Origin: Botryllus schlosseri
Lineage: Eukaryota
Direction of reading: 5' to 3'
Length of the DNA stretch: 64,000 nucleotides
NCBI GenBank assembly: GCA_051294905.1
Contig: CM119382.1
Location: forward strand, 7,564,001 to 7,628,000
Both the position numbers and the translations under genes were made by a program. This document shows positions 1 to 64,000 of the stretch, piece by piece. Position 1 is the first letter of the stretch. Every line of letters begins with the position of its first letter. The notes beneath the pieces are model-generated. The model had not been told where the DNA came from. It did not search any database and saw only the letters and a list, made by a program, of their open reading frames with translations.

Positions 1-3000
1 TAAAAGACATATAAAGTGTGGGTCAACATGGGTCTCAGAAAAGTGAGCCAAAAAGATCGTCAGCAAGAAAACATTAGCCGAAAAGGATTTCCCTTATGTT
101 GACCGTAAACTTCGATATAAAAATGTCTTGATCCGGGTACCTAAATTGCTGGCGCCGAATATTCATGTCGTGTCAATCTGGACCAGATGAATATAAAATG
201 TGACCTAATATGGCCGCGGGTGTAATCATCCCTCTCCACACCCACAATAATTTCGTTGCTAGAGAGAGGAGAACAGCAACGACTAGCATAATAACAATAT
301 ATCTCGTCGTAATTTTCAAATTATGTGCAAGGTCCAACGGACCATGTGACCTCAATCAGCTTTCCATACCTTCGTAAGTTTGTAGCAATTCCTTAAATGA
401 TTGTAATCACCCTATCATCTTACCAGAAACGCATATCTGGGTTGAAAACGCGTGATATCAATCAACCGTAATTTTAACATTAAATTCAACTGACGTAGCT
501 CATGTCATCCGCTCATACCATGCAGCAGTGTTGCTTGAAAAATCAAACTCGTTTATTCGTCATCACGTACAAGGATAAAATGACTCTGCAGATGATCAGG
601 CTGAAATGTGGCGATATAGGTTCGGAAAGCAGCCAACTGCAAAGTTGACTTGTTTTGTCATTTCATAACGTCACAATGCTGCGGCAAGAGAGTGTCCATT
701 CAAACACCTATCACTGGCTATCAGACATATTGTGGTATCAGTTGTAAATACCCAGAGTGTCGGTTTCGCACAATGCGCTGGTTACAACGCTCGGTATAAT
801 CTAGGCTTACAGCCGATAATCTTACATTATATGCGTTGCACTATCTAAAACATGGGTACAGATATTCTATTTTCCTTATATTAACACACGGTAAGAAGCA
901 GTCAGATTCGGCTATCAATTACGGCCCCGTCCGTTCAAGCCAAGGCAACAATACATATATTGACATTGACAGTCTGATGTTTAAGTGATCAGAGCGTCAC
1001 GTCATCATCGTTGATCATTATGGCAGACTAGGGAGACCGCAGGCACTTTGATCAGAATTGCTTGACGGCAAATTCATTAAAGTGTCTTCCCAGCTATCTT
1101 GACGTCTCGATTGTTTGCAGTGGCTGAAAAACAAGGCAGCGATCTAATGCCAAATTGTTAGCTCCATGCACAGTACATACGTTTGAAGATTATACACAAC
1201 TCCAGTAAATTTCAAAACAAAAATGCAACATGATAGGTTGCTTCATCAAGATGGAGCTTTATCATAGGCCACACACTTGATTTTGAATCAATGAAACGAA
1301 AAGGCAGATGTTATCGTAACTATGTGCTCACTCACACAGCGTATATATACGATTTATCAATATTTAGAAAGTATCTAGCTAGTTGAATTATTTGAAATTA
1401 ATCGGGAAACAATATAAAGTTAACGTTACGCGATAAAAGTAGGCCTATTCCCAGATATATTGAGCGTGAAGTCAACATTTTACTAATTGAGTTCTGTGAA
1501 CACCTTTTCAAGGACGATTCTAAATCCGTTGCTACTCACATAGACGTTTAATAATCTGTCAGAAAGCACGTTACGCAGTGAAAATCTACCACGGCACGAA
1601 TTGAATTAGTGAGGGAAACATCACAGGACGCAGCCTCCGTTTGGCGACTGTTCTGTCCAGTACTTACCCTTCCGCGTGACGTAGTTAACGAAATATAATA
1701 CTTACAACAGAAGGGAAATGCATTCTATACTGAATACTCACTTTTTGTCATGGAAAAGGAGTCAGCGTGGCGATCCAAATTTGTACGCTATTGTACGCAG
1801 AATTCAGCAGCTATGTAGAATACTCTTCAATACACAGAACGAATCGTTCGATGAAAACACTGATTGGGAAGTAACTCCATCACGCATGTTTGCGTCTTTA
1901 AGTTTTCATATAAGATTCGTGTTAAGGATTCATGCTGATATACTTGTCATGAAACTTTAGGGCCATGAGGTGCTAATACATCTTCTGCATCATTCTACAT
2001 CATCTGCTAGTCCATCGTCCAAAGTAACGTCCATTTACAATAACCTGCTAATACGCTGAAACTAATCTTTCAATCACTCGGTGACAGCGGACATGAGACC
2101 TTACCAGTTGATGGCACGCAATTGGTCGTGCGTACGTATACAATACAAAAGTCATCGACCTAATTCAACATTGTGAATTGTGCCTATCTCTGTAAGAAAG
2201 GCGGCATGTTAAATTTTTTGTGATAAAAGTAGGCTATTCCTAAGCTACTGATCGATCTGTATATTCTGCGAATTCGGTAGCCTTTGGGAGACAAAAACCG
2301 ACTTTTCAGACACCAATACCGGGCCATCCCCGTGCCCAAGCCGTTGAATCGGATATCATCGCGTTCAGTTCGACGAGAGGAAGACGGGGATAACTCTGTC
2401 GAACCCCTAAGACCAGCGGTTGTCGATCGGTATTTCGATCTATGTTCTGATACCGACCGATCGAAAAACCAACTGCGTAACCCGTATTGGCGTACTATCA
2501 CGGGTTTTTGGAAGAAAACTTTTTTCTACGCGTCTCAGCCCCATTTCCCGGGTATCGTTGGAATCGTAATCGAATTACGCGTCTGCCGGTACCAAATTTA
2601 TCCGGCTACGATATTCGGTTGGCGAGAAATCGGTGATTAAAAAAACTGTGAAAAAAGCGCTATACACTGTTTTTTGAAGGCCGATCCCGAGTCGGCTGAA
2701 AGTCCGATACGATCGTATCGGGTATCGGTCTACGCGGGACCCGAAGACGAACGCAGCGGTACCTCGTATGGCCCAGTGGTGTGAACGACCGAGACGGAAC
2801 CTCGAAACGCCCGCCTATGAAAAACGTGAACTTCTCGGATGATCCACCGATCCAGGATAATCCGAGGATTATAATCGAAAAACTCCCATAACTCCGCTTC
2901 TACTGGTCGGAATTGAGTCAAATTTGGTTTGCATCGTCTTTGAAGACAGCTAAACAATTTCATGGGGTTGGCAGAAAAATTTGAATTCTTTTTCAAAATT

Positions 3001-3164
3001 TCATCTAATAAATTAAAATTTTTAATTTGATCTGCGGAGTCCTTTACTTGTTAGAATTGAACCAACTTTGGTGTGCAGTGTTCTTAGGGTAACCTGACAA
3101 TTTAATAAGTCAATGGCTGGAATCCGAAATTTTACTTTATTTTTGAACAGCCCTAGTGTACGTA

Positions 3165-3740
3165 CGTACAGTCCATTTATGATCAGTGCGGGACTTGAAG
3201 AACAGGCCTGCAGGCATAGGCGGAGCCTGGAGCCTATTCAATCATATTACGTCGCATGCCATGCAATACCTCGTTTACAATGATGATGACCCCATTAAAC
3301 GCCAATGTAATCAAGGAGGTTCGTAATTCGAAATGAAGATAGGTTGGGATTAGTTTATACAGGGTTTGGCGCTTTGGCCATGTTGATAATTGTAATTATA
3401 ATTGATCGGGCAGGGTTATTACCAAAGGAAGTCATATGGGCGAATCGAAACCGTTAGTTGATTTGGCGGAGACAAATCCTTTGTAAGTGGCCGGGATGGT
3501 AATATCTAGAGATATCATAATGAAATGCTATTGTCTCACGTACATTTCTACTTGTAAATGTACAGTACGAGTGCACAAGCACATACGTACATTTATGATT
3601 AGTGCGGGATTTGAAGCACAGGCCTGCGGACATAGGTGGAGCCTGGAGCCTAATAAATCACATAATGTCGCATGCAATACCTCGTTTACAATGATGATTA
3701 TCTCATCATGCGCCAAGGTAATTAAGGAGGTTCGAAACCG
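3165..3740. repeat. Local direct duplication of a ~170-bp unit (~3165-3330 and ~3585-3740)
   Basis: Both contain atttatgat.agtgcggga.ttgaag.acaggcctgc..gagcctggagccta..gcaatacctcgtttacaatgatgat. Confidence 0.85.
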
Positions 3741-4833
3741 CAACTGGCTGGTATCGCAACTGTGGATCATATCACTACGTTTTCTCGCGACGCTCTCACT
3801 AATTGAGTGGCCTTGAATTCGAGATCTAGACGTGTCTCCGAGTACAGGCGAATGTTGGGTTAGCTTTGCTGGATTTCAGGCGGTGCGTTCTCTTCGGTAT
3901 CAAGCAGAATATTCATACACGTATCTGTTTAGAATTAGGTTTGACTAGTCTGACTATATGATGGATATACTAACCGACTCTGACTGCGACAACGAAGCAT
4001 TTGATCCTAAGCCAATAAAGCTCGGAAGATATGTCTCTTCTGACAAAGGTACGTACCATGTAATTCCGTATGATTACATGTATTTCAATATATCAGTGGT
4101 TCCTAATTATCTATTAAACAAGTGGAAATAGTCTAGAGGGTATTAAAGGACAACAGAAAGGTGGTATAACAATCTTTCGATTAAATTATAATCGCAAATT
4201 TACATTTGACAAATACATCAAGGTACGGCTCGTTCGTTGGGCTTTCTGAGACATAGGGACTATACGCCATGTGTTTCGGTCATCGTAATTTATGTAAAAT
4301 GTGTGTCATGTGCGTATACAATTATGCATAGTGTTGGTATGTTTCTTCCCTGTACCATCATGAATGATTCAGTTTACTGATATGATCATACGGCTTCTTA
4401 TACGAGTAGCATAATATTAGTTGTTTCGCTTGAAGCAGGCCTACAGTAGGCCTATATCTATGTTGAAGTCGAAACTGGAAGTATTATCTCTACTCTTTAC
4501 TCAACTATCAAATGTCTATACCACATTTCAGTTAATTTACTATTCGAACAGAGCAATGATACAAAGTTTTAAATTATTGATTCGAGCCCGAAATAATTCC
4601 AATGCTGACGCCAAGTTTTGAAAACGAACCATTCATCATTATGTCTATTATCAATTGAGTCAATTTGATGAGGAGTAATGTTTCGCAATGTTTCGATGAT
4701 CGATGATATGGTATATTTCATCAAATAGCGTTGTTATCCACGTACAATGTACATTGTGCAATATGTTTACGGTTTGTTGACAAGGATATTACGTGATGTG
4801 TTCGCTCCCTTATTACTACCGTGTACCATGAGC

Positions 4834-4905
4834 CAGGGGTGTCAAACTCGAATTGCTTCGCCGGCCGGATTCAGACCTTCAAATCGCTCGCGGGGCGGAC
4901 CAGTT
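4834..4905. mobile_element. Solo Charlie-like hAT left end (CAGGGGTGTCAAAC)
   Basis: Typical TIR plus GCCGGCCGG/GCGGGGCGG subterminal motifs; no partner end found. Confidence 0.55.
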
Positions 4906-5717
4906 ACATCAATCAAAAATGTTACCTCAAAATCAACGCCTCAGTTGAGCACTTGAATACTCAATTATACAGCCCATGTATGATGCGGTTATACTCTATC
5001 AAACCCGTTATTCGCAAACAATAGAATTTTTTCAAGTCCGTAATAGAACCTAGTCCAACCTTTGACGACTTTGTTATTGTCGATCCGTCTGCAACAGTAA
5101 TTAAAGGCAAAGTCGCTATTGCTCTTCGTTGATTTTAACTATGTTTCATATCGATTTGGGGAACATCATTTCGTATGGTATATTTTGATGCTGTCATCTT
5201 ACCAAGTTTCAAGACTATGACTTTATGACTAGCGCAGTAATTTCGCTGTCAAAGTCGAGCATCTAGTAAATCAGCCCGCGCCAATATATGGTCGACTTTG
5301 ATAACGTACTTACTACTTTAATTATTGGGTCACAGCCTTTAAATCTTCATACAATGTTAGATGCCATCATGAAGATATACAATCCGAAATTTTGCCATAT
5401 AGGAAACAATCAAAATGTACACATACCAATACTGTTTTTCGTGAAAAATCAGTTATGCGGTAGGCTGAAGGTCAGGTGATTGCATCTTACACTGAACCAA
5501 TTTTTGAGGGTGTGACTCGGTGATCAGGATAGTAATTTCGTTATGATAGTCGAGTATATCAAGTACATCGCTGACCTGCCATCTAGGCTACCGCATGATA
5601 GATTTTTCACAAAAGCCGAAATTGCTATAATGCTATATGTAGGTTTTGAATGTGTTTTATCCCGCGGGGGATAAAAAATATCGTATTGTATTGTATTGCC
5701 AGGTAGAGTGGAATGGG

Positions 5718-5848
5718 TTTGTTCGTTTTTGGTATTCATGGTGTTTGTCGACTACTATGATCATTCCCCCCATAATTGCCGACTTTTAGCAGGGCCCACT
5801 TCTGGGCTTTTATAAGACGCCGCTTACAGGGATGAGATGGCGAGGGGG
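5718..5848 (-). mobile_element. SINE family A 3' fragment
   Basis: ggtattcatggtgtttgtcgactactatg..gccgacttttagc..ttttataagac matches the reverse complement of the SINE 3' half. Confidence 0.78.
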
Positions 5849-7118
5849 AATGTAAATTGATGCTGTGTGTTCGCGTAATATACATTTATTAGTTATTGAT
5901 CATGGCAGTGAAGATATCGATTTCTTTGGATCCTACTTCCGAGCTAGGCCAACCTTCGATGTTATATGATTTCTTCTGACCGTCGTCGTTGAAATACCAT
6001 TGAACCTTACAATAGTTATATGCAGCTAGTAGCCCAAATTATAGATTTAATGAAATATGCTCGTGTCTTTTTAGGGTACAAAGAAATTGGAGAATTTGTG
6101 GAAAGCAGTGACATCCTGAAAGGTTTACCGGACATGCAAGAGGATAAAAATGGTTAAAACCAAAATCTTCAATGAGAGAAAAAGATGCCGCTCTGCACTG
6201 CATAAGGGGATGTCACAAATGCACGAATAGTCATGGACTATGACATCAGACTTTCAGCACGTAGCGTCAGTGATCTCTAGCACTGACGACTGTAGATTAC
6301 GATTGAGCAATTTCGTTTAGTACCTGGTGGCAATTTTAAATGTACAATTCGTTTCATGATTTTCGTTGCATTCTCTTCACAGCATTTTGTAGCGAATGTG
6401 TTTTGATAAATTGGTTTCGATCGCATGCTTCGAACTATTTCATTTCTTGGTGTGATTTAGCAGGTTGACATTGGTAGAATCGAACGATTTTTTGGCCGCT
6501 TTCAGCATTGGCTGGAGGATGCACCCATGGCTCACCATGGGGCGTAGCCGTATTGCTCGAGGTCCGAATTACTGAACAGTGAACAAGTTGGCGTATGGCT
6601 TAAAACAAATGGAAGTTAGCAATTATCAAGTGCCCAAGATTATCACGAATCAAGATTCAATGTGATCTGCTGTAGGGTTTTTAAGAGAAACATGAATTTG
6701 GAGCGAAGTTTATACGGTAACTCCTTACAATTTGACGCGGCTATAACATGGCGAGAGTCTGAGATCGGTTTAGAGACATGTTAAAGTGGTCTTTATTCGG
6801 TAATATTGGATCACAAAGTGTACAGTGCCTTAGTGGAAAAATTGCCTCATAACTGCTAGTAGACTGTATGGTCCATGAGACGTTATACTTCCGAGGGATA
6901 TTAGGGCTGCTTATATTAAACCGAATATATTTATTACCTAATTAGAACTTGGATCTGCTATCGCGACAGAGTAGCCACGGCTGGCCAACGAATGTCATAG
7001 TGATTTGGATACTAGCCGTAAAAAACTGGTGATCTAATCTGCAGCATGGCCAACTGTAGCTTCTTATAAAGACACATGTTCCGTATTTTCACAGCAGTTT
7101 TCAAACGCAAATATGTGC

Positions 7119-7393
7119 GTGGTGAAATGGCATGGTCATTGGTATAATCCACAGCTGCAACACCAATGGGTTGTTGGTTCGAGTCCGGCTGAGGACGACA
7201 CGAGAATTCCTACCCAAGTGTTGGAGGTTTATCTAGGCTCGTCGTCATCCTGTGATCCGCGTAAGCGGTGATTTATAAAAGCCTAGGAGTGGGCTGTGCT
7301 AAAAGTCGGTGAATACGGAATCAAAAAATGAATATAGGCATACTCTAAAACTACGAAATTAGTCAAAACACCATGAATAAAAAACAAACAAAC
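7119..7393 (+). mobile_element. SINE family A copy
   Basis: Same head (ggttcgagtcc), body (gtgttggaggtttat..ttataaaagcctag) and aaacaccatgaata..caaac tail. Confidence 0.87.
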
Positions 7394-8343
7394 GGCGAAT
7401 TATATATCGCGATCATCGGTATCGTACAAGGATGACGTCGTGGATTTCAAATAGTGACGTCAAAAGTGATTGTCATTGGTAAATGACTCTTTTGACGAAA
7501 CTGGTTCCCGAACCTTGTCATATAATACGACGTCAATGTCCACCTTAGTTCAGTAACAGCAATGGTCATGGTCTGGTAATTCAAAATGGCGAATTGTCTC
7601 CCTAAGTAACAAATGTCCACTAAAGTGGTCTATTAGATATTGAAAAAGTTGGGAAAAATTAGGGCGACCGCAGTTGGAGGACATTTCGTGTATATTCTAA
7701 ACGCTGCGATATAAACCGCAAATCACCAGTGACAAAGCGCGGAATCGATATTCCAAAACCAATCGAGTTATTTTCAGACGCCTAGTTTGTCTCCTTCTGT
7801 TGGCGATAACTGTCGCCCAACTGCTTCAAAACAGGACTGTCCACCAAAGTAGTCTAATAGGTAAATATATATACATATATATATATAAATAGGTCACTAT
7901 TGATTCCGGACTTTGAGTGAAGCAAGCATTTGTTCTTGCTATGCCCACTTGGACCATTCTAAGTTCCTAGTGTAGGCAGGAGGGCGCGTTGGTACTCATA
8001 CCTTGATCGGGAAATCTCCAGTTAGCCGATCGGTCTGTGATATGTCCATAGTTTCCAAGTGGCAGCATTATAACGGATGAATGATTCGCCGGAAATCGAG
8101 ATATACGTGCTGATTGCCGGTGAACGGAAGTTGCACATTCAGTATACTGACGAAGTATATCCGACGCGTAACTACGGCACTAATACTAACAGAGATAAAG
8201 AAACTAGGGGAGAGGTATGCCATTATACTTACATTTGTTGTTAGCAAAAAAAGACGACAATGCGCTGATAGGAGAATATAATAATGGAAGCTGGAGGCGT
8301 GAGTTGGAATCTTACTTCTGACAACACTTTTTATGTTCTGGGT

Positions 8344-8410
8344 CAGTGGTTCTCAACATCTTGTCTCCGCGGACCCCTTTTCGACCGTAATGGACCCCCA
8401 CGGACCCCGG
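8344..8410. mobile_element. Solo hAT left end (CAGTGGTTCTCAAC) with GGACCCC repeats
   Basis: Same TIR as 63709 element; no matching right end seen. Confidence 0.6.
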
Positions 8411-9966
8411 CACACACAAATACTAAGGTATAGTTAAAATATAACTCAATTATTCTGCAACCGTCACCTGTCTTAAGCAAATATTAACTGCAGCAAGCCA
8501 GTGATACCATCATACTATTTATGTAGAACTTCGGAAAACTTTTATTATTTCAAAGCGAATTCTGCAGATACACTTCTCGAAATAAGTCGTCATGTGCTGA
8601 AAATTCAATTTGATATAAACGAGGGCCGAAAATCCATTACCAGAAAATTAGGTGGTGGCGAATATAATAACAACGCGATGACATAATCACACCATATATG
8701 GCACCGAAATTAAGAATCGGATTCCTAATGAACATTCACGGTCCAGTCTAGTCATTTCCGTCTAGAAGCACATTTTGAAGTTATTCTGGAATAGCGGCTA
8801 TGTATATCAAATGAGAAACTGAATTTTTGCAAACGATTATTTCCCAAAATCCCAACAAAACATCTCCGAACAGCAGCATATGTTTATATCAGTAGGCAAT
8901 TGACAATTTTGCAATTAAATTGAGTTTGCACAGTGGTATATTTCATTTCAGACGGCCATTTTGTTTATGTGAGACCTGAAGTTTTAGCAGTTTTGAAGCG
9001 AAACTGTCTTGTGATTCTCCTAATTTAGAAAAATAAAAATTATGTTATCAACCATTTACTAATTTAGAGGTTTCGCGGGCCTTCAGTTGACAACCATTGT
9101 TCTAGGTATTTGAAGAACAATAACACATACGACGGACTTCCAATCCATCCAATTTGTTTTATCTGGTACGAAAGAATTATTTTATCACGGATGACTACGA
9201 TTTCCGTCTGGTCTTTCGCATACACTACACTTATGGATTCGGCGATGAGGCGACCATATAAACCTCCGATGTGCAGAAACCTGCCCGGGCTGGGGTCTAA
9301 TTCGCTTCCATCGGTGTGGTTTAACACACTGGGTCACGCAACTCCGTACTATTCACCAAGTATTTGACAAATGATAGTGTCTCAGATCCTGGATTTTCAT
9401 TCGGTAGGGTGACTACGATCTGCAAGACTTGTCTAAGATTTGGATATGTTATCAATTCAAGATAAACTTGTGATTTGAATGGAATCTGCAGCATTTCGAA
9501 AGCATGATATCCGCTCATTTCTGATACGATGCCACGCCTTGACCCTATAGTGAAATATTTAGACTTTGCAAAGGAAGCCAACCGAGATATAGGCTATTCT
9601 ACCTACATGGTTATTTCCCTGGTATAACGCTAAGGTTGTCGGGTATGACCAAAGTAAAACATTAACAGATATACATGAGACTTCCGTAACTCTCTCACTG
9701 CCTGCCACTCCTATGTCGCCAATGAGTATATTAAATACTTGCTGACAACAACTTGACTTTCGTCGATTACGTGAAATAAGTGCGTGCCATAGAGGCCCTT
9801 CTACAACACCAACGAAATGCAGTTTGCAAAAACTTTTTGACATCGTAAACAAACACTACAACTTCGATAAAATTTTTACTTCGTCAAAAAAACCTCTCTA
9901 TATAGTCATCACTAACAGTGTAATATTTACAGATCCTCCAGTGAAAATTGTTAAGTAGATTTTTAA

Positions 9967-10030
9967 CAGTGTTGGGATGGCTATATAGAGTCATGACTAG
10001 AGCCACTTGCTAAAATGACTTGACTTGACA
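9967..10030. mobile_element. Isolated terminus of the same hAT family
   Basis: cagtgttgggat..gagtcatgac..aaaatgacttgacttgac resembles the reverse complement of the right end of 13921-14901. Confidence 0.7.
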
Positions 10031-10686
10031 CTGCGTATCAGAAATGATATAGCTAGTGTGTTTAGTGAATGTCAATGTAAATAGGATATTCATATTTCTA
10101 CGAAGAATGGAAAATTACCAAGTTTACTATATCCAAAAAGAATGACTTTACTATTCGAACTATAGACTGTGTCCTGACCATCACCATTTGTGACTAAACT
10201 TTCAGTTATTGGAGCCTTCTAACCCCAGAAACCGTGATAAAACTTGCGAACAATATCGGTATCCAGTTTTAAAAATTCCATGTCGCAGACACATCTATTT
10301 CATTTAGGCAAATACTTCTCCTTCTTGGTCTGTGAGATAAGACTGCTGTTCCATATCTCTACAGCTGATGCCTATTCATTCAACGGCGGACTGCCAGTTC
10401 TGCTGTGAACAGTAGGTGGCCTATACAGTTTTACTTATTCGTCCCGAAACAAATTCAAACAATCTGTATTTACAAAGTGATGAAATATCACTTGAACAAC
10501 TAGCAACCACGCTATCTCGTCACCTACTAAACCCTAATGAATTGATATCTTGGTAAACTTGGGTTACCGGGCTTATCGAACGCCTTGAAATATTAATTAT
10601 GAATTGCACCGTGTGTCAATTGATCAGTGAGAAACAGACATGGTGGTGCCTGTATGACAATGCTGTTCTCAAATCCACATTGTCTT

Positions 10687-10913
10687 AGTTTTGTTTGTTT
10701 GTTTTGTTTTGTTTTATCAAGACATCACTGGCGCTTATCGCTATTATATTCATTTGCGCCCAGTACATGAATTTCAATAAGGTCAGATGTCTTTTTTGCT
10801 TTCGCTTCTTCAACGTGATCTTTTGCTGCCATCTTTCAAGAGTTCGGCTCTCTTGAACCAGCAACCATTGGTGTCGTGACTGCAGTGTTTTACCAACTGC
10901 GCCACCCGCTTCC
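10687..10913 (-). mobile_element. tRNA-derived SINE family B
   Basis: Reverse complement: TGGCGCAGTTGG (A box), caccaatggttgctGGTTCAAGA (B box), (CAAAA/CAAA)n tail; 12-bp TSD CCACATTGTCTT (10675-86 / 10914-25). Confidence 0.8.
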
Positions 10914-11664
10914 CCACATTGTCTTCGTCATTATGGGCGAGAAATGGCTTTGAAGTTACATTGCCGTCGTTAAAATACATTCATTTAATAGGATTTATTC
11001 CTTGTGGATAATTGGGCGAATAACGTATTGATTCAGCAATCCGGCCCGCCAAGTTCTTAATTTTCCTATATCCGGCCCGCCGACTGGAGAAGTTGCCCCC
11101 CCTCTGATATAGACTTTTCTACCTACATGGTTATTCCCCTGGTATAAAACTAGGGTTGTCTGGTATGACTTGAGTAAAACATTAACAGATCGGCCTACAC
11201 GAGACTTCCGTAATTTCCAAGTATCAAAATCGTTGCACAGCGAATCGGTGCGCAATGAACCACATCATGATGCCTGGAGTTTTTACATATGAAATATTTC
11301 CTATTACAACCCTGGCCATTTATCCTCCGGGCTTGGGACGGACATTGGTTTTGCTCTTCAGCGGATGGGTTCTTGCTGGCTACAAGCTAGCGAATATCGA
11401 TCTTGCTACCCTCTTGACGGCGAGATTTGCGGTAAAACCAGTTGTCAATCTATTTATAGGCCATCCAATATAGATACGTTAGATTTAATATGCTGGTCGT
11501 CAGGAGGTGAGTGGGATATGCGTCACTGCCTGGTTTAGTATTTTTTCAGGATTTTCAAAACCATCATTGATTCAACTACAATGAACTGATCATATACACC
11601 AGGTCGATATTATTCATGATGATTCCGTATCTGCCGACTTGCAGTACGGCCCACTTCTTCTAAA

Positions 11665-11787
11665 GACACCACTTAGGCGGATAAGATGGCGAGAAGTAGC
11701 GAAGGTAAACCTCCGACCAATGATATATATATATCATTGCCTCCGACACATGGGAAGGGATTTTGGAGTCGACCTCGGCCGGTGTCG
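11665..11787 (-). mobile_element. SINE family A internal fragment
   Basis: aagacaccact..gatggcgag..aaacctcc..ttttggagtcgacctcggccgg. Confidence 0.65.
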
Positions 11788-12040
11788 CAAAGATGGTTGA
11801 TCAAAGTTCATGCAGTTAATTCTCGCACACATATAGTGACATACACGCCTCATTTTTAGACCCTGTTGCGTCACCACGCGGTGAAAATATCAAGTTGTAA
11901 AGTATTCTGCTCAGCACCTTTCCAGCACTCGCTTTTGGCTAGTCAAGCAATCCGCATCCAAGCATGCTTAACAAGCAATAGGTAGACCTTTCTCATCACG
12001 ACAACCATCGCAACCAACATCTTCCTGGAAACCCTGGTTA

Positions 12041-12314
12041 TTGTTTGTGGTATTCATGGTGTTTGTCGAATACTATGGTCGTTTACATCAGACCGATTTT
12101 CTTCATTTTTATTCCGTATAGCTGTCGATTTCTAGCACACAACCTACTTCTCGGCTTTTTATAAGGCACCGCTTGCGCAGATGAGATCGCGAGGAGGAGC
12201 CTAAATAAACCTCCAACACTTGGGTAGGAATTCTGGAGTCGACCTCGGTCGGACTCGAACCCGCAACACATTGGTGTTGCCGCTGTGGATGATACCACTA
12301 CGCTGTCTCGCCAC
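12041..12314 (-). mobile_element. SINE family A copy
   Basis: Reverse complement begins gtggcgagacagcgtagtggtatc..gggttcgagtccgaccgaggtcgac. Confidence 0.88.
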
Positions 12315-12924
12315 AAGTTCTCCTGCGACTCCGCGAAGTGAAGTGTGCTCCCAGAAATATCGACGGTGATAGCACCTAGAATCCAAATTGACCGACACCT
12401 GTTCACCGAAACCGTAGATATTGATATGACTGCGCGGTTCCGAAATGACGGCAATGAATAGTTCCGCCCTTGAAATCTGAGCTCCCCGGTATGAATGCGA
12501 CCTAAAGAGGAAAGCACATCATCCCGTAAAGAAATACGAATTTGAAATCTTTCAAGTAGCCTAGCGACAATCTTCATTGGAGGTCACGAAATAACAACAT
12601 GCTTCCACAAAGTAATGCGGAGCCACCCGAAACTTCATTAAGAGTCTTAAGTGTGTGGCATTGTGTCCTAAATTTTTGAACACATCATTTCCACCAGCTC
12701 CAGGATGAATTCTGATCACGTGTATGCTATGTATGGAAGTACCAATATCATCGACCAAATTTATACATAAACTCGAAAAGAAATTCGCGCGCCCAGTGAA
12801 TTTATACATACTTATTTTCACAGCAGTTAAAGTAGCTATTGGTGCATGGTATAAGCCGACAAACATAAACGGATAAGTTCGCCGATACCTAACACGGCCA
12901 CATCTACGAATCGGGTGACACCGG

Positions 12925-13062
12925 NNNNNNNNNNNNNNNNNNNNNNNNNNNNNNNNNNNNNNNNNNNNNNNNNNNNNNNNNNNNNNNNNNNNNNNNNNNN
13001 NNNNNNNNNNNNNNNNNNNNNNNNNNNNNNNNNNNNNNNNNNNNNNNNNNNNNNNNNNNNNN
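12925..13062. other. Assembly gap (138 N)
   Basis: Run of n. Confidence 1.
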
Positions 13063-13654
13063 AGTAAGACGATCCTATTTCGATTTTTTTTATAATCTAT
13101 AAACTTTATGAAAGTTGATTACAGTAGTAAGAATTATAGTTGGCAGTCAAAAAGCCCTGAGCCACAGATAAAATAATAATAATAATAATAATAGCAGACA
13201 ACGACCTGACATATCGATCTCGCCTTCCGTCACTTGCCACCAGATTTTATCGCTTTCCATTTTATAATAACCCATTTTACTTTCATTCAGTGTGCAGGCC
13301 TCCTCTTTACATCGCCGAGGCCCAGGTGAGTGTCTGATCTCAAAGAATACTCCTGGTCGTTCGGCATCTTCCTATCATTCATTGTATTGCAGTCTTATTA
13401 TGTTTTGAAGTGATGAAATTTTATGAATAAAATCGAACTTGAACTGGTTACATCATGGCAGATACATAGGTTAACATTACTTAATCATGACGAAGTTCGC
13501 GTAATGATTCGGAGTTCGGTAAATCCGATGGCGAGGGAGGCCATGGTTCGAGTCACGGCATTACCCCATTATGTAAGCTCCTCCTCCCACATACGTCGCT
13601 GTTTTCATGTCGTCTTCGCATTAAAGACCTGGCGAAATACGAACGAAGAGCACG

Positions 13655-13790
13655 AAAAGAGTAATGAAAAGATTCATATTGAACTGAACCTGAATATTTC
13701 CGACTGAACCTCGTCAGGTATAATCGTCAGCAACTAGTAGAGAATTGAAAAGAACATTGTATATTAAATATCGTACCACAATGTCATCTG
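13655..13790 (-). mobile_element. PLE 3'-end copy with degenerate hammerhead
   Basis: Reverse complement: ttcaattctctactagttgctgacgattatacctgacgaggttcagtcggaaatattcaggttc. Confidence 0.85.
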
Positions 13791-13825
13791 TTCGTCTTAA
13801 TTAAAATAATTTTCATTCCGCTGAT

Positions 13826-13920
13826 GTGATATTTTGTGATACGAATGTTGATACACCATATTATTTTCAATTCTCTACTAGTTGCTGGCGATTACCGTTG
13901 ACGATTGTTAACGTGTTGAG
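13826..13920 (+). mobile_element. PLE 3'-end copy truncated at a hAT insertion
   Basis: ttttgtgatacg..ttctctactagttgctggcgattaccgttgacga matches 60280-60351. Confidence 0.8.
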
Positions 13921-14901
13921 CAGTGTTGGGATCAAGTCACTACCTTCGAGTCACGAGTCATCTCGAGTCATTGCACATTTTGACTCGAGTCAAGTCAAGT
14001 CAATCGATTTTCAAAGGTGACTCGAGTCAAGTCAAGTCACTCGTTTTTTGTAAGTGACTTGAGTCAAGTCACGAGTCAAGTCATGATTCAAGTCAAATTG
14101 AATTTTCGAAGTATGAGTGATGAATCAAAATCATTACATTTTGCTAACTGGGTGAAGGACAGATTAATTGGACATTTATCTTGAATCAAATAACAAATAT
14201 AAAGTTAAATGTACATGCAAAAAGGTGTTGTATCGCACACGCATACGCAGAACTGCTAATAAAATAATGAGTGTACAGCTACATGCTACGGTCTGTTATA
14301 CAACCAGTCAATATAGAGGATCGAATACGAAGCATCGAGAAGTTGAACAAATTGATGTGGTACAATACAACCACCCATCTACACGTCAGTGAGAATATAA
14401 ACGAATAAACTATATTTGTTCGATTTAAATCATATTGGTAAAGGTGAGTATACTGCGCAATGTAAGCAGCAAGCCCTGAGCCGTCTTAGAAACAAAGATA
14501 CGTTGCTATTAGATTAATCCACTGCTACTAAGACAACGTAAGCTGTGGTCGTTTCGTTTGCGTTCAATTTATTTATGATGTAACAATGCAGGATCAGTGA
14601 AACGTACAATCAGTGAATACTGGTTGCTCTCACAAGTGACACATGCGTATCGCGATCTGCGAACGACCTGAACAGTGAATATACATAAGACAGCGTGATT
14701 TAATCGACTCTTTTTACTTAATGACTTGAAATTGACTCGTAAATTTTGCTCCGAGTCACGAGTCAATCCGCATTTCTGAAGCGCCGAGTCAAGTCAAGTC
14801 AAGTCATTTTCGCAAAGTGACTCGAGTCAAGTCAAGTCATACGAAAAAGGTGACTCGAGTCTGACTCGAGTCAAGTCATGACTCGAGTCATCCCAACACT
14901 G
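13921..14901. mobile_element. Non-autonomous hAT element with GAGTCA/AGTCA subterminal arrays
   Basis: TIR CAGTGTTGGGAT..ATCCCAACACTG; 8-bp TSD GTGTTGAG / GTGTTGAC. Confidence 0.9.
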
Positions 14902-16204
14902 GTGTTGACTAGGAGAACCAAATCCAGTTCTGTGCGGTTCTTGACCTTTGATGACTTGGGAACCCCTACGTCACAGATGGAGAACTATTTTTTCTGAAAA
15001 TGACAGGCAGGAAATACGTTGGCGAGCTAAGTCAAAAGTTTTTTCCATATTCGGCGGTGTATTAATTTTTAATTATTTATAAATTGAAATAATGAATTAC
15101 CTGGTTAACACAAGCTTCTTGGTGGATGTGTTACTATATTAGGCAATTAAGAATTTAGAGTTAAAGTACAAAAATAATATTTATCCTACGTAATTATTCA
15201 AAACAATGGTAAAAAAGAAACATTGTTAACTCTTTTTAATCACACCAACCCCTAGGCACGTCCTTCTATTAAGACACCAAAATTTATGGGATGTTACAAC
15301 TTGGTCCACATATCCCGGGCGGAATTCGTCTTCTCGCAGTCTCAGTCGTGCGCTTATGTCATAATCCCGACTTAATTTAATGCATGTTATATCGAATTTA
15401 TTTTTAATATATATTACGTCAGGGAGCGGCTATCCCTTGCACGCGTCCTAAAAACGCTAAATGATTTAATGTGCATTATTATAAAACCATGTTTCTTGCA
15501 AAAAGTGAAACAAAAGTTTTCAAAATGGAAAAAGCTCGAAGATGAATTCAAATTATTTCGTAAATCAACATGAAGCAGGGTCTTTTGGTACAGATTTTAC
15601 TTTTTCTTCAGACTTTTCTCCGCAATTCCCGCGTATAGTCCGTAGTTGGCCCGCGGGCCGTAAAATGTGCAGGTCCGCCGTACGGTAATCTGCAAGCCTT
15701 CGGTGAATCCCTAATTTTAAGTGAATCACAAAGCAAAAGTCTACCACATGTGCGCATATCATATATGTGTTGTAATCTGTAGCACTACCAGTAAAGCTAG
15801 TCAGGCAGACTTGTGCAAACCACCCATTTAGTTAGTTGATGGTCAACTAACGGTTTTTGAGTAGTTCTAGTTGCTGATTTTGAAAATTGAGTAGTTGTAG
15901 TTCTAGGTAACGATTTTGAAAATAGGGTAGTTCTAGTACTAGCTCTAGTTACGCTCATTGGAAATTCAGAAGTTTGTACAAGTATGGGTGGCTTTTGCTA
16001 CAATAGGCTACATTTCATTGGTTCCCAAACTTTCTCGTCTGATCGCCCCTTATCAATCTCGACACAAATTTTCATCCCCTCGCATATTTACGGATCCGTA
16101 GAAGAGAACAAATAAACGGGAAATTTATTCACACAACTCTGGTGAATTTACCAAAAAAGGCCATATAAATCCGGTGTCCAATAGTCTATATTATACGCTG
16201 AGTC

Positions 16205-16650
16205 ATATGCAGAATAAGCCGCCTTCACGCGTATGTTTGGCCGTGTCAATTAAATACATCTCACTGGACTTTCTTACATTTTCGCCCCCCTCCCAGTCGC
16301 CCCCTTGTTTCACAAAATCGCCTGCTGGGAGGGAGGGGGTGATATCGTTAACGTTGGAAGGCACTGGCCTATACGGAGAATTTACGTGAGGTAGGCTATT
16401 TTTTGTTCTCAAGACCCGCTACCACTGCTTGCTATGATATCTACTGGGAAAACAGAGACAAGTCTTTCCGTGTCTCGGACGCAGCCTTCACGTGCATATT
16501 TGGTCGTGTAAATTAAATATATCTCACTGGACGGTCTAACATGTTCTCCCCTATACCCCCCTTTGGTATCTCCCTTTTTTCTCAAATTCACCCACTGGAT
16601 GGGAGGAGGGGGGATAACGCCCACGTTGGAAGTCACTGGGCTACATGTTT
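16205..16650. repeat. Local direct duplication of a ~170-bp unit (~16205-16375 and ~16480-16650)
   Basis: gccttcacg.g.at.tttgg.cgtgt.aattaaata.atctcactggac..C-rich..G-rich..acgttggaag.cactgg. Confidence 0.8.
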
Positions 16651-17746
16651 TGGGCATTGTGATATCACGAATCGATTTCTCAAGTCCCAACCCAATGGCC
16701 GGAAAATATGTATCTTTTTCTCGCTAATAAATTAGATCTTATGGTGAAGGGCTATATTTTCATTGCTCGAGCAATTCGACTCTCACTACTCGAATAATGT
16801 CATTACATTACTGTTGATGCTCGAATCGGACTCGAGTACTCGGATCGCTGTGCCCAGCCCTAGTCCCAAGCCATTGAAATTCTCTCAACTCTAGGACTTT
16901 GGACAGAAACATGTACCACAATGCAGCTTGTTAGGTTGTAATTAATGGGGATTGAAGCCACAGTCGATGTCGTTTGCCCTAGTCATTCAAACCACAGTCG
17001 TTACGCGATGGACATAAAATGAATGATAATATATAGGCCTATTATTTGCAATTTCAGACCGTTAACCGTATCGTTTGAAGTGTCCGAATAACTCCAAACT
17101 GTCGCATGAGACAAATGCCGTGTGACATTTGAATATTAGCCCTACCACAGGGAACTGAGGCGGTATAACGCTAACATAAACAATTCCTGCAGCGATAATT
17201 TGATTTCGACTCACCCTCAGCGAATATATGTAATCGACGAATAGAACAATGTCACGGCGCCGAGAATTGCCAGAGAAGGTCTTCGATCACCAGGTGTCTT
17301 TGAAGTCGGTCGTTACAACGGCGACAAGCTAGTATTGTTTAGTACCGCCGCGGAGATCAGCACAAAATGCATTTGTAATTTTCAAATCAGTTAGATGTCA
17401 TTGTCGAGTCCCTTAAGCGCGACCGGAAATTTGACAAAACCAGAAAGCTTACCCACCAATTGAAGCTATCCAATTGCGGTTAGATCGTTATAATAATCAT
17501 AATTATAACTGCGGCGGTTCTAATATTTCTATCCCCTCATATCACACAATGTACAGCGGGATGCACAAGTCACAATGCAATGTACGGAATAGACAAGATG
17601 TTATCGAAAATTCCAAGTATGGTCTCTCAATTTAGCATCCACCTCGACCCAGTGCCCGATATAACAGTGGATACGTGGATTTATAAACATGCGATATCAT
17701 ATGTGATGCTTGAGCATGCGGGTAAAATTTAGATTTTGGATTGGGT

Positions 17747-17807
17747 TAGGTTTATAGGTTTGGGGTTAGGATAAAGGCTAGTTCCATGGTTAGGGTTGGG
17801 GTTAGGG
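17747..17807 (+). repeat. Degenerate interstitial TTAGGG-like tract
   Basis: gggttagg, ggggttagg, ggttaggg, ggggttaggg units. Confidence 0.55.
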
Positions 17808-18055
17808 TTTTGTTTATTCGTGGTATATTGATGGTGTTTGTCGACTACAATAGCCATTTATAGCGACAGCCGACTTGTAGCCGGGCCCACTGCTAAACTT
17901 TTTAAGACACCGTTTGCGCGGATGAGATGGCGAGGAGTAGCCTTGATAAACCTCCAACACTTAGGTATGAATTTTGGAGTCGATCTCGGTCGGACTCGAA
18001 CACACCATCCATTGGTGTTGTTGTTGTGGATTATACCACTACGGCGCTTCCCACC
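17808..18055 (-). mobile_element. SINE family A copy with 11-bp TSD
   Basis: Full head/body/tail; TGGGGTTAGGG at 17797-807 and 18056-66. Confidence 0.88.
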
Positions 18056-20262
18056 TGGGGTTAGGGATAGTTTTGGGATTGTGTAGCCACATATCAAAGT
18101 GACGCAAACTGTCGTTTTCCATTGTGTCGCATGCTCGAATGACGAGCAACCGTAACAGTGTTGGAGATCTTGATCTTTTGGGTGTCTCCCTTCTTCTGTC
18201 GCTTTTTTCATCTCTGTCCCACGTAGATTCCAACAGCATTGGCTGTTTGAGCAGTAGCCCATCTAAAATCTATGACGGGTGATAAATATGAAGCCGATAC
18301 GAATAGTACGGGCTCGAACGAATGGTAGACTAGCGAAAATGGCAGAATGACTTTACAATACTAATTAACCCAATGGTCTGGTAGTTGAGATGATCGCGTC
18401 AGCGATACACACGTTTAGGTGCAAATGAGTGTAATGCAGACGTGATCGAGGTATTCATTGGACACCAAAATCTTACATCTCGCTACATCTTACCTTCACT
18501 TCACTGAAGCCGGAAGAACACTAATGCATTGGTTTATGTATCGTGTTCACAAGGGAAAGTACTGTCACCGCCATAAAAATGAGGCCACGGCAAATTGAAA
18601 ACTGCGATACGCCTGGAGAGTATAAACAGCCCGAAGGGTATTGAATATAACTCCAGCGCTGAAGGGATATAGTATATGGTAATTGTACAATTTTTCCGGC
18701 TACTTCATCAACATTTGCTACACAAACGATTCACGGTCGATTCGAAGAAGGGCATTGAAGGGCACTATCGAATTTCGCGCTCTTATGGCTATTTAGAATC
18801 TACGCGGAACGCGGTCGGAATTGCTTCATCATTAACGGCGCAAGGTTGGTGATTCACTTGTCACACTGCACTTCGTTTTTAGGCCATGCGATTCGCATTT
18901 CATAATATGATCAGCACAAGCATAACATTTGAAAGATAATTTCACGGAATGAGGTTAAACTACCATCAAGAGTTTGCGCATTGCGCATAAGTAGTGACAC
19001 ACGAGTACCAAATGGTGTAAATAACATGAAGTGCGTACGATTACCCCGCATTCGAGGTATTGAGAAGTTGCATGGTAGTGCCAGATACCGCTTAGACTTG
19101 CGGTGCAGTTGGCAAGATTCATTATTCGGACATCACTTTGAATTGATATTCAGATACATAGATTCATATGAACGTATATAGCCACGAGGAACTACATGTA
19201 CCACTGAGAAATGTTGTGTTATCTACTTTACGCTAATGACCACCGCAGGATACGGCGAGGTTCCTAAAACTTGTGTTGCCTACGACTTGATTGCGATGGA
19301 TTCGTGCGAGTATAGTAGCGACCGTAAATTATTTTTCTGAGTTATAACGGACCGAAGTAACTCAGTGACCCTTTCCTAGGTTAGTGATATCGAAATACAA
19401 ATGGTTCGTAATCACCGACCCAGTGGCAGTGAACTGCAAATGAATGGTATCCGCATTTAAGTTGGCACTTCCTTGACATGCTTACGTCATAGTCGACCGA
19501 GACCTCTCCTACCATTCCTTAAGACCGTGGGATCTCTCTTGAGGACGGAAGCTGCGCTTGTGATTTAGTTAACGAAACAATACATCATTTTGCATCAGCT
19601 TTTTGTATGCCCCAAGGAATAATGCAATCGATTCCGGCTTGAACGGAACGTTGTGTTTGTCGAAAAAAGTACGGACACACATCGTTCAAGATCCACCCGA
19701 ATGACTTTTTCCCGAGATTATTATTCTGCCACCAACTCCCAGTGGAGTCCTGGCTATATCCGACCGTCGATAGTGCAACGCTTTGGGGATATCGTGATGT
19801 GTCCTGAAACAGATTATGTCGAGTCTCAGCCTTAATGATTTTAAGAAGTGGCCAGGCCTGTTTCTAATGATGACTTATGCAGGTGCGGTATTTGTTGAGA
19901 GAGATGTATCACACAGTGAGAGGTATATCCGAACCTATGCAGGATTGAAGTCTTTTTATGAAACTGCTTCGTTACCAAACCACGCATTATAAAATTCGTC
20001 AGCATAATATCAGAGGTTCTATTATATTCATCCGTTCAAGAAACGCAATGCACACTGCGATAATGAACAGATAGGATGATGTCGTAACGACCAAGTAGGC
20101 CTACAGTCTTTCAATTTAGCTACTACCTCGGTCTAAATGCAAGATTTCATATGCGAAAAAATATCGACAATGAAACCTATTATCCATTTTATTTCAATCA
20201 GTAGACAGATATCGAATGATTACTAAAACTCGTTGTAGCAATACGACGGCAAAATGATGACC

Positions 20263-20548
20263 GTAAGTGGCGAGATAGCGTAGTGGTATAATCAGCGGCT
20301 GCAACACCAATGGGTGCGGGTTCGAGTCCGACGGAGGTCGACTTCCGAATTCCGAGACCTAAATGTTGGAGGTTTACCTAGGCTCCTCCTGGCCACCTCA
20401 ACCGCATCAGCGGTGTCTTACAAAAGCCTAGAGGTGGGTCGTGCTATAAGTCGGCAGTTACGGAAAATAAGAAGAATATCGGCATGATGTAAATGACCAT
20501 AGTAGTCGACAAACACCATGATTACCCCAAAACAAAAACAAAAACAAA
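20263..20548 (+). mobile_element. tRNA-derived SINE family A, full length
   Basis: A box TAGCGTAGTGG 20276-86, B box GGTTCGAGTCC 20319-29, (CAAAAA)n tail, 12-bp TSD AAAATGATGACC (20251-62 / 20549-60). Confidence 0.9.
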
Positions 20549-20785
20549 AAAATGATGACCACTTTGAGATATTCATGGATTTTTGAAATGATGACACAGT
20601 TTATAAGTCGCCCGTTCCACTGTCCGTCTGTCCCGTAGTTTTCGTACATTTTAGAACACCTGGTCATCTCTTGCATAAAGCATCTCGTCTAGCAGTCAGC
20701 AAATTCCGGTGTTCTCCACCTAACAAATTTATGTGACAGAACGTGTTCTATCGCTCCGTCCATTATTTTACAATTCCAAACAATT

Positions 20786-21218
20786 GAGTAGTATATTCAT
20801 ATTGGAATGAACCCGAATATTCTCGGCTGACACTCATCAGGGGTAATCGTCAGCAACTAGTAGAGAATTGGAAAGAACATTGTATATCAACAATCGTATC
20901 ACAAAATATGACGTCATTAGCATGAAATTTCGAATAAGGGATCGTTCAATGTACTCATTATGTTGACACAGCCTTGGCTGGGGCATTTTGATAAAAGTCG
21001 GCTCCAAGACACAGAAATGAAAGTGTGAACGGCCCCCTCTGACGACCCAAAATCTGTCGTCTCGATAATTTTTAGAACAAGCGGAATTATCCAACAGATG
21101 CTTGCTTATGGCCTTAAAATGCTCCCTATCAAGCTTGAGGGGATGAGTCCAGGGTGAGCTTTTCACCGAGCGAGATACGCGAGTTCTAATAAATCTAGGG
21201 ATATGCTGATTTATGCTG
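20786..21218 (-). mobile_element. PLE 3' fragment (decayed GIY-YIG C-terminus + hammerhead at 20811-20854)
   Basis: Reverse complement aligns with 59950-60398: KHLLDN..NYRDDRF..LEPTFI; GCTGACGATTACCCCTGATGAGTGTCAGCCGAGAATATTCGGGT. Confidence 0.88.
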
Positions 21219-22119
21219 ATTTCAAACTAGTGGAAGACCTCGGCACTGTGAAACGTACGATAGTAATCGAAACGACTTGGTCAAGAAGTCTAATTATCAA
21301 TCGCACAACTCGGCCAGCAACAGGAATAAAATACCTAAAATATCACGACTGTGTGGCATGGATTTTGGGAACATACTATCTCTGGTTATTTGACGATTGT
21401 AAATCAGCGCGGTATCATTTTCTTTACAGCCAGTAGGTGGCGATAGTCTATCTTTATCATAGCTATGGTGAGGTCTCATTACGTTGACCCCAAACCAGGA
21501 ATACATTTATTTTCTGAGCGTGAGCAATGAGCATAATTCATGTTGAGTCTCACTATACGAGTCCCTTGCAATAAGATATTGGATTTCGGACACAATTTCC
21601 GCGATAAATCGAGTCACAAACGGCGTAATTTTCGTTCGGCGTCCTACGCAGCCTATTGATCTAAGAATATCTTCCATTCAAGTTATAAAGTAAGTTTGTT
21701 TCGAGTCGACTCCAGTCGAGAAATCGCTGTTACCCTTCGCCCGACTTGCTGTACGGTATGTGAAGTAATGGATTTGTTTCATTTTCATTCCCGGTGGATG
21801 AAGTCACGAATTCCCAAAGGTTCCGGATAGCTTTCGTTTCGCCATTAAATCGTGAAAAAGTCAATACATCTACGATTTACTGCGTTTTTGAAAGTACTGT
21901 AATCTTTCCTGATGGAAAGGAAGCGATATGGTTGTGTAAGCTTAATGTCTCCCTTGAAATTTGGTCATCCAAATCATTAGGACACAGCAGCGGGGTGTAA
22001 CCATTTCCAGGCAGTAACACGATGTATGGTATATTTTACCGATACGATTCATGTTTGCAATATCTTGTTTTCTTGGTATGGGAGACCGTACTATATTTGA
22101 GTTGGAATGTCTTGTGTAC

Positions 22120-22320
22120 TACGTAGCGTACGCGGTTGCTCTTTACGTCGTTACGTCATCTCACGCCAGACGTAAAGCGCACGCATTGCTATTTTCGGTC
22201 TGTTTTCCCCTTCACACAGCTGATTTGTAAAACATTTCTCTCGCTCGCTCGCGGCTAGTCTCCTGTTTATCTCACTTCGTCACTCTCGACATATGTTTCG
22301 CTCATGGCGGAGGCGCTACG
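22120..22320 (+). promoter_or_regulatory. Possible ZSWIM promoter region
   Basis: CpG-rich stretch with clustered ACGT cores (TTACGTCA etc.) and a pyrimidine-rich tract ~400-550 bp upstream of the start codon; position-based inference only. Confidence 0.3.
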
Positions 22321-22695
22321 AGATAGCGGCTTATGAATGGCATGTTGTCGCGCCGTTGGAAATAATAAATATTAATAATGCTGAATGGAAATGAAGAAAA
22401 AACGCGCAGGCGATTACGTGAACCCGGGCGAGTGTTTTAACAATCATTGTGCAAGTAACTTTGCTCAACCCAAGTCTTCGGGAATGGAATGTAAGAATCA
22501 GGATGCTGTGGTCATAGTAAAAAATAGATTGTCTTAAAATAGCCAGCTGGTTCAGAAATGGCAGTTAGCCAGTGCCGAAAAGCACGTGTAACCTAAATGT
22601 GCACTGTGAAATGATTATATTTACTTCCACATGCATAATTCTGAACGATTTTTTGTTTGCAGAATCATATGAAATAGACAACGATTAGTGCAATC

Positions 22696-55871
<33,176 letters not shown>

Positions 55872-58800
55872 GTAAAGAAAAACCGGTCGCTGTCATCGTA
55901 GCTACCCGCGACGCCATTTATCGGTTTCGAAAATAAGCAAATCCATCACTGTCCTTGAGTGATACACTCCGCACTTGCGATGTTACTATATACATAGTAC
56001 ATACTGATCGAATCGAACGATCATAACTTGTGTGATGTACCGCGCCATTTATATCACGGTCGTATGCATCCGCTGTGAACATTGCTCAATCATTCCCGTG
56101 TCGATTCCAATGTCGTTCTAGGTAAAAACATCGCAGGATATTTCGACGGTGGATAATTGTCGCCAATGAATATTTGCTTTCATCCACTCTTTTCGCAATG
56201 TGGTTATAACAAGGAAATGTAACCCAATACGCCACTTTCCGACCGCGTGATGCGCCAATTTATTTTGCTTTATACGCTGGCTGTGCCATCATATATTTAT
56301 ACCCAATGAGTGTCCATACCCGCTTAAGTCATCTCTTTTATACGCTACATGCTGCCAGTATATCGTTACGATTTTCACACTAACATTTTAAGCTATGTGT
56401 TGTAAACGAATCGCTTGTTATGTCCACCGAACTGAATGCACCATTCGTGTAGGTGTAGGCCCAAACCTACACGAGACCATCAAACATAACTGATATGTCA
56501 TCAGTGACTATACACATACAGTATACACGTTGTTTGCATCCACGCTTACGTTAGTAGAAGGCCGGTTATGTATTACTTATTAAGTTTACCGGTATTATCT
56601 GAAGTATACGAGTTTTCATGACCTACCTATACGTTTATGAATTCGAATATCTGATGGCGAGTGCCTTCCCGCATCAGAACACCATATACGCGTGCAACTG
56701 TACATTGTACATATGCTTGTAAAGTCATACTGTGTAATTGAGCAAGGCTTGTGATATGACGTTTTTCTTCAATCTAGTAGACATCACCGTATTAGACCCA
56801 GCGCCTATGCGCACGGCCCTACCCGAGTCCGAGCTATTTCTGCCGCTCGTACTTTCTATCAGTGCAGGCTTTCGTTACATGCGTTGAACCTGGCTTACGT
56901 ATTTCTGATCACAATAATCTTTTGTTCCATGATGTGTGGGCTGGTTCACATCTACATAGTAACCAAAAAGAGCACCGCTACCGGTGAAAATTGTACCCTG
57001 CCACGAATGTCAAAAGCCACAATGTTTACCATGTTAATTTGTTCGTAGGGAGCATGATTCATCGCTTGGTAATCTAGTGCTTTTTACATTCGAATGCTGC
57101 GAACCAAATCACTTCGGAATGGTCCTTGCGGTCGACTACTCTACGGCGGCATTTAGGGGTCGCCATAGCACAAATCTCCATAAAAGGCTCAATGTCTCCA
57201 GACAATTTCAACCAGTACATCGGTCACCACGCCCGGCTTGTTAAAAAATGTCTGAAACGCGATCATGATCAATATGTTCCGTGCGGTAGGTTATACAATG
57301 TAGCCCAACCTTTATCTTCATGTTATCATTGTGTGCATGTTGCTGTATTATATTCTTCATCGTTTATGACCTCGCCACCGGCTCTTCTTCATATTTTCGC
57401 TTTCGCGAGTTTACATTTTCTCGAATTAACGCGTCCCCACACGCATATCTAACCTCGTAGAATGATACCGTGTTTTTTGTCAAGCAAGATTTTTTTCTCT
57501 TCAATAAAAACCATTATCTCTTCACAAGAGACGTCACTCAGACTTGAAAGAGAAAGCTTAGAACAATATAGATTCTATCACAGATTCACAGTATAGGTAC
57601 CCTTTGTAAAAATAGTCATGTAATACTATCATAATTAAACACTGGTGAACGCAATAGGAAGGGCGAGCAAATGGTAAATGACTGTCTGGGGGCAGAGAGA
57701 GATATAGATAGCCTGACAACGGGCACATGAGGCCAAAGTTTGTATTTGGTAAAGCAGGGTTGTAGCAGGTCATTGGTTTTGTCAAGTCCGGTATGCCTTA
57801 TCAAAAAAAACTTCTGATATACTAAACAGATTCATAAAAACACGGGCGTATCAAATGGGGTTCAGCCAGGGATATCTAGAAACTATATATCCCTGGGTTC
57901 AGCGCTATCGGTATGTTGGGCAAAGTAAATAGACCACGCACTGTATACGGAAATCGGGTATTTCAGCGATTTCTACAATCGGATAGGGTGCAAATCGGGT
58001 AAACGTCACCTTCTGGTCTAAAATTAATTTCCAAACCATTCAAACGGGTGTAAACGAGTCAAATACATTGATTCCTACGGATATATATCCCAATGGTGGA
58101 GTAGGTTATGTCCTCGTGTACCGTGTACCCCTCCCCCAAGAGAACACCTAAAAAGCCGAACAATACAACCCTGGGATATATCTCCATATGGAGTGTGTAT
58201 ATCTTTCGTTTTCACCCATTGCAATGGGCGTGAAAGCCAAATCTTGTACCAGAGGGTGCTGGGGGATCGGTTCGCAGACTACGATATGGTGGAAATCTGG
58301 TAAATGCACCATTTTTCGACCGTTATAATTACAGTGCGCGCGTGCCGCATTTACTACTTCGTCCCGAAAGCAGGCAATGAAATTTTCACTAAACAGTGCG
58401 AGCGACACAACAAAGGTTTCGATATCATAGCGCTATCATTATCAAGAACATCGCCAGTATTTATCTGCAGTATTTATCTAAAAATATGTTTGTATATGTC
58501 AAAACCTGCGAACCTCGCCATGGCGAATTTTGAAGGCAGGGATGATATGTTTTAAACAATGATGTGACGAAATGAAAATCCATTCTGATTGAAAACGAAT
58601 GATGTCGTAATGCCGGAGTCGAAGACACGCAGGGAGCATTCGTGCATTTCGCCCGCTGTTCGCTCCACCACTGATAACAATCGACCATCAACATTTTTGA
58701 TTTTTGCGAGTAGCCTGATCGGAGCCTGATTCGTACTTTTTCCGTACGACCGGAACGCGTGGGATTTAGACAGAGCCGGGTTGACATTGGTAGGAGTTTT

Positions 58801-59024
58801 TAAATTTTTGACCGGAGCCGGCTTCCGTTTTGAAGAAACAAGATCAGAGTCAGACTAGGGAAATTGCCGATCTGCCCCGCGCTAACGTCTGCAGTTGGTT
58901 TGAAAAGTCAAACCGGGACAAAATCACAAAAGCAAATCAAAATAACGTCACAATGCATACTGCCGTACACGCCTATTCGTCAGCAATGAGAAATAGAAAA
59001 CAAAACATTCACGAGAAGGAAGGG

Positions 59025-59295
59025 CTACAGCTCAAGAGCGTCACTTTGCTCAGGTGCCGTCTCCGCATCCACGGCTGTACAATCCGTGCCGAATACGCTC
59101 AACTCTTCCTTCCAACGTATGTGGTTCCCGTTCACCTCCTTGGCGGTAGAGCTTTCGGAACTAGAATGTTCTCTTATGACGTGCAAATCCTGATTGGGAG
59201 ACCGAGAAACGGTGCGGTCGCCGTTGGGCGGGGAACCGTTGCTGTTGGTTGACGTGAGAGATTTTGATATGCGATGACGCCTGGTGCTCTTGCGT
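59025..59295 (-). CDS. Candidate terminal coding exon of an unidentified convergent gene
   Basis: ctgcag acceptor, then 89 open codons (RKSTRRHRISKSLTSTNSNGSPPNGD..EQSDALEL*); visibly GC-richer than flanks; no homology recognised. Confidence 0.4.
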
Positions 59296-59572
59296 CTGCA
59301 GATATGTAATACGATATACTTGAAGGGTGTGGTAGTTTACTCTTGCGAGAACATACAATGGATCCTGTTATATTTGAGGTCGTAATTTGAATGGCTCGAG
59401 GGTTCCAATACTAATTTAAAAATGAATTTTAATGATTCGAATCGAGGGGTGAGATAATATTTATCCGCGTACTGAAACTATATGGTCTTGCCTGTAAATA
59501 TATATTATGGGCAAGGATTTCAGTTTAGATACTTTCCTCCATCCGTGGAAGACGTGGAATCTAGATCTGACT

Positions 59573-60398
59573 TTAGAACTTGACTACATCCGAAAAATCT
59601 TACTGGATAACGGTTACCCTGAACACGTCATCAGCCGTGGCATGGAGAGGAAATTAACGCAATTCAACGCAGAAAAACGAACAGAGCCCACCGCACGAAC
59701 AATAAAGGATGTTTATATCCATCTACCTTGGATTGGCCCCATTTCCACCCGCTTTGAAAAACAATTGATTTCTGCTGTCAGTAAGTGTTACGACACAGTC
59801 AAAACCAATGTGATTTATACAACAACACAACTGCTCCCTTCAACACGCAAAGACATGCTTCCTGCACTTCAACAAAGTAATGTAGTGTACGAATATAGGT
59901 GCCACTGTGATTGTGGCTACGTGGGAAGAACGTCAAGACGTCTGCAGGACCGCATAAACCAACATGTCCCAAGATTTATCAGAACACGCTCAGTGAAAAG
60001 CTAACCCTTAACTCATCCACTTAAGATTGATGCTGATCGATCAAAGGCCATTAATTCTGCCATCGGCAAACATCTGTTGGATAATCCGATTTGTGCGAAT
60101 AATTATCGAGACGACCGATTTCGAATCGTCGGGCGAGGCCGCTCACAATTCCATTTGTGTGCCTTGGAATCAACTTTTATCAAAATACACCAACCAAAAC
60201 TCTGTCAACAAAAGGAGTTCGTGTACCACCTAAAAATAGTACATTGAACGCTCTCTCTTTCATGCCGGTGACGTCATATTTTGTGATACGATTGTTGATA
60301 TACAATATTCTTTCCAATTCTCTACTAGTTGCTGACGATTACACCTGACGAGTGTCAGCCGAAAATATTCGGGTTCATTTCAATATGAATAAACTATT
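59573..60398 (+). mobile_element. 5'-truncated Penelope-like retroelement (post-RT region + GIY-YIG endonuclease + 3' UTR with hammerhead)
   Basis: ELDYIRKILLDNGYP; NVVYEYRCHCDCGYVGRTSRRLQDRINQH (GIY-YIG with PLE CCHH spacing); reads in frame through one TAA (60002-4) to SAIGKHL..LESTFI..LCQQKE..* at 60247. Confidence 0.9.
60331..60376 (+). ncRNA. Minimal type I hammerhead ribozyme in the PLE 3' end
   Basis: CTGACGA 60345-51; 1-bp stem II G60352/C60360; GAAA 60361-64; palindromic stem III AATATT 60364-69; predicted cleavage after C60370; stem I ACAC/GGGT with one mismatch (ACCC in the 20.8-kb copy). Confidence 0.75.
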
Positions 60399-60900
60399 TA
60401 ATTGATTTTAAGTAGCACAGCATCTAAAATATGTATCACAAAGCTGCGTGCACGAATGCAAACGGGATTTCTGCACGAAGTAGCGATCAACCCGAAACAC
60501 CCTCAGAAAGCGCAGGTCGAAATACCAGTATCAAATTATGCTTGATATGGTGAGTATTGCAACTAGGGCTGCATTTGTAACAAAAATCAATTTAAAACAA
60601 ACATGTTGAAAACATTGCCCTTGTTTAAAACATGTTTTTATTGTGCTTTTTCTAGCCAAGACGTCATGAATATTTAATTGGCATTAGACATTGGCATTGA
60701 CAATAGAAAATATAGGGTAAAAATGGCTCCTTTGACGAAAAGGGCTTCCCACCACTGTCATAAACAGACCATAACTATATTTAACCAGGACTAAATCGTT
60801 ACGCAGCATTTTTGCGGTCGGCGGTCATCATCATCAGAACATCAATTCCGTACAGATTATTATCAATATCTACTTGCTATAACTGTCGAACCATATAGAC

Positions 60901-62023
60901 CAGTGGTTCCCAACGTGGGCGATATCGCCCCCCAGGGGGCGATTTGACGGTCTAGGGGGGCGAAAATAACGAAGGGGGCGAAAACGGACGAAGGGGGCGA
61001 TGGGGGTGATGGTGCTTTAAAGCGGCTATATTGGAGTCGGGACCGTAACTATTGCATCCCAAACCCCCAATTGGGGATGGGAAGCCCGAAATCGAAGGAA
61101 GCCCAAAATTATTTGGTGAATTAACATGAATGATAGAGCAATTTTTTAGAAATTCATGCGACTTTCTCAAAAAATTTTAGCGCTGCGCGCGATTTAATAT
61201 TGTCATTTATTTTGATGTTGGGGGCCCCGTCACCCAACAAAAATACGTATGATTTAAAATGGGAGACTTCGGCGTCGGTCATTACTGCGCCGCGACGCAC
61301 CAAGACGTATGAAGTTAGAGGCCATGAAACATGCGACTCCGAGAAGTGTGCCAGAACGATCAGAAGCGAGAAGACCTTGGCCGAAAAGGAATGCCCTTGT
61401 GCTGAACGAAAACTTCGATATATATACAATACAAATATGTTTAATTGTCCATAGGTGCCTCAATGGCTGGCGTCGAATGTTCCTGTCCTGGCGACCTTAA
61501 CGCTACAGGACAAATGCCATCCCGCAAGGAAAAAATTACTTGCCAGTAAAGAAATACCAATATGAAATCCTGTGCGTCGTTTAGTTTGGTACGTTTTGAC
61601 GATTTGTATATCTTCTGACATAGCAGATATAGGAGGTCATGAAATAGCATCATGTAAAGAAGTCAATATAACAACGATTCCGCCCGAAGATGTTTAATTA
61701 TTATTTAGGGGCCCTACCTTTTCCAACATACCACATCCACCATATTACCGATTCATACATGAATTATATAAATTTGTCGCGCTTCACGCGTTTTGGCGAA
61801 ATACGGTGACTCACCAAACAGTACAGGGAATAGGGTATAGCTGATATGTAGCGACAAAAAGCCCACTGGCTGAGGGGGGTCAGGGGTCTGGGGCCAAATA
61901 CCAACGTTTCTTTTTTGGGGGGGCTGACGAAGTGCTGTTTTTCGGTTCCCAATATTTGGTGGGCGATGATTGGTGCGGAGCTTCAAAAGGGGGCGATGAG
62001 TCGAAAAAGGTTGGGAACCACTG
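60901..62023. mobile_element. Non-autonomous hAT (Charlie-like) element with GGGGGCGA subterminal repeats
   Basis: TIR CAGTGGTTCCCAAC..GTTGGGAACCACTG; perfect 8-bp TSD ATATAGAC. Confidence 0.93.
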
Positions 62024-63708
62024 ATATAGACGGTTTCCAGGGTTCCAGCCACTCCATATCGTATACGTCGACTATAGTGGCTCCAACTCGTCTGTAGGCT
62101 TATGCTACAGGTTTCGCAAAAGTATTTACACAATTATGGCATGATTATACAACGTTTGAAAAAATATTCAAACGCCGTTTGTTATGCAATCCTAATTTGC
62201 AACTGGTAATATTTTCTTTGTGATCACTGAAAGATACGTATTTGATCTTTCCAAATTCCCCATAGTGTGAGGACGTTATATAATGAATGATACTGCCATA
62301 CTGGAATATTCGACCAGACGAGAAGACCCATTGATAGATATTGATACGAATAAACGATATCGGTAGATGGCGGTAATAATTCGTTGATGACCACAGTCTG
62401 ACAACCTGGAAGCTCCAGGGGTCGTTCAAAATACTGGTAAATTAAATCAATTACAATACTTAAATATTTAAAGACCAGTTGAGAATGGAAGACAAAAGAA
62501 CCATATTGGTATCTCAAAGTAGTGGTGAGGTGAGCCATTCGAAAGTAGCAAATCTACAAGCCTAGACACATTGCAAGCCCAAATCGCGAATTCTTGTCGC
62601 CCAGATATTTTTAGCGCTTCAATTCCCGAAAGCCGGCAATCAATAAGCAATTGGCGCGAACAAAGATGGATATCACATCCCAAATTGGGTGATACAGCGA
62701 TAGGCTTAAACCCAAGAATATCCAAACGACCGGTTTCGAATATCTCAAATACCACGAGAGACAACTAATCAATGATTCATAACAAACTAATTTCGCGACT
62801 GCGAAGGCCGCACTACATTGGATGTGTGTCATATGCACGATTTTATCGCACACGAGAATCATGATGTATTATTAAATGTTGTTTACAGACGAAATGAATG
62901 TTAAATGACATATATACAGCGTTTAATTTCAAGCGGTATTGCGTAGAAGTCAAATCGCCTTGGTGGTCCCGCGGTATGAAGTGGCATTTCACACAGCAAT
63001 GAAAAGAGGCTTTTAATTACAATCTGGCAGAGAGCTTGCAACCGTAAAATGCGAGGAAATTAACGAAATCAGATAGCGTTTCAGAATACGGCGATGAGGC
63101 CTAGGGGCTAAACAGACTATCGACTAGCAATCCTGATTAATTGCCGGAACCATTGTGGTTATACGGAAACGCTACCGGAATATTTCGGCGACCGAAAACC
63201 AGGTTTTGACACAATCGGTTAAGCGATTATGCGCTCGATGTGACCTTTCGAGCGTATGCGGAATTGAAACGATATGCGTCACTTCGAATATACAAAATGT
63301 CTTGTAATAAGCGCCCGAAATTCCGCACAGCACAGGAACTGGATATGTGAAGAAAACTGCATGACGTGCACATTTGTGTTTATGCGACATATACAAAAGT
63401 GTTCGAAGAAGTCAACATTGCTACTCAAGTAGAAGTAAAAGTAGCTCAGTCAAGTTATACTCATTAAAGAAGCGATTTACAAAGCATGTCAAGCTAATTT
63501 GAGATTACCCCGATAATGAAGGAATTAAAAGTACTCAAGTTAGTAATTTCATAAAGTAGATTTGGCCAAGGGGTCGCATACCTTCAGCAGTTAATAAGCG
63601 GTGGCTACTTTGAAAATGAGAAATATCGTGTGGTAGGGTCGAATTTTATATCTAATTAGAGTTTAGCAACTGAGGAGAATATATCATAGCACCAATGACA
63701 CTTTAGAT

Positions 63709-63988
63709 CCGTGGTTCTCAACCTTTTTTTAGACACGCCCCCCTTTATGATAGTGAAGAATTTCGCGCCCCCCTTATCGTCATATCACAAAATCCAACCG
63801 AGATGCTAGCAACCCCAACAGATTGTTTGATGGCATAGAAGGTTATGACTGTTGATGAGAGAATTCTAATATATGAAATTCGGTCTATATATAGAGAGAA
63901 ACACGCGTGAATTGAAGGTAAATCGCGCATAGCGCGCAAAAAATTTCAGTTGACCACTTCTTCGCGCCCCTCAGGTTGAGAACCACTG
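63709..63988. mobile_element. 280-bp hAT MITE
   Basis: TIR C(C)GTGGTTCTCAACC..GGTTGAGAACCACTG; perfect 8-bp TSD CTTTAGAT. Confidence 0.92.
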
Positions 63989-64000
63989 CTTTAGATGGAA

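What the first reader, a model, noticed from the sequence alone, without database searches (positions are those of the whole stretch)
60331..60376. PLE hammerhead with a duplicated catalytic core and an anti-core loop: candidate self-regulating ribozyme switch
Seen: GCTGACG-ATT-ACAC-CTGACGA-G-TGTCAGC-C-GAAA-ATATT-C^GGGT. The core CTGACGA (60345-51) has an exact upstream twin (60332-38). Loop II TGTCAGC (60353-59) can pair with the true core as a 5-bp hairpin CTGAC-GAGT-GTCAG, which would sequester the catalytic nucleotides (OFF). It can instead pair with upstream GCTGACG as a 7-bp helix, which frees the core and makes a pseudoknot across stem I and loop II (ON). Established: Penelope-like elements carry minimal type I hammerheads with short palindromic stem III that can cleave as dimers; AATATT fits this. 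Inference: the decoy core plus anti-core loop sets cleavage timing during transcription or dimerisation. I do not recognise this architecture as described but cannot check the literature.
Basis: partly seen in the sequence, partly recalled or inferred. Interest (0 to 1): 0.85.

Follow-up and report, generated by a model that had tools for sequence, protein, structure and literature searches.

The report
Penelope retrotransposon hammerhead with pseudoknot helix
This is the small self-cleaving "hammerhead" RNA motif in the tail of a dead Penelope-like retrotransposon copy; its second helix is built by pairing with a box just upstream, which is a known type of hammerhead fold, and comparative data do not support a purpose-built on/off switch.

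Summary
It is one of eight decayed copies in the window of a dispersed repeat. That repeat is the 3' tail of a 5'-truncated Penelope-like element (PLE), about 100 nt after a GIY-YIG endonuclease ORF relic.

The motif is a minimal type I hammerhead: 4-bp stem I, full core, G10.1-C11.1, and a 1-bp stem III with a palindromic loop.

The proposed "ON" pairing of upstream GCUGAC with loop II GUCAGC is real. It covaries across at least four related PLE families from other assemblies: 6/6 pairs show double changes and 92% of cells pair, against 69% in shuffles. It is the ribozyme's helix II, built as a pseudoknot. This strand order is known from the PK hammerhead (PDB 8YDC, PMC11300833), but here there is no helix IV.

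The "duplicated core" is specific to this family. The core-masking "OFF" hairpin shows no covariation and is absent in two families, though it is unusually stable in four.

RNA reads show no cleavage pile-up, and Rfam finds nothing.

Earlier follow-ups in this scan reached the same pseudoknot reading on other DNA of this genome.

Verdict: a new variant of a known kind. The switch idea is unproven.

The parts
59498..60244 (+). Relic of the C-terminal part of a Penelope-like element ORF (HTH_animal plus GIY-YIG endonuclease). One in-frame stop lies at 60002-60004. No reverse-transcriptase part remains in the window.
   Evidence: translation. (weak GIY-YIG match; the homologue P0003 passes the Pfam cut-off). 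(homologues carry PF26215). (P0001 aligns at 96% over 59567-60244; no RT match).
60258..60404 (+). Conserved 3' tail of the element, shared by all copies of the family; it contains the hammerhead.
   Evidence: In one search, read depth rises at about 60253 and falls to zero after 60405.
60331..60336 (+). Upstream box GCUGAC, the 5' strand of the pseudoknotted helix II. G60337 may add a G.U pair with U60353.
   Evidence: columns 6-11 with 31-36: all 6 pairs show changes on both sides, 93.8% paired..
60337..60340 (+). Linker GAUU between the box and stem I. It is GAUU or GAUA in most families.
   Evidence: alignment. In one search the linker is 4 nt in most candidates.
60341..60344 (+). Stem I 5' strand, ACAC. 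A60343 is a private mutation; the family has C there.
   Evidence: (60343 A>C in about 90% of reads). (helix 2 covaries).
60345..60351 (+). Hammerhead core C3-A9 (CUGACGA).
   Evidence: (core nearly invariant across families).
60352..60360 (+). G10.1 (60352), a spacer U (60353), GUCAGC (60354-59, the 3' strand of the pseudoknotted helix II) and C11.1 (60360).
   Evidence: G10.1-C11.1 is G-C in 27 of 27 rows; the pseudoknot pairs covary.
60361..60370 (+). G12 A13 A14, then stem III A15.1-U16.1 closing the loop AUAU (palindrome AAUAUU, able to pair in a dimer), then C17. Predicted cleavage is after 60370.
   Evidence: (AAUAUU in family A, AAGCUU in the other families; both are palindromes). Cleavage itself is not shown.
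60371..60374 (+). Stem I 3' strand, GGGU.
20809..20858 (-). Second copy of the motif. Stem I is intact (ACCC) and position 7 is U, but GAAA has become GAGA.
   Evidence: (63.9 bits).
20948..21214 (-). Endonuclease ORF relic belonging to the second copy.
13686..13735 (-). Decayed copy of the motif. With the copy at 13880-13933 it forms an adjacent inverted pair.
   Evidence: inverted repeat I12..
13880..13933 (+). Strongly decayed copy; it diverges after the core.
   Evidence: (11.3 bits, E 0.43).
44892..44939 (+). Decayed copy (core CUAACGA; 2-nt deletion in GAAA).
50214..50262 (+). Decayed copy (box GCUGGC, loop GUCGGC, GAAA lost).
52003..52052 (-). Divergent, decayed copy.
54494..54543 (-). 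Decayed copy. The core is destroyed (CGAACGA), yet the box/loop pair C-G is changed to U-A on both sides.

Best explanation
The stretch is the hammerhead ribozyme motif in the 3' tail of a 5'-truncated, dead Penelope-like retrotransposon copy.

It is a minimal type I hammerhead with these parts:
- a 4-bp stem I;
- the full conserved core;
- a G10.1-C11.1 pair;
- a 1-bp stem III whose loop makes the palindrome AAUAUU. Such a stem III is known to form a stable helix only when two copies pair as a dimer.

Its helix II is not a hairpin. The six nucleotides between G10.1 and C11.1 pair with a box four nucleotides upstream of stem I, which makes a pseudoknot. The strand order is box, stem I 5', core, helix II 3', GAAA, stem III, cleavage site, stem I 3'. 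This is the order of the crystallised 'PK hammerhead'.

The short linker probably ties the far ends of helices I and II together, and so replaces the loop-loop contact of canonical hammerheads (inference).

The resemblance of the box to the core is a side effect. In this family the helix II 3' strand happens to be complementary to the core, so its partner strand looks like the core.

This particular copy has a stem I mismatch at A60343. No copy in the window keeps every required feature. Cleavage itself is inferred, not shown.
For: Element identity:
- A GIY-YIG/HTH_animal ORF relic ends about 100 nt upstream.
- Related loci show RT, HTH_animal/GIY-YIG, then the motif, often with an inverted truncated copy upstream. 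This matches the published PLE layout (PMC8557442).
- Copies share a 3' end but have ragged 5' ends.

Hammerhead features:
- Core, G10.1-C11.1 and A15.1-U16.1 are nearly invariant across families. Stem I covaries (ACCC, GCCA, GCAA, UCCC, CCCA, UACU). Stem III keeps a palindrome (AAUAUU or AAGCUU).

Pseudoknot helix II:
- All six pairs show changes on both sides; 93.8% of cells pair.
- For the whole structure, 92% of cells pair against 69% in shuffles and 25-43% when the partners are slid.
- Candidates were picked without any reference to the box. Of 15 distinct ones, 11 have at least 5/6 complementarity at a linker of 4-6 nt, against 10.7% for shuffled loops.

Structural precedent: in PDB 8YDC the chain passes from G10.1 straight into a 6-bp pseudoknot that replaces helix II (PMC11300833). 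A hammerhead with a 1-bp stem II plus a 6-bp pseudoknot has been validated by compensatory mutants (PMC3088659).
Against: - No Rfam hammerhead model matches, even at E<=10.
- RNA reads show no pile-up of ends at 60370/60371, and many reads and contigs bridge the site. Efficient cleavage in vivo is therefore not seen.
- Every copy in the window is mutated somewhere.
- The rows of alignment A2 that came from fetched loci were chosen from the box-complementarity screen. That biases. The unbiased evidence is.
- The number of independent families is small (about 5-7).
- The nested minimum-energy fold of this copy is not unusual (z = -0.47).
Confidence: 0.75

Rival explanations
1. The loop II strand toggles between masking the catalytic core (OFF hairpin CUGAC-GAGU-GUCAG) and pairing with the upstream box (ON). 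This toggle is a selected device that times cleavage during transcription or dimerisation.
For: - In family A the nested three-hairpin OFF fold (-10.9 kcal/mol) is about as stable as a rough sum for the ON fold (-7.4 for the pseudoknot helix and -2.4 for stem I, each evaluated alone).
- The local core-masking hairpin is at least as stable as the observed one in only 0.56% (family A), 0.42% (D), 1.7% (B) and 3.3% (E) of all 4096 possible loop hexamers.
- Families A and B reach a 5-bp hairpin with a 4-nt loop in different registers.
Against: - The OFF pairs are kept no better than in shuffled columns (69.6% against 69.7%; 307 of 500 shuffles do as well) and show no excess of double changes.
- Families C and G cannot form the hairpin (0.0 and -0.4 kcal/mol).
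- Families A, D, E and F share the helix sequence by descent, so they are not independent.
- The changes that do occur in loop II are compensated in the box, not in the core.
- The resemblance could be left over from an origin by local duplication.
Confidence: 0.15
2. The box/loop II helix forms between two molecules or two tandem units, as a domain-swapped dimer, rather than within one unit. The motif would then be active only as a dimer held together by both stem III and helix II.
For: Stem III is a 6-nt palindrome in all families. PLE minimal hammerheads are reported to act as dimers (PMC4209133, PMC6765202). Covariation cannot tell pairing in cis from pairing in trans.
Against: The 4-nt linker is short and conserved, and the strand order is the same as in the monomeric PK hammerhead crystal structure. 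Both fit pairing in cis. No direct data exist.
Confidence: 0.1
3. The motif no longer acts, or never acted, as a ribozyme in this lineage. The conserved helix and flanks would serve another role in the PLE tail, for example recognition by the element's reverse transcriptase, and the hammerhead likeness would be vestigial.
For: No cleavage signature appears in RNA reads. There is no Rfam match. PLE hammerheads have low reported activity in vitro, and their function is considered unclear (PMC4209133, PMC8557442).
Against: The eleven core nucleotides, G10.1-C11.1, A15.1-U16.1 and an H at position 17 are kept across families whose proteins are only 45-53% identical, while the stems covary. One family carries C3 to U together with G8 to A, two positions that pair in the active fold. 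That pattern is hard to explain without selection on the catalytic fold.
Confidence: 0.07

Closest known systems
Pseudoknot-containing (PK) hammerhead ribozyme (Weinberg et al. 2015 as cited in PMC11300833; crystal structure PDB 8YDC, Zhan et al. 2024)
   Same: The 5'-to-3' strand order is the same: pseudoknot 5' strand, linker, helix I 5', CUGANGA, G10.1, pseudoknot 3' strand, C11.1, GAAA, helix III, cleavage site, helix I 3'. A 6-bp pseudoknot takes the place of helix II. The G10.1-C11.1 pair is kept.
   Different: - Here the 5' strand is a plain single-stranded box, not the loop of a helix IV hairpin.
- The linker is GAUU (4 nt), not an A-rich 6-nt linker that forms a minor-groove triplex.
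- Seven rather than six nucleotides lie between G10.1 and C11.1.
- Stem III is 1 bp with a palindromic loop (dimer type).
- The host is a eukaryotic retrotransposon.
Minimal hammerheads of Penelope-like elements (Cervera & de la Pena 2014, PMC4209133; Lunse et al. 2017, which I could not read)
   Same: It lies in the PLE tail downstream of the RT-endonuclease ORF. It is type I with a 4-5-bp helix I, a helix II of about 7 bp, and a minimal palindromic helix III implying action as a dimer.
   Different: Published descriptors require helix II to be a hairpin directly after A9. Here only G10.1-C11.1 is local and the rest of helix II comes from an upstream strand, so those descriptors and the Rfam models miss it.
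[quoted passage not shown] 2011, PMC3088659)
   Same: A 1-bp local stem II is supported by a 6-bp pseudoknot that is essential for activity; this was shown with compensatory mutants.
   Different: That one is a type II permutation from a metagenome, and its pseudoknot joins loop I to a 3' tail. This one is type I, and its pseudoknot is formed by loop II itself with a 5' box.
Non-circularly permuted hammerheads, types SGC, CSG and GCS (Eckert et al. 2023, PMC10085705)
   Same: The core helices cross as pseudoknots, and a linker of about 3 nt joins the far ends of stems I and II.
   Different: Those rearrange three intact blocks. Here the block order is the classical type I order (C, G, S), and only the stem II strand of block C has moved upstream. 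That paper assumed this does not occur.

Membership tests
Hammerhead ribozyme | Conserved core: CUGANGA, GAAA, and an H (not G) at position 17 before the cleavage site | tested here: met
   CUGACGA at 60345-51, GAAA at 60361-64, C at 60370. The core is nearly invariant across families.
Hammerhead ribozyme | Three helices around the core, with G10.1-C11.1 and A15.1-U16.1 closing pairs, supported by covariation | tested here: met
   stem I has 4/4 pairs with changes on both sides; helix II (pseudoknot) has 6/6; G10.1-C11.1 is G-C in 27/27 rows; A15.1-U16.1 is A-U in 26/27. In this copy stem I has an A.G mismatch at 60343.
Hammerhead ribozyme | Match to a curated Rfam hammerhead covariance model | tested here: not met
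   no hammerhead family reported at gathering score or at E<=10. This is expected if helix II is not a local hairpin.
Hammerhead ribozyme | Site-specific self-cleavage | tested here: inconclusive
   no place where at least a fifth of the molecules begin or end, and reads and contigs bridge 60370/60371. Reads come from many copies in both orientations. Cleavage below about 20% of depth would not be listed, and standard libraries are not selective for 5'-OH ends.
Penelope-like-element minimal hammerhead | Located in the tail or pLTR of a PLE, downstream of the RT/GIY-YIG ORF | tested here: met
   (window). (related loci with RVT_1, then HTH_animal/GIY-YIG, then the motif).
Penelope-like-element minimal hammerhead | Helix III of 1-2 bp with a short palindromic loop (dimer type); short helix I | tested here: met
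   AAUAUU or AAGCUU; helix I is 4 bp.
Penelope-like-element minimal hammerhead | Helix II is a 6-8-bp hairpin directly following A9 | tested here: not met
   only G10.1-C11.1 can pair locally around a 7-nt loop. The helix is made with the upstream box.
PK hammerhead (8YDC type) | Helix II replaced by a pseudoknot of about 6 bp between the loop II strand and a strand 5' of helix I | tested here: met
   The strand order was compared with the crystallised sequence quoted.
PK hammerhead (8YDC type) | The pseudoknot 5' strand is presented in the loop of a hairpin (helix IV), and an A-rich linker docks in that hairpin's minor groove | tested here: not met
   the flanking pairs are only 60% paired, and the two middle pairs are unpaired in 16-17 rows. 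The linker is GAUU or GAUA.
Non-circularly permuted hammerhead (SGC/CSG/GCS) | Blocks C, G and S occur in a non-classical order | tested here: not met
   the order is CUGANGA, GAAA, cleavage site, which is the classical type I order (definitions).
Bistable (self-regulating) ribozyme switch | The alternative, mutually exclusive pairing is conserved and covaries | tested here: not met
   69.6% paired against 69.7% in shuffles. The hairpin is absent in families C and G.
Bistable (self-regulating) ribozyme switch | The two folds have comparable stability | tested here: inconclusive
   OFF fold -10.9 kcal/mol; ON fold estimated only by adding helix energies, because no pseudoknot energy model was available. 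Comparable in family A, not in families C and G.

The most novel reading that the evidence does not exclude
A whole clade of Penelope-like elements uses a stripped-down pseudoknot hammerhead with no helix IV, which current descriptors and Rfam miss. In several families the helix II 3' strand is also selected to mask the catalytic core. The ribozyme would then be bistable and cut only when dimerisation or co-transcriptional folding releases the core. This could also account for PLE lineages reported to have a 'core only' hammerhead or none (PMC8557442).
Probability: 0.15. Interest if true: 0.75.

Novelty: new variant of a known kind. Interest (0 to 1): 0.45.

Why it matters
Hammerheads in Penelope-like elements are well known, and so are hammerheads whose helix II is a pseudoknot. 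I did not find the two together in the papers I could search. One key paper on PLE hammerheads (Lunse et al. 2017) was not readable, so prior description cannot be ruled out.

If the reading holds:
- Hairpin-based descriptors and Rfam models under-count hammerheads in animal genomes.
- The natural minimum for a PK hammerhead is smaller than the crystallised form, because it needs no helix IV.
- Four nucleotides can replace the loop-loop tertiary contact.

The switch idea would be the more interesting part, but comparative data do not support it at present.

Tried and rejected
- **Rfam.** Searches at gathering score and at E<=10 found no hammerhead match.
- **Helix IV.** I tested for a hairpin around the box, as in PDB 8YDC. 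It is not conserved.
- **OFF hairpin.** The covariation test gave no signal.
- **Nested folding of this copy.** Unremarkable, z = -0.47.
- **tRNA scan of the window.** No genes found.
- **Viral-contig pattern scan.** One hit, A/T-rich and with no box; judged a chance match.
- **Metagenome scan.** It returned mostly one near-identical family (E), so it added few independent events.
- **Second alignment.** A MAFFT alignment of one sequence per family (A3) aligned the boxes by sequence rather than by structural register. I did not use it for pair counts.
- **Unreadable sources.** Lunse et al. 2017 and Weinberg et al. 2015 are not held. The supplements of PMC8557442 that list 'HHR_core' elements are not held either.
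- **Left out of alignment A2.** The copy at 13880-13933, because it diverges after the core.
- **Reverse strand.** It has no hammerhead core; this is from reading by eye, not from a separate test.

Full report
**Observation.**

- GCTGACG at 60331-37
- ATT at 60338-40
- ACAC at 60341-44
- CTGACGA at 60345-51
- G at 60352
- TGTCAGC at 60353-59
- C at 60360
- GAAA at 60361-64
- ATATT at 60365-69
- C at 60370
- GGGT at 60371-74

The upstream CTGACGA at 60332-38 is an exact twin of the core. The pattern CTGANGA..CGAAA occurs four times in the window against 0.82 expected. No Rfam family matches, either at gathering score over the whole window or at E<=10 around the site.

**What the stretch belongs to.**

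The motif lies in a repeat of about 150 nt that has eight copies in the window, on both strands. The copies share a 3' end near 60404 and have ragged 5' ends, as expected of a 5'-truncating retroelement.

Directly upstream, 59498-60244 is one reading frame with a single in-frame stop at 60002-60004.
- It carries the GIY-YIG signature. The Pfam match is weak here but above cut-off in the homologue P0003.
- Ten homologues at 45-96% identity carry the Pfam HTH_animal domain.
- In their contigs they follow an RVT_1 ORF.
- tblastn finds a second relic at 20948-21214 on the minus strand and no reverse-transcriptase part in the window.

This is the tail of a 5'-truncated Penelope-like element (PLE). 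Hammerheads in PLE tails are an established association (PMC4209133, PMC6765202, PMC8557442). The adjacent inverted pair at 13686-13735 / 13880-13933 matches the published PLE insertion pattern. So do the inverted upstream copies in the related loci.

**Anatomy.**

In hammerhead numbering the motif reads as follows:
- Stem I is ACCC/GGGU in the family. This copy has A at 60343.
- C3-A9 is CUGACGA.
- G10.1 and C11.1 enclose seven nucleotides.
- G12 A13 A14 follow.
- A15.1-U16.1 closes the loop AUAU, giving the palindrome AAUAUU.
- C17 precedes the predicted cleavage site, after 60370.

Only one base pair of helix II can form locally.

**The pseudoknot.**

The seven enclosed nucleotides are U plus GUCAGC. 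GUCAGC is complementary to GCUGAC, which lies four nucleotides (GAUU) upstream of stem I.

I fetched the DNA around the PLE homologues and scanned metagenome contigs with a pattern that fixes neither the box nor loop II. The same layout recurs with different helix sequences:
- UGACGC/GCGUCA (families B and G)
- GACAGA/UCUGUC (family C)
- UCCGAU/GUCGGA (family D)
- UCUGAC/GUCAGA (families E and E2)
- UCUGAC/GUUGGA (family F)

Stem I also differs between families (GCCA, GCAA, UCCC, CUUC, CCCA, UACU), and stem III is AAGCUU instead of AAUAUU.

On a 27-row alignment (A2), one search gives:
- 92% of cells paired, against 69% after shuffling and 25-43% when partners are slid;
- covariation score 0.596 against 0.194 (0 of 500 shuffles reach it);
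- all six box/loop II pairs and all four stem I pairs show changes on both sides.

The A2 rows that came from fetched loci were picked from the box-complementarity screen, so one search is biased towards the helix. The fairer test uses candidates chosen only by core plus stem I. Of 15 distinct candidates, 11 show at least 5/6 complementarity at a linker of 4-6 nt and 7 show 6/6. Shuffled loops give 10.7% and 1.3%.

The number of independent families is small, about 5-7, but the signal is clear. The box is the 5' strand of helix II.

**Is that fold physically sensible, and is it known?**

Yes to both. The crystallised PK hammerhead (PDB 8YDC; PMC11300833) has the same strand order. There the chain runs from G10.1 directly into the far end of a 6-bp pseudoknot that "fulfils the same role that helix II plays". 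Perreault et al. [quoted passage not shown]

The present motif differs in several ways:
- The box is not the loop of a helix IV hairpin. Flanking pairs are only 60% paired and the middle pairs are mostly unpaired.
- The linker is GAUU or GAUA rather than an A-rich triplex-forming stretch.
- Stem III is the dimer-type minimal form of PLE hammerheads.

Published PLE hammerhead descriptions require a 6-8-bp hairpin helix II. Eckert et al. assumed that the stem strands adjoining CUGANGA cannot be separated from it. In the literature I could search, no paper links PLE hammerheads with a pseudoknotted helix II. Lunse et al. 2017 and Weinberg et al. 2015 were not readable, so prior description cannot be excluded.

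**The switch hypothesis.**

Two claims need separating.

(a) "Duplicated core / decoy". This is not conserved. The box tracks loop II, not the core, and in other families it bears little or no likeness to CUGANGA.

(b) "Anti-core loop". The evidence is mixed.
- Against: the five OFF pairs are kept in 69.6% of cells, equal to the shuffled mean of 69.7%. They show no excess of double changes. Families C and G cannot form the hairpin at all.
- For: the local hairpin energy falls within the most stable 0.56% (family A), 0.42% (D), 1.7% (B) and 3.3% (E) of all 4096 possible loop hexamers. Families A and B reach a 5-bp stem with a 4-nt loop in different registers.
- Caveat: families A, D, E and F share this helix by descent, so there are about two independent observations.

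In family A the nested minimum-energy fold consists of three hairpins that bury the box, the core and GAAA/C17 (-10.9 kcal/mol). This is similar to a rough additive estimate for the active fold. I had no pseudoknot energy model, so that comparison is an inference.

I therefore rate a selected OFF/ON device at about 0.15. A leftover from an origin by local duplication, or chance, would fit as well.

**Activity.**

I laid two raw-read RNA runs and two contig sets on 60100-60600.
- The tail (about 60253-60405) is abundant in RNA. It comes from many copies: 98% of the bulk run's reads (74% of the single-cell run's) continue into unlike flanks. In the bulk run the two read orientations are about equal.
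- No position is listed where at least a fifth of the molecules begin or end, and reads and contigs bridge 60370/60371.
- There is therefore no sign of efficient cleavage. Low-level cleavage, or cleavage only in tandem transcripts, is not excluded.
- PLE minimal hammerheads are reported to be weak even as dimers in vitro.

None of the eight window copies keeps every required feature. This copy has the stem I mismatch, and the copy at 20809-20858 has GAGA in place of GAAA.

**Evidence for selection on the catalytic fold.**

The core and the closing pairs are kept across families whose proteins are only 45-53% identical, while the helices covary. Family E2 carries C3 to U together with G8 to A in all four copies. 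From established hammerhead structural work, these two positions pair in the active fold.

**Relation to earlier notes of this scan.**

Earlier follow-ups on other parts of this genome reached the same reading: a PLE hammerhead whose helix II is a pseudoknot with an upstream box. I tested that claim independently here. I did not test their suggestion about the host organism.

**Verdict.**

- This is a new variant of a known kind, a helix-IV-less pseudoknot hammerhead of the PLE minimal type.
- This copy is a decayed relic.
- Interest is moderate.

Noticed in passing
L002:3430-3479 (+), L002:708-757 (-), L003:3517-3566 (-), L003:4430-4479 (+): A sister family (E2) has UUGACAA instead of CUGANGA in all four copies, that is C3 to U together with G8 to A. 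These two positions pair in the active hammerhead fold, so this looks like a natural compensatory change in an amplified family. Three of the four copies also have G12 to A at a CpG.
   Followed up: partly
window 13672-13781 (-) and 13811-13908 (+): Two truncated copies of the PLE tail lie back to back as an inverted repeat about 50 nt apart. This matches the inverted-copy insertion pattern described for Penelope-like elements.
   Followed up: partly
window 60404 joined to 60152 (one contig of run X1): A contig from an RNA run joins the tail end to a point 253 nt upstream. This would fit a partial tandem (pseudo-LTR) arrangement of another copy. Many copies continue past 60404 with a shared tail of about 30 nt that this copy lacks.
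   Followed up: no
window 7123-7326, 12157-12315, 17899-18043, 20267-20540, 51629-51906: Another dispersed repeat family occurs in both orientations. By eye its start resembles a tRNA (GTGGTATAAT...GGTTCGAGTCC), so it is probably a tRNA-derived SINE. ARAGORN calls no tRNA gene in the window.
   Followed up: partly
window 46428-46503, 51488-51563, 53659-53734, 58014-58089, 58195-58251: A further repeat of about 76 nt has four direct copies and one inverted copy at 61-72% identity. Its nature is unknown.
   Followed up: no
window 12925-13062: A run of 138 N (assembly gap or masked). It was left untouched.
   Followed up: no
L008-L127 (metagenome contigs): One near-identical hammerhead family (E) accounts for most of the 120 metagenome hits. 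It often lies within 100 nt of a contig end, so some host-associated metagenomes hold much DNA of an animal carrying a young, high-copy PLE or derived element of this type.
   Followed up: no
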